Positions 1 through 64,000 of a stretch of 64,000 nucleotides of DNA are shown here, in pieces. Position 1 is the first letter of the stretch; each line of letters begins with the position of its first letter. Under the pieces are notes generated by a model. That model had not been told where the DNA came from and ran no database searches. It was given only the letters and a program-made list of their open reading frames with translations. Source of the stretch: a virus (Duplodnaviria > Caudoviricetes); IMG/VR virus record IMGVR_UViG_2974624810_000001, positions 1 to 64,000 of that record. One strand, given 5' to 3'. A program made the position numbers and the translations under genes.

Positions 1-779
1 GTGGGGGATATATCGAAGGTTTCGTAAGCATTATCCCCCACATTCTAAGGTCTAGCAGGCATCTGGCCCCCAATTCGAAGGCAAATAGACCTCAGAAGCA
101 TCGAAATTCTGCCCCCAAAATGCCTCAAAAACAGGAAAAATCACGATATTTCACCCTCAAAACGGACATTTTGCCCTTAAAATGGCCCAAAATCCTGCAA
201 TTTTGACAAGCATTCGTAAAGAGACCTGGATTCAAGGGGAATCGGGCGGCAATCCATCAAATCTAGCCATCATATCCCCCGAAAATTAGGCATTCTTCGT
301 AAATGGCCCCAACATTCGAAGGTTAATCAGGCTCAGAAGCCTATGAATCGCAGATGCGTTCTTACGAATCTAAGGAAGGGTGTCGATTCTCCCTATATAC
401 ACAACCATAGAATGATATTGAAAAACCCGGCAATCTGAAGAAGCCTTCGTAAATGAACTAGGTAGGTATCCATATATTATAGGGAGGGTATCAGTGTATT
501 GTATATAGGGGACAAGGGCACCTACGACTGCCGGGCCAATAATTTGTCAGTCATGTATATAGCAGAAAGGCACCCCGAAGGGTGCCTATTTTTATGAACT
601 CAAAATCTCTGCAAAAATCTTCAAACTCCCCAGAATTTCAGCCTTGACTTAAAGGGCAAAATCCCTGGAAAATTTGAGGCTCATCGTAAACGGGAAAAAT
701 TCGGACATAGGGGACAAATCAACGTCCAGATGGATAGTCATTATGTTAGTTAGCCTAGCTAAGGTGTCCGCCCCGGACA

Positions 780-870
780 TTGAAAGGTCCCCAGGGAGAG
801 GCCGACCTTCCTCTAATTAAGCCCTTGCCAGAATGACTGATAGGGCCCCTGGGGACACACTTTGTACTAC
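780..870 (-). ncRNA. Candidate small structured RNA (three-way junction)
   Basis: Own promoter at 905-877 and no ORF. Helices 787-796/847-856, 797-801/810-814 and 821-825/842-846. Confidence 0.5.
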
Positions 871-917
871 TCTTCTATGTTAGCAAGGCAGTGTTACCTT
901 GTCAACATCACTTTAGG

Positions 918-1127
918 TCACCATTCCAGCTCGTCTTCCACGCAGTAGTGGGACACGAACGGAACGACCCATCGGGTATTGAGAAGATGACCCCTCTCCG
1001 TCCACAGAGTCAGAGTTGCAGTCTTGGAATCGAACTCGATTCCCTTTCCGCCTCCCTGAATGTTATCGAAGATGAGTTCCCTTCGGACTCCCTCTTCCAG
1101 AACGATTACGGTTACCCTGTGAGTCAT
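918..1127 (-). CDS. hypothetical protein
   Basis: 69-aa ORF with AAGGGG RBS. Confidence 0.7.
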   Translation of the reverse strand: MTHRVTVIVLEEGVRRELIFDNIQGGGKGIEFDSKTATLTLWTERGHLLNTRWVVPFVSHYCVEDELEW

Positions 1128-1136
1128 TGCTTCCCC

Positions 1137-1313
1137 TTACACCGGCTCGTTCGGAATGATTACCTCGGTGTTGTCAGCGTTTCGGTAAACCGAGCAGTGA
1201 CCACAGAGAGGTGTCTCAACTTCGTTCAGGTTGAAGGTGCCGATGGCCCTGCGAGCGAAGCAACCTTCGCAGTCTTCGTTCTCTTCCGGACCGAAGGCCA
1301 TGACCATCGCCAT
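1137..1313 (-). CDS. small CxxC...CxxC zinc-binding protein (58 aa, not in ORF track)
   Basis: Manual translation MAMVMAFGPEENEDCEGC...LCGHCSVY...EPV*. RBS AAAGGGG, promoter at 1337. Confidence 0.7.
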   Translation of the reverse strand: MAMVMAFGPEENEDCEGCFARRAIGTFNLNEVETPLCGHCSVYRNADNTEVIIPNEPV

Positions 1314-1439
1314 GTCTTTCCCCTTTCGTTGATACGAGTCTAGCAGACTACGAGGACACCTGTCTACCCTGCCGGGCGATTGTCCGCCCCGGCCAAAATC
1401 CCCCTAAACCCTTTCGGGCTAGGGGGATTGGCGTGCCGC

Positions 1440-2462
1440 TTACGCGGCCTGAGCGAACTCCTGAACCGTCTTCAGGATTGCGTTCTTCTTGGCGTTGATG
1501 ACCGGGTCGAAGCCCGAAGCCGCAATGAACAGGTTGTCGACGTTGCCACCACGGGGCATCCGGTACCAGTCCTGAACCTCAGTGAAGGCGTTCAGTGCAC
1601 CGGCAGCGGTACCCTGGAGAGACTGAGTCGTCTTCGGACCATCACCCGTGTCGGTGAAAATGCCCATGTGGATGTCACGCTTCGACTCCCACTTGACCAT
1701 GCTGCCCTTGACGTCCTTCTCAGGCTTGGGGTACAGCGTGTTGAACAGGGTGTCGAAGTCGTCCTTCGAAACCGGAACGTTGGCCAGTTCGGTCATGACG
1801 CGCTCGAACTCATCCGCGTAGGCGAACGTGATGTTCAGCGCCTCACGAGCCGCAGCCATGCGACCCTCGATGGTCTGAGTGTGACGCATCTTGAACGTCT
1901 GCTTTACGTTGCCACGCAGAGCGAAGTTCAGCGTGTTCTGACAGACGACACGCACGGGCGTGATGCTTGCCTGAACTGCCACGCTTCCGTCGTGAGAGGT
2001 GTTGACCAGCAGATACAGCTTGGTCACGTCGTCGTCACCGATGACGATGTCACGAGAGATGGACAGAGAACCGAAGACCACGCGACCGTCACGGATGCTG
2101 CCCGCAGTCTCCCACGTGCCACCACCTGCGAGGATGCCGTCACCGAAGCCGAACAGCTCTTCGTTCTGGACGACCTTGTAACGCTCGCCCACGGTGGCCA
2201 GAACGTCGTTCTGACCGGTGGTGAAGGGGTTGTCACGAACGACCATGAACGGCTCCGTGACGAAGTTGTACGAGTCGGAGAGCATGCCCACGACGTCCTT
2301 CACGGACTCCAGGCGGACGTTCCAGCCCTTCAGGTGGGCCAGCGTCAGCATCTCGTCGGTGGTCAGCTCACCATCGAAGACGGTTCCGAGCTGGTGCCAC
2401 GCGGGCTCGCTGCGAGTGGCGAACGCGACCTGACCCTTGGAACCAATCTCAAGACCGTGCAT
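1440..2462 (-). CDS. DUF932 (phage/plasmid TIGR03299-like) protein
   Basis: Motifs PAWHQLG, Y..VQN.E.F.F, LL.NTSHDGS and TPVRVVCQNTL. Confidence 0.85.
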   Translation of the reverse strand: MHGLEIGSKGQVAFATRSEPAWHQLGTVFDGELTTDEMLTLAHLKGWNVRLESVKDVVGMLSDSYNFVTEPFMVVRDNPFTTGQNDVLATVGERYKVVQNEELFGFGDGILAGGGTWETAGSIRDGRVVFGSLSISRDIVIGDDDVTKLYLLVNTSHDGSVAVQASITPVRVVCQNTLNFALRGNVKQTFKMRHTQTIEGRMAAAREALNITFAYADEFERVMTELANVPVSKDDFDTLFNTLYPKPEKDVKGSMVKWESKRDIHMGIFTDTGDGPKTTQSLQGTAAGALNAFTEVQDWYRMPRGGNVDNLFIAASGFDPVINAKKNAILKTVQEFAQAA

Positions 2463-2598
2463 TTTTGCCTCCTAGGCAGATTGGTGTAAGGGCCGGTTTC
2501 CCTGCCCTTCGATGTCTCTAGTCTAGCAGTATCAAGGGGTCGTTGTCTACCGGTCGAAATTTGTCCGGCCCGGACAGGGGCCCGAAGGCCCCTGAAGG

Positions 2599-3039
2599 TC
2601 AGAACCGAGCACCAACACCCGAACCGTCCAAACACTGAACGATGTGCTTTGCAGTGCGCAGGTCGATGGTCGGGAAGTTCTGTCGCAGGTGCTTGATGCA
2701 CTGAATCTTGCGCTCCAGGTCGTAGTGGCTGAACTCCGCGTTGGCCCAGATGGTCGCACGCGTCACCAGTTCCGTGTGCGCGTTGTCCGCCTCGAAGAAG
2801 TGCAGTCGCTCACCGTGAGCCTTGCCCTGCTTGTAGCCGTCCTCGAATGCGGCTTCCACGCGCTTGTCGGCCTCCTTGCGGGCCACGTCCCAGATGTTGT
2901 TCTCCACCTCGTTGAGCCGGTTCAGGTGGGCCTCGTAGATGATGCTGGCCACCTCGAACGCCTTCTTCAGGCTCATCTTGATGCCGTTGTTGTGGAAGAT
3001 GCGCACGAGACGGTCCGTGTCGAAGTCGAAGATGCCCAT
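2599..3039 (-). CDS. hypothetical protein with C-terminal ribosomal L7/L12-CTD-like motif
   Basis: KIQCIKHLRQNFPTIDLRTAKHIVQ resembles the L7/L12 pattern KI..IK..R......L..AK..V. Confidence 0.6.
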   Translation of the reverse strand: MGIFDFDTDRLVRIFHNNGIKMSLKKAFEVASIIYEAHLNRLNEVENNIWDVARKEADKRVEAAFEDGYKQGKAHGERLHFFEADNAHTELVTRATIWANAEFSHYDLERKIQCIKHLRQNFPTIDLRTAKHIVQCLDGSGVGARF

Positions 3040-3175
3040 GGAATCCTCCAGTGTCTCTAGGGGGCGTTTCCCCCTTTCGATAGCTCAAGTCTACAGGAAC
3101 AGTGAGGCAGATACAAGCCCAAAGCTAAAGTGTCCGGCCCGGACGCCGGGCCCTTTTGTCAAGGGCCCGGTAGTC

Positions 3176-3511
3176 TCAGGGGTTTGTATTCCCCCTTTTC
3201 AGTATGATTTGGTCGATGACGAACTTTGCATCCATCACTCGATTGTACTCAGCATCCGAACGGCTTTCCTTTCTGCCTGCCCATGCGTTGAACAGAGAGA
3301 TTGCGAATTGCCAGAAAGCCTCCTGTACAGGCTCAGGGTAGGTAGAGACGAGATAGGCGAATGCGTGAAAGTCGAATGAACGCTTATCGAATTCATTGAC
3401 CAGCTTATTCGCCAGACGCTCATAGGAAGTCGGTCGTGGATTTACGAGCCTCGCACCCTCATACATGTCAGGTACGATTAGGCTTGTGCGATGGAAGGGA
3501 CTACGCGTCAC
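3176..3511 (-). CDS. hypothetical protein
   Basis: ORF, with GTG start chosen from the GGGGGAGAGG RBS. Confidence 0.65.
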   Translation of the reverse strand: MTRSPFHRTSLIVPDMYEGARLVNPRPTSYERLANKLVNEFDKRSFDFHAFAYLVSTYPEPVQEAFWQFAISLFNAWAGRKESRSDAEYNRVMDAKFVIDQIILKRGNTNP

Positions 3512-3665
3512 CCTCTCCCCCAAAGTCCTTTGTGGTGCCGTAGCCGTCTGAGACGCTGACAGACAGACCTAGCACCTTTGCCATGAACTCAGCCGTAGCT
3601 GTGGCAAAGGGCCAGGCACTGTCGTGAGCGTCATCATCGGGCGTGTCGATTTCGATGATGACCAT
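3501..3665 (-). CDS. hypothetical protein (54 aa, not in ORF track)
   Basis: Manual translation MVIIEIDTPDDDAH...GEGDA*. Fills the gap after Lsr2 and has an RBS. Confidence 0.6.
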   Translation of the reverse strand: MVIIEIDTPDDDAHDSAWPFATATAEFMAKVLGLSVSVSDGYGTTKDFGGEGDA

Positions 3666-3674
3666 GCCTCTATC

Positions 3675-4196
3675 CTATCGCGCGTGAATCTCTACGTCCA
3701 TCCCCAGCACCACGGGCGAGCCGCACGAGCAGTGGGACAGGCTGTAACCGCACTTGCACGCCTCACGCTCCGAGAGAATGAGACGCTTGCCACGGTACCA
3801 AGCGATGTACTCGGTACGGTGCGAACGGGTGGGGGCAGCGTGCGGACGAACGTCCTTACCGGTCACCTTGACGTGAACACCGGGCGCAGCGGGCTTGACT
3901 TCCGGGTTGTCAGCCTTGTAAGCGGCCAGAACCTCAGCGGAGAGACGCCCACGGGCCGAAACGGTCATGCCCTTGGATGCGGCCCACGCACGGACCGCCT
4001 TCGCATCGAACTGGCCAGCCTTCGGAGCGGCCTTGACGGCAGCACGCTTGACCGGTGCCGCAGCGTCAGAGAAGACCATGCCCTTACCCTCAGCCTCAGC
4101 GATGGCGTCATACGCAGCCTTGGACATACGCCCACGGGCGTCCTTTGCGAGGCCCAGCGAAACAGCGTACGCGCGACGGGTCATGTTGGCAGACAT
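3675..4196 (-). CDS. lsr2: Lsr2-like DNA-binding protein with two RGR-type modules and a Cys-rich tail
   Basis: AKAVRAWAASKGMTVSARGRLSAEVLAAY is the Lsr2 C-terminal domain. An N-terminal RAYAVSLGLAKDARGRMS repeats the pattern. Confidence 0.85.
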   Translation of the reverse strand: MSANMTRRAYAVSLGLAKDARGRMSKAAYDAIAEAEGKGMVFSDAAAPVKRAAVKAAPKAGQFDAKAVRAWAASKGMTVSARGRLSAEVLAAYKADNPEVKPAAPGVHVKVTGKDVRPHAAPTRSHRTEYIAWYRGKRLILSEREACKCGYSLSHCSCGSPVVLGMDVEIHAR

Positions 4197-4318
4197 TTGG
4201 GGTTCCTTCCCTCGGTGATGTCTCTAGTCTACGGCATTGAAGGGGGCAGCGTCAACACGTAAAAATGTCCGCAATGTCCGATTTGCCGGTTGTCCGCCCC
4301 GGCCCGAAGGCCCTAGCG

Positions 4319-5059
4319 TCAAGCCTTTCGACGCTTAGGAACCTTGGACGCGAAACGAATGTCAGCCTTGCCAAAGACGCAAAGGCCACATGTTACACAC
4401 GCACCACCCTTTTCGGTAATGAGGGGAATGCGCTTGGCATTCTCAGGGCAGATAGCGCCAGGCTTACCAGTTTCGGTAAGCATGAATTCCTTACCCTTTT
4501 CATGTGTCTCTGCCAGATAGGCCAGATGCACATCCCTGTACGTGTCTCGTGTGTACAGTGCAGCATCCTCATTTTCACTGTCTACGCTGAGATAGACTGC
4601 GAGATTGGGAATGCCATTGATATAGGACACGTACTCGAAAGAACGCGTGTAAATCCAGAATTGCACGTCAGGGAATGCAAAGGCGGTGATGTTGATTGCC
4701 ATCGCATAATCCGCAGAAAAGATATCCCCATCTGCGTGCCAGCGGAAAAGCTTTTCGACATCTCGCTTTTCACATTCGTCCACGAATTCGCCAACCATCT
4801 CTCCCAAGAGGGAAACCATGTCGGCATAGGAAGCGTCTTTCAACAGCTCCCAATTGTGCAGAACAAGGGCGCGGTAGGCAGGGTATTGCCTTTCCAGCTT
4901 ACCGGCATAGCAGACGGTCTCACAGACCTTTGTCGCGCCAGGGCAGGAATACTCCGTTCCGCTCGGAAGGGAAAAGGCATTGGCGATAAGCGGATTGGTG
5001 CCAGCCTTGTTGGACAGGTTGGCAGTCTTACGGTCCTTAGTCCTCTTGAGTGCAGCCAT
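4319..5059 (-). CDS. GP88-like Cys-rich (putative Fe-S) protein
   Basis: Motifs SCPGATKVCETVCYA, FRWHADGD, FWIYTRS and C-terminal CP...CVTCGLC. Confidence 0.65.
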   Translation of the reverse strand: MAALKRTKDRKTANLSNKAGTNPLIANAFSLPSGTEYSCPGATKVCETVCYAGKLERQYPAYRALVLHNWELLKDASYADMVSLLGEMVGEFVDECEKRDVEKLFRWHADGDIFSADYAMAINITAFAFPDVQFWIYTRSFEYVSYINGIPNLAVYLSVDSENEDAALYTRDTYRDVHLAYLAETHEKGKEFMLTETGKPGAICPENAKRIPLITEKGGACVTCGLCVFGKADIRFASKVPKRRKA

Positions 5060-5174
5060 GACGTTCCCTTCGCTTGACGTAAGACGAGTCTAGCAGACTT
5101 GGAGGACGTAAACAACCCTTTGAAATGTCCGATATGCCCGATGTCCGTCCCGGACAGGCCCGAAGGCCAGTCGG

Positions 5175-5450
5175 TTAATGATTTTCCGGGTGACAGCAAT
5201 TCTTTCCGTCGCAGTCACAGGGCATGTCATGCGCTCCGAAATCACAGCACATACAGTCCATGATAATTACCGAGCGATGCGAAGCGTATGAGATTACATT
5301 CTCTCGCTGCGTTGCCTCGTTGAAGAAATGCACCATTCGCTTTCCGTTGTGAGTGCCAATGTTGCGAGTGATGTGACCAGTCATGTAGTATCCGTTATCG
5401 AAACGGATACGCTCGTGGACGCCGATTTCCGAAAAGGGCTTACGCAGCAT
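5175..5450 (-). CDS. hypothetical protein, Cys-rich C-terminus
   Basis: ORF, with ATG at 5450 and AGGAG RBS. Confidence 0.65.
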   Translation of the reverse strand: MLRKPFSEIGVHERIRFDNGYYMTGHITRNIGTHNGKRMVHFFNEATQRENVISYASHRSVIIMDCMCCDFGAHDMPCDCDGKNCCHPENH

Positions 5451-5748
5451 TGCGCTCCTCCGAACGACTGTAGGGAAGTTCCTTGTTACGAACGATGGTA
5501 GCGAGAGAGACGGCTTGAATGGTCTTGATTCCAAGGAGCCAAGCGGCTACAACTCGGTGCTGACCATTGTACACACAGCCATTCTGGAAATTGATAGGCA
5601 TGTGAATACCCTCACGCTGTACGGACTCAATGAATGCCGGGCTCATTTCGTCCAGAAGACGAGCAAAAAGGTCCATGGTCGACTCGCCATCCTCACGGTC
5701 GGCAAAGTCAGCACGGGCCACGATTGCGTCAATGCTCAGCGTCTTCAT
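5440..5748 (-). CDS. standalone ParB/Srx N-terminal domain protein (leaderless)
   Basis: SVQREGIHMPI...VYNGQHRVVAA. The -10 lies 6 nt before the ATG. Confidence 0.75.
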   Translation of the reverse strand: MKTLSIDAIVARADFADREDGESTMDLFARLLDEMSPAFIESVQREGIHMPINFQNGCVYNGQHRVVAAWLLGIKTIQAVSLATIVRNKELPYSRSEERNAA

Positions 5749-5841
5749 GTCTGTAGTCTAACAGACCAGACAGACAGGCACAAGCCTTTTTCAAAAAGTG
5801 TCCGGCCCGGACATGACTGAGGCCCCCGAAGGGGCCGGTAG

Positions 5842-5901
5842 TCAGAAAAGAATGAGCAGAACGAACAGGGCTACAATGAGCCAGACGTACCTATCAGGCA
5901 T
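5842..5901 (-). CDS. 19-aa hydrophobic micropeptide
   Basis: MPDRYVWLIVALFVLLILF* with GGGAGG RBS. Ends at the cassette hairpin. Confidence 0.5.
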   Translation of the reverse strand: MPDRYVWLIVALFVLLILF

Positions 5902-5971
5902 TCTCACTCGCCTCCCGATACCAAGCATAGTGCGTGTAGAGATAGAAGTGAAGCCATTCCACGAAGTACAT
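5894..5971 (-). CDS. 25-aa aromatic micropeptide
   Basis: MYFVEWLHFYLYTHYAWYREASENA* with AGGAG RBS. Confidence 0.45.
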   Translation of the reverse strand: MYFVEWLHFYLYTHYAWYREASENA

Positions 5972-5978
5972 GACACTC

Positions 5979-6278
5979 CTAGAAGAGTTCGGGTCCGGAC
6001 TCGCTGTCTTCCGTCCAGTCCTCAGTATACTCGATGAACTCGACGTTCAACAACCACGCGATAAGAACTCGGTGGTGTCCGTTGAAAACGGTGTTCGACT
6101 CCACCATGTAGATGATGGGGTCAAGGATGCCCTTGGAGCAAGATTCAACAAACTCAGGGTTTCCCTCAAAGAGGTCGTTGAACTTCTCTTCGAACATCTG
6201 CCAGGTGGTGTGACCCTTGGCCTCAGCATCATTGAAGATAGCCGACTCAATCAGCTTCGCAACAGATACCTTGGCCAT
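5979..6278 (-). CDS. standalone ParB/Srx N-terminal domain protein (second paralog)
   Basis: SKGILDPII...VFNGHHRVLIAWLL. Confidence 0.75.
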   Translation of the reverse strand: MAKVSVAKLIESAIFNDAEAKGHTTWQMFEEKFNDLFEGNPEFVESCSKGILDPIIYMVESNTVFNGHHRVLIAWLLNVEFIEYTEDWTEDSESGPELF

Positions 6279-6389
6279 GTCGCCCTCCTTGGCTTGATAG
6301 GTCTAGTCTACATGCCTACAAGGGCTGTGTCTAGTGCCGGGCCAAATTGTCCGGGGCGGCCAAATGGGGCCCCGGAGGGCCCCATTGGG

Positions 6390-6662
6390 TCAGTCTTCGC
6401 TGGTGTCCTTCTGGCTCACCAGCTTCGCACGGCCGAGCAGAGATGCGTCGGCCTCCTTCCACTTCTTGACCGGCTTGCCGACTCGCACACGGGGGAATCG
6501 AGCGATGATGGCACGCGCACGGGTCTCGTCCGCCTCCAGGATGTCGAACCGCTGGAAGGGGGCACGGGTGGCGATGGGGCCGAACTCGATGTCCACCCCC
6601 TGGACAATCATGGCCACGCGGAGGGAGAGGGCGTCACGGACGGGAACGATACCGGCAATCAT
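6390..6662 (-). CDS. hypothetical protein
   Basis: 90-aa ORF with AGGAG RBS. Confidence 0.7.
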   Translation of the reverse strand: MIAGIVPVRDALSLRVAMIVQGVDIEFGPIATRAPFQRFDILEADETRARAIIARFPRVRVGKPVKKWKEADASLLGRAKLVSQKDTSED

Positions 6663-6789
6663 GTGAACTCCTGAGAGTCGAAGTAAGCTGGGGTATTCAG
6701 TTATCAGAGACTTTGGCAGGAAGGGAAAAACCTCGTTTTGCGAGGCCCGTTGGCCTGTCCCCTTGTGCTACTCACTCTATCAGGCTGAC

Positions 6790-6927
6790 CTAGTTGCAGT
6801 CAACCAGGTACTCAGGCTCGTCGTCCTCATCCGGAACGGTCCAGATGTCCGCCAGCCATCCGCTACGGATGACGCCGGTCGGCTCGTCCTCGACCTTTTC
6901 GACGTTCTTGCCAAGTCGGACGCCCAT
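6790..6927 (-). CDS. hypothetical acidic protein
   Basis: ATG at 6927 with GAGGAG RBS, promoter at 6974. Confidence 0.6.
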   Translation of the reverse strand: MGVRLGKNVEKVEDEPTGVIRSGWLADIWTVPDEDDEPEYLVDCN

Positions 6928-7064
6928 GATGGTCTCCTCTCGTTGGAAGGTTTCCCTCCCTCTCGATGTTCTAAGTCTACACGAAGGATGCGACAGACAC
7001 AACACCCAACATTGTTAGCCTTGCTAAGTGTCCGGGGCGGACACGCCCCCGAAGGGGCGCACCG

Positions 7065-7256
7065 TCAGTCTCCCATGTCGTCCAAGTGGGAGTCGTCGAA
7101 CTCGTCGAAGTCGTCGTCTTCCAGACGCTCGTCAGGCTCGAATTCCTGGAAGGTGTCTTCGAAGATGACCAGCCATGCCAGCCCGAACTTTTCTTCGGGG
7201 TTGCAGATGCCAGTGTGCATCTCGCCGACGTTCGCCTTGCATTCCATGCACTGCAT
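7065..7256 (-). CDS. hypothetical protein (CxxC, very acidic tail)
   Basis: ORF. Confidence 0.65.
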   Translation of the reverse strand: MQCMECKANVGEMHTGICNPEEKFGLAWLVIFEDTFQEFEPDERLEDDDFDEFDDSHLDDMGD

Positions 7257-7257
7257 G

Positions 7258-7473
7258 TCAGACTCCGTCCCACTTGACAGCCACGAACATGTCCACGTTG
7301 TTGACCATGATGGCCAGTCGCGTACCGTTCTTGTCGGTCAGGTTGAACACTTCCTGCTCGCTGTACACGGCATCGTTCCATGCCGTGTTGATGGCATCGG
7401 GAGTCGTGTCCAGAATGTACGCGTCCAGACTGTTGTCACGGCCCTTGAAGTAGAGCTTGACCCTGACGCCCAT
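7258..7473 (-). CDS. hypothetical protein
   Basis: ORF with RBS and promoter at 7519. Confidence 0.7.
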   Translation of the reverse strand: MGVRVKLYFKGRDNSLDAYILDTTPDAINTAWNDAVYSEQEVFNLTDKNGTRLAIMVNNVDMFVAVKWDGV

Positions 7474-7593
7474 GACACATCCTCTCTTCCGGGAGTTTTT
7501 CTCCCTTTCGATGCTCTAACTCTACACGACTATGCTGACATGCGCAAGGTGTCCGGGCCGGTCACCGGGCCCCGAAGGGCCCGGCAGGGAAGG

Positions 7594-7878
7594 TTACTTC
7601 TTCACCTTGGCACGCTTGTTGCTGTGGTTACCGTTCATGAGAGCGGTGAAGTCCAGCATGATGTTCTGCTTGAAGTTGGTCGCTCCGTGGAACTTGCCGT
7701 CCTGGTCACGGATGACGATGCGAACCTCGGTGTTGTCGCTGCCCGGAGTGGTCTTCCAGGTCTCCAGACGGATGCTGTAGGTGGACTTGGAGCCCTTGAC
7801 CTTGAAGCCCTCGGAGATGGCGACGGAGGAAACGATGTTCTTGAACTCGACGTCGGTGGCCTTGGCGAGAGTGACCAT
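7594..7878 (-). CDS. hypothetical protein
   Basis: ORF with AAGGAG RBS and promoter at 7933. Confidence 0.75.
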   Translation of the reverse strand: MVTLAKATDVEFKNIVSSVAISEGFKVKGSKSTYSIRLETWKTTPGSDNTEVRIVIRDQDGKFHGATNFKQNIMLDFTALMNGNHSNKRAKVKK

Positions 7879-8021
7879 GAAAGGCTCCTTAGAGTCTTAG
7901 CTTGGGGTTCCTTCCCCCTTGCTGATAGCTAAAGTCTACACGACTCCAGGGACAAGTACAAGCCCTCAATATGTCCAAATTGCCCGTTGTCCGGGCCGGG
8001 CAGCCCCGAAGGGCCTCCCAG

Positions 8022-8348
8022 CTAATCAGCGAGGATTGCAGCCAGACGCTCACGCTGTGCACGGTCATGCGCACCGGAACGACTGCTGTATTCCTGAAAC
8101 TCACTCACCGTGTCGATGGTGAAGTGTCCGTTTTCGTCCAGCTTGGCCACACGAACGGTGTAGCGTCGGGCGTAGTCGTCGTTACGCTCAGAGGTAACGA
8201 AGAACATTTCCTTTCCCTGAAGAGTGCTGTAGCAGATGTCCGAAATGCGCGAGTTCCACCAACGCATGGTCGAACCGCTGAAGAAGTGGTTACCCTGCTC
8301 CTGAGCGATGGCCTTGGCGTCTTCGATGGAAAACAGAACGTCACGCAT
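8022..8348 (-). CDS. hypothetical protein
   Basis: ATG at 8348 with GAGG RBS, promoter at 8378. Confidence 0.75.
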   Translation of the reverse strand: MRDVLFSIEDAKAIAQEQGNHFFSGSTMRWWNSRISDICYSTLQGKEMFFVTSERNDDYARRYTVRVAKLDENGHFTIDTVSEFQEYSSRSGAHDRAQRERLAAILAD

Positions 8349-8465
8349 GTTGTGTTCCTCTCGCTTGGTGTAAGTAGAGTCTAACACAGTACAAGGGCTC
8401 TGCACAACACCTACCGGGCCTTTTTGAAAATGTCCGACCCGGACAGGGCCCGAAGGCCCTGCCGG

Positions 8466-8795
8466 TTAGGTCAGCTTGGCCAGAAGGGCACTGATGTCAT
8501 GCCTCAACTCAGCCTCGGAACGCATGCCACGCTCCTCCTTCAACTGACGCTCGAAGTAGGCACGCAGCTCGGTCTTGTTGTAGGGTCCGTACACACCCTT
8601 GTCGTCGGTGTAGTTGATTTTCTCGAAGGGCGACGGGCAGGAACAACCGGAGTCGCTTGCCACGTAGTACCGGCCTCGGGTTTCCTTCCACACCATCGTG
8701 ATGTTGAACTGCCAGGACTCATGGTCCCAATCGAAGGAGTCGACGTAGGTCAGGCTGTCCAGCGAAACGCGCTTGGGCTTCGAAAGGTCAGTCAT
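8466..8795 (-). CDS. hypothetical phage protein (DSGCSCPSPFE motif)
   Basis: ORF with GAGGAGG RBS. Confidence 0.75.
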   Translation of the reverse strand: MTDLSKPKRVSLDSLTYVDSFDWDHESWQFNITMVWKETRGRYYVASDSGCSCPSPFEKINYTDDKGVYGPYNKTELRAYFERQLKEERGMRSEAELRHDISALLAKLT

Positions 8796-8928
8796 GATGC
8801 CTCCTCGTTTTCGGTAAGACCAGTCTACAGGACGAATTTTTGAGTCGCAACCCCTCAGACCGATTTTTTAGTCAGAATCCCAAATGCCCGATTTTTAGTC
8901 CGGGCCGGACGCCCGAAGGCGTCCCCCA

Positions 8929-9243
8929 TCACTCCCAGGGCTTCCAGTCAGACCAGTCCGCACCCTCACGGCTTTCGATGAGGATTTCCACCGTGTCACC
9001 CAGATGGTGATTCACGCTGTACAGCGACCGGTAGGGGTGAGACTGGTACTTGCGCTGAGTCTTGGCCCATGCTACCAGCTTCTCAGCCTGCTTACGCGAA
9101 CGACAGGGCCACGCCTCCACACAGACAGCGTAGTTGTACCACCAGTCACCCTCCTCCGCACCACCATAGGCACGGTCCAGCTCATAGATGTTGACCCAGT
9201 GCTTGTTCCGACGACGCTGACCCATACGCAGACCCTTGGCCAT
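8929..9243 (-). CDS. hypothetical phage protein (YGGAEEGDWWY motif)
   Basis: ORF with AAGGAGG RBS. Confidence 0.75.
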   Translation of the reverse strand: MAKGLRMGQRRRNKHWVNIYELDRAYGGAEEGDWWYNYAVCVEAWPCRSRKQAEKLVAWAKTQRKYQSHPYRSLYSVNHHLGDTVEILIESREGADWSDWKPWE

Positions 9244-9345
9244 TTCCGCCTCCTTGTCGATGACCTAAGTCTAACAGAAGCCTAGGACAGATTCAACATG
9301 TCTAACAGGATTGGCAGTCATGTCCGCCCCGGACAAAAATTCAGA

Positions 9346-9414
9346 CAGAAATTCACCCCTATTTTCTAAGGAAATCTAGGCGAAAATCCTTGAAAATAGG
9401 GGTGAATTTTTTCT
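9346..9414. repeat. long AT-rich inverted repeat
   Basis: 18-bp perfect arms 9349-9366 / 9392-9409, plus inner AAGGA/TCCTT. Confidence 0.85.
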
Positions 9415-9432
9415 GCAATTGTTTTTCGAAGG

Positions 9433-9645
9433 TCAGAAGGGCACGATTTCGTTGTTTCCATCGCCACAAAGGCAATGTTTCGAGTGTCGAGCCCCAATCG
9501 GGGTCATTCCGGACTTTTCGAACCGAACAATCATGTCCGGGAACTGAGAAGTCGAAATCACGCCCGATTCGGTACGCAGACCGGCCCTTTCCAGAATCAA
9601 AGAGCCGGAATGCGTGAATCTAGGGGCTTTCTTCCTACGAAGCAT
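9433..9645 (-). CDS. hypothetical protein
   Basis: ORF with AAGGGG RBS. Confidence 0.55.
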   Translation of the reverse strand: MLRRKKAPRFTHSGSLILERAGLRTESGVISTSQFPDMIVRFEKSGMTPIGARHSKHCLCGDGNNEIVPF

Positions 9646-9660
9646 TTTTGCCCCTTTTGG

Positions 9661-9804
9661 TTACGCCAGTTCGGCCATGTGCGGGTAGGCGTCCCAGTCG
9701 AAGCCGTCCACACGGTCCGCATCCTGCACGTCACTCACAGGGAGGGACATGGTGGTGAAGACACCCGCATCACGGGCCTGCTCAAGAAGGTCACGAAGGT
9801 CCAT
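9661..9804 (-). CDS. hypothetical protein (47 aa)
   Basis: ATG at 9804 with GAGG RBS, promoter at 9837. Confidence 0.65.
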   Translation of the reverse strand: MDLRDLLEQARDAGVFTTMSLPVSDVQDADRVDGFDWDAYPHMAELA

Positions 9805-9949
9805 GGTGTGTACTTCCTCTCGCTTGGTGTAGTACCAGTCTACACAGGTAGGGGTGTGGATGCAAGTACCCAAAATCGTGGGAATTTTTAGGGGCGCTTC
9901 GTACACGCGCGGGGGAAATGTGGGGAATCTACGTAATGCCCCGTAAAAG

Positions 9950-10075
9950 GGCCTATATTCCCTATGTACCATATGTCCGTTTTGGCAGGGTTGGGTATGG
10001 TATGTACTACTATGCCCTATATGTACCCCTATGTATGGGTATGTACCCAATGTCCGTTTTGCCCCATATGCCCGA
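9950..10075. repeat. TATGY-rich short tandem-like repeat tract
   Basis: Repeated TATGTAC/TATGCCC/ATGTCCG units. ATGTCCGTTTT occurs twice. Confidence 0.7.
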
Positions 10076-10192
10076 TGTCCGCCCCGGACAGACTTTACCT
10101 AAACGTTACCTAGATTCTTGCCTGATTAGGGTTGTATCCGGGCCGGGCATGGGTAGGATGTAGGCATAGCCACTACAGACCAGGGAGACACG

Positions 10193-10630
10193 ATGAACGC
10201 CACCACCACCCACCAGTGCCGCTACCAGAACGAGACTGCCGTTAGTTCCCGCATCCGTAGGCAGATTCTCTCTACTGTTCTCTACCTTGCTAGCCTTACG
10301 GGCCACAGTGACGGGGTCACGTGGGCTACGTGCGTAGGGTGTGGGGAGCGTGCACACGTGGGGGGTACGCCTAGGGCTATGGACACGTTCAACCTGGGAC
10401 ACGTGCTGGCAGATGCTGAGGGTGGCATGTACTGCCCTTGCAACTTGCTTCCCCTGTGCAGGCAGTGCAACGCTGACATGGGTAAGGAAACCCTTACTGA
10501 CGTACTCATTCCGGTTTACGACAATCGCGAATGCTGGAACGGTAAGTTCATGGCCGACCCTGGCACCGTGGCTGCCAAGCCTGAGAGCAACCGGGGACGT
10601 GCCCGCTGGAACGTCCCTGTGAGCGCCTGA
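10193..10630 (+). CDS. HNH endonuclease
   Basis: CVGC...GHVLADAEGG....NLLPLCRQCN. Confidence 0.8.
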   Translation: MNATTTHQCRYQNETAVSSRIRRQILSTVLYLASLTGHSDGVTWATCVGCGERAHVGGTPRAMDTFNLGHVLADAEGGMYCPCNLLPLCRQCNADMGKETLTDVLIPVYDNRECWNGKFMADPGTVAAKPESNRGRARWNVPVSA

Positions 10631-10644
10631 GAGCCTTTGAGAGT

Positions 10645-10672
10645 GCCCCCTAGGGTAGTTGTCCTAGGGGGC
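10645..10672 (+). terminator. hairpin after HNH
   Basis: GCCCCCTAGG...CCTAGGGGGC. Confidence 0.6.
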
Positions 10673-10860
10673 TAACTCATGCCCGTAGACGGGCGTACAG
10701 AGCTTTTGACAATGCTTTTCAGATGGCCTGCCTGCCCTCGTGGAACCTTCCCCGGAGAGTTTGTCAAGGGTTATGGGCGCACTATCCAAATTGTTACAAA
10801 GCTATGCGGAGCATGTATCATACATCACCAAAAATTACTAACATTTGGTGTACTTTTATG

Positions 10861-11103
10861 TTACTCGTTAGTAATGTCAGCTTCGCTGACTGCTTCATCG
10901 CTCATATCGAATGACGGAGCAGGTCCGAATATTTTGCCCATTGCGTGTCCCTGATAGATTACGTCTGCTTCGCTTGGATTTACTCCTCTTGCAATGCAGG
11001 TAAGCATATCGTATATACGCATAAGCAGTATTGTATGTACTACTATGGAGGTGTCTTCATCGAAAACACCGGCCGTTTCTTCATTCTCTGTCTTGTCAGT
11101 CAT
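10861..11103 (-). CDS. hypothetical protein
   Basis: ORF with RBS. Confidence 0.65.
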   Translation of the reverse strand: MTDKTENEETAGVFDEDTSIVVHTILLMRIYDMLTCIARGVNPSEADVIYQGHAMGKIFGPAPSFDMSDEAVSEADITNE

Positions 11104-11246
11104 CTTCGTCCACCTCTATGACGAATGTATGTCCTTCTTCTTCGTCAAAGCAGTCTGTGTATACATCTCGTACCGGGCCGATTATCTCGCTTGTGCCGAT
11201 TTGTACAAGGTAATCAGGATGCTTTGAGAGAATTTCAATAAGTTCC

Positions 11247-11942
11247 TTAGCTCTCATTGATGTCTCCGAAGGGACGCAATGCTACTGGGAATAGAGGCAC
11301 AGAAAGGTCTCGAACGGCCTCTGCGTATTGCTGTATTTCCAGTTGGGCTCTGTGCTCCAGTCTTTCATTAAGGAAATGAATTACTGCTGCCAGGCTTGTT
11401 GTCCAACGCCATCTTACATACATACCGTATGCTGGGAGGAATAGTCTCGCTTGTTCCGGCGCTAGATTGCTGTCCAATGCGAGATTGTACAGGTCTTCAC
11501 CTCTTGCAAGGAAGTCCTTCAGCATTTCTGTGTATTGCATGCTTGTAGCAGGGTCAGCATTTTCTCCACTGCCTTGCTTCTTGTTTTCCGGGGCCAATCT
11601 CCATTCCGTTGGAATGTGATATACGGGGTCCTCGGTTACATATCGTCTTGAAGACTCATTCCAGCCTATTTGGTCGTCAAGATGGGTACTTGCAACAGTG
11701 TACTTCCACCACTGCCGGGCCACAAATAGTGGCGCATAAATCTCAAATGTCAATGCAGCATGACGAAAAGGAGAGTATTCCTTGTTTCTGACTAGGAAAT
11801 TAATCAGTCTCTCATCCTTGTCAGAGAACTCGGCACTCTCCTTTGCGTAACTTACTCGTGCTGCGTTGACAACTGATAGGTCTGAACCCATATGGTCGAC
11901 GTATCGAACATATCCTTCGTCCAGAACATCAATCTTTGTCAA
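11247..11942 (-). CDS. thyX: FAD-dependent thymidylate synthase
   Basis: VNAARVSY, SPFRH, APLFVARQW, NESSRRY, PEQARLFLP and AQLEIQ. Confidence 0.95.
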   Translation of the reverse strand: MTKIDVLDEGYVRYVDHMGSDLSVVNAARVSYAKESAEFSDKDERLINFLVRNKEYSPFRHAALTFEIYAPLFVARQWWKYTVASTHLDDQIGWNESSRRYVTEDPVYHIPTEWRLAPENKKQGSGENADPATSMQYTEMLKDFLARGEDLYNLALDSNLAPEQARLFLPAYGMYVRWRWTTSLAAVIHFLNERLEHRAQLEIQQYAEAVRDLSVPLFPVALRPFGDINES

Positions 11943-12124
11943 CTGTCGTCTCCGTTCAATATAGCGCCTTCTATATGGCGCGTCAGTCGCCTCTTTTGCC
12001 GGGCCTTTTCTTCTGGGCTCATGGCGGTATCTCTGGTATCCAGAATATCAGAGACGACTTCAACGAGCAACCTCTTCAACTCGTTGAGGTTAATCAGTTC
12101 TGGATTAGTCATTCTTCTAGCCAT
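11939..12124 (-). CDS. hypothetical protein
   Basis: ORF overlapping its neighbours in an operon. Confidence 0.6.
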   Translation of the reverse strand: MARRMTNPELINLNELKRLLVEVVSDILDTRDTAMSPEEKARQKRRLTRHIEGAILNGDDS

Positions 12125-12345
12125 TCCTGGCCATTGAATGCATCAATCCACTCATTTGCAGGCAGGTCTGATGGTACCAATTCCACTTTGAAAGTGTGGA
12201 TTTCACCACTTCTGATATCCAGGACCGCAAAATGGTTACCCACATAGGTAATCTCATGCGTTCCCTCGTAGTGATTTCTGTTATTGCAGACATCTTCAAG
12301 CAGAAAGAGATTCAGAATTTGCTCTGCGCCTTCTCTTGTCGTCAT
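12109..12345 (-). CDS. hypothetical protein
   Basis: ORF with 4-bp overlap to Nudix. Confidence 0.65.
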   Translation of the reverse strand: MTTREGAEQILNLFLLEDVCNNRNHYEGTHEITYVGNHFAVLDIRSGEIHTFKVELVPSDLPANEWIDAFNGQEWLEE

Positions 12346-12890
12346 ACATCTGCCTTACATACATGGCAAGGGTAATTTTCGCCATCTGCATGCGACCGGG
12401 GGCATTCGCCTTCATTCCGGACTCCTGAAGGAGTCAGAGTTCCTGGCTCTAGTTGAGGGTCACCATAAGTATCCTTCCAGTACATAGGGCCACCATTCCA
12501 GGCTTCAATGTACTCCTTGACCGAAGGGAAAAGGTTTGAAGGCAGGTCATACATGTTGAACCAATGCCATCCAAAGCACTTGTCTGGCTCCATGATAAAT
12601 GGAATTCCTTCTTCGTACTGGCAGCTTACGCCAATATCCAGGAAGTGCCTACCCTTGAATCCTCGTAGGTCTCCTACACAAAGAAGGTTCCATTCAGACA
12701 CCTTCAGTTCCGGGCCACATTCTTCAATGAGTTCTCGCTGAGCGCCATGAAAAAGCGATTCGCCAAACTCCTGCTTACCGCCCGGAAATGCCCACATACC
12801 TTCACCATGAGCACCCTTACGCCTACCGAGAAGAATGTCTCCACCTTCTCGGTATACAAGAATACCGATTCCTACACGAACAACGTCCAT
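12342..12890 (-). CDS. Nudix hydrolase
   Basis: Nudix box PGGKQEFGESLFHGAQRELIEECG, plus EPDKC..W.WF. Confidence 0.9.
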   Translation of the reverse strand: MDVVRVGIGILVYREGGDILLGRRKGAHGEGMWAFPGGKQEFGESLFHGAQRELIEECGPELKVSEWNLLCVGDLRGFKGRHFLDIGVSCQYEEGIPFIMEPDKCFGWHWFNMYDLPSNLFPSVKEYIEAWNGGPMYWKDTYGDPQLEPGTLTPSGVRNEGECPRSHADGENYPCHVCKADV

Positions 12891-13051
12891 CAGTTCTCCA
12901 GATTCTCAATTTCGCCATCGAGCCGGACAATTTCGCGCTTGCAGCGCTGCATACCGATTCTATCACCAGCAGCCTTGGCTCTGTCGTAGCCACGAGCAGC
13001 ATTACGACGCTTCTCACGCAATGAATTAAGAGCCTTACTTACGTCGCTCAT
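12890..13051 (-). CDS. hypothetical protein (53 aa)
   Basis: Manual translation MSDVSKALNS...ENLEN*, TGATG-coupled to Nudix. Confidence 0.6.
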   Translation of the reverse strand: MSDVSKALNSLREKRRNAARGYDRAKAAGDRIGMQRCKREIVRLDGEIENLEN

Positions 13052-13190
13052 GCGAAACTACCCATTCCTGTAGAGCGTATATTTCAGTTGCTATTTGCTT
13101 GCCTCGCGGAGTTCCCCGATGCTTCAAGTACTCTTCCTTGAGCTTACCGAGTCTCTTTTCCGCTTCGTTCATGTTCTTTGGAGTGCTCAT
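13035..13190 (-). CDS. hypothetical protein (51 aa)
   Basis: Manual translation MSTPKNMNEAEK...HERRK*. Confidence 0.55.
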   Translation of the reverse strand: MSTPKNMNEAEKRLGKLKEEYLKHRGTPRGKQIATEIYALQEWVVSHERRK

Positions 13191-13507
13191 ACGTTATTCC
13201 TATCCAAGACACCGTGAACACAATCGGCATCTATATCGTCGTAGTTTGACAGCAATCGCAACTCTGAGACTGCTTCCTTGTACCGGCGATTTTCTGTCAG
13301 ATAGTTGTCAGCATCGTTGGCCCACCGGTAGGCATCTTTGCGAAGTGCTAGGAACTTATCACGAGGAATCTCTTCATTGGGCAAGATATCAAATTCAACC
13401 CATACTGAGTACTCCTCCTCTGTCATTCCTAGAAACTCGTGGAGTGACATTTTTGTGTCACTGTCATGCCACTTGTCCACGAGGTCTTCTAGTTGTCCTC
13501 TGTTCAT
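13187..13507 (-). CDS. hypothetical protein
   Basis: ORF with LHEFLGMTEEEY motif. Confidence 0.7.
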   Translation of the reverse strand: MNRGQLEDLVDKWHDSDTKMSLHEFLGMTEEEYSVWVEFDILPNEEIPRDKFLALRKDAYRWANDADNYLTENRRYKEAVSELRLLSNYDDIDADCVHGVLDRNNV

Positions 13508-13900
13508 GTCCTCAGTTTGTCACGCGCCGGGGACATTGTCAAGACGTGACACTGCCTTGTTCACCGTATTCACTGGGACATCTGTCCCCTTGATGTCACA
13601 AATTTGCTTATGAAGTTCTGTCCTGTCCGTGACACCCTTGGCCCATAGGTCTCTGACCAGTGCGGACACTGATTTGTCCTTGCTTATGTCACTTGTCCTG
13701 GTGACACTTTTTGTCACCTTCTTAGTGACATTGTCCGTGACAGGGACATCAGGTGTGGTGACAGCAAATTCTTTTGTCACTTTGTCCTGGGACATGTCCC
13801 GTGACATGTCATTTGGCTTGTCACGCTTGTCCTTCTTGGTTGTCACCTTGTCACGTGGTTTTGTCCTCTGAAGAGGTTCATTCGTGACACTCGTGACAAC
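13441..13900. repeat. dense TGTC(A/C) / (T/G)GACA motif array
   Basis: About 40 hand-counted TGTC/GACA in 460 bp, against about 4 expected. They occur on both strands and in several frames. Confidence 0.85.
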
Positions 13901-14422
13901 CTCATTCAGCCTGAAGAATACCACGTCCTTGAAGCCACGGAAAGTCTTGCCTGGGAAGATAAGCCAGCTAATCTTGCCAAACACTGGCATACGCTTGGGA
14001 ACGAGTCCATTTGCTCGCATCTCTGTCCTGTGGACGAAACGCAAATAAAGCTCGAAAAGGATTCCGGCAATAACTGGTGGTGCCCCAAAAAGAACCATTC
14101 CAGGGACCCCGTAGGACAGCAGGATGGCGTGTTCTACGTTGAGGTATACAGACGCTCCAACAAACAGATACGTCGCTAGTTTTGTTGCTAGGCCAGAGTC
14201 TTCTGTTCTGGCGTACTTACTGGCAAGGTCGGCTACAAACAGTGCCGCACCATCAAATGCCGCGCTTACACCAATTGCCAGAATCTTGGGCACGCCATAG
14301 AACGTTATTGCGAGCGAATAGAGACTCCACCAACTCAGTGCCAGCGCGACAATGAGGACGATTCCGAATGACACTGAACCTCGCCAGTCAAGAATCTTCT
14401 TGACGTTTGGCGATTTCATCAT
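13520..14422 (-). CDS. DUF2637-like four-TM membrane protein with low-complexity linker and putative C-terminal HTH (Spd-like)
   Basis: Four hydrophobic segments. Motifs SW.SL..LA, FDG, SVYLNVEHA and APP.....FE. Helical C-terminal domain. Confidence 0.7.
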   Translation of the reverse strand: MMKSPNVKKILDWRGSVSFGIVLIVALALSWWSLYSLAITFYGVPKILAIGVSAAFDGAALFVADLASKYARTEDSGLATKLATYLFVGASVYLNVEHAILLSYGVPGMVLFGAPPVIAGILFELYLRFVHRTEMRANGLVPKRMPVFGKISWLIFPGKTFRGFKDVVFFRLNEVVTSVTNEPLQRTKPRDKVTTKKDKRDKPNDMSRDMSQDKVTKEFAVTTPDVPVTDNVTKKVTKSVTRTSDISKDKSVSALVRDLWAKGVTDRTELHKQICDIKGTDVPVNTVNKAVSRLDNVPGA

Positions 14423-14472
14423 TCTCCTTAGACAAAAGCGCAGGCGGCCCGTTTGGACCGCCTGCTATGAAA

Positions 14473-14874
14473 TTATTTTGCTGACTCGATAAGCATCCAG
14501 AGCCATTTGTCGACTCCTCGCTTCACTTCAATGAGAACATCTTGTGTAGCAAGGTCATCAGTAATGTTCAGTATAGCATTTTGAAGAACGTTGGTCAATC
14601 CCCTGAAGGAACTGACAAGACCTTCGATAGTCTGCAAGAAACTTATTGATTCCCCAGAGAATTCATAACTTACCTTGGGTGCAAGGTAGACACCAATTGC
14701 TCTGGCTCGCTCTGCGATGACATCAGCATATTCAGTTATATCGGAGTGAATCTCGTCAAGCTTCTCGTGTAGGTAGAAGAATTCCTTACCTCTGAGATTC
14801 CAATGACTCTCCTTGACGACCAAGGAGAGAATCAGAAGCCATTCCAGAGATTCCTCCAGCTTTGCTTCTAGCAC
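14473..14874 (-). CDS. dps: Dps/ferritin-like protein
   Basis: HWNLRGKEFFYLHEKLDE...DVIAER, TQDVL and DKWLWML. Confidence 0.85.
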   Translation of the reverse strand: MLEAKLEESLEWLLILSLVVKESHWNLRGKEFFYLHEKLDEIHSDITEYADVIAERARAIGVYLAPKVSYEFSGESISFLQTIEGLVSSFRGLTNVLQNAILNITDDLATQDVLIEVKRGVDKWLWMLIESAK

Positions 14875-15085
14875 GCTCCACCTCCTTAATCGCCGTTATC
14901 ACTTTGTGATGCATCTCTAGACCAGGAAGGATATATGAGTCACATACCGAACACCATAGTCTAAGGTCGGGAGATGCACCAGGCTTCAATCTCGTTATTA
15001 AATTATTGCCACAATCCGGGCATGCCAATGGCGGAACGTTTTGCTCCGCAACTAGTCTATTGTACGTATGGAAGTCTCTCCACAT
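14786..15085 (-). CDS. zinc-ribbon protein
   Basis: CPDC...CSVC. Confidence 0.6.
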   Translation of the reverse strand: MWRDFHTYNRLVAEQNVPPLACPDCGNNLITRLKPGASPDLRLWCSVCDSYILPGLEMHHKVITAIKEVERARSKAGGISGMASDSLLGRQGESLESQR

Positions 15086-15097
15086 GCACTAAGTGTA

Positions 15098-15301
15098 TCA
15101 CGCATTTCCGAGATTGTAGAGTACGCGTTGCAGTTCGCCCTTTGCTTCGTTTACAGCATTTCGGAGATTCGATACTTCAATCTCAAAGGCACTGTCGGCT
15201 TCTACAGCTTCTTGCTTGAGGTCTGCAATGACACCCTTGGCTTCTTCAACACCCCAGCCGCAGGCAATCATACATTCTAGGATTGCGGTTTCTGGATTCA
15301 C
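15098..15301 (-). CDS. hypothetical protein
   Basis: ORF. Confidence 0.6.
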   Translation of the reverse strand: MNPETAILECMIACGWGVEEAKGVIADLKQEAVEADSAFEIEVSNLRNAVNEAKGELQRVLYNLGNA

Positions 15302-15462
15302 TTGACACCATCCAGATACTTATGGCCTTTGCAAACCTTTACCTTCCGGCCGAAATGCGTGATATCGACCGCAGGCTTGTTAGGACATTGCTTCACGAAG
15401 CACCTGCCCTTTTCGTTCCGAGTGTTTTCTGACTTCTTGTCTCTTCCAAGGCTGTCAGGCAT
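15298..15462 (-). CDS. hypothetical protein (54 aa)
   Basis: Manual translation MPDSLGRDKK...YLDGVK* with GGGAG RBS. Confidence 0.55.
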   Translation of the reverse strand: MPDSLGRDKKSENTRNEKGRCFVKQCPNKPAVDITHFGRKVKVCKGHKYLDGVK

Positions 15463-15486
15463 TTTTACTCCCTATAAACGACAAAG

Positions 15487-15558
15487 AGCCCCGCCTCGGA
15501 ATCGAACCGAGTCTTCTTCTTTACGAGAGAAGTGTGCTACCAATATCACTAGCGGGGC
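15487..15558 (-). tRNA. tRNA-Thr(CGT)
   Basis: Acceptor GCCCCGC/GCGGGGC, anticodon arm CTTCT-CT CGT AA-AGAAG, T-loop GGTTCGATTCC. CCA is not encoded. Confidence 0.92.
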
Positions 15559-15568
15559 AGTGGTGAAA

Positions 15569-16042
15569 TCAGAGCTTCCACCAGGCTCGTCTACGGCGAC
15601 GACGGGATTTCTTTACCTTTACGATACTCAGTATACACAGAGCAACCGCAATAGTCAATACTGTGGATGATGCTCCAAAGTAGAACAGAACTCCAGTAAA
15701 ACCGAATAGTGCTATTCGTAGCTTCCACAAAGCAGAAATCATACTTGGTCGTCTTGGTGCCGGGCGTGTTGAGCCAGCGAATCTAGCTCCCTTTGATTGA
15801 TTGCATCTCAAATGAGCTAGAGCCACATTTCCCCAGACATGACCAGGAGACTGACTACGCCACGATAGTGGCACAATGTGGTCTAGAGACGCAGATTTGG
15901 GGTGTGGGTATTTCAGATTACGTCGTACCCTCTTGCCACACAGGTGACATTTCCAATTTGACTGCGCGTACACGACCGGCCTGGTAATGCTGGGGTCATA
16001 TGGAACGCCATACTCTATGCAACGCTCCTCATCAGTTTTCAT
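15569..16042 (-). CDS. HNH endonuclease with C-terminal transmembrane segments
   Basis: CHLC...SLDHIVPLS...GH...NVALAHLRCNQSKG, followed by two hydrophobic helices and an Arg-rich tail. Confidence 0.8.
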   Translation of the reverse strand: MKTDEERCIEYGVPYDPSITRPVVYAQSNWKCHLCGKRVRRNLKYPHPKSASLDHIVPLSWRSQSPGHVWGNVALAHLRCNQSKGARFAGSTRPAPRRPSMISALWKLRIALFGFTGVLFYFGASSTVLTIAVALCILSIVKVKKSRRRRRRAWWKL

Positions 16043-16069
16043 ACAAGAAGCGTAGCACATTTGTCAAGT

Positions 16070-16663
16070 TCAGTACCAACCCTTGTTCTTGAAGTGACCC
16101 CAAGCCTTGCAAGGAGTACCGTAACGCTTGTAGATGTAGTGGTCAAGACCCCATCGTACCTGCGTTCGAGGATTGGTCTTCCAGTCCTTTCCAGCCGCCT
16201 TCATCTTTGAGGCCGGTAGTGACTGAGGAATTCCATAAGCTCCAGAATAAGGATTCTTAGCCTTATAGTTCCAAGAAGACTCATGCTTCCAAAGAGGATT
16301 CAGACAGTTCCACTGCTTCTTCCATGACTTAGGATACTTCTTCTTGAGCTTACCCTTTGCGTAGTCCTTCGTGCTCGAAATTGACTTCGAGTAAGCAACA
16401 GGACTGATGCGTATTGTCGTAACCTTCGGCGTAGGCTTAACAGAAGGTGAAGATGTCAGACTTGGCTGTGGTGAATATACAGCCTTCGGTGCCTCACTCT
16501 CGCTTGGTGTTGCTTCTGGTGATGCTGAAGTGCTAGTCGCAGGCTTCTCAATTGAATCAAGGGGGAAGTTGCCTGTCTCAGATGCTGCGCTGACAAATAC
16601 TGCTGTTGCAACACCGAGAATCAGACTCGCTGCGGCTATGTTGCCCTTAGCACTGTTATCCAT
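16070..16663 (-). CDS. secreted/anchored lytic transglycosylase (SLT-like)
   Basis: N-terminal hydrophobic segment, S/P/T linker, WKHESSWN...SGAYGIPQ...NPRTQVRWGL.YI..RYG. GGAGG RBS and TTGACA-17-TAGAGT promoter (16753-16725). Confidence 0.85.
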   Translation of the reverse strand: MDNSAKGNIAAASLILGVATAVFVSAASETGNFPLDSIEKPATSTSASPEATPSESEAPKAVYSPQPSLTSSPSVKPTPKVTTIRISPVAYSKSISSTKDYAKGKLKKKYPKSWKKQWNCLNPLWKHESSWNYKAKNPYSGAYGIPQSLPASKMKAAGKDWKTNPRTQVRWGLDHYIYKRYGTPCKAWGHFKNKGWY

Positions 16664-16772
16664 AAGTATTAACCTCCAAGTAGTGAGCGGCAGTTGGATG
16701 ACTGCCACCCGGTCATGAGGTAAGACTCTACAGGTGTCTGAGTTCTGTGTCAACTCTGTAACAGATGTGTAA

Positions 16773-16940
16773 TCAAAGGATTACATGGCGATATGGAACA
16801 ATTTGAACGTTCTTAGCACCATCTGCTTCAAATTCACGCTTCTCAAGCCTAGCTGTATCAAGAGACACTAGTTCATTAGTCTCTTTCTGCTTACCGTCCA
16901 TAATGTACTTAAGGTAATACAGAGAGTTAGATGTATCCAT
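16773..16940 (-). CDS. hypothetical protein (55 aa)
   Basis: Manual translation MDTSNSLYY...RHVIL* with AAGGA RBS. Confidence 0.55.
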   Translation of the reverse strand: MDTSNSLYYLKYIMDGKQKETNELVSLDTARLEKREFEADGAKNVQIVPYRHVIL

Positions 16941-16979
16941 TCTTATTCCTTTTATTCTAGAAATGATTAAATCCCCCCC

Positions 16980-17378
16980 CCAGCGTGCCTAGAGTGATTA
17001 TCACTCGCTGTTGAGTCTACGTCACTGCCACGACAAGGGCCTCACAGTCACACGCGCCTTGTCCTCTGGTGCTAGCCTTTGCTAGCTTCTTCACTTTATA
17101 TTTCCAGGCTCAGTATAGACTTGGCGGAAGAACGGGTCAAGAAGGCCATTAGACTACGAAGACAGTGACATTCGTAGAATTTGTCTATACCACAGCTATG
17201 TGTGACGCAGTTAGCCTCTGCCGCCTGCCCCTTGTCGTCCATGTGGCTAGGGTCCTGTTATTTCAAGGAAGGAGCACTCTGGGGCAAATAAAAAGGACCC
17301 CGGAGGCTCGCCCCCTCCAGGGTCCTGTCTAGACTTACGTCTAGTATCCCACGCTGGGGCGAGCAGCATGTGTTGTTA
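16980..17378 (-). ncRNA. candidate structured non-coding RNA/leader
   Basis: Promoter TTGCAC-17-TATGGT (17412-17384), terminator 17290-17326 and nested long-range helices in 17027-17247. Confidence 0.45.
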
Positions 17379-17493
17379 TCAACACCATACCACACGGTCG
17401 CAGCGTGTGCAAATCTGTCACAATTGAGCCATGACTCAACCACTGATATAATCGTAGCATAGCCCGTAGGGCATGTCAACAGAAGGGAAAGCT

Positions 17494-18462
17494 ATGGATA
17501 TCAGCTTTTCAACGATTCCGGGCAATTTGAACACGACCATTGGATATGGCGTGGCCGGATTCAACATGGTTCGCAGTCTACAGAAGCTAGGACATAGAGT
17601 CCCTTTTGCAGATAAGAACTGTCCGATTGAAATCTTCTTTGCTCAACCAGAATACTGGGAATGGAGCAACCAGTTCACCTATCATATCGGATACACTCCA
17701 TGGGAGTCAACAGCACTGCCAGCAGGCTGGCTGGAACAGATGAATCTTGCTGATGAGGTGTGGACTACATCAGAACTCATTCGGAGATGGTACACGGCAG
17801 CCGGTGTGAAGAATGTAAAGGTCTATCCACATGGAATTGACCCTCAGTGGACTCCAAAGAAGCGAAATGTCTACGAGAAGATGCGTTTTCTTCACATGGG
17901 AGAGCCTGCACCTCGAAAGGGTGGACAGATGGCAGTCGATGCATTCCGGGCGGCATTTGGAGACAAATCTGATGTAGAACTGACTGTCAAGGCTCACAGA
18001 CTGAACAACACTAGACGTATGTTCGATGGACGCATCCTTGGACCTATTACAGACTACAGCAATGTCAAACTGGTTACACAAGAACTTCCAGAAGACCACC
18101 TGGTAAGCTTTGTGAAGTCATATCACGTCATGGTCTATCCAAGTTGGGGAGAAGGCTTCGGTCTCATTCCGTTCCAGGCGATAGCCACAGGAATGCCTAC
18201 AATCTGCACTGAGAAATGGGCACAATACAAGAGCTATCTGGGACCACTGGGAATTAACTCAAAGCTCACAGAGTCACCATGGCCCGGCGTTCATCCAGGA
18301 AAGATGCTGGAACCAAGCTTCGATGACCTTGTGGATAAGTATCGTTACGCATACGAGAATTTCGACAGCTTGAGCAATCAATTCTACGCTCAGGCACCCA
18401 AGTTGCACGAAGAGTACAACTGGGAAAAACTCACTGAACAGGCTTTCGCCCACTTGATTTAG
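17494..18462 (+). CDS. glycosyltransferase (GT-B/GT4)
   Basis: PHGID, RKGG and VYPSWGEGFGLIPFQAIATGMP. Promoter TTGAGC-17-TATAAT. Confidence 0.9.
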   Translation: MDISFSTIPGNLNTTIGYGVAGFNMVRSLQKLGHRVPFADKNCPIEIFFAQPEYWEWSNQFTYHIGYTPWESTALPAGWLEQMNLADEVWTTSELIRRWYTAAGVKNVKVYPHGIDPQWTPKKRNVYEKMRFLHMGEPAPRKGGQMAVDAFRAAFGDKSDVELTVKAHRLNNTRRMFDGRILGPITDYSNVKLVTQELPEDHLVSFVKSYHVMVYPSWGEGFGLIPFQAIATGMPTICTEKWAQYKSYLGPLGINSKLTESPWPGVHPGKMLEPSFDDLVDKYRYAYENFDSLSNQFYAQAPKLHEEYNWEKLTEQAFAHLI

Positions 18463-18539
18463 GTGGGCGTTTGCTGTAGCATAGTAGAACTACGCGATGA
18501 TAGCCGTGTCTTACAAGCACGGCTCGAAGGGATTTTGTT

Positions 18540-20480
18540 TTGCTAATTGATGAAAAGGGATTCCTCAAGGACCCTTACAGAAACTTCATCCACACTAGTC
18601 GATACGCAAGGTACCGTGATGACCTTGGACGACGTGAGACTTATGTGGAAACTGTTGACAGATACATGAATTACATGGTCAACAGCCTTAAAAAGAATCA
18701 CGGATACGATGTTCCCGCAGCAGACTTCAAGCTGGTACGGGAATTTATTCTTGCTCAGGCCAGTATGCCTTCCATGCGTGCCATGATGACAGCAGGCCCG
18801 GCACTTGATAGAGACAATGTAGCAGCTTATAACTGTTCTTATGTAACTATTGATGACCCACGAGCATTCGATGAGACTCTTTACATTCTCATGAATGGAA
18901 CTGGTGTCGGCTTCTCTGTTGAGGAAAAGTACGTTCGAAAGCTTCCTGTTATTGCAGAAGAGTTCGAGGCTACAGAAACAGTAATCAAGGTTGCTGATAG
19001 TAAGGAAGGCTGGGCACGAGCATATCGTGAACTACTTAGCCTTCTATGGGGTGGTCGTGTTCCTCGTTGGGATACCTCTAAGGTACGCCCAGCAGGCGCT
19101 AGGCTAAAGACTTTTGGTGGTAGGGCATCTGGTCCTGGTCCATTGGAGCAGCTATTTCAGTTCACCATTGACATCTTTACCAAGGCTGCCGGGCGTCAGC
19201 TTACTTCCCTTGAGGCTCATGACCTTGTTTGTAAGATTGCAGAAGTTGTCGTTGTTGGTGGAGTAAGGCGCTCAGCGCTTATTTCACTTTCCGACCTTTC
19301 TGACCTTCGTCTGGCAACAGCAAAGGCCGGTAATTGGTGGGAAAACAATGGCCAGCGTGCCCTTGCAAACAACTCAGTAGCTTACACCAGCAAGCCTGAC
19401 ATGACAGCCTTTATGGCTGAATGGAAGAACCTCTACGATTCCAAGTCTGGAGAACGTGGAATCTTCAATAGGCAGGCTGCAAAGGCTCAGGTACTTAAGA
19501 ATCAAAGGCGAGATGCTGATTTCGACTTCGGAACTAATCCATGTAGCGAAATTATCCTTCGACCTAACCAGTTCTGTAACCTGACTGAGGTTGTTGTCCG
19601 ACCAGAAGACACTGTTGAAACTCTGATGCTTAAGGTCGGAGCTGCTACGGTTCTGGGAACATGGCAGTCAACTCTGACTAACTTCAAGTACCTTCGCAAG
19701 GTCTGGAAGAAGAACACAGAGGAAGAGAGACTACTTGGCGTCTCTCTTACCGGCCAGTTCGGTAACAGACTGATGTCAGGCCAGGAAGGCACAAAGGAGC
19801 TTGCAGATGCCCTTGAAGCACTCAAGTACAAGGCGGTAGCAGTAAATGCTCAGGTTGCCGATGCAATTGGTATTCCTCGTTCTGCTGCAATCACTTGTGT
19901 CAAGCCTTCTGGAACTGTTTCTCAGCTAGTGGGTGTTCCTTCTGGAATGCACACAGAGCATGACCACTTCTACATTCGAACGGTGCGAGGAGACAACAAG
20001 GACCCTCTTACTCAGTTCCTCAAGGATAGTGGAGTTCCAAATGAGCCTGATGTAATGAAGCCCAATGACACGACAGTCTTTAGCTTCCCTAAGAAGGCAG
20101 CAGAAGGCGCGCTCACTCGAAACGACCTTACGGCAATTGAGCACCTTGAGATTTGGCTAGCTTACCAGCGACACTGGTGTGAGCACAAGCCATCTATCAC
20201 GGTCTCTGTCAAGGACCACGAGTGGATGGAAGTAGGAGCTTGGGTTTACAAGCACTTCGATGAAGTGTCTGGAATTTCATTCCTTCCATTCTCAGAGCAC
20301 ACATACAAGCAGGCTCCATATCAGACCATTACCGAAGCAGAATACAAGGAATGGCTTGAGAAGATGCCTGACGAGATTCAGTGGGACCTTCTTCCAACTT
20401 ACGAGGAGGGCGACAATACGACTGGTTCTCAGGAACTTGCGTGTTCAGCAGGCGCTTGCGAAGTCGTTGATATTGGCTGA
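18540..20480 (+). CDS. nrdJ: class II (B12-dependent) ribonucleotide reductase
   Basis: YNCSY, GTNPCSEI, TCVKPSGT and C-terminal CSAGAC. No beta subunit nearby. Confidence 0.93.
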   Translation: MLIDEKGFLKDPYRNFIHTSRYARYRDDLGRRETYVETVDRYMNYMVNSLKKNHGYDVPAADFKLVREFILAQASMPSMRAMMTAGPALDRDNVAAYNCSYVTIDDPRAFDETLYILMNGTGVGFSVEEKYVRKLPVIAEEFEATETVIKVADSKEGWARAYRELLSLLWGGRVPRWDTSKVRPAGARLKTFGGRASGPGPLEQLFQFTIDIFTKAAGRQLTSLEAHDLVCKIAEVVVVGGVRRSALISLSDLSDLRLATAKAGNWWENNGQRALANNSVAYTSKPDMTAFMAEWKNLYDSKSGERGIFNRQAAKAQVLKNQRRDADFDFGTNPCSEIILRPNQFCNLTEVVVRPEDTVETLMLKVGAATVLGTWQSTLTNFKYLRKVWKKNTEEERLLGVSLTGQFGNRLMSGQEGTKELADALEALKYKAVAVNAQVADAIGIPRSAAITCVKPSGTVSQLVGVPSGMHTEHDHFYIRTVRGDNKDPLTQFLKDSGVPNEPDVMKPNDTTVFSFPKKAAEGALTRNDLTAIEHLEIWLAYQRHWCEHKPSITVSVKDHEWMEVGAWVYKHFDEVSGISFLPFSEHTYKQAPYQTITEAEYKEWLEKMPDEIQWDLLPTYEEGDNTTGSQELACSAGACEVVDIG

Positions 20481-20482
20481 GA

Positions 20483-20510
20483 AAAGCCCGGCAATCAATG
20501 CCGGGCTTTC
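20483..20510 (+). terminator. intrinsic terminator
   Basis: AAAGCCCGGCA-ATCAA-TGCCGGGCTTT. Confidence 0.8.
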
Positions 20511-20565
20511 TTGCTTCATATACCATACCTCCTTATACTATTAATCGAAGGAGGTGAATGCGAAA

Positions 20566-21576
20566 ATGGCAACACCAATGACATCCTCACAGATTGTGGC
20601 TCAGCTAAAGAAGTGGGGAATCAAGTATGCCGAATACAAGAGCTGGGAAACTCACAATCGTAATCATATAGGAAAGTGGGGTCCCGTACATGGATTCATG
20701 GTCCACCACACAGGTTCTGACTCAAAGGACCAGCGTGACGTTCTTTACGATGGAATTTCTGGACTTCCAGGCCCTCTCTGCCACTTTGGTCTAGCACAGG
20801 ACGGAACCGTTCATCTAATTGGATGGGGTCGTGCAAATCACGCTGGCGCAGGAGACCCAGACGTTCTAGAGGCGGTAATCAATGAAAGCTATGGAGCCAA
20901 TCCTCCAGTAGACAATGAGTCTTCTGTTGACGGAAATGCTCGATTCTACGGAGTCGAGATTTGGTATTCAGGTTCTCATGCAATGACTTCTGCCCAGTAT
21001 GCAACACTACGCAAGCTTGCTGCTGCTATCTGTGACTTCCATGACTGGAGCGAAAAGTCTGTAATTGGTCACGGTGAATGGGGAAGCCCAGGAAAGTGGG
21101 ACCCAGGTATTTCATCTGGAAAGATGATGAACATGGCAGAGGTTCGAGCAGACATTAAGACCACCCTTGCTGGTGGTTCTTCAAAGCCTGTTCCAGCCGA
21201 CCCACCACCAACCAAGCCAGATGATGCAGCAACGTATCACACTGTAGTCAAGGGTGACACCCTGTGGTCTCTTGCTGAAAAGTACAAGACCAGTGTGGCA
21301 AATCTCGTCCGTTGGAATAACCTAAAGGACGCAGAGGAGCTTTCCATTGGTCAGAAGCTAAGAGTCAAGGCACCAACGACAGGAGGTGGAACTGTGGCAA
21401 CCAAGACTGCTGGATATAAGGAAGTCTGGGACCTAGATGTGGCAACGCCACCAAAGGGTCATGAGACTGCCGACAATAAGACTTGGGCTCCTATGTCAAT
21501 TCTTCGTGGAATCTACGAAAAGCTTGACGACGTACAGAAGCGTCTAGCTGCAATTGAAAAGAAGCTCGGTGTCTGA
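20566..21576 (+). CDS. endolysin (N-acetylmuramoyl-L-alanine amidase + LysM)
   Basis: HHTG, GRANHAG, GVEI, VIGHGEW...KWDPG and LysM HTVVKGDTLWSLA. Confidence 0.92.
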   Translation: MATPMTSSQIVAQLKKWGIKYAEYKSWETHNRNHIGKWGPVHGFMVHHTGSDSKDQRDVLYDGISGLPGPLCHFGLAQDGTVHLIGWGRANHAGAGDPDVLEAVINESYGANPPVDNESSVDGNARFYGVEIWYSGSHAMTSAQYATLRKLAAAICDFHDWSEKSVIGHGEWGSPGKWDPGISSGKMMNMAEVRADIKTTLAGGSSKPVPADPPPTKPDDAATYHTVVKGDTLWSLAEKYKTSVANLVRWNNLKDAEELSIGQKLRVKAPTTGGGTVATKTAGYKEVWDLDVATPPKGHETADNKTWAPMSILRGIYEKLDDVQKRLAAIEKKLGV

Positions 21577-21719
21577 TATACTCTAAGTACAGCCTATGGA
21601 AATGAGTCCGGGTTGTCTAGGGCGCTGCGTGCAGCGCTACTTAGGGTGGTTATACTATTACTGTCAAGGCCCCAGTCTACGGATTGGGGCTTTTGGCATT
21701 TCAGTGGTAAAATCAATAT

Positions 21720-23462
21720 ATGTCTTACCAACTACAAGTTCTCGCAGATAATCCATTCAGCTATTGGAAGCTGGATGAGACAGGTCCAGCTTTCCCAGAT
21801 TCGGCCGGAAGCATGAGGACCGCTGACCTAGTGGGAACCATCGTACGTCACCCTGCCCTTGTAACAGGTTCAGGCAGTGCTCTCGTATTGAGTAATACGA
21901 ACCACCTGGATATGGACGACCCTGTTTTCAACAAAGGCTACGAGCTACGTCAGTTCTCTCTAGAGGCATGGGTGAAGCCAGTCAACGTCTCTGGTGAAGT
22001 ATCTGTCATGAGCCATTCTGGCATTTATGACGGCATTACAATCACGCCAACTCACATCTATTTCAGGACAAAGTATCTGACGGCCGGAACGTGTGAGACC
22101 TCATATGAATACGAGACTGGTAAGTCATTCCACGTTGTAGGTGTCCACACCAATGCAAAGAACTCTCTATATGTTGATGGAGTTCTTGTTGATGAGACAG
22201 ACCTTACAGATGACCAGCAGGTTGACGCTTATTCATTCCTGACAACAGACCTTATTGGTGGACAAAGCTCAACAGCAAGCACCATCGCCCTTGACGCACC
22301 GGCCATTTATTCATCATCCATTTCAGCAGACGCCATTTCAAAGCACTATTCTTATGGTGTTGATGTTGACTCCAGCGAAGGAATTGCTGGTTTCCATGAT
22401 GCCACTTTCTGGAATTTCTCTGATGAGAAGCGCAAGATTGCGGCAGCCAGGGAATGGACTCTGGAAGCTGATTGGAAGACTGGCGTATTGACAGATATCG
22501 CGGTAGCGAATGACACCATTGTTCCCTCATATACGCAGTCAGAATCAGAAGTTGTAGAAGATGGTCTGATTGTCCCAGTCTACACAAACACTTCTCTTCC
22601 AGGAATCTGGCAGTCAAGCATTTCATTGGGTGAGGCTCCAGAAACAACACTGGCAGATATGAAGATTGAATGGCTTGGCGAGGGAGACTTTACAGTCGAA
22701 TACTCACTGGACGATGGAACGACATGGAAGAATCCAAATCTGGCACCAACAGAATCTCTTGACAATTCAGATGTGATTGATGTCAGAATATCCTTCGATG
22801 GTGGCATTGTCGATGACCCTAGCTATGTAAGCTCTCTCAGTGTTGTTATTTATATAGACAAGACATTTGCCGGAAGCAGAGCTGACCGAGACGCATCAAT
22901 GTCAGGAAATGGCCTAGCAAGTCAAGAATATTTTGAACCCATTGAGTATGCAGACTTCAATGGAATTCGTCTGCTCTCTGGTGCAATCAATACCACAATA
23001 GATGATTCATATGAAGGTGAAGAGGAAGCGGGAGACCTCGACATCACTGGATTTGATATGTGGATAAAGCCTGTCGCTGGAAACATTCTATCTGCGACCG
23101 GCATTAGTGTGGCTCGTTCTGGAAACACCATTACCTTCTCTGGCCTCAGTACCCTTGTCGTCAATGGAGTATCAGTAACCAGTGGAGCAACTGTATTCAC
23201 ATCAGACAGTTGGTACCATATCTCAGGAATCTTCTCTGCACCAGGCAATCACGCATTGACAATAGGAGCAGCGAACAGTTTGGTCAGTCAGCTTTCTGTT
23301 ATTAGTGCAGACCTCACACTGGCAGGTTTGCAGCAGCTCTATGCAGCCTATCTAGGTTTGCCAGGAGTCACAGTGAATGACAGTTCTGTTGTTGAAATTG
23401 CTGAAGCAGCGCCTCCAACCAATTTGTACGCGCATGTCTGGGGAATTACTCCAGCAGGATAA
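21720..23462 (+). CDS. LamG/concanavalin-like virion protein
   Basis: YWKLDE, FSLEAWVKP and LYVDG. Confidence 0.75.
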   Translation: MSYQLQVLADNPFSYWKLDETGPAFPDSAGSMRTADLVGTIVRHPALVTGSGSALVLSNTNHLDMDDPVFNKGYELRQFSLEAWVKPVNVSGEVSVMSHSGIYDGITITPTHIYFRTKYLTAGTCETSYEYETGKSFHVVGVHTNAKNSLYVDGVLVDETDLTDDQQVDAYSFLTTDLIGGQSSTASTIALDAPAIYSSSISADAISKHYSYGVDVDSSEGIAGFHDATFWNFSDEKRKIAAAREWTLEADWKTGVLTDIAVANDTIVPSYTQSESEVVEDGLIVPVYTNTSLPGIWQSSISLGEAPETTLADMKIEWLGEGDFTVEYSLDDGTTWKNPNLAPTESLDNSDVIDVRISFDGGIVDDPSYVSSLSVVIYIDKTFAGSRADRDASMSGNGLASQEYFEPIEYADFNGIRLLSGAINTTIDDSYEGEEEAGDLDITGFDMWIKPVAGNILSATGISVARSGNTITFSGLSTLVVNGVSVTSGATVFTSDSWYHISGIFSAPGNHALTIGAANSLVSQLSVISADLTLAGLQQLYAAYLGLPGVTVNDSSVVEIAEAAPPTNLYAHVWGITPAG

Positions 23463-23525
23463 CGAAAAGACCCTCATGTCGAGGGTCTTTTTGCTTAATA
23501 ATGCCAATGTGCTTAATATATCACT

Positions 23526-23861
23526 ATGAACAAGACCAAAATGCAGACAGTAGACGAAGCTGCATACGGAGTTTATGTATGGGAAATGCCTGATGGCCGA
23601 TGGGTCGGAGACGACGAAGGTAACTGGCTTTCCATTGCAGCTATGAAGGGTGACCTCAAGCGCATCAATGAACTCACTCAGGCAGCTCGTCATTACGGAA
23701 TCATGGTTGGCCAGCCGCTATTTCTTTCCGGTCATCGTAAGATTGACGATGACGAATTCGAATATCAGAAGCAGCGTCAGGCATTCGGTCTCATTCCGGA
23801 CGAACATGACATCCCAGCTCTCGTAAGTGAGCAGATTTACAAGGAGCACAATGACCAGTAA
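23526..23861 (+). CDS. conserved phage hypothetical protein
   Basis: ORF immediately upstream of portal. Confidence 0.75.
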   Translation: MNKTKMQTVDEAAYGVYVWEMPDGRWVGDDEGNWLSIAAMKGDLKRINELTQAARHYGIMVGQPLFLSGHRKIDDDEFEYQKQRQAFGLIPDEHDIPALVSEQIYKEHNDQ

Positions 23862-25431
23862 TCGAGTTGTAGAGGCAGAGCCAGAAGAAGAGAGAGTAAT
23901 CGAAGTCTCTCTTGGCAATGAGTACAGTCGTGATATTTCTCACGACCCTGACCCATTTGCAAAGTCAGCAGATGAGCTGAACAAGAGTCTCGATGGTCTT
24001 TCACGTTCCTTCAAGATTCGCACCACGAAGTCTTTGCAGAAGTTCTATCGTGGTGTAGATGGTGCTGCCTCAAAGAAGGAAGAAAGCCAGGAGGTCACAG
24101 GTTACAATGCCTTCCAGGTAATGCTTCCTCCATACAATCTCGATTACCTGGCGAAGCTTTACGAAGTAAGCTCTCCACACTATGCCTCTGTAAAGGCAAA
24201 GGTTTCCAACATTGTTGGTCTAGGTTATGACCTAGTCGAAACGTCAGCAGCAAAGCGTAAGCTTGACCAGATTGAAGGCGAAGAGAAGACCAAGAAGGCC
24301 CGGAACAAGCTGGAAATAGAAAAGGAAAGAATCAAGGAATGGATTGCTAGCTGCAATGAAGAAGACGACTTCCTTGAGACCCTTATCAAGGTATGGACTG
24401 ACTATGAGGTAACAGGAAATGGCTACCTTGAAATCGGCAGAAAGTCCAATGGCGAAATTGGATATCTTGGCCACGTACCAAGCACCACAATGAGAATCAG
24501 ACAGCGAAGAGATGGATTTGTTCAAATCATCTCCAATAAGGCTGTGTTCTTCCGAAACTTCGGAGACAGTGAGACAACGGACCCGGTAGGAAATGACAGT
24601 AGACCAAATGAAGTCATCCACATTAAGAAGTACGCTCCAAGCAATGGGTATTACGGAATCCCTGACATCGTGGCAGCTAAGGCTGCTGTCGCAGGTAATG
24701 AGTTCGCCACCCGATTCAACTTGGACTATTTCGAGAACAAGGCTGTTCCTAGGTATGTCATTGTCATCAAGGGAGGAAAGCTCAGCCCAGCAGCAGAGCG
24801 ACGAATCACTGAGTTCTTCCAGACTTCCCTAAAGGGAAAGAATCACAGAACTCTTTACGTTCCTCTTCCACCTGATGAGCAGGACCGTAAGACCAGCTTT
24901 GAAATGAAGCCTGTGGAGGCCGGTACTCAGGACAGCTCATTCAACAATTACCGAAAGGGCAATCTGAGCGATATCCTTATGGCTCACCGAGTTCCTATTA
25001 CCAAGGTAGGTCTTGCAGAAGGTGCAAGTCTAGCAGTCGCACGTGACGCAGACAAGACCTTCAAGGAGCAGGTATGTCGTCCAGAGCAGACCATTTTCGA
25101 AAACAAGCTGAACAAGATTATGCGTGAGGTCACTGACGTATTCCTTATCCATCTCAATGAGCTTTCACTTACTGACGAGGACACTCAGAGCAAGATTGAT
25201 GAGCGTGCAATTCGCAATCAGTGGACTACCCCTAACGAGATTCGTGCTCGTCAGGGTAAGCCAGGTCTTCCAGGTGGTGACAAGGTGGTCGAGCAGAAGC
25301 CACAGCAGAAGGCAGAGGCCAACGCTCAGGCAAATGGAACAAGGACTCGTGACCAGAACCGTGCTGCCAATTCTCCGGATTCTTCAGGAGAGGCCCGGCA
25401 GCCAAAGGGCGAAGGTAGAGCAACAGCATGA
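23851..25431 (+). CDS. portal protein
   Basis: GNGYLEI, YYGIPD, YFENKAVP, ILMAHRVP and TPNEIR. Confidence 0.92.
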   Translation: MTSNRVVEAEPEEERVIEVSLGNEYSRDISHDPDPFAKSADELNKSLDGLSRSFKIRTTKSLQKFYRGVDGAASKKEESQEVTGYNAFQVMLPPYNLDYLAKLYEVSSPHYASVKAKVSNIVGLGYDLVETSAAKRKLDQIEGEEKTKKARNKLEIEKERIKEWIASCNEEDDFLETLIKVWTDYEVTGNGYLEIGRKSNGEIGYLGHVPSTTMRIRQRRDGFVQIISNKAVFFRNFGDSETTDPVGNDSRPNEVIHIKKYAPSNGYYGIPDIVAAKAAVAGNEFATRFNLDYFENKAVPRYVIVIKGGKLSPAAERRITEFFQTSLKGKNHRTLYVPLPPDEQDRKTSFEMKPVEAGTQDSSFNNYRKGNLSDILMAHRVPITKVGLAEGASLAVARDADKTFKEQVCRPEQTIFENKLNKIMREVTDVFLIHLNELSLTDEDTQSKIDERAIRNQWTTPNEIRARQGKPGLPGGDKVVEQKPQQKAEANAQANGTRTRDQNRAANSPDSSGEARQPKGEGRATA

Positions 25432-25892
25432 CAGCTAAGATATGGTACAAGACAGACGAAGTTGCTAGAGGCTTGAGAAAGCCAATCAATACGGCTGCAA
25501 TCTCCATCATGGGTGCTTACACATTCATATGGGGATTGTGGCTGGCTTTGCCGTGGGCAACATTTGCAAGGAGCCCAGTATACGACATGATGACAAATCT
25601 TGCGCCGGAACTGGTATGGGGAATTGCTGCAATGTGTATTGGTGCAGTAATCCTCTATGGAGTATGGAACCAAACCTACAAGGCATTGCTTCGAGGAGCA
25701 CTGGCAGGCTTTTACTACTGGTTTGTTGTCAGTGGTTTCTACATGATTGGAAGCTGGCACTCAGTAGCATGGATTAATGCGTTCATGGTAGCCATCTATT
25801 GCGCCTTTGTAGGTATCAACCTAAGAGTCAATCGAAAGACTGTTGACTCTAGTTTGCATGATAATAAAGAAGTGAATAAGATAAGACCATGA
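25428..25892 (+). CDS. multi-TM membrane protein
   Basis: Four hydrophobic segments. Confidence 0.7.
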   Translation: MTAKIWYKTDEVARGLRKPINTAAISIMGAYTFIWGLWLALPWATFARSPVYDMMTNLAPELVWGIAAMCIGAVILYGVWNQTYKALLRGALAGFYYWFVVSGFYMIGSWHSVAWINAFMVAIYCAFVGINLRVNRKTVDSSLHDNKEVNKIRP

Positions 25893-27160
25893 AGATTGAG
25901 AAGGCATCCTGGCATTCTGATGAACATTCTGTTCGTCTTACAATGCCGATTGCAAAGTATGATGTCGAGAAGCGTCAGGTAAGTGGATTCGCCACTCTTG
26001 ACAACTTCGACTCTCACGGTGACGTGGTTCTAGCAGAGGCTTCACAGAAGGCTTTTGCTCGCTTCCGTGGAAATATTCGTGAGATGCATCAGCCTATTGC
26101 AGTGGGAAAGCTGGTCGACTTCAGGGAAGAAGAGTTCTACGACTCAACATCTCAGAAGTTCTACCGGGGCATTTTCGCAACTGCGTATGTCTCAAAGGGT
26201 GCTCAGGATACATGGGAAAAGGTACTTGACGGTACTCTAAGCGGTTTTAGTATCGGCGGTAGCATCGTAGACTCTGACACTGAGTGGAACAAGGATGCCC
26301 AGACAAACGTACGATTCATCAAGGACTACGAACTTATCGAACTCTCCCTTGTGGATAACCCAGCCAATCAGCTAGCCAATATTTTCAGCATTGAAAAGAT
26401 GGCCGGTGGCGAGAGGGTTATGAAGGGTATGGTAGTAGAAACCTCCGTAGAGAATGTCTTCTGGTGTCCAGCAGATGAAATCGCTAAGACTACAACCGAC
26501 GAATCTGCTACTTGTCGCGTATGCGAAAAGGAAATGCAGAACATTGGTTGGTTCGAGACTGACAGCAACCGACAGGAAGCAGTCAAGAATCTCGTACAGG
26601 AATTCACTAAGTCACAGGACACTGAAAAGGGAGGTGCAGAACAAATGGCAGATGAGCGTAAGGACGACGTTGCAGAGCAGGGTCGAGCCGAATCCGAGAC
26701 TCCAGTTGAGGAATCAACTACTGAGAATGCTCCAGAGGTTGAGGCCGATGGAACTGTTGAGTCCGGAGAAACAGCAGCAGAAGTAGACGAAGGTGGCGCT
26801 GAGGAGCCTAACTTCGAGAAGATGCTTGAGCAGGTCCAGGAAACAATTAAGAAGGGCCTGGAGCAGACTCGTGAAGCTACTGCTGAGGACATTAAGACTA
26901 TCGAGTCCAAGGTTGACGAAATCAACAAGGCATTCGATTCAAAGTTTTCTGAGCTAGTCGAAAAGCACGGCGAGCTTAGCAAGAAGTTTGACAGTCTAAC
27001 TGAGCAGCACGACGAGGTCGCAAAGCGACTTGACAGTGTTGAAAGTGCGACTGCTATCAAGAAGTCCGGCGACGTTGGCACGTCAAAGGAAGAGACCATT
27101 ACCAAGGGTAAGGGCTCAAAGTGGGGCGGACACTTCCTCAGTGTATCCGACATCAAGTAA
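25889..27160 (+). CDS. capsid maturation protease fused to scaffold
   Basis: IREMHQ, GFSIGG and ELSLVDNPAN, with an acidic coiled-coil C-terminus. Confidence 0.88.
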   Translation: MKIEKASWHSDEHSVRLTMPIAKYDVEKRQVSGFATLDNFDSHGDVVLAEASQKAFARFRGNIREMHQPIAVGKLVDFREEEFYDSTSQKFYRGIFATAYVSKGAQDTWEKVLDGTLSGFSIGGSIVDSDTEWNKDAQTNVRFIKDYELIELSLVDNPANQLANIFSIEKMAGGERVMKGMVVETSVENVFWCPADEIAKTTTDESATCRVCEKEMQNIGWFETDSNRQEAVKNLVQEFTKSQDTEKGGAEQMADERKDDVAEQGRAESETPVEESTTENAPEVEADGTVESGETAAEVDEGGAEEPNFEKMLEQVQETIKKGLEQTREATAEDIKTIESKVDEINKAFDSKFSELVEKHGELSKKFDSLTEQHDEVAKRLDSVESATAIKKSGDVGTSKEETITKGKGSKWGGHFLSVSDIK

Positions 27161-27191
27161 TCTAAGAAAAGGAAAGAGGTGAACAAACAAC

Positions 27192-28187
27192 ATGAGCGAT
27201 GAGCTAATTGAAAAGGTCATTCGTACCACTGAGGTAGCATCTGGTGGCGGTGGTCTGCTTAACGCAGAACAGTCCAACCGCTTTATCGATTACATGTGGG
27301 AAGCCACTGTTCTCGGTACCCAGGTTCGTACCATTCGTATGAGAGCCGACACAGTTGATATTGACAAGCTCGGAATTGGTGAGCGTCTAATGAGAGTAGC
27401 TACAGAGGCCGTTGACGACGGTGTAAACGCTGGAGCAACCTTCTCTAAGATTTCTCTAACCACCAAGAAGCTTCGTCTAGACTGGGAAATCTCAACCGAG
27501 TCCCTTGAAGACAACATTGAGGGTGACGCACTTGAGGACCACATTGCACGTCTAATGGCAACTCAGGCCGGTAACGACCTTGAGGACGTAGCTATTAACG
27601 GTAATACGGCCCTTACCACCGACCCTCTACTAAAGGCATTCGATGGATGGCGCAAGCGTGCACTCGCTGGAGGTCACGTAATTGACCACGGAGGTGCAGG
27701 CGTAGACCGTAGCGTCTTCAACAAGGCTCTTAAGGCAATGCCACGTAAGTACATGCAGCGTCGTAACGGCCTTAAGTTCTTCACAGGTTCCAATGTAATT
27801 CAGGACTACCTATTCAGCCTACAGAACACATCTGCTGACTATGTTACTCCAGAAGCCCTAGCGGCTGCGGGTATCAACAGTGGAGTTCGTACTGAGGGTC
27901 CAGCCGGTTTCACAACTGGTAATGCATTCGGTATCCCTGTACAGGAAGTTCCTCTATTCGAGGAGACTCTTGATGGAGACTACTCTGGTGCTTCAGGCGA
28001 CCACGCAGACGTATGGCTCACCTTCCCTAACAACATGCTGTGGGGAGTAAAGCGTGAAATCCAGGTCTTCCGTGAGTTCAAGCCTAAGAAGGACACCACG
28101 GAGTACACAATGTACTGCCGTGTAGGTACTCAGATTGAAAACGCAGACGCATTCGTTGTCGTCAAGAACGTCAAGATTGCAGCCTAA
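27192..28187 (+). CDS. major capsid protein
   Basis: GGLLNAEQSNRFI, LEDNIEG, INGN and AFVVVKNVK. Follows the protease. Confidence 0.92.
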   Translation: MSDELIEKVIRTTEVASGGGGLLNAEQSNRFIDYMWEATVLGTQVRTIRMRADTVDIDKLGIGERLMRVATEAVDDGVNAGATFSKISLTTKKLRLDWEISTESLEDNIEGDALEDHIARLMATQAGNDLEDVAINGNTALTTDPLLKAFDGWRKRALAGGHVIDHGGAGVDRSVFNKALKAMPRKYMQRRNGLKFFTGSNVIQDYLFSLQNTSADYVTPEALAAAGINSGVRTEGPAGFTTGNAFGIPVQEVPLFEETLDGDYSGASGDHADVWLTFPNNMLWGVKREIQVFREFKPKKDTTEYTMYCRVGTQIENADAFVVVKNVKIAA

Positions 28188-28267
28188 TCAACCTGGCACA
28201 ACTTAATAGCGAAAGAGGGCTTCGGCCCTCTTTCTGCATTGTGCTACAATCATTGTATGGAGGATGA

Positions 28268-28678
28268 ATGAGTTTCGATAAAATGAAGGTCGACGAGCTT
28301 CGGCAGATTGCTGATGACTTTGCCGTCGACATTGACCCAAAGGACAACAAGAGCACAGTTGTAGCCAAGCTAGTTGAGAATGGTGTAACATGGGATTACT
28401 ACCAGAAGCAGCTAGGCGACCAGGCCGAGGCAGAAGAAAACCCGGCTCCAATTGTTGCTCCTACACCAAAGTTTGATGAACCTGCTGAAGCAGAAGAAGA
28501 GGCCAAGATACTTCTACGTATGACTCGTGAGAATGGTACCTTTGAAGTAAGAGGTGCTAGATTCACCAAGGCTAATCCTTACGCAATTGTAAGAGAGCGT
28601 GACGCAGACTACATCATCGAGAATTATGAAGGATTCAGGATTGCTTCCCCAAGGGAAGTCAAGGAGTTCTATAGCTGA
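28268..28678 (+). CDS. hypothetical virion protein (Rho-N/HeH-like N-terminus)
   Basis: MKVDELRQIA...NKSTVV. Confidence 0.65.
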   Translation: MSFDKMKVDELRQIADDFAVDIDPKDNKSTVVAKLVENGVTWDYYQKQLGDQAEAEENPAPIVAPTPKFDEPAEAEEEAKILLRMTRENGTFEVRGARFTKANPYAIVRERDADYIIENYEGFRIASPREVKEFYS

Positions 28679-28734
28679 CAGAGGCCCGAAAGGGCCTCTT
28701 TGCTATTTAACCCGAAACAATCTATAATGCAGTC

Positions 28735-29604
28735 ATGGAAATCTACCGAGACACTACAGAAACTGTTAAGCTGGAACATCCAGTAACAGGACCACTAACC
28801 GCTGATGTTTATCGCGGTGACACTCTGATTTCCGCAAATCAGCCGGTAACCACGACAGGCACTGTTCACACCACCACAATTGACTGGCCATTGACAGAAT
28901 ATGACGGCACATTGAAGATTGTGTGGAAGAAGACTGGCTTCTCACGCGTTACCTGGGAAGAAGTTGTTACGCCAATCATTCCTTTGTCTGACCTTGCTGT
29001 ACTCCTTGAAGATGTGACTGAGCAGGAGCGTTATGACGCAGAGGCTGTAGTCCGACGAATTGTAGAAGCTTATACAGGACAGACATTCGGCAAGTTCCGA
29101 GGAACCAAGGAGGTCAATGGAAATGATGGCACGCAGCTAGCCCTTCCAAACCCTCTCCTGACTTTTACAGATGTCTCGGACAACCAGTTTACCTACGAGG
29201 TTTCTTCATTTGTCACAAGGGGCCAGGGATGGTTTCTAGCAGGTGCTCCAGGTGCTTACTGGACCATCAAGGACGCTCCACCAGAGGATGTGCTAGATGA
29301 TTTCAACAACGTCATCTATGCGCCCGGCACCGTAAAGAAGCGAGACTTTGCTTATACCAATACCTATGTAATTACTGGAGACTGGGGATACGAATCAGTT
29401 CCTTATCCAGTAGTTCAGGCAGCAAAGATGCTTCTATCCGATTATGCATGCCAGGACAGTTCATACCGTGACAGGTACCTTGAATCAATGAAGGCTGCTG
29501 ACTGGAGAATTCAGTTTACTCAGGCTGCCTATGATGGCACTGGAAATCTGAAGGCTGACCAACTTCTTAACGACTACAAGCTGACTAATCTGGCGGTAAT
29601 ATGA
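28735..29604 (+). CDS. head-to-tail adaptor
   Basis: Position, plus ITGDWGYESVP..V.QAA. Confidence 0.7.
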   Translation: MEIYRDTTETVKLEHPVTGPLTADVYRGDTLISANQPVTTTGTVHTTTIDWPLTEYDGTLKIVWKKTGFSRVTWEEVVTPIIPLSDLAVLLEDVTEQERYDAEAVVRRIVEAYTGQTFGKFRGTKEVNGNDGTQLALPNPLLTFTDVSDNQFTYEVSSFVTRGQGWFLAGAPGAYWTIKDAPPEDVLDDFNNVIYAPGTVKKRDFAYTNTYVITGDWGYESVPYPVVQAAKMLLSDYACQDSSYRDRYLESMKAADWRIQFTQAAYDGTGNLKADQLLNDYKLTNLAVI

Positions 29605-30101
29605 GTTGTCTTCTTTCTTCCCGATTCAATATGCGAGCAACTGTTCTTCGGCAGTCTGGAACCAATCCACAGGAAAATCCCGGTGGTCATTGGGAGACTG
29701 TTCAGGACCCTGATTCTGGTGCAATTAAAAGAGTATGGGTACCAGACGAAGACAGTGATACTCCAGGCAATCAGACCCTTGTCATCAATTGCATGGTAAG
29801 AGGTGTGACCAATGGAGGTATCCGAGTCGCAGGAACAACCCAGAGATATTCTGAAATTTACGAGAACATCGACTGGGCAACTCTTGTATTCCCTCGCAAT
29901 GTCATTCTGAGCAAGCGTGACAGAATCACTAATGTCTCCAATTCAAAGGGGCAGCTCATCTGGAAGGAAGAGGAGATTGAAGGGGCACCAGCGACAGTAT
30001 TCATAGTCATGGGTGTTACTCCAGTTATTGACCCATTTGGAAATCACATCGAGAACACTGCATTGATTCAAAGAGCGCAGGTGCAAAGTGGCCAAGGGTA
30101 A
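29601..30101 (+). CDS. head-to-tail stopper
   Basis: Synteny. Confidence 0.6.
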   Translation: MSCLLSSRFNMRATVLRQSGTNPQENPGGHWETVQDPDSGAIKRVWVPDEDSDTPGNQTLVINCMVRGVTNGGIRVAGTTQRYSEIYENIDWATLVFPRNVILSKRDRITNVSNSKGQLIWKEEEIEGAPATVFIVMGVTPVIDPFGNHIENTALIQRAQVQSGQG

Positions 30102-30882
30102 GGCATACCTGGCAATCAATGCAGACACAATTGAAGTGTCTGCATTGTCTGGTTTTATCACCAATCTGTCTGCCAAGGTCGGTATGGATGTCAATACAGC
30201 CCCTGTATTGAAGTTCGCTCACGAGAGAATGTCTGAGCGATTCGATAGCTATATGTCTGTCATTGCCCCTGCTGCTCCTGGTCAATTCCATCACGTATAT
30301 GACTGGGACAGAATTGGTGTTCCACAGTACCAGCTCTGGAGGAATGTATTGAGAGGGCGCGGCAATGAGCGATACGCTTCTTTTGAATTCAGAGCATCAG
30401 TTCGTCCAGTGCCATTTCCTGAAGGAGCAAAGAAGCCTTTCCGAAGGAAGCACAGGTTCGTCTACAAGGCTATGATTATGGAATACAACATTGGTGTTAC
30501 CATCAGGCCAAAGAGAGCAAAGATGCTTGCCTTCCCTGTAGACGACCGAGTCATTTTCACAAAGGGTCCGGTATTCGTAGAGAATCCTGGTGGTGCTGCA
30601 ACCACTGGAGCCTTCACAGCAGCATGGACAAATTGGTGGGCAGGAGCCGGTGCAGAGCAGGTATTCAATTCAGAAATCAAGCGTACACTGGAAAACGACC
30701 TGTCAGAAAAAGCAATGGCTAGATTCATGAGGAGATTTAAGCCAGCACGCAAGAAGGTCACTAAGCTGACCATCGCAGACAACAACGCTGCCTTTGCCAA
30801 TGGAGCAAAGCTGGCAGAAGAATTCCTCAAGGAACGAAACAGAAAGAACGCGGCACGAAGAAAGGTAACCGATGACGTATAA
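30088..30882 (+). CDS. neck/tail-completion-type protein
   Basis: Synteny, basic protein. Confidence 0.5.
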   Translation: MAKGKAYLAINADTIEVSALSGFITNLSAKVGMDVNTAPVLKFAHERMSERFDSYMSVIAPAAPGQFHHVYDWDRIGVPQYQLWRNVLRGRGNERYASFEFRASVRPVPFPEGAKKPFRRKHRFVYKAMIMEYNIGVTIRPKRAKMLAFPVDDRVIFTKGPVFVENPGGAATTGAFTAAWTNWWAGAGAEQVFNSEIKRTLENDLSEKAMARFMRRFKPARKKVTKLTIADNNAAFANGAKLAEEFLKERNRKNAARRKVTDDV

Positions 30883-31375
30883 CATTAGTGGAAGCCACGC
30901 AGTCAATAGATTTACTCAGGCCAAGCTCATAGAGCAGGGTCTTCTTAACCTGTCCAATTACGACGGCCTTTCTCCATTCCTTCCGGCACAGCAGCAGCCG
31001 GAATTCACTAACGAACCATCACATATTCCATTCTTCGTTTACAATTACGCGCAGACAGGCGGATATGAGGAATGGTGGCTCGAACATGAAGAACTTGCCT
31101 ATGTCATGTACTGTGACGATGAAGAACTAATCCGTAAGACAATCCATTATCTCAATCAGCTTTTCAAGCGATATGATTGGTCTGCTGATGAAGTAAACGA
31201 CTGGATTCGAGCAAATGGCTCGGCAGCACAGAAGGCATTCAATTTCAAGTACATCAGAGTAATCAATATGACATCAACTGAACCAGCCACAGAAGAGGGC
31301 GGCAGGCATTCAGCAATGGTTGTGCTCCGTCTTTGCTACACATCCGACCTTGACCAGGACGGAATGAGAGTCTAG
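30872..31375 (+). CDS. tail terminator
   Basis: Synteny before major tail. Confidence 0.6.
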   Translation: MTYNISGSHAVNRFTQAKLIEQGLLNLSNYDGLSPFLPAQQQPEFTNEPSHIPFFVYNYAQTGGYEEWWLEHEELAYVMYCDDEELIRKTIHYLNQLFKRYDWSADEVNDWIRANGSAAQKAFNFKYIRVINMTSTEPATEEGGRHSAMVVLRLCYTSDLDQDGMRV

Positions 31376-31466
31376 TTTGCTTCATAACCTGTGTGCCATT
31401 AACATAATCTTGAGGAAGTGCTCTAGCCAAGCGATACTTTTTCAAGAAAAGAGGTGAAAAGCAAAC

Positions 31467-32090
31467 ATGGCATATCAGGTTAAGAACATTATTATTGGTG
31501 CAGCCGCAGTCTACCTATCAGCAGAGGACTCTACTGAATGGACTAGCGCACCAGCCCTTCCAACCGTTTCCGGAACAGCCAGCTACGTTCCTGCACTCGA
31601 TGCAGATGCTGCATGGCGTCACTCTGGATTCACCAGTGAAGGTGTCGAGGTTTCTTACGAGCCAGACTACGGTGAGGTAGAAGTTGACCAGCTCCTTGAC
31701 TCTGCGAAGCTATTCAAGCAGTCTATGCGAGTTATGGTAAACACAACCTTCTCCGAGGCAACACTTGAGAATCTTCTCATTGTATGGGGTCAGCAGAACA
31801 GCACGTTCGACTCCACCGCAACCGAAGAGACCCTGGACATTGCAGCCGGTTCTCTTGGAGACGAGCCAACAGAGCGTTCCGTAGCATTTGTCGGTCCTGC
31901 ACCACGTGCAGCAGCCGGTACGAAGAGAGAGCGTATTTACCACGTAAGACGTGCTCTGTCAATTGAGTCTTCTTCTCACTCACTGAGAAGGAACGAGGCA
32001 ACGGTATTCCCAGTCTCATTCCGACTTCTTCCAGACCCAAGCTTCTCTGGTCAGGAATACGGTGTGATTAAGGACAGGAACATCGCCTAA
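31467..32090 (+). CDS. major tail protein
   Basis: GFTSEGVEVSYEP, VDQL and EATLENL. Confidence 0.85.
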   Translation: MAYQVKNIIIGAAAVYLSAEDSTEWTSAPALPTVSGTASYVPALDADAAWRHSGFTSEGVEVSYEPDYGEVEVDQLLDSAKLFKQSMRVMVNTTFSEATLENLLIVWGQQNSTFDSTATEETLDIAAGSLGDEPTERSVAFVGPAPRAAAGTKRERIYHVRRALSIESSSHSLRRNEATVFPVSFRLLPDPSFSGQEYGVIKDRNIA

Positions 32091-32187
32091 TCCAATGACT
32101 TTCAGCGTTAGCCCCCGAAAGGGGGCTTTCGCATTTTGGATTATGATAAGCCGTTGATATAATCGAGTTAAACACATAGGAGGAAAT

Positions 32188-32532
32188 GTGGCAACAAGCG
32201 TATACACAATCGAGGAGATTGTGCTACAGGACGGTAATGAGGTGACACTCAAGCCGCTAAACATTAAGGGACTTCGAAAGTTCATGAAGAAGTTCAAGGA
32301 ACTGGAGAATCTTAAGGATGACGACCAGGTAGTTGACTTCCTTATTGAAGTTGGTCAGCTATGTCTGTCATCTCTACACCCAGAGTATGCTGATACAGAC
32401 AAGTATGAGGATGCTGTTGACATGCCAACAGTCCACAAGATTATTGAAATCTGTGGAGGGGTAAAGCTAAATGACCCGGAACTGATGGCCGCAGCGGCGG
32501 CAGTGATGGAGCAGCAAGCTGGGACGAGCTGA
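32188..32532 (+). CDS. tail assembly chaperone
   Basis: Between major tail and tape measure. Confidence 0.8.
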   Translation: MATSVYTIEEIVLQDGNEVTLKPLNIKGLRKFMKKFKELENLKDDDQVVDFLIEVGQLCLSSLHPEYADTDKYEDAVDMPTVHKIIEICGGVKLNDPELMAAAAAVMEQQAGTS

Positions 32533-32831
32533 ATCTAGTTCAGCTTGAAGCAGAGCTTTTTATGCTAGGCATTTGGAAGAACTTTGAAGAGATGGAAGAA
32601 AATCTCACGATTGCAGAACTGGAAAGACTTCTCGAAGCAAAGCGAGACCAGGATTTTGCAAACAAGAAATTCGCGGCAGCACTGAAGGGCATTGACCTTG
32701 ATGAGCCAGGCGATAAGGAAACACCAACCTTCGAAGACATCAAGCGCAGAGCACAGGCCAAGGCCAAGGGAGTTTCAGCAGAGAGTCTGGAATTCGCTGA
32801 AATTGGAATTGGTATAGAAGGAGATGACTGA
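32520..32831 (+). CDS. tail assembly chaperone C-terminal part (-1 frame)
   Basis: The -1 frame is open from 32475 and overlaps the upstream chaperone. Confidence 0.65.
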   Translation, partial: WDELNLVQLEAELFMLGIWKNFEEMEENLTIAELERLLEAKRDQDFANKKFAAALKGIDLDEPGDKETPTFEDIKRRAQAKAKGVSAESLEFAEIGIGIEGDD

Positions 32832-32833
32832 CA

Positions 32834-35800
32834 ATAGAGAATATTAATATCCGCTTTACAGCTACAGCGGACTTCCGTGGGGCAGCTCGTGAAATCGAGG
32901 CCATTAATGCACAGCTTGCAGCAATGCAGGCTAATCTCGCACGCGGAATGACACCTGCTGCACTAGCTACAAATCAGGCGGCATTCAGGAATCAGGTTCG
33001 CAGTCTCGGTAGCATGACTACCGAGACTATGCGTGTTGCTTCTGCGTCTGAAATGTACACTAAGGCGCTGCTAAAGGAGGATGTTACTCTTCGTCAGGCT
33101 CTAAGGAACCGACAGACATTCAATCAGGTTCTTAGAGAACAGTACCAGCTAAGTAGAGCTGCCTCAATGCAGTGGAGTACCAACAACCGAGGTGGCTCTA
33201 CTATGGACCTTATCGTGCCTAGAGACGCCCCAGCGCGCCTAGGTAATTTGCGTCAAACGATGGCAGCCGTTCGTGCCCAGACCATTTCTATGAATGTTGC
33301 TCTGGGCGAAATGGCCATCAAGATGGGTCTTGTCAGCCAGGTAGCGGCATCAGCCGGTGCCAACATGATTAAGTGGGGTAAGAACACTCAGTGGGCTGGT
33401 CGTCAGCTCATGGTTGGTTTGACTATGCCTGTTCTTGCGGCCGGTGCTGCAATGGGTAAGCTTGCATACGATGTCGAAAAGGAAATGACTCGTATCAACA
33501 AGGTTTACGACTTCTCTGCTACTCGTGATGAGAATGCTGCAAAGCATGCTCAGGAAACCGCATCACTTCGTGCAAATTCACTAAGAGCTGCACGTACTGC
33601 TGCGGAGCAGTATGGTGCCTCAATGACAGACACCCTGAAGGTAGAAGCAAATCTTGCTGCAACAGGTGAGCGAGGAAGCGACCTCATCGCAAAGACTACA
33701 GAGGTTATGCGTCTCGCAACTCTTGGTGAATTCGATTACCAGAAGGCTCTTGACGCTACCATTACATTGCAGTCTGTTTACAAGATGAGCGCTGACGAAC
33801 TCTCTGAGAGCTTCAACTACATGAACTCTGTCGAGAACGCAACCTCACTCTCAATTGAAGACTTCGCTCTGGCTATTCCAAAGGTAGCTGGACCTATGAA
33901 CCAGCTTGGAGGCTCCCTCCAGGATGTTGGTACCCTATTGACAGCTATGCGTTCACGTGGTATTCAGGCTGTTGAGGGTGCTAACGCAATTAAGTCTTCA
34001 TTCACCCGAGTCCTCAATGCAACTGGCCCGGCAAAGAAGATGTTCGAGGTCTATACTCACCAGACCCTTGAAGACCTTATCCAGAAGACAAAGGGTGAGG
34101 TAATTCCTACCTTCATGGAGCTGTACAAGGCTACAGCAAACCTAGAGCCACTTCAGCGTCAGAGAATCTTTTCAAAGCTATTTGGTACCCAGCAGAACAC
34201 CCGACTACAGGCAATCACCGATGAAATGGCCAACCTGAACGACGAAACAACTCAGGTAGGTAAGGCATACGCAATTGCTAAGCAGGAGGGCTCTGAATGG
34301 GCTGCTAGTGCTGACCGAGAGATGGACGCATTGCAGAAGTCTGCTTCTGGTCGTTTGAAGATTGCTATTGAGTCATTGAAGGTTGAGCTGGCAGAAGCTG
34401 GTAAGCCGTTCCTTGACATTGCCGGATACATCGTAAGAGGTGTTAGTGCAATCGTCAAGGCATTCAACGACCTTCCAGGACCAGTCAAGTCATTCGCATC
34501 TATTGTGATTATCGCTGGTGCTATTGCTGGTCCAGTCATTATGCTTATTGGTTTGTTCGCCAACCTGGCAGGACAGGCAGTAAAGATGGGCGCAGGTCTT
34601 CTTGGACTCGTATTCCGATTCCGTGCGCTCCTTCCAGAACAGGTTGCATCCCGTCTTGCCTCAATGCAGCAGACTGCGGCAATGCAGACTCAGCAGGGTC
34701 AGACTCAGGCTCTTATCGCAACGGTAAATGAGCTTACCGCAGCTCTAGGCAGAGCAACCGCAGCACAGCAAGGATTGACTCAGGCACAGAGGACAGGACA
34801 GGCGACATCAGGAATTCGACCTGGTGTAGTTTCTGGTGCTCCCCTTCCACCTCAGACAGCCCCAACCCCAACCATAACCGGACCAATTACAATGACCGGT
34901 GCGGGATATCGTGATGCCGCTGGACGTGCCCTTACTCAGCAGGAAGTAAGAAATTGGCAGGCAGCTCAGGCAGCCTCTGCAAGCATTAACAATAACTCTG
35001 CTGCAACACGTCGTAATTGGCAGCAAATGGGAAGCAGTTTCCAGAACCTTGCTCTAGGTGCAGCAATCGTTGGAACCATGGCAACTGAATCTGGCTCAAT
35101 GGCAAACAACATCGCTCAGATGATGATTCCTCTAGCCCTCTTCGGACCAATGCTTATTGGCCCGGTAGTAAGATTCGCTGGAGCTATTAGAACAATTGCT
35201 ATGCCTGCCCTCACAGCCCTAGGAACAGCAGCTTCTTCAGTATTCGGCAGCATCGCAACCAGAGGACGTACAGCAATGGGAGCAGTTCGTACTTCCATTG
35301 GTGGAGCAGTTGCGGCAATGGGTGGACTAAGCGCGGTAATGGGAACAGTACTTGCTGTAGCCCTTGCAATTGGTGCTGCATGGTATATCATCAACAAGAA
35401 TGTAGCAGCTTCTCGAAAGGAACAGGAAAACATCGAGAAGTCTTCTGAGGCATGGGCAAAGACTCTTGGATTCACCTACACAGAACAGCAGAAGATTGTT
35501 GCTCAGGGAACTGAGAATGTTTCTTCTCTAAATGACAAGATGAATGAATTCAAGAAGAACAACAAGGACGCCTATGCGGACATTCAGAAGTTCTACGACG
35601 CAGATGAAGCAGAGAAGTGGGGCCGTGCAATTGAAGAGGGTGTAAAGGTTCGTCTTCACGGAGGAACCGTAAACGCGGCACAGGAAGCCGTCCGTACCTC
35701 TCTTGCAATCATGGGTCAGCGCTACTCAAATGCCGAGTTCAAGTATAAGCTAAAGGCGCAGATTGACTTCGACGATGTTTCTCAGGTTATCGAGAAGCGT

Positions 35801-38800
35801 CTACGTGATGCTGCCACAGACATGCGCGATGCAACCAACCTGAAGTTTGACCAGTCTAAGTCTGAGTCCTTCGGTCGATTCTTCGCGAACCCAGGTACCA
35901 TTCAGCAAAAGGCCGGTGAGGCAATGAAGGCCAACGCTAAGGACCTTTGGGACATCTATGACAATACTCAGGAAGCAGAGAAGAGAAAGGTATTCGATAA
36001 GATTGCCGATTCTGTAAACTCTGAATCCGTACGCCTCTTTGAAACCTACAAGAAGAAGTACTCCAAGGAATTCAAGGAGATGGGTATTGAGACCTTCAAG
36101 GATTGGACTGACTATCTCAACAAGGACCAGAACATCGAATCTGGTGTCGCTGACATCGCCCTCGGTGAAAAGCTAGGTCTTACCGACACGGAAATTCACA
36201 AGGTCCAGCGAGCTGGTGACGCAGTAAAGGGATTCTCAAAGGAATTCGCTGACATGCAGGGCATTCCAAAGGGTAAGGCTGGCGTTAACTTCAACGACCT
36301 CACCAGTGAGCTTCCAGAGCTTCAGAAGGTAAAGCAGGAACTCATTTCTGTAAAGCAGGCAGAGGATGGATATTACTCCATGCTTCGTGAGCGTGCGCGT
36401 GCAGGAGTAGAGACTTCAGAAGAAGACAAGCTGGCTATTCTTAACATGCAGCGTAGAGCGGCTGGTCTGGAAGAGGTAATTCGTCTTGAAGATATGTTCA
36501 AGACCTCCATCGACAAGAGCACTGATTCACTCAGTGAAAATATGAATGAGTGGGCAGCCAGTGCTGACAACATTGACGACTTTATCGGTGCATACAAGGG
36601 CGTAATGTCAAATACTCGTGACGAAGCCATGGCACAGGCTGAAGAATTGCTTAACCAGCAGATGCAGGGCGAGATTGACGGAATCAACGCTCGCTCCGAA
36701 GCGCGCTCAAAGGCTCTGGACGCAGCACAGGAAAAGGCTGATGACCGATTCGATGCCCGACAGGAAGCAACAGAAAAGCGTTTCGAGGCAAAGCAGGAGG
36801 CTCTTGACAAGAAGTTCGAGGCAAAGCAGAAGGCATTCGAGAAGAAGTGGGATAACATCATGGAGAACCACGACAAGAAGTGGGAAAACCGTACTGATGC
36901 TATCAACAAGGCTTACGATGCCAAGGTCAAGAAGATTGATGATGCAATCAAGGCTGAACAGAATGCTGAGCAGAAGCGTCAGGAAATCTTTGAGAAGGAA
37001 AAGTCTCGAATTCAGAGAATGGCCTCTCTTGCAAATCAGCAGATTGACTTCAACATGGCCATCAATTCTGGTAACCTTGATGAGGCCGCAAAGATTGGTA
37101 ACAACATTCAGGCCGACCTTGATAACTGGGCAACCGAAGATGCTGCTGCCGCAAGCCAGACAGCTTCCGAAAAGAAGATTAGTGGTCTTGAAAACCAGAA
37201 GACAACTGTTGAGGCAGAAAGAGACCGTCGCCTAAAGGTGATTCAGCAGCTCGAAGAAGCTGAGAAGAAGCAGCTAGAGGCACGTAAGGAGCGTGAGCAG
37301 GAAGCTCTTAACGCTCAGCGTGATGCTGCCAACAAGGCTTTGCAGGTTTCTCGCGAAACGGCAATGAAGCGAATTCAGATTGAGCGAGAGGCTTACAACA
37401 AGAGCATTCAGATTCAGCGTGAGGCTTTGCAGAAGGAGACGCAGGACAAGATTAAGGCGACTCAGCGCAAGTACGAGGCTGCGAAGAAGGCTATTGAGCA
37501 GGAGCTTGCAACGTTGAAGGCATTTGTTCCACGCAACAAGAAGGAACTCGATGACCAAATCAAGAAGATTGAAGAGGCTTACAAGAAGTACGGTGTAAAC
37601 CTAAAGGGCAAGGGCAACGACTGGTCCAAGTACATCAAGGACAGCCTTAACAAGAACATCAAGGTTGCAGCCGAAGACCTGAAGAACAAGATTGCTTGGG
37701 ACAAGATTGCAAAGGATGTCGCAAGCGAAATCTCCGAGGGTGCATTCGGTCTGACAATTGGACAGTTCTCCGATTGGGTTTCAACTGGTAAGCTTCCTAA
37801 GTCTGGCCTGAACGAGAAGTCTGGAAAGAACAAGTCTCTGGACTCTCACCACGAGGGTGGTCTTATCGGTGGAAAGGCCGGTGGCTCTGGACGTACTGGA
37901 TACTCTGGTGGACGTGCTCACTCCGAAATGGATATTCGTGCCAAGAAGGGCGAATTCATGATGAAGAACAAGGCCGTAGACAAGTACGGTACTGACTTCA
38001 TGGAAAACATCAACTCTGGAAACTTCGAACCAGGAATTGGTGGTTTCGGAGATTCAATGGGCCTTGCCGGTCTTCTTGGTGCTGGTATGGCTGGAATGAT
38101 GCAGGCCATGATTCAGGAAGGAATTCAGCTTGGTGCAAATCAGGCAATGATGTTCGGAATCGATGGAACTGCAATTCCAGGCGCGGCCGGTATGTATGGT
38201 GGAGTCAACCTATCTGCTGAGCAGCTAAAGAATGCTGCAACCATTATTGGTGTCGGTAAGGGAATGGGTGCTAACAACACCGACCTCATCGTATCCATTA
38301 TGACTGCTATGCAGGAGTCCACTCTAAGGAACCTCAACTATGGTGACCGTGACTCTCTTGGTCTATTCCAGCAGCGTCCTTCTCAGGGTTGGGGTACTCC
38401 AGAGCAGATTCTGAATCCTTCATATGCAGCACGTAAGTTCTTCGAGCACTTGCTTGCAATGAAGGGAAGAGGAAAGCTAAGTCTTGCTGGTCAGGCTCAG
38501 GCAGTTCAGCGTTCTGCATATCCAAGTGCTTATGCAAAGTGGGAGCAGATGGCACGTGGTGTTGTTGCTGCAACCACATTCCAGGCTCTTACTGGAAATG
38601 GTGGATTCAGACGACCAATCAATGCATCTGTATCTCGACCATATGCACAGCACAGCAATCTTCCACGAGCTACCGACTTTGCCGCTCCAACTGGAACACC
38701 AGTCGTATCAGCAATGAACGGTTTCGTTCAGACTTCCGCAGACCTTCACGGTAACGGAAATGGCGGCTATCGCTCATACGGTCGATACGTTGTTGTTGGA

Positions 38801-39238
38801 AATGGAATGGACAGAACCCTCTATGCTCACCTTTCAAAGAGAAGCGTAGGCGTTGGTCAGAATGTTCGTGCAGGACAGCTTATTGGTTACTCTGGTAACA
38901 CAGGTAATTCAACTGGTCCTCACCTCCACTTCGAAACATGGCGCGGTGGTCAGACAGTCCCACCAGGTGTCTTTGGTATCCCTGGTCTTGCAGTAGGTGG
39001 AAAGATTAAGTATGACAACACCATTGCAAACCTTCACAAGAATGAGGCAGTTCTAACAGCTCCACTTACAGCAAAGCTTGAGAGTGGAATTGACAAGATT
39101 GACTCAGGAAGCGGTAACACGTACAATTTCACTATCAATGCTGAAGGTATCAATACTGAGATTGATTTTGAAAAGGTTGTTACCAGAGCACTCGACAAGA
39201 TTGAGAGCAAGAAGGGAAGGAGTAGGGTCGTCAGGTAA
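32834..39238 (+). CDS. tape measure protein with C-terminal transglycosylase-like and M23 peptidase domains
   Basis: More than 2100 aa, helical. QESTLRNL..GDRDSLGLFQQRPSQGWG and YAHLS...GNSTGPHLHFE. Start extended 90 nt upstream of the track ATG. Confidence 0.93.
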   Translation: MENINIRFTATADFRGAAREIEAINAQLAAMQANLARGMTPAALATNQAAFRNQVRSLGSMTTETMRVASASEMYTKALLKEDVTLRQALRNRQTFNQVLREQYQLSRAASMQWSTNNRGGSTMDLIVPRDAPARLGNLRQTMAAVRAQTISMNVALGEMAIKMGLVSQVAASAGANMIKWGKNTQWAGRQLMVGLTMPVLAAGAAMGKLAYDVEKEMTRINKVYDFSATRDENAAKHAQETASLRANSLRAARTAAEQYGASMTDTLKVEANLAATGERGSDLIAKTTEVMRLATLGEFDYQKALDATITLQSVYKMSADELSESFNYMNSVENATSLSIEDFALAIPKVAGPMNQLGGSLQDVGTLLTAMRSRGIQAVEGANAIKSSFTRVLNATGPAKKMFEVYTHQTLEDLIQKTKGEVIPTFMELYKATANLEPLQRQRIFSKLFGTQQNTRLQAITDEMANLNDETTQVGKAYAIAKQEGSEWAASADREMDALQKSASGRLKIAIESLKVELAEAGKPFLDIAGYIVRGVSAIVKAFNDLPGPVKSFASIVIIAGAIAGPVIMLIGLFANLAGQAVKMGAGLLGLVFRFRALLPEQVASRLASMQQTAAMQTQQGQTQALIATVNELTAALGRATAAQQGLTQAQRTGQATSGIRPGVVSGAPLPPQTAPTPTITGPITMTGAGYRDAAGRALTQQEVRNWQAAQAASASINNNSAATRRNWQQMGSSFQNLALGAAIVGTMATESGSMANNIAQMMIPLALFGPMLIGPVVRFAGAIRTIAMPALTALGTAASSVFGSIATRGRTAMGAVRTSIGGAVAAMGGLSAVMGTVLAVALAIGAAWYIINKNVAASRKEQENIEKSSEAWAKTLGFTYTEQQKIVAQGTENVSSLNDKMNEFKKNNKDAYADIQKFYDADEAEKWGRAIEEGVKVRLHGGTVNAAQEAVRTSLAIMGQRYSNAEFKYKLKAQIDFDDVSQVIEKRLRDAATDMRDATNLKFDQSKSESFGRFFANPGTIQQKAGEAMKANAKDLWDIYDNTQEAEKRKVFDKIADSVNSESVRLFETYKKKYSKEFKEMGIETFKDWTDYLNKDQNIESGVADIALGEKLGLTDTEIHKVQRAGDAVKGFSKEFADMQGIPKGKAGVNFNDLTSELPELQKVKQELISVKQAEDGYYSMLRERARAGVETSEEDKLAILNMQRRAAGLEEVIRLEDMFKTSIDKSTDSLSENMNEWAASADNIDDFIGAYKGVMSNTRDEAMAQAEELLNQQMQGEIDGINARSEARSKALDAAQEKADDRFDARQEATEKRFEAKQEALDKKFEAKQKAFEKKWDNIMENHDKKWENRTDAINKAYDAKVKKIDDAIKAEQNAEQKRQEIFEKEKSRIQRMASLANQQIDFNMAINSGNLDEAAKIGNNIQADLDNWATEDAAAASQTASEKKISGLENQKTTVEAERDRRLKVIQQLEEAEKKQLEARKEREQEALNAQRDAANKALQVSRETAMKRIQIEREAYNKSIQIQREALQKETQDKIKATQRKYEAAKKAIEQELATLKAFVPRNKKELDDQIKKIEEAYKKYGVNLKGKGNDWSKYIKDSLNKNIKVAAEDLKNKIAWDKIAKDVASEISEGAFGLTIGQFSDWVSTGKLPKSGLNEKSGKNKSLDSHHEGGLIGGKAGGSGRTGYSGGRAHSEMDIRAKKGEFMMKNKAVDKYGTDFMENINSGNFEPGIGGFGDSMGLAGLLGAGMAGMMQAMIQEGIQLGANQAMMFGIDGTAIPGAAGMYGGVNLSAEQLKNAATIIGVGKGMGANNTDLIVSIMTAMQESTLRNLNYGDRDSLGLFQQRPSQGWGTPEQILNPSYAARKFFEHLLAMKGRGKLSLAGQAQAVQRSAYPSAYAKWEQMARGVVAATTFQALTGNGGFRRPINASVSRPYAQHSNLPRATDFAAPTGTPVVSAMNGFVQTSADLHGNGNGGYRSYGRYVVVGNGMDRTLYAHLSKRSVGVGQNVRAGQLIGYSGNTGNSTGPHLHFETWRGGQTVPPGVFGIPGLAVGGKIKYDNTIANLHKNEAVLTAPLTAKLESGIDKIDSGSGNTYNFTINAEGINTEIDFEKVVTRALDKIESKKGRSRVVR

Positions 39239-39639
39239 TGCCTATGACATTTGTAAAGCCTCGTCTAATGCGATGGAACGGAAACGCCATCACTGACCAC
39301 AATCGTGGTGAGCTGTCTATGGACGTAGAGCGAATTGAAAAGAAGCAGCGCATGGTAAACGGTACGATGCGAAAGTACATTGTCGCAGACAAGCGTACCT
39401 TCAGTGTGCAGTGGCAGAATCTACCGCATTCCTCCTCCTATACGGTAGACGGTTTCTGGGGTGCGCGTCAAATGGAAGATTTCTATGACGCCACCCCAGG
39501 AGCCTTCACATTGGAGCTAACGTATGGAGATGGAACTGTGGAAACATTCCAGGTCATGTTTTCAGACTTCAACATGAACCTGAGCAAGCGAGGTCATTTT
39601 GACTTCCATGAAGTCTCAATATCAATGGAACAAGTATAA
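39238..39639 (+). CDS. minor tail protein (distal tail-like)
   Basis: Follows TMP. Confidence 0.7.
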   Translation: MPMTFVKPRLMRWNGNAITDHNRGELSMDVERIEKKQRMVNGTMRKYIVADKRTFSVQWQNLPHSSSYTVDGFWGARQMEDFYDATPGAFTLELTYGDGTVETFQVMFSDFNMNLSKRGHFDFHEVSISMEQV

Positions 39640-42600
39640 TGCAGACAACGACTTTTGAGGTTAACAAGCTACTTAAGGAGGGGTACGCCGTCAAGGCCGT
39701 ACCTCAGCTTATTGCTGAGTGGAATCAGAATCGTTATGCCGGAATTCAAACTGTTGATAGCACTCCAGCAGAATATGACGAAGGTGACCCAGAGTACTAC
39801 CCAATCGAATCCATTGCCGACCCACTTCGTCCTTCAAAGAAGGGCATTGTCAAGGCACGTGCAAGCGTAGAAGGTATTGTCTCCGAGTACACAGACAGGC
39901 CCGGTGGAATTAGGTATTACATCTCTGGTCTAGATGACCCATATAAGTATTGGACATCTCCAGTAGCCAGCTCCCTGATTGGTGGAGTAAACGGATTCTC
40001 AAAGACTGTTCGTCCTTACATTGTCTATCAGACAGCTTGCTGGACCAACAAGCTGTATTTCCTATTTGAAACGTCTGCTGCTTGGCCAGTCGATTACGAT
40101 ATTGACATCACAACCGATGGCACCACATGGACGACTGTTTCAGGGGACATCATTCCTAATTCTGATGGTCGTGTAACTGTTTACCGTCAGGCCAATGGAA
40201 CGTGGGGAACCACTGTATATCGAAACAATCCAATGCTCATCAAGGGCATTCGTCTCAAGATTAACACCATCTCCTCTTTGGGCAAGTACCTGGAGCTAAT
40301 TGAGATGTCTGCACGTCTTGAGCAGGATTTGACTGACACTTTGATTTCAAGTGACTCCCAATTCGATATGGGAACTCCTTCCTTTATCACGCCTCTGGGA
40401 GCAGCGTCCTCAAATACTGCCAGCATTCAGCTATCCAATATCGATGGACGATACAACAACACGAATGATTCCTCTCTTTTCTATGGAATCATCGACAAGA
40501 ATGTGAAGTTCACCTATCAGATTGGATATGACACGACGCCGGTAGGCGGAAGTGGCATGGTCTATGTTACTGAATACACTATGTATGCAGACAACTGGTC
40601 TGGACAGGGTGAAGAGATTGCAACGGTATCCATGAAGGATGCCTCAAAGTTCTTGCAGGAAATCAAGCCTCCGAAGATGTTCTTTGAGAACATGACTATT
40701 GGTCGAATCGTTTGGCAGCTCTGTGACATCATGGGATTCAGTGACTACAAGTACGAGAAGATTGACGACGACAAGGCGACAGTCATTCCGTACTTCTGGA
40801 CTGACGGTGAGAAGACTCTTTGGGAAATCTTCAGCAGTCTTGCTGTGACGACTCAGAGTGCAATCTACTTTGACGAATTCGGAATTTTGCAGATTCTCAC
40901 CAGAGACAAGGCATACAATCTGGGCAATCCGATTGCCTGGCAGCTTGATGGTGTGGTCAATGGAACGAAGCTTCCAGACATTGTAGACCTTTCAACCAAG
41001 TACGATTACGAAGCAAACAATGTAACTGTCAGATATGCAAAGACTTCAATGTCAGAAACAAAGCAGGGCAGTCGTACTCCAGTAATGGATATCGTTTGGC
41101 AGCCAGAAGGCGATGTTGTTCTGCGTTCAAGTCAGCTTCGAGAATCAATGACTGATAGCCAGATGTTCATCAGAATGACCGGCAGCGAAGCAGCGGTTTG
41201 GCCTTACTCAGGAATCATTGAGTGTGAGGGTGAACTGATGCGTTACGATGCAAAGGGATACTGGTACTACAACAAGTCAAAGGTATTGACCTTCAAGGCA
41301 ATTAAGTCTTCCGATGAGAAGAAGCAGATTGACGAGGAGCTTTCAGACCCAGAACTGAGATTCAAGAATTACTTCTCAGGATGGTTCCGTATCACTGAAC
41401 GAGGTCTTTGGAATACATATCCTGCTGTCCACAAGGACGATGCATCTGGATATGGAGTAAAGGTTGCCAGTTATAACGGAGGCTACAAGACCTGGAGGGG
41501 TGGCTTTGTCCACAACAAGGACCAGTCAACCATCAGCCTGAAGGCCACCAAGAACACCAACATCAATACATGTTATGTCGCCTCACGAGGTAGCACTCCA
41601 GATAAAAGCATTTGGTACGTGGGCACTCGTCTGCGTTTCAGGGACTCTGGATACAACAACGGTATGGCAGGCATTGCTTTCAATCTGGGAGACAAGGACA
41701 AGGGCTACTACCTTGAGATTTGTCGAACTGACAGGCTTCCTGGTGGTCGAAAGTACCAGAATGAAATCAACTTCTATGTTCGTAGAAGCAATGGAAAGCT
41801 GGAGAGATTTGGTCCGGACAAGGGTAAGGGTGTAGCCATGGCTATCTCCAAGAATACCTGGTACGACATCGATATTGCTATCCGAATGGAGAATGGTGTT
41901 TATGGAGACCCAGGCGCTCTTGTCGGTCACGTAATCCAGGTCAGCATCAATGGACAGAACAAGATGACCTTTACAATTCCTGTCTCAAAGAAGGAGCCAT
42001 TGACTGGTCGATTCGGCTGTTTCACTCGTGGATTCACCCATGCAGACTTCGAATACCTCTACGGAAATGGTACTACAGAAGACCTGCACATTGACAAGAC
42101 GGGTTTCTTCGACAGAATTCGAGGCGGAATTGTAAGTAGTCAGGCATACACAGAATGGCTATACAAGTGGCACTTCACCAGTCACATTGTGAAGAAGAGA
42201 AAGAAGTATCTATGGGCACGATATGCTCAGAGATTCTTTGACGACTTCGGACCAATCTGTCACGAGGTAAGAGAATTTGATGTGAAGTTTGACAAGTATC
42301 CAGCGGTCCATTCAAATATCTACTTCTCAAACACCACTCAGATTGTCTGTCCAGAATACTCGGCCGACCCATTTGGAGCTAAGTTCATTCTGACCAATGC
42401 CTATCGCAGCAATGCAATTGTCAACGGTGAGGACACGCTCACATATGGAGCTGACAATCCAGTCGAACAGAAGCTCATGATTTATGGTCGAACGGTCACA
42501 AAGGAAGATGAGAAGACAATCATCTCCAAGAACGACAATGCAATTCGTCGTCGTGGTCAGGTGGACACAGAAATTCAGCCGGAATGGATTCAGTCCGAAA

Positions 42601-42836
42601 GCGGAGCACAGGCTCTAGCAGACTGGATTACTCATCACTGGGCTGAAGGATGCGATGAGGTGGATGCTGAAATCTTTGGAAACCCATTGATTCAGCTTGG
42701 AGACATCGTATCAGTCAACTATCCACAGAAGGATTACGACCCGGTAACACATAGGTATTTCGTAGTAAGTGTAGGTCGTGGATATGACCAAGGATACGCC
42801 AACACGAAGCTTACTCTGCGTCGAGTCAAGGCATAA
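39639..42836 (+). CDS. minor tail / baseplate hub protein
   Basis: Size and position, C-terminal GNPLIQLGD. Confidence 0.8.
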   Translation: MQTTTFEVNKLLKEGYAVKAVPQLIAEWNQNRYAGIQTVDSTPAEYDEGDPEYYPIESIADPLRPSKKGIVKARASVEGIVSEYTDRPGGIRYYISGLDDPYKYWTSPVASSLIGGVNGFSKTVRPYIVYQTACWTNKLYFLFETSAAWPVDYDIDITTDGTTWTTVSGDIIPNSDGRVTVYRQANGTWGTTVYRNNPMLIKGIRLKINTISSLGKYLELIEMSARLEQDLTDTLISSDSQFDMGTPSFITPLGAASSNTASIQLSNIDGRYNNTNDSSLFYGIIDKNVKFTYQIGYDTTPVGGSGMVYVTEYTMYADNWSGQGEEIATVSMKDASKFLQEIKPPKMFFENMTIGRIVWQLCDIMGFSDYKYEKIDDDKATVIPYFWTDGEKTLWEIFSSLAVTTQSAIYFDEFGILQILTRDKAYNLGNPIAWQLDGVVNGTKLPDIVDLSTKYDYEANNVTVRYAKTSMSETKQGSRTPVMDIVWQPEGDVVLRSSQLRESMTDSQMFIRMTGSEAAVWPYSGIIECEGELMRYDAKGYWYYNKSKVLTFKAIKSSDEKKQIDEELSDPELRFKNYFSGWFRITERGLWNTYPAVHKDDASGYGVKVASYNGGYKTWRGGFVHNKDQSTISLKATKNTNINTCYVASRGSTPDKSIWYVGTRLRFRDSGYNNGMAGIAFNLGDKDKGYYLEICRTDRLPGGRKYQNEINFYVRRSNGKLERFGPDKGKGVAMAISKNTWYDIDIAIRMENGVYGDPGALVGHVIQVSINGQNKMTFTIPVSKKEPLTGRFGCFTRGFTHADFEYLYGNGTTEDLHIDKTGFFDRIRGGIVSSQAYTEWLYKWHFTSHIVKKRKKYLWARYAQRFFDDFGPICHEVREFDVKFDKYPAVHSNIYFSNTTQIVCPEYSADPFGAKFILTNAYRSNAIVNGEDTLTYGADNPVEQKLMIYGRTVTKEDEKTIISKNDNAIRRRGQVDTEIQPEWIQSESGAQALADWITHHWAEGCDEVDAEIFGNPLIQLGDIVSVNYPQKDYDPVTHRYFVVSVGRGYDQGYANTKLTLRRVKA

Positions 42837-42872
42837 TTTTGCTTTGAGTAATGGCTCAGATATAATTACCTC

Positions 42873-43238
42873 ATGAGCATTAACAGCAATCAAATCATCA
42901 AGAAGCCTGATGTCGTCATCGACCCCAATTTCTTTCTTCCACCTGGGGTCGTTGATGCTCGTTACCCAAACGAGATTGAAGTCACCACTGAAGAAGTTAC
43001 GGATGTCGTAGACACAGACGACATTCTTGACGTTGAAGATGATGACGTAATTCTGGATGAACCAGAAGAGACCGGTGAAGATAATGACCCGGTAACTCTA
43101 TATCCTCCTGACACAGCAATTGTCGTCAGTCAGACGATTCGATTTGATGGCACAGGAAAGCAGGTAGTTGATGTGGTTCTGGAAGTGCCAGATGTAGACG
43201 AATCAATTCAGGTAGACGTTAGGATGACAAAGGCATGA
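42873..43238 (+). CDS. hypothetical acidic virion protein
   Basis: Leaderless ORF in tail module. Confidence 0.65.
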   Translation: MSINSNQIIKKPDVVIDPNFFLPPGVVDARYPNEIEVTTEEVTDVVDTDDILDVEDDDVILDEPEETGEDNDPVTLYPPDTAIVVSQTIRFDGTGKQVVDVVLEVPDVDESIQVDVRMTKA

Positions 43239-44032
43239 TAACTACTCAGGGAAAGTCAGTAATCTTCAGATACCTAGCAGGTAACCTCCCTCGCATTGCG
43301 GAGTCAATTGCTCTCGGAATCGGTTCAACCGCCGAGAACGTAAATGACACCACATTGGTTTTCGAGGCAGACAGGGTGCCTGTTTCTTTGGTTTCTGCTG
43401 ATATTCTGAACGACAAGATTATCTTCAAGGGAACAATTCCACAAGAATACGTCGGCACCATCTATGAGGTTGGCCTGTGGTATGGAACTCCTCCACAGAC
43501 TTCTGGTGGCAGCACAATCATTGTCTCTTTCGATTCCGAAACAGAAGACTGGATTCCTGCCACGTGGAATACAGCGATTGCAAGAATTGGTACTGACGCC
43601 CTGCAAGTTGCTGGTGGAAGCAGCTCAACTCTGTCAGACATCGCCCTTGACCTGTCTGTCTATTCTGACGCAGACTTTATGTCATTGGCCTACAATGCTG
43701 ATGCAGCAATCAACAACATCGTCATCAGATTCAGCACAGACGCAACGAATTACTACGAATACAGCTTTGCCGCTGCTACAGGCTACGAAGTAAAGACAAT
43801 GGGTAAGACGGCATTCACAGCCACTGGAGCACCAGACTGGAGCAACGTCACTTCAATCACTGTTTCAGCGACCGGCACAGGTAATGTAGTTTTTGATGGC
43901 ATTAGAGCAGAAGACGCCGATACCATCAGCACCGACTATGCTCTTGTAGCAAGGTCAGTCCTCTCAACTCCAAAGGCAAAGACTGCGGATACTGAGATGG
44001 ACATTGAGTACGCATTGGAAATCACTATATGA
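43235..44032 (+). CDS. minor tail protein
   Basis: MITTQGK...IALGIG...EVGL pattern. Confidence 0.7.
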   Translation: MITTQGKSVIFRYLAGNLPRIAESIALGIGSTAENVNDTTLVFEADRVPVSLVSADILNDKIIFKGTIPQEYVGTIYEVGLWYGTPPQTSGGSTIIVSFDSETEDWIPATWNTAIARIGTDALQVAGGSSSTLSDIALDLSVYSDADFMSLAYNADAAINNIVIRFSTDATNYYEYSFAAATGYEVKTMGKTAFTATGAPDWSNVTSITVSATGTGNVVFDGIRAEDADTISTDYALVARSVLSTPKAKTADTEMDIEYALEITI

Positions 44033-47000
44033 GAATTCTTCTAAGAGACCTGACACCAGGTACCGACTATAACATTCAGCTACGTGCGAATGATGGAACA
44101 AACGTCTCCGACTGGAGCCGCATCTTTCCGCTCACAACAATTCAGGACACGCTAGCTCCAGCAGCCCCAACGGGGCTTACTTGGGTTGTCAATAGAACTG
44201 CTTTCTCTGCAAAGTGGGATGCAGTTACCCAGAATGCAGATGCCAGCCCACTCGAAGACTTCTCCCACTACCTTGTCAAGATTCAAATTCCTGGTGGTTC
44301 ATACGTAACCATCAAAACTACAAATACATTCTACGACCTGGCATTCGAGACGAACAAGGCTCTGTTCGGAACCCCACAAGCAAGCCTTGAATGCACCGTT
44401 TATGCAGTTGACCTGACTGGAAATGTATCTGTTCCTTCAACGACCCTTACTGCTACAAACCCACCACCACCTGACCCAACTGGAGTAGTTGCGGCCGGTA
44501 TTGTGGGTGGCGTTAGCATGCGTTGGGATGTACAGGTAATCGATGACCTTGCAGCTTATGACGTATACATGAGCACATCAGGTTCAGGATTCACCCCAAC
44601 GACCGCAAACAGAATTTATAGCGGTACTGGAAATACAGTCGTATATGACAGTAGCTCTCTAGGCGTCGTGCATTACTTCAAGATTCGCTCTCGTGACGTA
44701 TTCGATAGCATTTCAAATTACGTCACTGTTTCAGCGACCCCAATTTCACCAACTGACGTTGACACAACTCCACCAGGTGTTCCTACAGGTCTCACAGCAT
44801 CAATGGATGTCGACACAAATGATTCTGCATTTGCAGTGGCTACTGTGTCCTGGACTGCTCCATCTGATACTGACCTTGCTGGATATGTCGTTCGTTACAA
44901 GCAGAATGCTGATGCAGGATATGACTATGTCAATGTGCCTGTTGGAACGACCTCAATCATCATTGGTGGTCTGACTGTAGGTGTTCAGTACAACTTTGGT
45001 GTGCAGTCTTATGACCGAAGCACCAATAGAAGCGCCTACACCACAAACGTAAACGCGACGGCAGCCAATACGGCTCCGTCTACTCCTGCTGCCCCAACTG
45101 CATCTGTCAATACATTGCAGATTCAGGTAAACCACGCATTGCAGAAGGCAACCTCTGGTCGCCTGGAAGCAGATGTTAGCTACCTTGAAGTACACCTGGG
45201 AACGACCTCTACGTTCACTGCAAGCGACTCCACAATGATTGGACAATTGCAGGTGGAGCCTGGTAGCACATTCGTTTCTGAAATTTTCCCAGTAGCCGTC
45301 ACAGACTCTACTCAGGCCCGTTGGGTTCGAGTCATTGCTGTTGACCGTGGAGGACTCAAGTCTTCTGCATCAGCCGTAGCTGCTGTGACTGTCGGTCTCA
45401 TTTCTGACACGAACATCGCCAATGCCACTATTACCTCAGCCAAGATTAACAATCTCGATGCAAACAAGATTACGGCCGGTACTGGTATTATCAATGCTTT
45501 GCTCATCAAGAACTCATTGACTGTCGACACTGGCGGTACCATCAAGAGCACTAATTACGCAGCAGGCTCAGCAGGATATCAGCTATCCAACAACACCCTT
45601 GAAATCAATGGTGGTACGATTCGTGCGGCTGCTCTGCTATTGCAGGACGCTCCAAATATTCTTCTTCCTCAGTACGCTGACTTTGAATTCCAGTCAACTT
45701 GGTACACAGGAAAGACAACCACCTTCAATGACGGTGGTACAACAACATGGGCAATTGCAACCGCTCCTGAAGTAACTCCTAAGTTCGGTACTCAGTGCCT
45801 CAAGCACACTTGGACTGGTGGAGGAACATTCTCACGAGTTTATCAGTCATCAACCTTCACGGATTACAACACAGTATGTGAACCAAATACGGATTACATT
45901 GCCTCTGTTTGGGTGCTGAATCTTACGGGCTCTGGAGACAAGGGTGTCGGCTTCGCTGTAAAGCTTGCTGACGGTACATTCTTGCAGCCTGGTGGAACTC
46001 CAACGGTTACTGCAAACAGTACGTGGACTCGTATTTCCGGAACGTTCAATACCGGAAACAACACCAGCTTCCTCACCTACATGAGCCTCTACAATACAGG
46101 AAGCGTATACTTCGATGGGTTGCAGGTTGAGCGAAAGCTAACAAGCTCAACGACTCCTTCTCCATGGAGAGCACCAAGCACCACCTCTATTGATGGTGGA
46201 ATTATCCGTACTGGTGAAATTCGCTCTACCGCTCTGGCAAATGGTCTATCTGGTCAGCCAGCATGGTCAATTAACTTGACTGGTGGAGCGCAATTTGGTG
46301 ACGCTACAGTTCGAGGACGTATTGTCGTTGGTGACCCGAGCAACCCATCTGCTGATGGTGTAAACAGCCGAATTCATTCATCCAACTATGTGGCCGGTAC
46401 CACAGGATGGATTATTCGTAATGACGGTTATGCCGAGTTCCGTAATCTTGCTGTCAACTCAATCAAGGTAACCGCTCTTGACGCGCCTATGCAGAATAAC
46501 ACATACGCAAAGCTGTTCGACTATATGCAGGATGGCTCCCTATGGCTTACAAGCGGCTCTGTTTTGCAGAAGACCGACCCAGGTGCTTATTCTGCTGAAT
46601 CTCTGTTCGAGTTCACAGGTTCTGGCCTGGTTTTGAGAAACGCGACCGGTGTTACGAAGGTTGCTTACGACCCAACCATTCTGTACCGTATCTCAGCACG
46701 TATCCGTGCGTATGCTGTAGCTACCCTGAACGCTAACCCAGGCTTTGAAACAAACACGACTGGATGGTTCGCCTATGGTACAAACAGCATTACCAGAGAC
46801 ACCACCAAGCAGTTCACTGGAACTGCTTCTGTTCGATGGGACCAGGTTGGTGCCTCAAATGGTGTCTATGGAATGGGTACCGTTGTCAACGTAAAGCCAG
46901 GATACACCTACACATTCTCAGCTCGAATGCTTCCAAACAGCACCGTCATCCGAGACAATCTCAAGATGAACATTGTCTGGAAGGATGCTGCCAATGCAAC

Positions 47001-50000
47001 AATCAGTACAACCTTCAATGACATGCCACCTCCAGTAGATGCGAATGGTACTGTGATTCCTATTGACGGAACTACATGGTCACAATTCTCTTCTACTGGT
47101 ACTGCACCTGCTGGCGCTGTAACCGCCAGCTTTGAAATTCAGGCCGGTATTTCAGGTAGCCCTGTTGCTGGTATTCAAGGATGGTTTGATGATGTAACTA
47201 TCACCACTCCACCTAGAATCAAGGTGGGTCTATTCGGATTCGACAACAGCAATAACATCATTGACTGGGATTACGTTGATGACGCAACTACACCTACAAA
47301 GAAGCACCCAATGCCAACTGACTACAGTCTTCTTTCTGGATATGCAGCCAATCAGTACATGATGGTTCAAAACAATTCAGAAGTGCAGATTGCGACCGGT
47401 AGCTCAGCGACAACTGCTGACTGGATTACCGTAACTGGTTATGTTCGTGGTCGTGGTGGTTCTGGAAGCACTGGTACGTATGGTACTCAGGGCGAGCATC
47501 AGGACGCCTATAGCCCAGCGTCATTGAACCAGTCCGTTCGTTATCTTGTTCCTTATGTTGAATGGGATATTGCAACAGGTTCAGTGGCTCAGCTTGACCA
47601 GTTCTCCATTGAGGCATATGAAAATGGTGCTCCACAGAAGGTTGCAACACAAGGTGGGGATGGTCAGAAGGCTGTCTCTGTAGAAAGCATTCAGGGTTCA
47701 ATCTTTGACCACGCAATTAGATTCTACAGTGGTGAAGCAGACGAGCAGTATCCTGGAATGATTGGTCACGTCATGGACGGTGACTGGAACGATGCTTCTC
47801 ATATCAGAATTGCTCCACCTCTCATCAACAAGAGTTCCGATTACGGAAGTGTATTCATTGGTGTTTACGACCGTAATCCAAACTACATCTACGACGCCAC
47901 ATTCGAAGATGGCATTACTGGATGGACTGGAATGGCGAACACTACGCTTTCTCAGGAGACAACTGTTGGTAGAGAAGATACGAACTCATTGAAGATTCTG
48001 GCAACTGGTACGATTTCAAGCCCGGCAACCACAGAGCTTCTTGGTAAGTACTCAGTATCAACTCTTACAAACCAAGAACTCATTGGTAAGCAGGTAACTG
48101 TTACTGGTTATGCAATGATGGGAACTGCGACCGGTAGAAATGTGCGCCTTGTTGTCAAGTTCCTTGACGAAGCTGGAGCAATGATTAATGGATACTTCAT
48201 CGAAAAGGCAGTAACCAATGCTGCTTGGGTGGACTTCTCATTCATCTCTCCAATCGTCATTCCTGACACATGCTACACCGTTGAATTCTCATTCTCATGG
48301 TTCAATGGAGCAACTGGTGACATTGTTTACGTTGACGACGTCCAGCTTGAAATGGGTACAAGAACAGATTTCCGTACGGCATCTGCGAGCAGGGTTGTTC
48401 TTCAGTCTGATGTTGTTCGAAGCAATGGAAGCATCATCATTTCAAGGTCTGACCTTGACTTGCCAGACAATGTCTGGGGCTCAACTTCAGGTGGACGCAG
48501 AGATACACCATTCTATCCTAGTCTGATTCTTCAGTCTGAAGGTGGAACTGGTGGATTCCGTTATGTCAACTACACAGACTCTGCTGGTAACCGAGCATCT
48601 ACTCAGTTTACAAACTTCTCACCGGCTGGTGCAGAAGAGGCTGCATTCCGTATCTATGGAATGAATGATGCTTCATTCCCAGGTAGAATTGCCATCACGA
48701 ATGCTACCGGTCAGTTTGTTGCGTCTTCTTATGCTAATGCAGACGAAGATATGACGACAGCTCGTAACCTTCGTGTCTACGGCCACCTTGACGTTGAAGG
48801 AAGTCCTCCTTGGGCCGCAGCGACATTGCTTAATGGTACAACCGCTGTTTCAGGTGCATTCACTCCTTCATATGTCTTGAACAACGGTACAACATATCTT
48901 CGTGGTGCTGTAGCAGGATGGACCAAGGGTTCTGCTACTCCAATCATGACTCTTCCATCAGGACTAAGACCATCAAAGACTGTATACCTGTCAACAGTTT
49001 CATATACAACTACTTCCGACGCTCAGGCAACGGTATTGGTTGTAAACTCTGCTGGTAACGTTTATGTATACTCTGCGGTGGCCACAAAGACCAACGTAAT
49101 GCTAGACGGTCTGTCATTCTCTGTTGCTCCAGACACATATGTCACTCCTCCTAGTGGTGATACGACTGCGCCTGGAACTCCAACTGGATTCAAGATTACA
49201 CCACTATCCTCAAGTACCACAACTGGTACTTATCGTCTGAACTGGACTAACCCTTCAGCATCAGACACGGCTGGTGTAAAGGTCATCTGGAGAAGCGACA
49301 GATATCCTACTGTAACGATTGCGGCTTCTGGCACTAAGACTCTTACCACAGATGGTAAAATCATTACTGTAACAGGCGGTGCAAGCGCTGCAAAGCAGTA
49401 CGACCACTCAGGTCTACCAGTGAACAAGACCATTTACTACCGAGTCGTTTCCTACGATACAAGCGGAAACCACTCAACATATGTGTCAGCCTCACGATAC
49501 TTGCTAGCATCTCCAGTCACAGTTACTGCCAATTCCTCTGACTCATACCGTCTTGGATATGGTGGTATGTGGAGAAACGACGGTGACGAAGTTTACCAGG
49601 GTGACTGGACCGGAAATGACAATCACCGAGGAATGTATTTCTATGGAACCAAGATTTACGATGCACTGAATGCGGGCGGCGTTGTAAGAACTCCTACAAA
49701 GGCAACTATTTACCTCAAGAGACTAAGCACCTCTCATGGTAACAACACTGGAGTAGGAATTAATCTGAGAGGCCATATCTACCAGACTAAGCCATCTGGT
49801 GACCCTGTTGGTGGTATGACAAATGAAGGTTCTGATGGAGATGATATTGTATTCCTATCAAGAGGAGAGGCGGCAACAGTAACAATTCCATCAAGTTGGT
49901 ATAACAATATTGTGGATTCAACTGCTGCAAACCGAATCGAAGGCTTCGGTGTTTACGGTAGCACATCCAGTGACTACGCAGTTATGTATGGAACCAGTTC

Positions 50001-50043
50001 AGGTTCTTCTTATGGAAAGATTACGCTCTACCACAAGGGCTGA
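44029..50043 (+). CDS. large tail fiber/receptor-binding protein (Fn3 and carbohydrate-binding-like repeats)
   Basis: DTxPPxxPTGL Fn3 repeats, NPGFE/ATFEDG CBM-like modules and FDGLQVE. Confidence 0.85.
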   Translation: MRILLRDLTPGTDYNIQLRANDGTNVSDWSRIFPLTTIQDTLAPAAPTGLTWVVNRTAFSAKWDAVTQNADASPLEDFSHYLVKIQIPGGSYVTIKTTNTFYDLAFETNKALFGTPQASLECTVYAVDLTGNVSVPSTTLTATNPPPPDPTGVVAAGIVGGVSMRWDVQVIDDLAAYDVYMSTSGSGFTPTTANRIYSGTGNTVVYDSSSLGVVHYFKIRSRDVFDSISNYVTVSATPISPTDVDTTPPGVPTGLTASMDVDTNDSAFAVATVSWTAPSDTDLAGYVVRYKQNADAGYDYVNVPVGTTSIIIGGLTVGVQYNFGVQSYDRSTNRSAYTTNVNATAANTAPSTPAAPTASVNTLQIQVNHALQKATSGRLEADVSYLEVHLGTTSTFTASDSTMIGQLQVEPGSTFVSEIFPVAVTDSTQARWVRVIAVDRGGLKSSASAVAAVTVGLISDTNIANATITSAKINNLDANKITAGTGIINALLIKNSLTVDTGGTIKSTNYAAGSAGYQLSNNTLEINGGTIRAAALLLQDAPNILLPQYADFEFQSTWYTGKTTTFNDGGTTTWAIATAPEVTPKFGTQCLKHTWTGGGTFSRVYQSSTFTDYNTVCEPNTDYIASVWVLNLTGSGDKGVGFAVKLADGTFLQPGGTPTVTANSTWTRISGTFNTGNNTSFLTYMSLYNTGSVYFDGLQVERKLTSSTTPSPWRAPSTTSIDGGIIRTGEIRSTALANGLSGQPAWSINLTGGAQFGDATVRGRIVVGDPSNPSADGVNSRIHSSNYVAGTTGWIIRNDGYAEFRNLAVNSIKVTALDAPMQNNTYAKLFDYMQDGSLWLTSGSVLQKTDPGAYSAESLFEFTGSGLVLRNATGVTKVAYDPTILYRISARIRAYAVATLNANPGFETNTTGWFAYGTNSITRDTTKQFTGTASVRWDQVGASNGVYGMGTVVNVKPGYTYTFSARMLPNSTVIRDNLKMNIVWKDAANATISTTFNDMPPPVDANGTVIPIDGTTWSQFSSTGTAPAGAVTASFEIQAGISGSPVAGIQGWFDDVTITTPPRIKVGLFGFDNSNNIIDWDYVDDATTPTKKHPMPTDYSLLSGYAANQYMMVQNNSEVQIATGSSATTADWITVTGYVRGRGGSGSTGTYGTQGEHQDAYSPASLNQSVRYLVPYVEWDIATGSVAQLDQFSIEAYENGAPQKVATQGGDGQKAVSVESIQGSIFDHAIRFYSGEADEQYPGMIGHVMDGDWNDASHIRIAPPLINKSSDYGSVFIGVYDRNPNYIYDATFEDGITGWTGMANTTLSQETTVGREDTNSLKILATGTISSPATTELLGKYSVSTLTNQELIGKQVTVTGYAMMGTATGRNVRLVVKFLDEAGAMINGYFIEKAVTNAAWVDFSFISPIVIPDTCYTVEFSFSWFNGATGDIVYVDDVQLEMGTRTDFRTASASRVVLQSDVVRSNGSIIISRSDLDLPDNVWGSTSGGRRDTPFYPSLILQSEGGTGGFRYVNYTDSAGNRASTQFTNFSPAGAEEAAFRIYGMNDASFPGRIAITNATGQFVASSYANADEDMTTARNLRVYGHLDVEGSPPWAAATLLNGTTAVSGAFTPSYVLNNGTTYLRGAVAGWTKGSATPIMTLPSGLRPSKTVYLSTVSYTTTSDAQATVLVVNSAGNVYVYSAVATKTNVMLDGLSFSVAPDTYVTPPSGDTTAPGTPTGFKITPLSSSTTTGTYRLNWTNPSASDTAGVKVIWRSDRYPTVTIAASGTKTLTTDGKIITVTGGASAAKQYDHSGLPVNKTIYYRVVSYDTSGNHSTYVSASRYLLASPVTVTANSSDSYRLGYGGMWRNDGDEVYQGDWTGNDNHRGMYFYGTKIYDALNAGGVVRTPTKATIYLKRLSTSHGNNTGVGINLRGHIYQTKPSGDPVGGMTNEGSDGDDIVFLSRGEAATVTIPSSWYNNIVDSTAANRIEGFGVYGSTSSDYAVMYGTSSGSSYGKITLYHKG

Positions 50044-50118
50044 CCTTGAGCTTGACAGGTCAGCCTCGGTAGGCTAGAGTAAGATTACACTAGAGAAAAG
50101 AAAGAGAAATATAAATAA

Positions 50119-50349
50119 ATGAATCACAAAGATACTCTAAAAGTAATGGCTCTTAGAGAAAGAATAGCTGAACTTACTGCTGGATATGAAGACAAGATTG
50201 CAGACATTCGTGCCGACTTCACCCTTGCAGTAGAAGAACTTCAAGGGCAGGTAAAGAGGCTCGAAGACGAAAGTCAGCTTCTCAAGGATGCCAACGCTAG
50301 CTATCTTGAAAGGCTTGAAGGCAATGTGGTGGCGACGGAAGAAGGCTAA
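50119..50349 (+). CDS. coiled-coil hypothetical protein
   Basis: ORF with promoter TTGACA-17-TAGAGT (50052-50080). Confidence 0.65.
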   Translation: MNHKDTLKVMALRERIAELTAGYEDKIADIRADFTLAVEELQGQVKRLEDESQLLKDANASYLERLEGNVVATEEG

Positions 50350-50770
50350 GCCACTGCCTCCAGTACCCACAGTCCCTGTAGAATATCCTACGGGGACTTG
50401 CGTACAGACGGAGAAGGGAGTGTTCTTCATCAAGGGCAAGTTCAGATTCAGAGTCACATCTGACAGAATCTTGTCTAGCTGGAGATACCCGTTCGTGATT
50501 CGCTCCTCAGAAGAGGCTTGCGCAAAGTATCAAGTGGGTGGTAAGCTCGGATTCCGCCAAGGAACTTTGGTTAAGGATATGTCCAATGGTAAAATATATC
50601 TGATATCAGAGAACCTTCGCAGACAAGTAGTTTCGCCAGATTTCTTTGATGTCATGCTATTCCCTCGTGATGCAGTGATTGAAGCATCTCCAGAGGAGAT
50701 AGCCCTACACAAGGAAGGAGCGAACATAACTTGGCAATCACCCCCTACAAGCCTACGAGCTGGTCAATAG
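50324..50770 (+). CDS. hypothetical protein
   Basis: ORF. Confidence 0.65.
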   Translation: MWWRRKKAKPLPPVPTVPVEYPTGTCVQTEKGVFFIKGKFRFRVTSDRILSSWRYPFVIRSSEEACAKYQVGGKLGFRQGTLVKDMSNGKIYLISENLRRQVVSPDFFDVMLFPRDAVIEASPEEIALHKEGANITWQSPPTSLRAGQ

Positions 50771-51171
50771 GCGAGCAGATTACTCGTGAAAAGCTGAATC
50801 AGATGACTGCTAATGACCAGTGGATTTTTGAGAATCAGCCTAACGCATTCTACAATGCGCATGGAATCAAGAAGACATCTGGTCTGAAGATTATGGCTGG
50901 CTATGTTTACATCAAGGGCGGAAAGGCCCGGCACTATGAGAAGGCCGTTTATTTTGGTAACTTCTTCTCAGTAGGATGTAAGCCAGTCATTGTAACAGGG
51001 CAGGTCATTCAGAAGCAGTCTCGAATCCACTGTGTCATCAGAGGACTCACGGGAGAATACTGGCCAGACCACAGAGGCTTCACTGCTGTGGTAGACTCAG
51101 ACGAGCTTAGCTCAAAGAAGAACTATTTTCACTATGGCGTGAACGTTCAGTTCATTGCTGTTGGGTACTAA
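50731..51171 (+). CDS. hypothetical (tail-associated-like) protein
   Basis: W..GEQIT..KLNQM motif, AAGGAAGGAG RBS. Confidence 0.65.
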   Translation: MAITPYKPTSWSIGEQITREKLNQMTANDQWIFENQPNAFYNAHGIKKTSGLKIMAGYVYIKGGKARHYEKAVYFGNFFSVGCKPVIVTGQVIQKQSRIHCVIRGLTGEYWPDHRGFTAVVDSDELSSKKNYFHYGVNVQFIAVGY

Positions 51172-51455
51172 TGTACAGACCTATCCGAAACTGGCATAAC
51201 CGAAAGCGAATGCTCTCATCCGAAGGATACGTGCTGGTTTTTGCACCAGAACACCCTAAGAGCTTCAATGGAGGTTGGTACTATGAACATCGGATGGTCT
51301 TCGAGGCCCGACTAGGCAGATTGCTCAACAGCGATGAAACTGTTCATCACATCGGTGTGAAGACTGACAATACTCGGAAGAACTTGTTTCTGTGTACGTG
51401 GGCAGAACATGAGCGACTGAATCGACAGGAGCACATGGCCTTGACACACCGTTAG
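51171..51455 (+). CDS. HNH endonuclease
   Basis: YEHRMV....GRLL...E.VHH....DN...NL. Confidence 0.8.
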   Translation: MYRPIRNWHNRKRMLSSEGYVLVFAPEHPKSFNGGWYYEHRMVFEARLGRLLNSDETVHHIGVKTDNTRKNLFLCTWAEHERLNRQEHMALTHR

Positions 51456-51498
51456 AGGCTGTGTTAGGCTCGTCAGTACGACAACGAAAGGAACAAGC

Positions 51499-52254
51499 AT
51501 GTCCGACATGACATGGCTGTTTGTGTCTGATGTTCATTTCCCGAATCATGACAGGCGTATGCTTGACTTGTGGTTTGAGGTGATGAAATATCTCAAGCCT
51601 GGTGCCGTTGACCTGCTTGGTGATATTGATGATGCAGATGGCACGGGCCGGTGGGCAGAAGGAACTTCACGAGAAGGATTCTCCCAGAACGACCCTGGTG
51701 TTACAGGTACACGAGACTTCCTTGCGGAGATTCATTCCAAGGCACCCAAGGCTGACAAGCACTTCTTCGATGGCAATCATGGTTGGCATCGTCATGTGAA
51801 GTGGCTGGACAAGAACAATCCTCAGTCTCTTGAAGACGGACTGTATACTCCAGAAAGCATCTATGGCGTGGCTGCGAATGGATTCGTATGGCACAATTAT
51901 CTGGAGCGGCCAACCAAGCGATACGGTGACATTTATGCTCACCATGGCGTCAGCATTTCTCAGTATTCTGCTGAGTCAGTGCGTAACGATGTCAAGAAGT
52001 TTGAGGTCTCTCTGATTCGTGGACACTCTCACCGACAGGGATACTACGCCCATACTGCTCCATTGGAAGACCGTACAGTTCGTGGCTGGGAAATCGGTCA
52101 CATGTGCGTCCCAACTGGACAGGATTATGACCTGTCACCAGACTGGCAGGCAGGATTTGCCTATGGTGTAGTCTCTGGAGACGAAGTCTTTATCGACCTC
52201 GTTCCTGTAATGAATTACCGATGCAATATCGGAACAAAGGTATTCAGCGGATAA
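51499..52254 (+). CDS. metallophosphoesterase
   Basis: SDVH, LGDIDD, GNH, HG and GHSH. Confidence 0.88.
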   Translation: MSDMTWLFVSDVHFPNHDRRMLDLWFEVMKYLKPGAVDLLGDIDDADGTGRWAEGTSREGFSQNDPGVTGTRDFLAEIHSKAPKADKHFFDGNHGWHRHVKWLDKNNPQSLEDGLYTPESIYGVAANGFVWHNYLERPTKRYGDIYAHHGVSISQYSAESVRNDVKKFEVSLIRGHSHRQGYYAHTAPLEDRTVRGWEIGHMCVPTGQDYDLSPDWQAGFAYGVVSGDEVFIDLVPVMNYRCNIGTKVFSG

Positions 52255-52305
52255 AGATAAGACCTCCCATGCTATAATGAAAGAAAAAGCAAGGGAGGTT
52301 AAGTC

Positions 52306-52557
52306 TTGAGAACTAGCAAGTTCTGGAAGGATGCATTTGAAAGGGCAGTAAAGACATTTGCCCAGTCTGCTGTTGCTATCCTTGCCCTGTCCACAGGTCT
52401 TATTGATGTAAGCTGGATTGAAGCTGCATCTACTGCTGGACTGGCTGCACTGGTTTCTCTTCTAACATCCATCGGTTCTTCCGGTGTGGGTGATAAGGAG
52501 AGCGCATCCCTTGTTGTCGCAACAAAGGATGAGGTACCAACAGTTGACACATACTAA
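52306..52557 (+). CDS. holin (r1t-like)
   Basis: FWKDAFERAVKTFAQ, two TMs, SLLTSI. Confidence 0.88.
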   Translation: MRTSKFWKDAFERAVKTFAQSAVAILALSTGLIDVSWIEAASTAGLAALVSLLTSIGSSGVGDKESASLVVATKDEVPTVDTY

Positions 52558-52723
52558 GTGTGGTGGTCGAGTATTCATTGACAGAGTCTTTTCAGATAAG
52601 ACTCATCTAGAACTGGCATGCATTGAGTGCGGTGCCAGATGGATGCTTGACAAAGCCAAGAATAAGCTTGCCCAGTGGCTGGTTGCCAGAGAGAAGAATC
52701 ACTCTGCCCAGTTTGCTCGGTGA
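52544..52723 (+). CDS. zinc-ribbon protein
   Basis: KCGGRVFIDR...CIECG. Confidence 0.65.
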   Translation: MTHTKCGGRVFIDRVFSDKTHLELACIECGARWMLDKAKNKLAQWLVAREKNHSAQFAR

Positions 52724-52800
52724 AGGACAAGGATGCTATACTCGACATAGCGCTCCCCTGCGTACGCAAGTGCGCAGGGGACATTATTGTTTGGAGACCA

Positions 52801-53316
52801 ATGGGAAAAGAAAAGAAGCAGAAGGCAAAGCCTATGCGCAAATTCTTCTTTCTCGATGGCGTGCCTCACAAGAAACTGCAAATTAATCGTGGAGCAGACA
52901 CTCTGCTCGCATGGAACTTCATTGAGCACAAGAGAGTCCAATACGTTTGGTCTGTAGCAAAGAGAAATATGCAGAAAGCATTCTATGGCGCTGACGTTCA
53001 GAAAATGCTCGGCAGGCATAGAAACAGTCTTTATCTATACACCAAAGAAGGGCTCATCAGAAAGCCTTTCAGAACGTATACTCTTGATGGAGAGTCCCGA
53101 CCAGGAATCTATCTATGGTCTGAGAAGGATGTCCTTGACCTTCATGAGCTTCTTGTAGAAAGAGGCTATGGAGCAAAAAGAAAAGACGGCTTGCCTACAG
53201 CAACACGCCTTCCTTCCAGAACGGAGCTACTTGCCATGATGCGCAACGATGTGGTTCTATACACGAAGAACAAGAACGGCGACTTTACGCCGGTCTGGCA
53301 AGAGAATGATTGGTAG
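52801..53316 (+). CDS. helix-turn-helix DNA-binding protein
   Basis: ADVQKMLGRHRNSLYLYTKEGLI (MerR/excisionase-like wHTH). Confidence 0.7.
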   Translation: MGKEKKQKAKPMRKFFFLDGVPHKKLQINRGADTLLAWNFIEHKRVQYVWSVAKRNMQKAFYGADVQKMLGRHRNSLYLYTKEGLIRKPFRTYTLDGESRPGIYLWSEKDVLDLHELLVERGYGAKRKDGLPTATRLPSRTELLAMMRNDVVLYTKNKNGDFTPVWQENDW

Positions 53317-53322
53317 GTCTAC

Positions 53323-53619
53323 ATGGCCCAGGCAAAGTATACTCCTTTTGGAGATACACTAAATCCAGCTATTGCAATTATCCAGGCTGCAACCGCTCTG
53401 GATGTTGCAGCACGATTTGCTGTAGAAACCAAGGACCCTAGAGCACTCATTGATGTTGCTCGGTCCTGGGTTGAAATCAGTGGTCGGCTAGGGTACGATG
53501 ACGAAGAAGAGGACGACGCCACTGATGAGAAAGAGGAACGTCCTTCATTTTCAATTGGTTTCTCAGTGACAAGCGACATTGATGAGGAGGTAGAAAGTGT
53601 CACAGACAGTGAGTGCTGA
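53323..53619 (+). CDS. hypothetical protein
   Basis: ORF. Confidence 0.65.
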   Translation: MAQAKYTPFGDTLNPAIAIIQAATALDVAARFAVETKDPRALIDVARSWVEISGRLGYDDEEEDDATDEKEERPSFSIGFSVTSDIDEEVESVTDSEC

Positions 53620-53794
53620 GATTGGATATACAAAGAATCTCGGCAACTTCCAGAGCGTCAAGGTGAGCGTAGGATTGCAGGATTACGTTCGCAATGGCGA
53701 GACTTTTGACGAGGCTTATGCAAGAATCTTCAAGAAGATTGAAGATAAGTTGGCTGAGAAGGTTGCTGAAGCAGTAGAGGCGCTTGGAGGGTAA
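53597..53794 (+). CDS. hypothetical protein
   Basis: GYTKNLGNFQS motif, GAGGAGG RBS. Confidence 0.7.
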   Translation: MSQTVSAEIGYTKNLGNFQSVKVSVGLQDYVRNGETFDEAYARIFKKIEDKLAEKVAEAVEALGG

Positions 53795-54157
53795 GTGGCC
53801 AAGAAGAGGAGTCCAAGAGCTAAGGCATTCGAGCTGATTGGCGTATACAAAAAGCTCTATCGTGAGCGGTATCAGCGGAACCCTATGATTAACAGCAATG
53901 TTCTACAGTGGGGTTTCATGGCTGCTATCGATGACCTGGAGTACAGCAACGCAAGAAAGGCGCTCGAATACTTCTTCACTTGTGAGTCTCCTGGTCACGA
54001 CGTTCAAGTGTTCTTGAACAAGTACGATAAGCTTCATGACAACAGGCTCAAGACTGAAGAAGACCAACGAAAGCGAACAGAGCGTCTACGCAAGACGGCA
54101 GCTCTCGTAGCTGCAATGGAAAAGAAAAATGAGGAGGCAGTAAGTGGCGAGCACTGA
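53795..54157 (+). CDS. hypothetical protein
   Basis: ORF with GGAGG RBS. Confidence 0.7.
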   Translation: MAKKRSPRAKAFELIGVYKKLYRERYQRNPMINSNVLQWGFMAAIDDLEYSNARKALEYFFTCESPGHDVQVFLNKYDKLHDNRLKTEEDQRKRTERLRKTAALVAAMEKKNEEAVSGEH

Positions 54158-55364
54158 GGCAAAGCTCATCAATTCCATTTGCCGTTCAAAGCAAGTGGGG
54201 GCTCTACTTGCTGATAATGTCGATGACCTCTTTGTAGCACACAAGGACATCTGGATTGGGCTGCGTAAGTATTACATGCAGTTCAAGGCTATTCCAGATG
54301 TCTCTGTGCTTCAGGAGCGATATGCTCTGTTGGAGGAAATCGATGTTGGTGGCGAACCTGAGTTCTACCTAGACGAACTCAAGGGGGAATATCTTCGAAG
54401 CCGAATTGTCAGCATTATGGACAAGGCGGATACTGCTCTAGGTGCAGAGGCTCCAGCAAGGGTTCTTGCAAAGCTGTCCGCTGAGCTTGGCAAGCTCAAT
54501 CGATTCACCAACAATGTTCGTGACCTTGACCTGATGGATATCGAATCTGCTGAGAGGCATTTCGAGAAGGTCAGAGAACGGGCGGCAGCAAATGGTTCAC
54601 CTGGTATTCCTACTGGAATCAAGGCAATCGATGCTGCATATCCTACTGGTATGGCTCCTGGTCACCTCATCGTGGCTATTGGCTGGCCTGGTAAGGGTAA
54701 GACTTGGTTCACTTCTTATCTAGCCTGCAAGGCTTGGGAACGTGGATTCAAGCCTATGATTGTCAGCCTTGAGATGAGTCCTGAGAACATGCGTGACCGA
54801 ATCTATACTCTTATGGGTTCTGGTCTGTTCTCTGCAACGGACTTTGCTCGTGGTCAGGTCGACATTGACAATTTCCGTGCTTGGGGACAGAAGAAGCTGG
54901 CTAACAAGCCAGAATTCATCATCGTCTCTAATGAAGGTGTTGGCGATGTCACTCCTAACACTGTTCAGGCTAAGATTGAACAGCACCGTCCAGACCTGGT
55001 AATCTGTGACTATCACCAGCTATTCTCAAACAACAATCGAAGCAACTCTCCTGTAGAGCGTGCGATGGGTGTTTCACGAGAGTTCAAGCAGCTTGCAATC
55101 ACGAATAACATTCCTGTTATCGATATTACGGCTGCAACCGCTGATGATACGAACAGCACCAAGACTGCTCCGATGCTGAACCAGGTTGCCTGGTCAAAGG
55201 CTATCGAGTATGATGCTGACATGGCCTTTGCAGTTCACCGTGACCCTGACAGCGGCCTTATGCAGGTCATTTGCAGGAAGAATCGTCATGGCTCAGACTT
55301 CGAGTTTGAGATTGACGCAGACCTCGACAAGGGTGTCTGGAAGGAATCTTACGGCGGTTTCTGA
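54144..55364 (+). CDS. dnaB: DnaB-like replicative helicase
   Basis: IPTG, Walker A GWPGKGKT, SLEM, DY and KNRHG. Confidence 0.93.
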   Translation: MASTEAKLINSICRSKQVGALLADNVDDLFVAHKDIWIGLRKYYMQFKAIPDVSVLQERYALLEEIDVGGEPEFYLDELKGEYLRSRIVSIMDKADTALGAEAPARVLAKLSAELGKLNRFTNNVRDLDLMDIESAERHFEKVRERAAANGSPGIPTGIKAIDAAYPTGMAPGHLIVAIGWPGKGKTWFTSYLACKAWERGFKPMIVSLEMSPENMRDRIYTLMGSGLFSATDFARGQVDIDNFRAWGQKKLANKPEFIIVSNEGVGDVTPNTVQAKIEQHRPDLVICDYHQLFSNNNRSNSPVERAMGVSREFKQLAITNNIPVIDITAATADDTNSTKTAPMLNQVAWSKAIEYDADMAFAVHRDPDSGLMQVICRKNRHGSDFEFEIDADLDKGVWKESYGGF

Positions 55365-55660
55365 TGCACAGCAATGTCAAAAGATTTCAGGTGGACGGCA
55401 TTATCAACGATGATGCTGATTTTCCACGGCTGAGAGCACACTACGAAGACTTGCTGATGAAGGAAATGCGCGGTAATGGATGGGTCCCAATACTTGATTT
55501 GGGTCCATACTTCTCAACTGAATATCGTCAAGACGGTTCGTACAACTTTGTGTCAACAGCATATGGAATATACGTTGGGAGGAGAAAATCTTGGGAAATT
55601 CACGGAATGATGGATGGGCGACCGGTATCCATGACTACACCGAAGAACAAATCGCAGTAG
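55364..55660 (+). CDS. hypothetical protein
   Basis: ORF. Confidence 0.65.
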   Translation: MHSNVKRFQVDGIINDDADFPRLRAHYEDLLMKEMRGNGWVPILDLGPYFSTEYRQDGSYNFVSTAYGIYVGRRKSWEIHGMMDGRPVSMTTPKNKSQ

Positions 55661-56655
55661 TCATTCAGGGTATTGGAGTAGAAGTAGATGGCGAAACGGG
55701 AAACGACTTTCTCTGCTATTGTCCATTCCACGGCAATACGGATACCCCAAGCTTTTCTGTTTCCAAGCGTAATGGTACCTACATCTGCTTCAACGCTGCC
55801 TGTGCAGAACAAGGAAATCTAACTGGTCTAGTTCAGCGAATGCGTAAGTGTAATATGATGGAGGCACTGCGATTCATCATGAAGCATAAGGAAACTCGCC
55901 ACATCTCACTTGCAGAGCGTCGTGAAAAGCGTACTGCTCGTGGTGGTGATTTCAACATCTTCCCTGATGAGCCATTCGAAAGAATGTACAATGACTTCTG
56001 GACTTATCCAGAGGCAGCGCGGTACATGGTTGAAGAAAGAGGATTTGAAGAGGAAACTCTTCATGACTTTAAGATTGGATACTCAGTCAAGAACGACATG
56101 GTGATTGTTCCAATGCACTCACCAGATGGGAAACATGTAGGTCTTATCGGTCGTTCCATTGAGGGCAAGAGGTTCAAGAATTCACCTGGCCTTCCAGTGA
56201 GCCGTACTCTCTGGAATCTGAATAGGGCAAAAGCGGCCGGTGATACAGTGGTCATCACAGAAGCATCATTCGACAGCATGAGAGTCCATCAGTCTGGTTA
56301 CCCTTGTACGGTAGCCCTACTAGGAGGACATCTAAGTCTTATGCATATCGAATTGCTCAATCGGTATTTCAATACTCTCATCATCATGACAGATTTTGAC
56401 GACAAGAGCCAGCATATCTCACCAGTGTGCAGGAAATGCCGTGGCAAGTGTGAAGGTCACAATCCTGGCAGGGACCTTGGTAAACTGATTGTGGATTCCT
56501 TTCCTCGCAAGCGAGTGCTTTGGGCTTCACATGGTTACAAGGAAGTTTATCCAGATGGAGCAAAGGACCCTGGGATGCTTTCCGATAAGGAAATCAAGAC
56601 ATGCGTCCAGAATGCTGTATCTAACTTTGAGTACAGGCGGTGGGGCTTGTACTAA
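55591..56655 (+). CDS. dnaG: DNA primase (CHC2 zinc finger + TOPRIM)
   Basis: CPFH...TPSF...CF...C, TEASFD and TDFD. Confidence 0.9.
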   Translation: MGNSRNDGWATGIHDYTEEQIAVVIQGIGVEVDGETGNDFLCYCPFHGNTDTPSFSVSKRNGTYICFNAACAEQGNLTGLVQRMRKCNMMEALRFIMKHKETRHISLAERREKRTARGGDFNIFPDEPFERMYNDFWTYPEAARYMVEERGFEEETLHDFKIGYSVKNDMVIVPMHSPDGKHVGLIGRSIEGKRFKNSPGLPVSRTLWNLNRAKAAGDTVVITEASFDSMRVHQSGYPCTVALLGGHLSLMHIELLNRYFNTLIIMTDFDDKSQHISPVCRKCRGKCEGHNPGRDLGKLIVDSFPRKRVLWASHGYKEVYPDGAKDPGMLSDKEIKTCVQNAVSNFEYRRWGLY

Positions 56656-56730
56656 CAAGCCCCTATCTGCTACAATAGACATTAGCAGGCTCCAGGTAGC
56701 CTCAAATTCATTCAGGAGATTATAAACTAA

Positions 56731-57498
56731 ATGGGAACTCTAAAGGGACTAGCGGCAATTCGTGCCTACACTGAGAAGCAGGCAGCGGCTGCAAAGGAGC
56801 GCGAGGAGCGTCTGAACGCACCAAAGGTTGAGTATCTTAACCTTTCAGATGGCCAGAGCGTCCGGGTCCGTTTCCTTCAGGAAATGGATGCCGAATCAGA
56901 GAACTACGATAAGACTCGTGGAACCGGTACTCTTGCCGTTGAGCACGTTGTCTTCGTAAAGTCTCTGCGTCGTATGTACCGTGCGACTTGTACAATTGAG
57001 GACGAGGGTCGCTGCTACGGCTGCGAGCGTGCTCGTGCTGGTGACAAGGAATTCGCACAGAAGCGAAACTACTACATCAACGCTCTCGTTGATTTCATGG
57101 ATGGCAATGAGCCAAAGACCATGATTGTTTCACGAGGCATGGGTTCAACCTTCTTCGCCCAGCTTTTCGAAGAGGCAGAGGACAATGGAACCCTTACGGA
57201 CACGAACTACAAGATTACTCGACGTGGTTCAGGTACCGACACCAAGTGGCTGCTTAAGCCTCTTAAGGATGAGGTTCTGAACGACAGCGAGGCTGTGGTT
57301 CACGACATCGACGACGAGAAGAACGGCATCATCAGGAGCTTCCCTTACGAGGCTACCAATGAGAAGGCTTCTCAGGAGCAGTACTTCAACGGTGAGACCT
57401 ACAATGACACAAAGAGCGAAGGCTCTGAGTCAGGCTCAACCGAAGATGCAAAGCCAAAGTCCAGTGGCGCAGGCTACAACATGGACGAGTCCTGGTAA
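56731..57498 (+). CDS. single-stranded DNA-binding protein (gp32-like)
   Basis: VRVRFL, EH...C...CYGC, KITRRGSG and acidic tail. Confidence 0.75.
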   Translation: MGTLKGLAAIRAYTEKQAAAAKEREERLNAPKVEYLNLSDGQSVRVRFLQEMDAESENYDKTRGTGTLAVEHVVFVKSLRRMYRATCTIEDEGRCYGCERARAGDKEFAQKRNYYINALVDFMDGNEPKTMIVSRGMGSTFFAQLFEEAEDNGTLTDTNYKITRRGSGTDTKWLLKPLKDEVLNDSEAVVHDIDDEKNGIIRSFPYEATNEKASQEQYFNGETYNDTKSEGSESGSTEDAKPKSSGAGYNMDESW

Positions 57499-57591
57499 TT
57501 CAGGCAAACAGGTTGCCCCGCTTCGGCGGGGCTTCTTGCGTCTCAAGGTCACATCTGATAGAGTGGACCTACAACAACAAGGAAGGTATCA

Positions 57592-60500
57592 ATGACTATT
57601 CAGCCAGTTGAACTTCACCTTCACGACCATTACTCCTCCATGGATGGAACCAATACTGCTGCTGAGTATATGGTTCGTGCCAAGGAATTGGGAATGACGC
57701 ACCTTGCCCAGACGAATCACGGTACCCTTGGTGGCCACCGCGAGTTTCAGCAAGCTGCGATGGATGCAGGTATTGTTCCAATTCTCGGTGTAGAGGCTTA
57801 CATCTCACCGACTGACCGTTTCGACAAGCGCTCAAAGGCGTCTCGTTCAGACGGCACAAATGCTTATAACCACCTTATCATCCTGGCTCAGGATGAGACT
57901 GGTCTACAGACTCTCAACCGAATCAACCGTGTCGCATGGACTGAGGGCTTTTACTCAAAGCCTCGTATCGATATGGAAGTGCTGGAGAATGACAATGAGG
58001 GTCTGATTGTTCTTTCTGGATGTCTCAATGGACTTATCTGCAAGGCAATCGAGGCCGGTAATCTTGAAGAGGCTATGGCTATTGCTGACCGATTCAAGGG
58101 TATCCTTGGTGACCGATTCTTCATTGAAGTTCAGGGGCACAACCCTAAGAGCATGAACGAGGCCCTGTTCAAGATTGCTGACGAAAAGGGAATTCTTCCT
58201 GTTGTCACATCTGACTGCCACTATGCTCGCAAGGAAGACCTGTGGATTCAGGAAGCCATGCTCATCCTGTCTACCAATCCAAAGAAGAACAAGGACGCTG
58301 AGCTTTCCAAGTCACAGAAGATGGAGATGCTTGAGCGGTTCAACTATCTGTATCCTGACCGTAAGATGACCTTTGAGAAGATTGAGATTTATCTTCACTC
58401 TGCTGAGGAACATCGTGCGGCATTCAAGGCGCAGGGATTTGACCGTGAGGACATTATCACCAATACCCATGTCGTAGCAGACATGGTCAGTAATTATCCA
58501 TTCCACCGTGGCCTTGACCTTCTTCCTCGTCCAAAGGATGGAAATCCTGATGACATTCTGGAAGAGAAGGCCCGGCAGGGGTTGGAGGACCGTGGCTTTG
58601 CAAGTGCCCCTAAGTATGTAGAACGACTTGAAGAAGAACTCGAAATCATCAAGTCAAAGGACTTCTCTACCTACTTCCTCATTGTTGAGGACATGATTTC
58701 ATGGGCCAAGTCTCAGGGAATCATGGTTGGTCCTGGTCGTGGTTCTGGTGCTGGTTCACTCGTGAACTATGCCCTTGGAATCACTGAGGTTGACCCAATT
58801 GTGGATAACCTGCTGTTCTTCCGATTCATCAACCCTGAGCGAAATGACTTCCCTGACATTGACACCGACTTCGAGGATGCTCGTCGTGGTGAGGTCAAGG
58901 AATACCTTCGCAAGAAGTATGGTCACGTTGGCTCCATTGCAACGTATGGCTACTTCAAGGACAAGGCGGTAATCAAGGACGCAGCGCGTGTATTCTGCAT
59001 TCCTGTGGGTGAGGTAAACCGAGCCCTCAAGTTTGTGGAAAAGTGGGAGCAGTTCCTTACTTCTCCTACGACTGAGGAGTTTCGTAAGAAGTATCCAGAG
59101 GTCATCAAGCTGGCAGAGCGCCTTCGTGGTCGTATCCGTCAGTCTGGCATGCACGCGGCCGGTGTGGTAATTGCGAATCAGCCTCTGGCCAACTTCGCAC
59201 CCATTGAAACTGCAAAGGACCCTAACGACGCCAATGGCCCTAGGATTCCTCTTGTAGCTATGGATATGGAGCAGGCAGCAGACCTTGGACTGGTAAAGCT
59301 TGACGCCCTTGGTTTGAAGGCTCTCAGCATTATCAAGGACACTCTTCGAATGATTGACGAGCGTCATGGTCGAAAGATTGACCTGAACACTCTTCCTCTG
59401 ACTGACAGCCGTGTGTACGCAATGCTTTCTGAAGGATACACCAAGGGTGTATTCCAGTGTGAAGCGACTGCCTACACAAAGCTGATTATCAAGATGGGTG
59501 GCGTCAAGAATTTCGATGAGCTTGCCGCTTCTAACGCTCTTGTTCGTCCTGGTGCAATGAACACCATCGGTGCTGAATACATTGCACGTAAGAACGGAAA
59601 GTCTCCTGTGAAGTTTCACCACTTTGAGATGAAGCCATTCACCTCAGAAACCTATGGTGAGATTCTGTATCAGGAGCAGGTCATGCTTACCATGACAGAA
59701 TTGGCCGGAATGAAGATGGCCACTGCTGACAAGGTACGTAAGATTATCGGTAAGAAGAAGGATGCACGAGAGTTCGACCAGTACAGGGCTGAATTCCTTG
59801 AAGGTGCGAGTAAGAAGGTTCATCCTGCCGTTGCTGAAAAGCTGTGGCATGACTTCGAGGCTCACGCCGGATACTCCTTCAACAAGTCTCACGCTATTGC
59901 GTATAGCCGTCTGAGCTACTACACTGCATGGCTGAAGAAGCATTATCCTCTGGAGTTCATGTGCGCTACGCTCAGGAACGAAGGAGACAAGGATGCTCTT
60001 ACCGAGTATCTGATTGAAGCGAAGCGTATGGGAATCAGGATGCTGCTTCCTCACGTCAATGTCTCTGATGTCAACTTCGAAATCGAAGGCGATGCCATTC
60101 GATTCGGTCTGGCGAACATCAAGTTCATTCGTGAGCCTGGAGCGTTGCAGCTCATTGAGTACCGTCCATTTACCTCATATTCCGACCTTGAAGCTAAGGT
60201 CAAGGAAAAGGGCAATGGACTGTCTGCAAGGACACTCGGTGGACTTAACGCAATTGGCGCGGCAGCGTTTGAGGACCACCCTCGCACAGGAGAAGAACGA
60301 GAGAACTATTATGAGTACCTTCGCATCCCTGCCTTTGAGCTGAAGTTCATTCCGCCAAAGGTAAGGGCTCAGATGACTGACCTTGAAGATTACAAGGACA
60401 ATGGAGCTTTCTGTGTCCTTGCAATGGTCAAGGGAATCAAGCGAGGGGACGGATGGGCACGACTGGACTTGATTGATGAGACTGGCACCGCTGGTGTCTT

Positions 60501-60879
60501 TACGAATCCTGAAACTCCTATCGAGCCAGGCCAGATGTATGCTATCCTGGTATCTGACAACCGTGTGGCGCGATTCGCGACCATGGACGAACTGATTAAC
60601 AGGATTCCTAATGGCTTCGTGGACTATCTCTACGCAAGCGAGTACGGCGACATTCCTGACGGAATGTACAAGGTTCTTGCTTTCCAGAGGTACATTACGA
60701 AGGCAAAGAAGACCATGGCATACACGACCATTTGTGATTCTGAGAAGAATCTCTATCCGGTCATGGCCTTTCCTACCATGTTCCATAAGGCGTATGGTAA
60801 GTGCAAGGATGGTGCGGTAATTGATGCCATCCTCAAGCAGACTCAGGAAGGTAGCTGGTTCTACGACAATATCCTGTGA
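57592..60879 (+). CDS. dnaE: DNA polymerase III alpha subunit
   Basis: PHP HLHDHYS, GPGRGSGAGS, PDIDTDF, HAAGVV and YSFNKSH. Confidence 0.96.
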   Translation: MTIQPVELHLHDHYSSMDGTNTAAEYMVRAKELGMTHLAQTNHGTLGGHREFQQAAMDAGIVPILGVEAYISPTDRFDKRSKASRSDGTNAYNHLIILAQDETGLQTLNRINRVAWTEGFYSKPRIDMEVLENDNEGLIVLSGCLNGLICKAIEAGNLEEAMAIADRFKGILGDRFFIEVQGHNPKSMNEALFKIADEKGILPVVTSDCHYARKEDLWIQEAMLILSTNPKKNKDAELSKSQKMEMLERFNYLYPDRKMTFEKIEIYLHSAEEHRAAFKAQGFDREDIITNTHVVADMVSNYPFHRGLDLLPRPKDGNPDDILEEKARQGLEDRGFASAPKYVERLEEELEIIKSKDFSTYFLIVEDMISWAKSQGIMVGPGRGSGAGSLVNYALGITEVDPIVDNLLFFRFINPERNDFPDIDTDFEDARRGEVKEYLRKKYGHVGSIATYGYFKDKAVIKDAARVFCIPVGEVNRALKFVEKWEQFLTSPTTEEFRKKYPEVIKLAERLRGRIRQSGMHAAGVVIANQPLANFAPIETAKDPNDANGPRIPLVAMDMEQAADLGLVKLDALGLKALSIIKDTLRMIDERHGRKIDLNTLPLTDSRVYAMLSEGYTKGVFQCEATAYTKLIIKMGGVKNFDELAASNALVRPGAMNTIGAEYIARKNGKSPVKFHHFEMKPFTSETYGEILYQEQVMLTMTELAGMKMATADKVRKIIGKKKDAREFDQYRAEFLEGASKKVHPAVAEKLWHDFEAHAGYSFNKSHAIAYSRLSYYTAWLKKHYPLEFMCATLRNEGDKDALTEYLIEAKRMGIRMLLPHVNVSDVNFEIEGDAIRFGLANIKFIREPGALQLIEYRPFTSYSDLEAKVKEKGNGLSARTLGGLNAIGAAAFEDHPRTGEERENYYEYLRIPAFELKFIPPKVRAQMTDLEDYKDNGAFCVLAMVKGIKRGDGWARLDLIDETGTAGVFTNPETPIEPGQMYAILVSDNRVARFATMDELINRIPNGFVDYLYASEYGDIPDGMYKVLAFQRYITKAKKTMAYTTICDSEKNLYPVMAFPTMFHKAYGKCKDGAVIDAILKQTQEGSWFYDNIL

Positions 60880-60887
60880 GGAGGATA

Positions 60888-61067
60888 ATGGAAGAGGCAA
60901 TCAGGCCAGAAGACATTCTGCGCCTGTTGCTTATCGCTAACGGCCCTGTCACTATCTCTGCTGAGGAGATGGACAGGGCCCTACGTGATGCAACACAATA
61001 TCAAGTGGCTGTAAGCTACGAACCATTCAAAGAAGAATTCACAATACACCTGGAGAACAATGATTAA
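60888..61067 (+). CDS. hypothetical protein
   Basis: ORF with GAGGAGG RBS. Confidence 0.6.
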   Translation: MEEAIRPEDILRLLLIANGPVTISAEEMDRALRDATQYQVAVSYEPFKEEFTIHLENND

Positions 61068-61434
61068 CGGACTTGAAAATCTTGGCAACGACCTGAGCAT
61101 TAACGACTATCAGCTCACTGCTAATGAGACTGCGATTTATCCTGACAACGGTGAGGCAAGCACGGCGGCAATCAATTACTGCGTTCTCGGCTTGGTCGGT
61201 GAGGCTGGTGAAATTGCTAATAGTTTCAAGAAAGCCATTCGTGACGAAGATGGAATTGTGACGGCAGAAAAGGTAAGGGAACTGGTCGCAGAGCTTGGAG
61301 ATGTTCTTTGGTATGCTGCCAATCTTGCCAGTGAGCTTGGCTACCCGCTTGAGCTAATCGCAAAGCAGAATCTACAGAAGCTCAAGTCTCGTCAGGCGCG
61401 AGGTGTAATTGCAGGCAGTGGCGACAACCGCTGA
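61060..61434 (+). CDS. MazG-like nucleotide pyrophosphohydrolase
   Basis: GLVGEAGEIA...ELGDVLWY...GSGDNR. Confidence 0.9.
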   Translation: MINGLENLGNDLSINDYQLTANETAIYPDNGEASTAAINYCVLGLVGEAGEIANSFKKAIRDEDGIVTAEKVRELVAELGDVLWYAANLASELGYPLELIAKQNLQKLKSRQARGVIAGSGDNR

Positions 61435-61453
61435 CGCCTGATATACTGAGCCT

Positions 61454-61687
61454 ATGGCAACAGAAGCATATTTCCTCCGTGGAGTCGAAGACGAACACCT
61501 ATTGGTATTCAGAGGCGATGATGCGGAGGAAATTTTGTTTATCATTGCGCGGTTGGCCGCCTGCCGCGATAAAAAAATAAAGGCAATGGCAAGAAAACTT
61601 GAAGAGGAATGGAACCAAAGAGAATATGGAAGAAATCGAAGAGGAGATTCTAGCGAAGCTAAGCCCAAAGGTTCTGGCAAGAGCTAA
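61454..61687 (+). CDS. hypothetical protein (leaderless)
   Basis: TATACT-6nt-ATG. Confidence 0.6.
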   Translation: MATEAYFLRGVEDEHLLVFRGDDAEEILFIIARLAACRDKKIKAMARKLEEEWNQREYGRNRRGDSSEAKPKGSGKS

Positions 61688-62633
61688 GATGGCCTCCGAA
61701 GTGCAGCTATACAGACAGCCTACTCCTAGTACTGGTCTGAATTCTGCATTGAGGGGCGGTATTGGTTATGGTCGTCAGACCCTCATTTGGGGAAGCAAGT
61801 CAGCGGGAAAGTCAACATTCTGTCTGGGAACACTAGGAATTGCACAGGCGGCCGGTAAGAGAGCGGCCTTCATTGATTCTGAGCAGTCCTTTGACCCAAT
61901 GTGGGCAGAAAGACTAGGTGTAGATACTAGAAAGCTTATCTACACTGACGTAAAGACAATCGAAGACATGGTGAGTGCAGGAGTGGAGTTTATGAAGGCT
62001 GGCGTAGATATCGTCACCGTCGACTCAATCTCAGCACTTCTTTCATCAGCCTACTTTGAGAAGGATAAGAAGGGTGATGAACTAAAGGAACTGTCTGGTA
62101 CAAAGCAGATTGGTTCTGAGGCACGTGAGCTGGCAAATGGCGTAAAGATGCTTAACTACGCCAACAAGCAGACTGCTCTGATTCTTATCTCTCAGGTACG
62201 TAACAAGATTACGACCTATGGAGCCATGCATCAGGCAACAGGTGGACATGCTGTAGACTTCTTCAGCAGCACAGTAGTGAAGCTGTGGAGTTCTGCACGA
62301 GAAGCCGACCAGATTACTGGTGAAATCTACAACGGTGACCTTGTACTAAAGGAGCCTATTGGCCGTGAAGTGACTTGGTCAATCGACAAGAATAAGCTAG
62401 GTCCGCCTAACAAGACTGGGCGATACAATCTGTTCTACGATGGAGATTTCATCGGCATTGACAATATTGGTGAGGCAGCCGTTCTAGGTGTAGCACTAGG
62501 TATTGTTGAAAAGAAGGGAGCCTGGCATTACTACGGTGACCTCAAGGTTCAGGGTTCAGACAACTTCGCCATTGAGCTGAGGGCTAATCCTGAATTGGCA
62601 GAAAAGCTGGTGAAGGAGGTTGAGGCAGCATGA
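61626..62633 (+). CDS. recA: RecA-like recombinase
   Basis: GSKSAGKS, FIDSEQ, VDSI, ISQVR and GAW. Confidence 0.92.
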   Translation: MEEIEEEILAKLSPKVLARAKMASEVQLYRQPTPSTGLNSALRGGIGYGRQTLIWGSKSAGKSTFCLGTLGIAQAAGKRAAFIDSEQSFDPMWAERLGVDTRKLIYTDVKTIEDMVSAGVEFMKAGVDIVTVDSISALLSSAYFEKDKKGDELKELSGTKQIGSEARELANGVKMLNYANKQTALILISQVRNKITTYGAMHQATGGHAVDFFSSTVVKLWSSAREADQITGEIYNGDLVLKEPIGREVTWSIDKNKLGPPNKTGRYNLFYDGDFIGIDNIGEAAVLGVALGIVEKKGAWHYYGDLKVQGSDNFAIELRANPELAEKLVKEVEAA

Positions 62634-62830
62634 AAAACCCATTCCTACAGCCACCAAAGAAGCCTGTGGATGAGGCTCCGAGAGGAGTCCTCATCGATGG
62701 CACCTTTGCATGCATGACATGTGACGAAATGTGTGATGAGGCAGAGTATTTCCCAGTAGACAAGATTCTTGTCTGGGTATGCACTCAGGAGCACAGGTCA
62801 GCTATTGAGAACTTTTCACTGGGGGTGTAA
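62630..62830 (+). CDS. hypothetical zinc-binding protein
   Basis: CMTC...C..EH. Confidence 0.65.
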   Translation: MKNPFLQPPKKPVDEAPRGVLIDGTFACMTCDEMCDEAEYFPVDKILVWVCTQEHRSAIENFSLGV

Positions 62831-63144
62831 TGACTGAACTTAACGAAATCAAGAGAGATGGAGCCAAGCCTCAGAAGAATTCCGGGCGTGGCCAATTCCA
62901 AAAGGGTGACGCCACCCTCGGCCCCTTCTGTTATGACATCAAGGAGTTTGCTAAGTCATTTAGCGTCTCCATCGCTGTCTGGGGCAAGATTTGCACAGAC
63001 GCCTTCAGGTCTGGTAACATGATTCCTGCGCTCAAGTTGGTTCTGGGCACAGGCGACAAGAAGACTCGTGTCTGGGTAATCGGAGACGAGATGTTCAAGG
63101 AAATGCTGGAAGCATGGGAGGAAAAGTATGGCGAAGCTAGTTAG
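62830..63144 (+). CDS. Holliday junction resolvase-like PD-(D/E)XK protein
   Basis: NSGRG..QKGD.......DIKE. Confidence 0.7.
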   Translation: MTELNEIKRDGAKPQKNSGRGQFQKGDATLGPFCYDIKEFAKSFSVSIAVWGKICTDAFRSGNMIPALKLVLGTGDKKTRVWVIGDEMFKEMLEAWEEKYGEAS

Positions 63145-63286
63145 GGTTGAGTTTATTCGCAGCCCCAAGGATGGTCAGTGGATGGCCTTTGAGAAGTTCG
63201 AAGATGGCAATGAGCAGGGTGGCCGCCGAACCCGAGAAGACATGGAGGCAATTTTCGCAGATATGTTCCGGAGCGAAGATGAGTGA
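63128..63286 (+). CDS. hypothetical protein (52 aa)
   Basis: Manual translation MAKLVRVEF...SEDE* with GGAGG RBS. Confidence 0.55.
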   Translation: MAKLVRVEFIRSPKDGQWMAFEKFEDGNEQGGRRTREDMEAIFADMFRSEDE

Positions 63287-63614
63287 CCTCACCCCTCTTG
63301 AGCACATTTCCAAGATTGGTGAATTCCAGGAACTGCATGATTTCATGAAGGACCCTGAGCTGGATGAGGCAATGGCCATTATGGTTCAGCTCATGGTAAA
63401 TCCCAATCTGAAGCCGGAAACAAATCAGCGACTCATTGTTCAGCTACAGGCTTACGCTGCCAAGTTCAGTATGCTTGCTGCTACCTATAGCACAATCAAG
63501 AAGGCTCCTGCTGGCAGCCCGAACAACTTCAAAAAGAATATCTACTACACAACAGCAGAGTCCATCGACAAGTTGGTACAGGCATTGAAGTACACTTTCA
63601 AACTGCCTTACTGA
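63279..63614 (+). CDS. hypothetical protein
   Basis: ATG at 63279 with GGAG RBS. Confidence 0.7.
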   Translation: MSDLTPLEHISKIGEFQELHDFMKDPELDEAMAIMVQLMVNPNLKPETNQRLIVQLQAYAAKFSMLAATYSTIKKAPAGSPNNFKKNIYYTTAESIDKLVQALKYTFKLPY

Positions 63615-63658
63615 TGTGATACAATAATAATCACTAAGAGAAACGGAATTCAACAACA

Positions 63659-64000
63659 ATGTCTGATGGACTACTAAAGATTGCTCGCCTGGGAAGCAGA
63701 GCAGACTTCGATATCAAGAAGCTGGTAACAGTTCTTGAGGAAGCCTATGTAAATTCCCGGCAGAAGGAAAGATATTCCAAGAAGGTTTCATTCAGTCCGT
63801 CCTCTCTTGGCTATGGTGCCGGTACCTGTCCTAGGTACTGGTATCTGGCTTTTGAGGGCGGAACATTTGTCGATACCTTCGATGGACTAAGTGTCGCCAA
63901 TATGGCAAACGGAACAGCAGCACATACACGCATTGAAAAGCTATTTGGCGATGCGGGAGTGCTAGAAGAGGCAGAAAAGGAAATCACCTATCAGAATCCC
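63659..64000 (+). CDS. Cas4-like/PD-(D/E)XK exonuclease (truncated by window end)
   Basis: FSPSSL...CPRYWY...GTAAHTRIE. Confidence 0.75.
   Translation, partial: MSDGLLKIARLGSRADFDIKKLVTVLEEAYVNSRQKERYSKKVSFSPSSLGYGAGTCPRYWYLAFEGGTFVDTFDGLSVANMANGTAAHTRIEKLFGDAGVLEEAEKEITYQNP

Follow-up and report, generated by a model that had tools for sequence, protein, structure and literature searches.

A lineage-specific palindrome ahead of the early promoters in the terminal repeat of Streptomyces phage Mildred21, a possible docking site for a phage-encoded protein

Why does the same 15-base palindrome, TGTCCG-N3-CGGACA, stand ahead of nearly all early promoters in the direct terminal repeat (TR; 10,818 bp) of Streptomyces phage Mildred21 (subcluster BE1), and what reads it? 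The window, i.e., the whole stretch of 64,000 nt analysed here, is the left end of the 131,976-bp genome. The exact sequence TGTCCGNNNCGGACA is matched 8 times versus 0.00 expected, and up to two mismatches yield 20 matches versus 2.2 expected; 18 of the 20 are located inside 765–10149, 16 of them intergenic and the remaining two, at 2267 and 2784, within a gene. In a scan of the full genome, copies with no or one mismatch were present only in the two copies of the TR. No earlier description of the palindrome was found in the literature searched; it is a genuine and undescribed element.

The preliminary description paired 13 of these sites with −10 hexamers, and all 13 coordinate pairs are correct: the plus strand reads AGTCTA at the −10 positions (ACTCTA at 7519), i.e., minus-strand TAGACT or TAGAGT, with the palindrome 31–75 bp upstream. 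The rechecked distances are 44, 42, 43, 65, 55, 44, 43, 55, 31, 55, 53, 75, and 53 bp. Three more sites, at 765, 10076, and 10135, were absent from that list. The promoters combine a Streptomyces-type −10, TAGACT, which in many cases is TGN-extended, with a −35 of the TTG type; among the −35 hexamers several are weak, e.g., TTGTAT and TTGTTT. All 13 control regions are on the minus strand, with the −10 at the first coordinate of each. In the region 1337–1395 the −10 TAGACT (1337–1342) and the −35 TAGACA are preceded by the palindrome at 1381–1395, which reads TGGCCGGGGCGGACA on the minus strand; the −35 TAGACA is also found at 2520–2576 (perfect palindrome at 2562–2576) and 6305–6362 (palindrome at 6348–6362). 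The copy at 3131–3145, in the region 3088–3145, has one mismatch, while those at 5142–5156, 5799–5813, 7029–7043, 8431–8445, and 9321–9335, in the regions 5087–5156, 5755–5813, 6974–7043, 8378–8445, and 9268–9335, are perfect; the region 6974–7043 contains a second palindrome, TTAGC-AAG-GCTAA, and 16 nt separate the copy at 9321–9335 from its own terminator hairpin. Upstream of an Lsr2-like gene, the region 4226–4305 has the −35 TTGACG, the tandem 9-bp units AAATCGGAC and ATTGCGGAC at 4267–4284, and a palindrome at 4291–4305 that overlaps the terminator stem with its distal half. The palindrome at 8897–8911 likewise overlaps a terminator stem; its region, 8822–8911 (75-bp class), carries GACTAAAAAATCGG-type repeats, and the distance at this promoter is 49 or 53 bp in relatives. 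The units ACATCGGGC and ATATCGGAC are present in the region 5087–5156, and ACAACGGGC and AATTTGGAC in 7933–8002 (palindrome at 7988–8002). In the 31-bp class, 7519–7564 (−10 TAGAGT), the palindrome at 7550–7564 is just 2 nt from the −35.

Outside these 13 regions, a perfect palindrome at 765–779, adjoined by TTAGC-TAG-GCTAA, is located past the last leftward transcription unit and lacks a TAGACT promoter downstream. A pair at 10076–10149 consists of a perfect copy (10076–10090) and a degenerate one (10135–10149), the latter within the spacer of a putative promoter, TTGTAT-16-TAGGAT. The pair occupies a divergent region, with the first leftward promoter (−10 at 9837) on one side and, on the other, a gene for a 145-aa HNH-family endonuclease (10193–10630, plus strand) at the inner end of the TR. 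A conserved internal promoter, TTGACT-18-TAGAGT (6774–6803, minus strand), provides a negative example, lacking both terminator and palindrome.

The palindrome abuts the terminator hairpin of the preceding gene, with a gap of 0–2 nt at 13 of 15 sites, and its position is fixed with respect to this upstream terminator, not to the promoter; sites 10076 and 10135 have no adjoining hairpin. Promoters without a preceding terminator also lack the palindrome, and the region is not enriched in canonical T-tract terminators. Judged by sequence conservation, the palindrome is a DNA-level element, without selection for an RNA hairpin. Among 77 unique sites from eight phages, only 17 are perfect, and the promoter-proximal half, CGGACA, conserved at 98, 100, 100, 94, 100, and 81% by position, is better conserved than the distal one. 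In the Tribute/Samisti12/EGole group the pair 5–11 is complementary in only 10% of sites. Imperfect copies of the palindrome have a folding energy of only −1.4 to −1.8 kcal/mol. In Coruscant the palindrome, separated from the −10 by a constant gap of 47 nt, lies outside the terminator, since at several terminators a TTTTTG tract comes first.

In a set of 22 phages and viral contigs, the slot is filled by any of six lineage versions, among them TGTCCG..CGGACA, GGGCCG..CGGCCC, GACCG..CGGTC, and GGCGCC-C-GGCGCC, and from one lineage to another all cassettes swap sequence together. The version does not track the host: three different ones occur among phages isolated on S. griseus. It does follow the gene tree of the HNH-family protein, and not the trees of neighbouring TR genes: the match of HNH tree and palindrome type is exact, with 4 label changes, the minimum, versus at least 7 in 2000 shuffles. 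The clades G+G2, Cor+Cor2, and Tp are supported at 97/93, 100/99, and 100/100, respectively. Bmoc and Riptide fall among T-type phages when the tree is built from Lsr2 or DUF932, and for Lsr2 the G+G2 clade is rejected in an AU test (p = 1e-7). In a genome-wide comparison of type-discriminating columns, the highest shares, 27–31% versus a median of 1.9%, belong to the HNH protein and to a 90-aa protein encoded in the TR. In 87 of 87 related phages the TR carries the HNH gene. Upstream of this gene there is a palindrome of the phage's own type. The catalytic core of the HNH protein is invariant, with variation in about 25 aa at each terminus. The co-variation reflects few independent events, mainly the position of Bmoc and Riptide within the Karimac-type HNH clade and the monophyly of the Tp group, and it could alternatively have arisen if the inner repeat end was co-inherited and subsequently homogenised.

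Tentatively, the palindrome is best read as the recognition site of a sequence-specific, phage-encoded DNA-binding protein, probably the HNH protein, acting on the early cassettes. In this reading the site marks where each early promoter cassette, read by host RNA polymerase (HrdB-type), begins on its upstream side, right after the terminator of the previous one, and there the HNH protein, the likeliest partner, might bind as a dimer on the two half-sites. Made from the first-expressed DNA, the protein would then fill about 15 cassette boundaries and act across the whole early module simultaneously. Early transcription would more plausibly be damped, insulated, or shut off, perhaps with strand nicking, than activated. 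The structural model of the HNH protein matched only generic HNH folds, and we know of no HNH proteins acting as transcription regulators. Most small phage proteins have no detectable family, and other DNA-binding candidates among them are possible partners.

The preliminary description had instead proposed a CRP-type activator, a host or virion-borne dimer that would recruit RNA polymerase via the alpha C-terminal domain and switch on the early region. Part of its basis has been confirmed: a symmetric, sequence-conserved site is always located upstream of the −35 of host-type promoters, with centres near −45, −57, −68, −79, and −89, and several weak −35 hexamers, as well as the fixed position of the palindrome in Coruscant, are in keeping with activation. 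The helical phasing on which it relied holds in Mildred21, where the 13 distances give a Rayleigh R of 0.84 (period 10.5 bp) or 0.88 (11 bp) and none of 5000 random sets (uniform distances, 28–78 bp) was as periodic; these distances are non-independent, however, and their periodicity is driven by a few paralogous spacer architectures shared by the promoters. The best period is 10.2–11.3 bp in 10 of 10 relatives with enough sites, but in five of them, Braelyn, Paradiddles, Daubenski, Bmoc, and Karimac, phasing is weak (R 0.46–0.53) and not significant allowing for the period scan. At orthologous promoters distance differences of 3, 5, 7.5, and 8 bp are as common as whole turns, and 9 of 21 pairs of distance states fall within 0.15 turn versus 30% expected (p = 0.15); the phasing is therefore partly lost in related phages. 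The joint switching of sites between phage lineages isolated on one host species, following the phage HNH gene, argues against a host CRP-like factor. Promoters without the palindrome (the internal one, one reported at 905–877, and that with the −10 at 9837), the site at 765 without a promoter, the lack of CRP/FNR-like or other activator-type domains among the repeat-encoded proteins, and the need for the earliest promoters to fire ahead of any phage protein synthesis also speak against activation, which we consider unlikely. On sequence evidence, the palindrome looks like a docking site for a phage protein rather than for a CRP-like host activator.

Other readings dispense with such a protein or assign the site to a different one. 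As a purely structural element, a GC-rich block or hairpin could strengthen or insulate U-poor terminators, or form a barrier on the AT-rich phage DNA that halts silencing proteins (e.g., Lsr2) before they spread to the following promoter. The tight junction with the hairpins, the joint absence of terminator and palindrome, the lack of enrichment in canonical T-tract terminators, and the extreme GC-richness of all versions in a genome of 48–55% GC are consistent with this role, yet the exact sequence is kept within each genome while the adjoining stems vary freely, and the unequal halves, the systematic stem mismatch of one lineage, the poor folding of imperfect copies, the T-tract ahead of the palindrome in Coruscant, and the hairpin-free sites 10076 and 10135 make it quite improbable. 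A mobile cassette, in which terminator, palindrome, and promoter supply homology for early-gene shuffling and are kept uniform by gene conversion, would account for identity jumps between neighbouring cassettes (e.g., 100% and 27% against Braelyn), for cassette replacements in environmental contigs with junctions at 889/1381, 6364/6680, and 7058/8367, and for the differing upstream half of promoter 2520 in relatives. It is nonetheless very unlikely: blocks of at least 96% identity end at control regions in 7 of 20 cases versus 27.5% expected, i.e., without enrichment, conversion of exactly 15 bp with diverse flanks is hard to envisage, and the match with the HNH tree is left unexplained. Between the palindrome and the −35 of some promoters there is a separate, lineage-invariant motif, an A/T-rich stretch with CGGAC in 9-bp tandem units, probably bound by a separate conserved wHTH protein of the BldC kind. 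That host BldC or another BldC-type wHTH protein (e.g., the 171-aa HTH_17-like phage protein) reads CGGAC both in these units and in the inverted pair, bending DNA upstream of the early promoters, has little probability. In its favour, three −35 hexamers are immediately preceded by such units, the TR contains WWWWCGGAC at 12.6 times the density found in the rest of the genome, the boxes are retained in Bmoc, Riptide, and Coruscant despite different palindromes, and the recognition region of the phage wHTH protein is identical between T and G phages; the optimised BldC site, AATTCGGAC, forms head-to-tail repeats every 9 bp, and the footprint at whiI spans −50 to −80 (PMC5859096). On the other hand, the boxes occur at just 3 of 13 promoters, CGGAC is absent from the G-type and Coruscant palindromes, and the HTH_17 match is weak (E = 0.003–0.06); binding to the palindrome, whose halves have GC-rich flanks, is argued against because an AATT to GGCC swap abolished BldC binding (PMC5859096).

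Compared with known systems, the Mildred21 array resembles several in part. Hpy99I is a small dimeric HNH (beta-beta-alpha-Me) endonuclease of the restriction/nicking type with a palindromic target. The likeness consists in a small zinc-binding HNH protein and a short palindromic word with an odd central spacer; the candidate targets in Mildred21, however, precede promoters in the genome of the phage itself, and the HNH protein gives a weak fold hit without a specific structural match. With CRP/FNR class I sites the palindrome shares two-fold symmetry, a position upstream of the −35, and favoured whole-turn distances; it differs in half-site and spacing (TGT-N9-ACA with a GC-rich core), in the lack of an identified CRP-family protein, in phasing not kept among orthologues, and in its phage-lineage-specific sequence. 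The likeness to BldC operators, an A/T-rich tetranucleotide plus CGGAC arranged head to tail as 9-bp units around −47 to −70 (PMC5859096), extends only to the accessory boxes of three promoters; in the palindrome halves the A/T-rich part needed by BldC is missing. Like Mildred21, SPO1 and T5 have a direct terminal repeat of about 10–13 kb with some 20 small genes, all transcribed in the direction of the genome end; the host RNA polymerase reads them from numerous strong early promoters, each with a terminator of its own. To our knowledge, no shared upstream palindrome has been described for their promoter sets; shut-off is ascribed to SPO1 gp44/50/51 and T5 A1. Their hosts and proteins are unrelated to those of Mildred21. 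A comparison of these host-takeover and pre-early modules is given in PMC5764925. The PeSLs (promoter-early stem-loops) of T4-like phages are also similar: many small, variable early genes are interspersed with copies of one short unit in which a stem-loop terminator precedes a host-type early promoter (PMC2839356, PMC4122927), and gene content varies between relatives cassette by cassette. Unlike in PeSLs, recombination at the motif is not demonstrable in Mildred21, whose array is restricted to the long terminal repeat and has, between stem-loop and promoter, a sequence-specific 15-bp palindrome in lineage-specific versions that track a phage gene.

The first 12 kb of the sequence resemble cluster BE Streptomyces phages, with LilMartin and MulchMansion as the top matches (88%). 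Mildred21 itself belongs to subcluster BE1 (PMC5764925), and its genome of 131,976 bp, numbered from the first position of the sequence, carries the same exact direct terminal repeat of 10,818 bp at both ends. The repeat contains approximately 21 small leftward ORFs on the minus strand and 15 promoters, and at its inner end a single rightward gene, which encodes a protein of the HNH family (10193-10630, 145 aa). An exact long repeat with many small genes behind host-type promoters is the make-up of a long-terminal-repeat early, or host-takeover, module.

All thirteen palindrome-promoter pairs listed in the preliminary description are correctly placed, and between 1337 and 9335 they form 13 units of terminator and promoter, with hairpins that range from -7 to -29 kcal/mol. 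On the minus strand all units share one order: the preceding gene's stop codon is followed by a GC-rich hairpin, whose loop is usually TTCG, and then by the palindrome, a spacer, the -35 hexamer, 17-18 nt, TAGACT, the RBS and the ATG. The -35 hexamer varies (TAGACA, TTGACG, TTGTNN), and the -10 hexamer is TAGAGT once and TAGACT otherwise. The palindrome, TGTCCG-N3-CGGACA, is a two-fold symmetric inverted repeat of two 6-bp halves, unequally conserved, separated by 3 bp; eight copies are perfect, with 0.00 expected. By base composition, about one chance copy is expected per Streptomyces genome. Across the whole phage genome copies with 0-1 mismatch are present only in the two copies of the repeat. 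Three more copies, at 765, 10076 and 10135, are missing from the preliminary description. The word is oriented with the promoters, since on the plus strand of the repeat TGTCCG occurs 25 times and CGGACA 10 times.

At 13 of the 15 sites the palindrome lies 0-2 nt from the upstream terminator hairpin; there is no hairpin at the sites at 10076 and 10135. Promoters that do not follow a terminator, namely an internal one with its -10 at 6774 and another with its -10 at 9837, have no palindrome, and upstream of the promoter at 905-877, which likewise lacks a preceding terminator, the motif scan gives no match. The internal promoter (TTGACT-18-TAGAGT; 6774-6803, minus strand), which has neither terminator nor palindrome, extends into the end of the ORF upstream and is kept in relatives as distant as Coruscant. 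A second small palindrome, TTAGC-N3-GCTAA, is located immediately on the promoter side of the main one at two sites (approximately 7015-7027 and 750-762). The first leftward promoter and the HNH gene are separated by a divergent region (9900-10190) that is kept across the cluster and is dense in GGTACAT and GGGTATGTAC repeats, CGGACAT boxes and two copies of the palindrome; its function might be that of an origin, of a packaging signal or of a signal to stop injection. Outside the repeat, TGTCC and TGTCAC words are abundant in the 3' half of the gene of a DUF2637 membrane protein (13441-13900), TGTCC occurring 14 times with 1.0 expected. The TGTCC word overlaps the palindrome half-site; the segment codes for a stretch of low complexity in which D, K, V and T abound (DKVT-like motifs), and codon repeats may account for part of the enrichment.

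The same slot of the cassette is occupied by different versions of the palindrome in different lineages. TGTCCG-N3-CGGACA (T) is shared by Mildred21, LilMartin, Angela, Jay2Jay, Evy, Braelyn, Paradiddles, Daubenski and one viral contig, and a related form, TGTCSG..CSGACA (Tp), is found in Tribute, Samisti12 and EGole. Bmoc and Riptide carry GGGCCG-CCC-CGGCCC (G), while TGGCCG-CCC-CGGCYA (G2) is present in Karimac, Wofford, Yaboi, Enygma, StarPlatinum and one viral contig. Tomas has its own version, CGACCG-GCC-CGGTCA, and Coruscant has GGCGCC-C-GGCGCC, as does one viral contig with other outer bases. In Coruscant sixteen copies of the latter lie between 828 and 11214, and those preceding a promoter stand at an invariant 47-nt gap from the -10 hexamer TAAGCT, which makes the Coruscant cassette far more uniform than that of Mildred21; an analogous second inverted repeat, AGATG-N7-CATCT, accompanies nearly every promoter of this phage. 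Within one genome the same version is present at nearly all cassettes, the flanking hairpin stems and spacers vary, and three versions occur among the phages isolated on S. griseus, all of which points to a phage-encoded trans-acting factor. The palindrome is a repeat-restricted, sequence-specific and lineage-variable DNA site at each boundary of the early cassettes, upstream of host-type promoters.

Were it the second hairpin of an intrinsic terminator, a stable, compensated stem and a U-tract would be expected. Only 17 of the 77 unique sites are perfect palindromes, and conservation is much stronger in the promoter-proximal half than in the distal one. Five of 15 copies, imperfect ones, fold at only -1.4 to -1.8 kcal/mol, the fifth pair (5-11) is non-complementary in 90% of the sites of the Tribute/Samisti12/EGole group, and the tails following the palindrome are inconsistent in T-richness. 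In Coruscant a TTTTTG tract is often found between the hairpin and the palindrome, which, together with the sites at 10076 and 10135 that have no hairpin, places the palindrome outside the terminator. It is a DNA element at the cassette boundary, neither a part of the terminator nor an RNA hairpin under selection.

The preliminary description had interpreted this element as the site of a CRP-like class I activator, in helical phase with 13 promoters. The periodicity itself is real in Mildred21: the 13 distances give a Rayleigh R of 0.84 at 10.5 bp and 0.88 at 11 bp, values reached by none of 5000 random draws. In ten relatives the best period always falls at 10.2-11.3 bp, with R of 0.46-0.89; the values for Braelyn, Paradiddles, Daubenski, Bmoc and Karimac (0.46-0.53) are non-significant after the period scan. 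Distances at orthologous promoters shift between phages (53-55 versus 61-62 bp; 75/49/53; 55/57/51/40; 65/54/62; 42/64/73), and among 21 pairs of distance states only 9 deviate from whole turns by no more than 0.15 turn, compared with 30% expected (p = 0.15). The clustering of distances is owed in large part to a small number of spacer architectures, in which a basic 42-44 bp form stands beside longer forms with extra modules, and in Coruscant the gap is constant at 47 nt. From the periodicity here and the weak phasing and shifting distances in the relatives it follows that certain positions are preferred, but that no strict face-of-helix rule appears to have been kept in evolution. A CRP/FNR-family domain was not detected by Pfam in the 20 repeat-encoded proteins, and no protein of this family is annotated in LilMartin. 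A host CRP/FNR protein is argued against by the lineage specificity of the site versions.

A second motif, an A/T-rich tetranucleotide followed by CGGAC, is present at three promoters (-10 at 4226, 5087 and 7933), and the promoter whose -10 lies at 9837 also has it upstream. On the minus strand its units are located at 4267-4284, 5127-5135, 7973-7981, 9975-9983 and 10052-10060, and on the plus strand at 159-167 and 698-706; their density in the repeat is 12.6 times that of the remaining genome. The units are often 9-bp head-to-tail tandems, such as AAATCGGAC-ATTGCGGAC, that end about 10 nt before the -35 hexamer. They match the optimised site of the regulator BldC, AATTCGGAC-AATTCGGAC, and the boxes at 4267-4284, 5127 and 7973 have the BldC-type 9-bp head-to-tail unit AATTXXXX(C). 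In the literature, a search for Streptomyces CGGACA sites yielded primer sequences for the most part, the one relevant match being the BldC paper, in which the footprint at whiI extends from -50 to -80 and an AATT-to-GGCC change abolished binding (PMC5859096). Because of the latter result BldC should not bind the palindrome, whose halves have GC-rich flanks without an A/T-rich segment 5' of CGGAC. The boxes are retained in Bmoc, Riptide and Coruscant, which suggests that their reader is a conserved factor other than the partner of the palindrome.

Candidates for that partner were sought by a genome-wide scan of four T-type and two G-type genomes, in which the alignment columns separating the two types were counted. 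The median proportion of such columns was 1.9%; it reached 31% in a 90-aa repeat-encoded protein (6393-6662) and 27% in the HNH protein. The former co-varies with the T and G types, but it is absent from Karimac and its model has a PII/ferredoxin-like fold with a disordered tail, in which no DNA-binding fold was seen; on these grounds it is a poor candidate. A small HTH protein (genome positions 65730-65873) shows no co-variation, being 96% identical in Bmoc, with another palindrome, and 66% in Jay2Jay, with the same one. Two further DNA-binding proteins do not co-vary either: the C-terminal wHTH of the FtsK-like translocase is the same whichever the palindrome type, with only 4 of 605 columns separating the types, and the recognition region of a 171-aa HTH_17-like protein is identical in T and G phages. 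This last protein (52801-53316, plus strand), encoded at the start of the replication module, has a weak excisionase/MerR-like (HTH_17) wHTH halfway along its length. Its conservation across the cluster is high, its annotation in the relatives is hypothetical, and it has no relative in the PDB by sequence. Neither Pfam nor PHROGs revealed a regulator among the repeat-encoded proteins, and no match to the MerR_1 family was found in the genome.

The HNH gene is located in the repeat of all 87 relatives inspected, with a palindrome of the phage's own type upstream of it. The tree of its product is fully congruent with palindrome type, the four label changes being the minimum possible: Bmoc and Riptide join the Karimac-type clade (support 97/93), Coruscant groups with the contig sharing its palindrome core (100/99), and Tp is monophyletic (100/100). 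In the trees of the neighbouring genes, those of Lsr2 and DUF932, Bmoc and Riptide fall among the T-type phages and T is interleaved with Tp; a clade of G and G2 is rejected by the Lsr2 data (p-AU = 1e-7). The protein matches Pfam HNH_5 and HNH below Pfam's cut-offs, its predicted model has an HNH fold, and the intact zinc-finger catalytic core, CxxC...GH...N...CxxCN, is invariant across lineages, both termini being variable. On a co-phylogeny arising from few independent events, the HNH protein is the most likely factor at the palindromes.

A phage protein, most likely this HNH-family protein as a dimer, would occupy the palindromes and act on the whole early module. Its effect would more probably be shut-off, insulation or nicking than activation, because the first promoters to fire need to be active at a stage when no phage protein has yet been made, and their core elements are already good. 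A factor from the virion or the host might instead act as an activator. It is conceivable, albeit rather doubtful, that the HNH protein and the approximately 15 palindromes are a co-evolving protein/operator (or nick-site) pair governing the terminal-repeat early module of cluster BE phages, with at least five or six exchangeable specificity groups; a nuclease fold would then have been recruited as a master early regulator, or as a site-specific nickase marking every early cassette boundary. Such a pair might also decide whether co-infecting relatives are compatible or exclude one another. Should the HNH link hold, a nuclease fold would have been put to an unusual purpose, or promoters would be coupled to a nicking system like that of T5. 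A single cis element common to practically all the early promoters gives direct access to the switching of the early, probably host-takeover, genes, and its lineage versions and a co-evolving phage protein together make up a specificity system that is testable and can be exchanged from one phage to another. The promoter-plus-operator cassettes may serve as orthogonal, compact expression parts for Streptomyces. No published account of transcription control was found for cluster BE phages, which are large and lytic, and the papers that could be found on these phages contain no description of the inserted palindrome, its specificity groups or the HNH link.

Compared with its relatives, the repeat is a mosaic at the scale of single cassettes (900-9900); relative to Braelyn, the cassette at 5982-6662 is 100% identical and the adjoining 5443-5748 is 27% identical. 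Contigs from soil and rice-paddy metagenomes represent near-identical phages in which whole cassettes are swapped, and some of the junctions of this cassette-level mosaicism are at motif edges; the public sequencing runs examined yielded low-depth contigs only, from which neither starts and ends of transcripts nor their levels emerged. Block ends fall in control regions in 7 of 20 cases, compared with 27.5% expected, and show no enrichment at the motif.

The 13 units, in which a stem-loop terminator followed by an early promoter is repeated between small ORFs, are like the PeSL motifs of T4-like phages (PMC2839356, PMC4122927) in their cassette architecture. This architecture also resembles the terminal-repeat early modules of SPO1 and T5, with which a comparison of size has been drawn (PMC5764925).

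What the first reader, a model, noticed from the sequence alone, without database searches (positions are those of the whole stretch)
13441..14422. Membrane-anchored DUF2637/Spd-like gene carrying about 40 TGTC/GACA motifs in its own 3' half
Seen: about 40 TGTC/GACA (mostly TGTCAC, TGTCC, GTGACA, GGACA) in 13441-13900, roughly ten times chance. They occur on both strands, in different reading frames (DK, VT, MS, RT), often as inverted pairs (GGGACATGTCCC, TGTCCGTGACA twice), and continue past the stop codon into the next gene. This points to selection on the DNA, not the protein. The protein has 4 TMs, a linker encoded by the array and a helical C-terminal domain. Established: Streptomyces conjugative elements encode membrane and DNA-binding Spd proteins for intramycelial spreading. 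Inference: a one-gene system in which the protein binds an array inside its own gene, tethering the phage genome to the membrane or moving it across hyphal cross-walls. The TGTCC half-site also matches the early-region palindrome, so the two systems may be linked.
Basis: partly seen in the sequence, partly recalled or inferred. Interest (0 to 1): 0.85.

Follow-up and report, generated by a model that had tools for sequence, protein, structure and literature searches.

The report
Binding-site array inside membrane-protein gene
A Streptomyces phage gene for a membrane-anchored DNA-binding protein carries about 40 copies of a short DNA word in its own coding sequence; these are most likely the protein's own docking sites, which would tie the phage genome to the cell membrane.

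Summary
Window 13441-13900 holds 40 TGTC/GACA cores (about 5 expected), mostly GTGACA and GGACA. It is the densest short-word cluster in this 131,976-bp virulent BE-cluster Streptomyces phage. The excess survives a synonymous-codon null (33 seen, 11.1±2.3 expected). The words lie on both strands, in several frames, and run past the stop codon.

The gene (13520-14422, minus strand) encodes four membrane helices (DUF2637), a disordered linker written by the array, and a C-terminal three-helix bundle.

All 14 BE relatives examined keep the array. The three whole genomes scanned each have a second array near 78-79 kb; it is intergenic in this phage.

Homologues in another phage (Kromp), in the satellites Mulchroom and MiniFlayer, in integrated satellite-like islands and in plasmids carry their own arrays at the same place, with other words (CGGACAC, ACGACA, TTCGCA, GAGCGC and others). 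Several of these elements have no detectable FtsK/TraB pump.

Best reading (0.5): the protein's own tail docks on the array and tethers the genome to the membrane, as part of an Spd/TraB-like DNA-handling module. Binding is inferred, not shown. Rivals are a clt site read by the phage's FtsK-like pump, and an iteron origin.

The proposed link to the early-region palindrome is not supported. Unchecked notes from this scan report similar arrays in at least six other genomes.

The parts
13520..14422 (-). Gene for a 300-aa DUF2637 membrane protein. An AAGGAG ribosome-binding site precedes the ATG.
   Evidence: ORF list; Pfam PF10935 E 3.9e-6; phrog_10376 E 6.6e-151; homologues in 87 BE phages at 62-84% identity.
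14042..14368 (-). Coding sequence for the four transmembrane helices (about residues 19-127). By the positive-inside rule the N- and C-termini face the cytoplasm (inference).
   Evidence: AlphaFold2 helices 7-41, 46-71, 78-101, 105-137 with pLDDT 80-90; invariant D57, N95, H98 in the 35-sequence alignment and E124 nearly invariant (at least 90%).
13673..13882 (-). Coding sequence for the disordered linker (about residues 181-250). It is the densest part of the array.
   Evidence: pLDDT 32-39 over residues 190-244. Relatives vary in length and sequence but keep the word density. Core bases are more conserved than non-core bases at third codon positions: 0.63 against 0.49.
13523..13672 (-). Coding sequence for the C-terminal three-helix domain (residues 251-300), the candidate helix-turn-helix reader of the array.
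   Evidence: Helices 252-261, 267-278 and 284-292. Conserved pattern LV..LW..GVTDR..L....IKG..VP.NT[IV]NKA[VL]SRL. The best structural neighbours are HTH or winged-helix DNA-binding domains, but the matches are weak: Z at most 5.8 among these domains (overall top row Z 6.4 is an MBP-SENP3 fusion).
13441..13900 (.). Array 1: 40 TGTC/GACA cores on both strands, mainly GTGACA and GGACA.
   Evidence: Present at the same place in all 14 BE loci examined, at 31-41 cores per 460 bp.
13187..13507 (-). Downstream 106-aa gene of unknown function. Its first 60 or so bases hold the tail of the array.
   Evidence: Eight cores at 13446-13518. Five are seen in the first 21 codons against 2.6 expected from synonymous resampling, P 0.03. 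The positions are conserved in relatives. phrog_12828, unknown function.
14440..14465 (-). Terminator-like hairpin with 11 pairs, between the Dps/ferritin-like gene and the DUF2637 gene.
   Evidence: Consensus scan.

Best explanation
The array is a cis-acting docking site. The gene's own product is a four-helix membrane protein whose cytoplasmic C-terminal three-helix domain recognises words with a GACA core (GTGACA, GGACA). It loads many copies onto the 460-bp array written through its own linker-coding DNA, and onto a second array at genome 78140-78245. This ties the phage chromosome to the cytoplasmic membrane.

The linker has little constraint on its amino-acid sequence, so the DNA there is free to hold sites. 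Placing site and reader in one gene keeps the pair together when it moves between elements. Each phage, satellite or plasmid has its own word, so each marks only its own DNA.

The tether most likely serves an Spd/TraB-like DNA-handling module, in which the membrane protein presents the marked DNA to the phage's FtsK/TraB-like pump. Alternatively it anchors the DNA to a membrane-bound replication or packaging site.

Shown here: the array, selection on the DNA, the architecture, conservation, and the change of word together with the protein across lineages. Inferred: binding by the C-terminal domain, the membrane tether, and the link to the pump.
For: 1. Selection is on the DNA: synonymous-codon null, both strands and several frames, spill past the stop codon, and turnover of individual sites while density is kept.

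2. The same words form a second array that lies in intergenic DNA in this phage and in Yaboi. In Yaboi both arrays use only GTGACA.

3. Domain order is membrane domain, disordered linker, three-helix C-terminal domain. The nearest folds are DNA-binding HTH domains.

4. Homologues carry their own array in the same linker position with other words:
- Kromp: CGGACAC
- integrated satellite-like islands: AGGACA, AAGACA, ACAGACA
- Mulchroom: ACGACA; MiniFlayer: TTCGCA
- plasmids: GAGCGC, CGGAACG, CGGTTCGC, CCGGTCTC
Close C-terminal domains share the GACA core; unrelated ones have unrelated words.

5. Kromp, Mulchroom and MiniFlayer have array and gene but no detectable FtsK/TraB-like protein. The satellites' words differ from their helpers' words.

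6. In plasmids and integrative conjugative elements, homologues sit next to FtsK/TraB genes. Every BE phage has an FtsK-like gene.

7. Literature: SpdB2 is a four-helix membrane protein that binds DNA and interacts with TraB, and homologues were noted on actinophages (PMC4447253).
Against: - No binding experiment exists.
- The C-terminal domain has no Pfam match, and its structural matches are weak and generic.
- Muntaha and one plasmid homologue have the same architecture but no array, neither in the gene nor, for Muntaha, anywhere in the genome. An AICE homologue next to a TraB gene also shows none.
- BE phages also encode an FtsK-like protein with a winged-helix-like C-terminus that could read GTGACA.
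- In BE phages the pump gene is about 60 kb from array 1.
- In Peebs the second array lies inside a structured enzyme gene, which is unexplained.
- For the large GC-rich plasmid genes the 6-7-mer excess does not exceed a codon-order shuffle.
Confidence: 0.5

Rival explanations
1. The arrays are clt-like loading sites read by the winged-helix C-terminus of the phage's own FtsK/TraB-like translocase (genome 73820-75637), as TraB reads 7-9-bp repeats on Streptomyces plasmids. The DUF2637 gene merely hosts the site.
For: - Established clt loci are clusters of 7-9-bp repeats bound by TraB or TraA (PMC4447253, PMC3583192).
- All BE phages encode the FtsK-like protein.
- Its C-terminal 75 residues look like a winged helix and are nearly identical in Samistivirus and Karimacvirus, which share GTGACA.
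- Array 2 lies 2.5 kb downstream of that gene.
- Plasmid and integrative-element homologues sit beside FtsK/TraB genes.
Against: - Kromp, Mulchroom and MiniFlayer keep gene and array without any detectable FtsK-like protein.
- The satellites do not copy their helpers' words, as they would need to in order to use the helper's pump directly.
- The array always lies in the DUF2637 gene, not in or next to the pump gene, in BE phages.
Confidence: 0.2
2. The arrays are iteron-type replication origins and the DUF2637 protein is a membrane-bound initiator or origin-anchoring factor. The known parallels are lambda O, whose origin lies in its own linker-coding DNA, and SPP1 G38P, with one origin inside its own gene and a second far away.
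For:
- Words are private to each element, as with plasmid incompatibility groups.
- Mulchroom-type satellites lack any recognisable replication gene, yet keep this gene (PMC10690885).
- Array 2 is followed by GC-rich and then AT-rich DNA.
Against: - There is no AT-rich unwinding tract at array 1; GC is 0.42-0.57 throughout.
- The protein has no ATPase or helicase-loader domain, and a four-helix membrane domain is not a feature of known initiators.
- Cumulative GC skew turns at about 16-17 kb together with transcription direction, not at the arrays.
- Plasmid homologues sit in transfer regions, not replication regions.
Confidence: 0.15
3. The arrays are regulatory. The protein, or another phage factor, binds them to throttle its own transcription or to control the promoter downstream of array 2, or they act as a sponge for a regulator.
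For: Dense sites inside a transcribed gene could block RNA polymerase. Array 2 lies about 130-150 bp upstream of a conserved TTGACA-N17-TAAGGT promoter-like site in this phage and in Yaboi. L019 has nine sites in the 200 bp upstream of its gene.
Against: Forty sites is far more than regulation needs. A membrane anchor has no evident role in such control. The array mostly lies at the 3' end of the gene and beyond it.
Confidence: 0.08
4. There is no function at the DNA level. The words are a by-product of a low-complexity peptide linker rich in VT, DK and TK.
For: The linker is low-complexity, and VT and DK dipeptides can be encoded by GTGACA and GACAAG.
Against: The synonymous null is exceeded by about 10 standard deviations. 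Words lie on both strands and in several frames. The same words occur in intergenic DNA at 78 kb. Third codon positions inside cores are conserved.
Confidence: 0.02

Closest known systems
clt loci with TraB recognition repeats on Streptomyces conjugative plasmids (pSVH1 8-bp repeats, pJV1 nine 9-bp repeats, pWTY27 four TGACACC repeats; PMC4447253, PMC3583192)
   Same: A cluster of many short (6-9 bp) element-specific words, partly inside a coding sequence, on mobile DNA of Streptomyces. The words mark that DNA for a membrane-located DNA-handling machine. pWTY27's word TGACACC even resembles GTGACAC.
   Different: Here there are about 40 copies instead of 4-9, on both strands, inside the gene of a DUF2637 membrane protein rather than at the tra gene. 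The element is a virulent 132-kb phage.
SpdB2 of pSVH1 (plasmid-spreading protein; PMC4447253)
   Same: [quoted passage not shown] It works with TraB, and homologues were reported on actinophages.
   Different: SpdB2 binding was described as non-specific, and no site array in its gene has been reported. Sequence homology to a characterised Spd protein was not shown here (pIJ101 SpdB: hhalign probability 3.6%).
Lambda O protein with ori-lambda, and SPP1 G38P with oriL and oriR (own knowledge, not checked in papers here)
   Same: The binding sites of a DNA-binding protein are written inside its own gene; in lambda they lie in the part that codes for an interdomain linker. SPP1 has a second site cluster tens of kb away.
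   Different: Those proteins are soluble initiators with an N-terminal DNA-binding domain, 4-5 long iterons and an adjacent AT-rich tract. Here the protein is a membrane protein with a C-terminal reader, about 40 six-base words, and no AT-rich tract.
phi29 p16.7 (own knowledge)
   Same: A phage membrane protein with a C-terminal DNA-binding domain that attaches replicating phage DNA to the membrane.
   Different: p16.7 has a single transmembrane helix, binds DNA without sequence preference, and has no site array. It is not related in sequence.

Membership tests
DUF2637 (Pfam PF10935) | Match to the family profile above the curated cut-off | tested here: met
   27.3 bits against a cut-off of 22.8, residues 21-166. 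457 relatives at E<=0.001 in the representative library.
DUF2637 (Pfam PF10935) | Helical membrane domain of four transmembrane helices | tested here: met
   AlphaFold2 model, helices 7-41, 46-71, 78-101, 105-137.
Spd (plasmid-spreading) proteins of Streptomyces plasmids, SpdB/SpdB2 type | Sequence homology to a characterised Spd protein | tested here: not met
   Family alignment against pIJ101 SpdB: hhalign probability 3.6%. SpdB has no Pfam hit. pSVH1 SpdB2 could not be fetched, so that comparison was not made.
Spd (plasmid-spreading) proteins of Streptomyces plasmids, SpdB/SpdB2 type | Gene lies in a transfer operon beside traB | tested here: not met
   In this phage the FtsK-like gene is at 73.8 kb and this gene at 13.5-14.4 kb. 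Homologues on a Kitasatospora plasmid and in two integrative elements do lie beside FtsK/TraB genes.
Spd (plasmid-spreading) proteins of Streptomyces plasmids, SpdB/SpdB2 type | Oligomeric pore, DNA binding, requirement for intramycelial spread | not testable with these tools
   Needs biochemistry and genetics.
[quoted passage not shown] | Cluster of short direct or inverted repeats specific to the element | tested here: met
[quoted passage not shown] | Lies at or overlapping the tra (FtsK-like) gene | tested here: not met
   Array 1 is 60 kb from the FtsK-like gene. Array 2 is 2.5 kb downstream, with several genes between.
[quoted passage not shown] | Bound by TraB and required in cis for transfer | not testable with these tools
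   Needs gel-shift and transfer assays.
Iteron origin inside the initiator's own gene (lambda O type) | Adjacent AT-rich unwinding tract | tested here: not met
   GC is 0.42-0.57 in every 60-bp window across 13200-14500. An AT-rich stretch exists only 150-250 bp beyond array 2.
Iteron origin inside the initiator's own gene (lambda O type) | Copy-number peak or autonomous replication from the site | not tested
   Would need sequencing of infected cells. GC skew gives no signal apart from transcription direction.
Helix-turn-helix DNA-binding domains | Three-helix fold matching solved DNA-binding domains | tested here: inconclusive
   The three-helix model has pLDDT 78-88. Best matches include the phage G20c small-terminase DNA-binding domain (Z 5.8), Mos1 transposase, Fur/Nur, MecI, PadR and StbA, but all are at levels that small helical domains reach by chance. 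No Pfam match.

The most novel reading that the evidence does not exclude
DUF2637 proteins form a widespread self-addressing system of actinobacterial mobile DNA. Each gene writes the binding sites of its own C-terminal reader into its own linker, giving every phage, satellite and plasmid in a hypha a private membrane-docking label. In BE phages the label feeds the genome to a phage-encoded FtsK/TraB-like pump, so that a virulent phage and its satellites (which carry private labels) spread as naked DNA across hyphal cross-walls before lysis.
Probability: 0.2. Interest if true: 0.85.

Novelty: new variant of a known kind. Interest (0 to 1): 0.7.

Why it matters
DUF2637 is a large actinobacterial family, and a full-text search found only two papers that even mention it.

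This locus gives the family a testable job and a ready-made ligand. The probable binding sites can be read directly from each gene, and they differ between elements, which suits swap experiments.

It also bears on an open question about the Streptomyces satellites MiniFlayer and Mulchroom. They have no replication genes, yet keep this 'membrane protein' as one of their few shared non-structural genes (PMC10690885). Each has its own array with a word different from its helper's. This points to a private cis/trans pair that could explain how the satellite's DNA is recognised inside a helper-infected hypha.

If the tether works with the phage's FtsK-like pump, virulent phages of mycelial bacteria would be using conjugation-type DNA movement.

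Tried and rejected
- Foldseek search of the full-length model against PDB: no meaningful match.
- Pfam on the C-terminal 66 residues and on the tails of the Kromp and Muntaha proteins: nothing.
- Scan of bacterial genome contigs with the family alignment: only one locus.
- A Pfam PF01580 search of the phage genome found no FtsK.
- Spacing analysis: a strong 3-nt period from coding and a weak excess at 9-12 bp. The pooled sequences are related, so I make no claim of helical phasing.
- Link between the array and the terminal-repeat palindrome TGTCCG-N3-CGGACA: rejected, because relatives with the same array words lack the palindrome.
- Codon-order shuffle null for the large GC-rich plasmid genes: not exceeded at k=6-7. 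For those genes the case rests on 7-8-mer clustering within the locus and on strand and frame spread.
- Two of the six randomly chosen distant homologues gave only marginal arrays and one gave none.
- Search for pSVH1 SpdB2 among plasmid hits: not found.

Full report
**What the DNA is**

The window is the first 64 kb of a 131,976-bp linear phage genome with exact 10,818-bp direct terminal repeats and 49% G+C. Its nearest relatives are virulent BE-cluster Streptomyces phages of the genus Samistivirus (Sushi23, Peebs and others), at about 85% DNA identity over this locus. Genes from about 11 to 17 kb run leftward; almost everything from 17.4 kb to the right repeat runs rightward. The finding lies in the leftward block, 2.6 kb inside the unique region.

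- Window 13441-13900 contains 25 TGTC and 15 GACA, against about 5 expected from the window's density. The fuller words are GTGACA/TGTCAC (19) and GGACA/TGTCC (18).
- GTGACA is 59-fold enriched relative to the genome.
- In an unbiased scan of all 6- and 7-mers, this is the densest cluster in the whole genome.
- Given the protein sequence, resampling synonymous codons by the phage's own codon usage yields 11.1±2.3 cores (maximum 20 of 5000) against 33 observed. Permuting synonymous codons inside the segment gives 17.4±2.2.
- Cores lie on both strands and in several frames.
- Eight cores lie beyond the stop codon, in the first codons of the next gene.

**The protein**

The 300-residue product matches Pfam DUF2637. 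An AlphaFold2 model built from 35 homologues shows:
- four long helices, with conserved polar residues D57, N95, H98 (invariant) and E124 (at least 90%);
- an amphipathic helix;
- a disordered stretch at 190-244, which is what the array encodes;
- a confident three-helix C-terminal bundle at 252-292.

Charge distribution puts both termini in the cytoplasm (inference). The bundle has no Pfam match. Its best structural neighbours are helix-turn-helix or winged-helix DNA-binding domains (phage G20c small terminase, Mos1 transposase, Fur family, MecI, PadR, StbA). The scores (Z at most 5.8 for these domains; the overall top row, Z 6.4, is an MBP-SENP3 fusion) are within what small helical domains reach by chance. 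The fold is compatible with DNA binding but does not prove it.

**Relatives within the BE cluster**

All 14 BE loci examined keep 31-41 cores in the same 460 bp. Samistivirus phages use GTGACA plus GGACA. Karimacvirus phages use almost only CGTGACA, with 22-27 GTGACA per array.

In an alignment of eight Samistivirus-type genes the linker is full of substitutions and indels, yet word density is kept. Core bases are more conserved than their neighbours, also at third codon positions (0.63 against 0.49). This is the signature of selection for number and density of sites rather than for a peptide.

**A second array**

Genome-wide, this phage, Peebs and Yaboi each have exactly two such clusters: the one in this gene, and one near 78-79 kb.
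- In this phage the second array (genome 78140-78245, outside the window) is intergenic. It starts right after the terminator of a DUF3307 membrane-protein gene and is followed by GC-rich DNA, AT-rich DNA and a promoter-like site.
- In Yaboi it is at the same place and, like Yaboi's first array, uses only GTGACA.
- In Peebs it lies inside a 651-residue hydrolase gene that the other two genomes lack.

An intergenic copy of the same words rules out a purely peptide-level origin.

**Distant homologues carry their own arrays**

| Element | Word in the linker-coding DNA |
|---|---|
| Kromp (58 kb, 71% G+C, unrelated phage) | about 24 CGGACA(C), spilling past the stop; top cluster of its genome |
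| Streptomyces chromosomal homologues (40-47% identity) in 12-15-kb low-G+C islands (integrase, Lsr2, this gene, terminase, portal, scaffold, capsid) | AGGACA, AAGACA or ACAGACA |
| Satellite Mulchroom | ACGACA x17 |
| Satellite MiniFlayer | TGCGAA/TTCGCA x16-22 |
| Plasmid homologues (related only in the membrane domain; hhalign probability 97.8% for one) | GAGCGC x25, CGGAACG, CGGTTCGC, CCGGTCTC |

The satellites' helpers, MulchMansion and MindFlayer-type phages, use GTGACA-type words, so the satellites do not copy their helpers.

In these arrays the words again lie on both strands, in several frames, and often beyond the stop codon.

Of six further homologues picked without regard to content, three have clear arrays, two are marginal and one has none. 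Muntaha and one small plasmid also have none. The arrangement is frequent in the family but not universal.

**Who reads the array**

It matches PHROG families named FtsK/SpoIIIE-like and is annotated as such in all 87 or more BE relatives. Pfam PF01580 misses it. It has a winged-helix-like C-terminus that is nearly identical in Samistivirus and Karimacvirus.

TraB proteins of Streptomyces plasmids read clusters of 7-9-bp repeats called clt (PMC4447253, PMC3583192). The pump is therefore a real rival reader in BE phages.

Two results count against it as the general reader:
- Kromp, Mulchroom and MiniFlayer have gene and array but no detectable FtsK-like protein, by either the Pfam profile or the BE protein.
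- The satellites' words differ from their helpers'.

The only component that always travels with the array is the DUF2637 protein. Close C-terminal domains share the GACA core, while unrelated ones go with unrelated words.

The origin reading is attractive because the satellites lack replication genes (PMC10690885) and because lambda O and SPP1 G38P have sites in their own genes (own knowledge). It is weakened by the lack of an AT-rich tract at array 1, by the membrane anchor, and by the transfer-region context of plasmid homologues.

**Mechanism proposed**

The protein inserts into the membrane, and its cytoplasmic tail coats the array on the DNA that encoded it, together with the second array. 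The genome becomes fixed to the membrane. There it can be presented to the FtsK-like pump, as SpdB2 works with TraB on plasmids (PMC4447253), or be held at a replication or packaging site.

Every step after 'the array is under selection as DNA and travels with this protein' is inference.

**What is not supported**

- The early-region palindrome TGTCCG-N3-CGGACA is real: 13 sites with at most one mismatch, all in the terminal repeat, against 0.13 expected. However, it occurs 8 times per repeat here, once in Peebs and not at all in Yaboi, while the arrays persist. The two features are not coupled.
- Homology to pIJ101 SpdB was not found, so 'Spd-like' describes the architecture only.

**Novelty**

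A full-text search found only two papers that mention DUF2637, both in passing. The paper on the satellites calls this gene a 'predicted membrane protein' and, in the passages I retrieved, does not mention repeats in it.

Unchecked notes of this scan report the same kind of array in DUF2637/SpdB2-like genes of at least six other genomes, with other words. This case adds four things: the virulent BE phages, the second distant array, the unlinked pump, and the two isolated satellites with private words.

Noticed in passing
window 765-10090 (and the right terminal repeat, genome 121923-131234): The palindrome TGTCCG-N3-CGGACA occurs 13 times with at most one mismatch (0.13 expected), only inside the terminal repeat. 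Peebs has one copy per repeat and Yaboi none, so it is specific to this lineage.
   Followed up: partly
genome 73820-75637 (outside the window; L040:3820-5637): A 605-aa divergent FtsK/TraB-like protein with N-terminal membrane helices and a winged-helix-like C-terminus, present in all BE phages. Pfam PF01580 does not detect it; PHROGs does.
   Followed up: partly
genome 77745-78137 (L040:7745-8137): The DUF3307 membrane-protein gene just before array 2 holds six of the same words in its own coding sequence (77849-77926).
   Followed up: no
Peebs, L061:1625-3580 (record 78124-80079): In Peebs the second array lies inside a 651-aa hydrolase gene that is absent from this phage and from Yaboi. 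About 17 words lie across codons 235-320 of what looks like a structured domain.
   Followed up: partly
L017, L018, L019, L021, L036, L038, L070: Streptomyces chromosomes and metagenome contigs carry 12-15-kb low-G+C islands with integrase, Lsr2, the DUF2637 gene, terminase, portal, scaffold and capsid but no tail or replication genes. They look like integrated relatives of the satellite Mulchroom.
   Followed up: partly
EGole and Samisti12 (hits H14, H25, H40): In these two phages the match to the DUF2637 locus comes in two pieces, with an HNH / endonuclease VII gene annotated between them. A homing-endonuclease gene may have been inserted in or next to the gene.
   Followed up: no
L068:11331-12287, L069:14392-15336, L015:2001-2933, L063:2899-3921: The Mulchroom, MiniFlayer, Muntaha and one plasmid protein all end in a short G-(M/F/G)-Y-(L/A) tail that the BE proteins lack. 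It may be a docking peptide.
   Followed up: no
window 14473-14874 (-): A Dps/ferritin-like gene (Pfam Ferritin, E 4e-11) lies directly upstream of the DUF2637 gene in all BE relatives, separated from it by an 11-pair terminator-like hairpin at 14440-14465.
   Followed up: no
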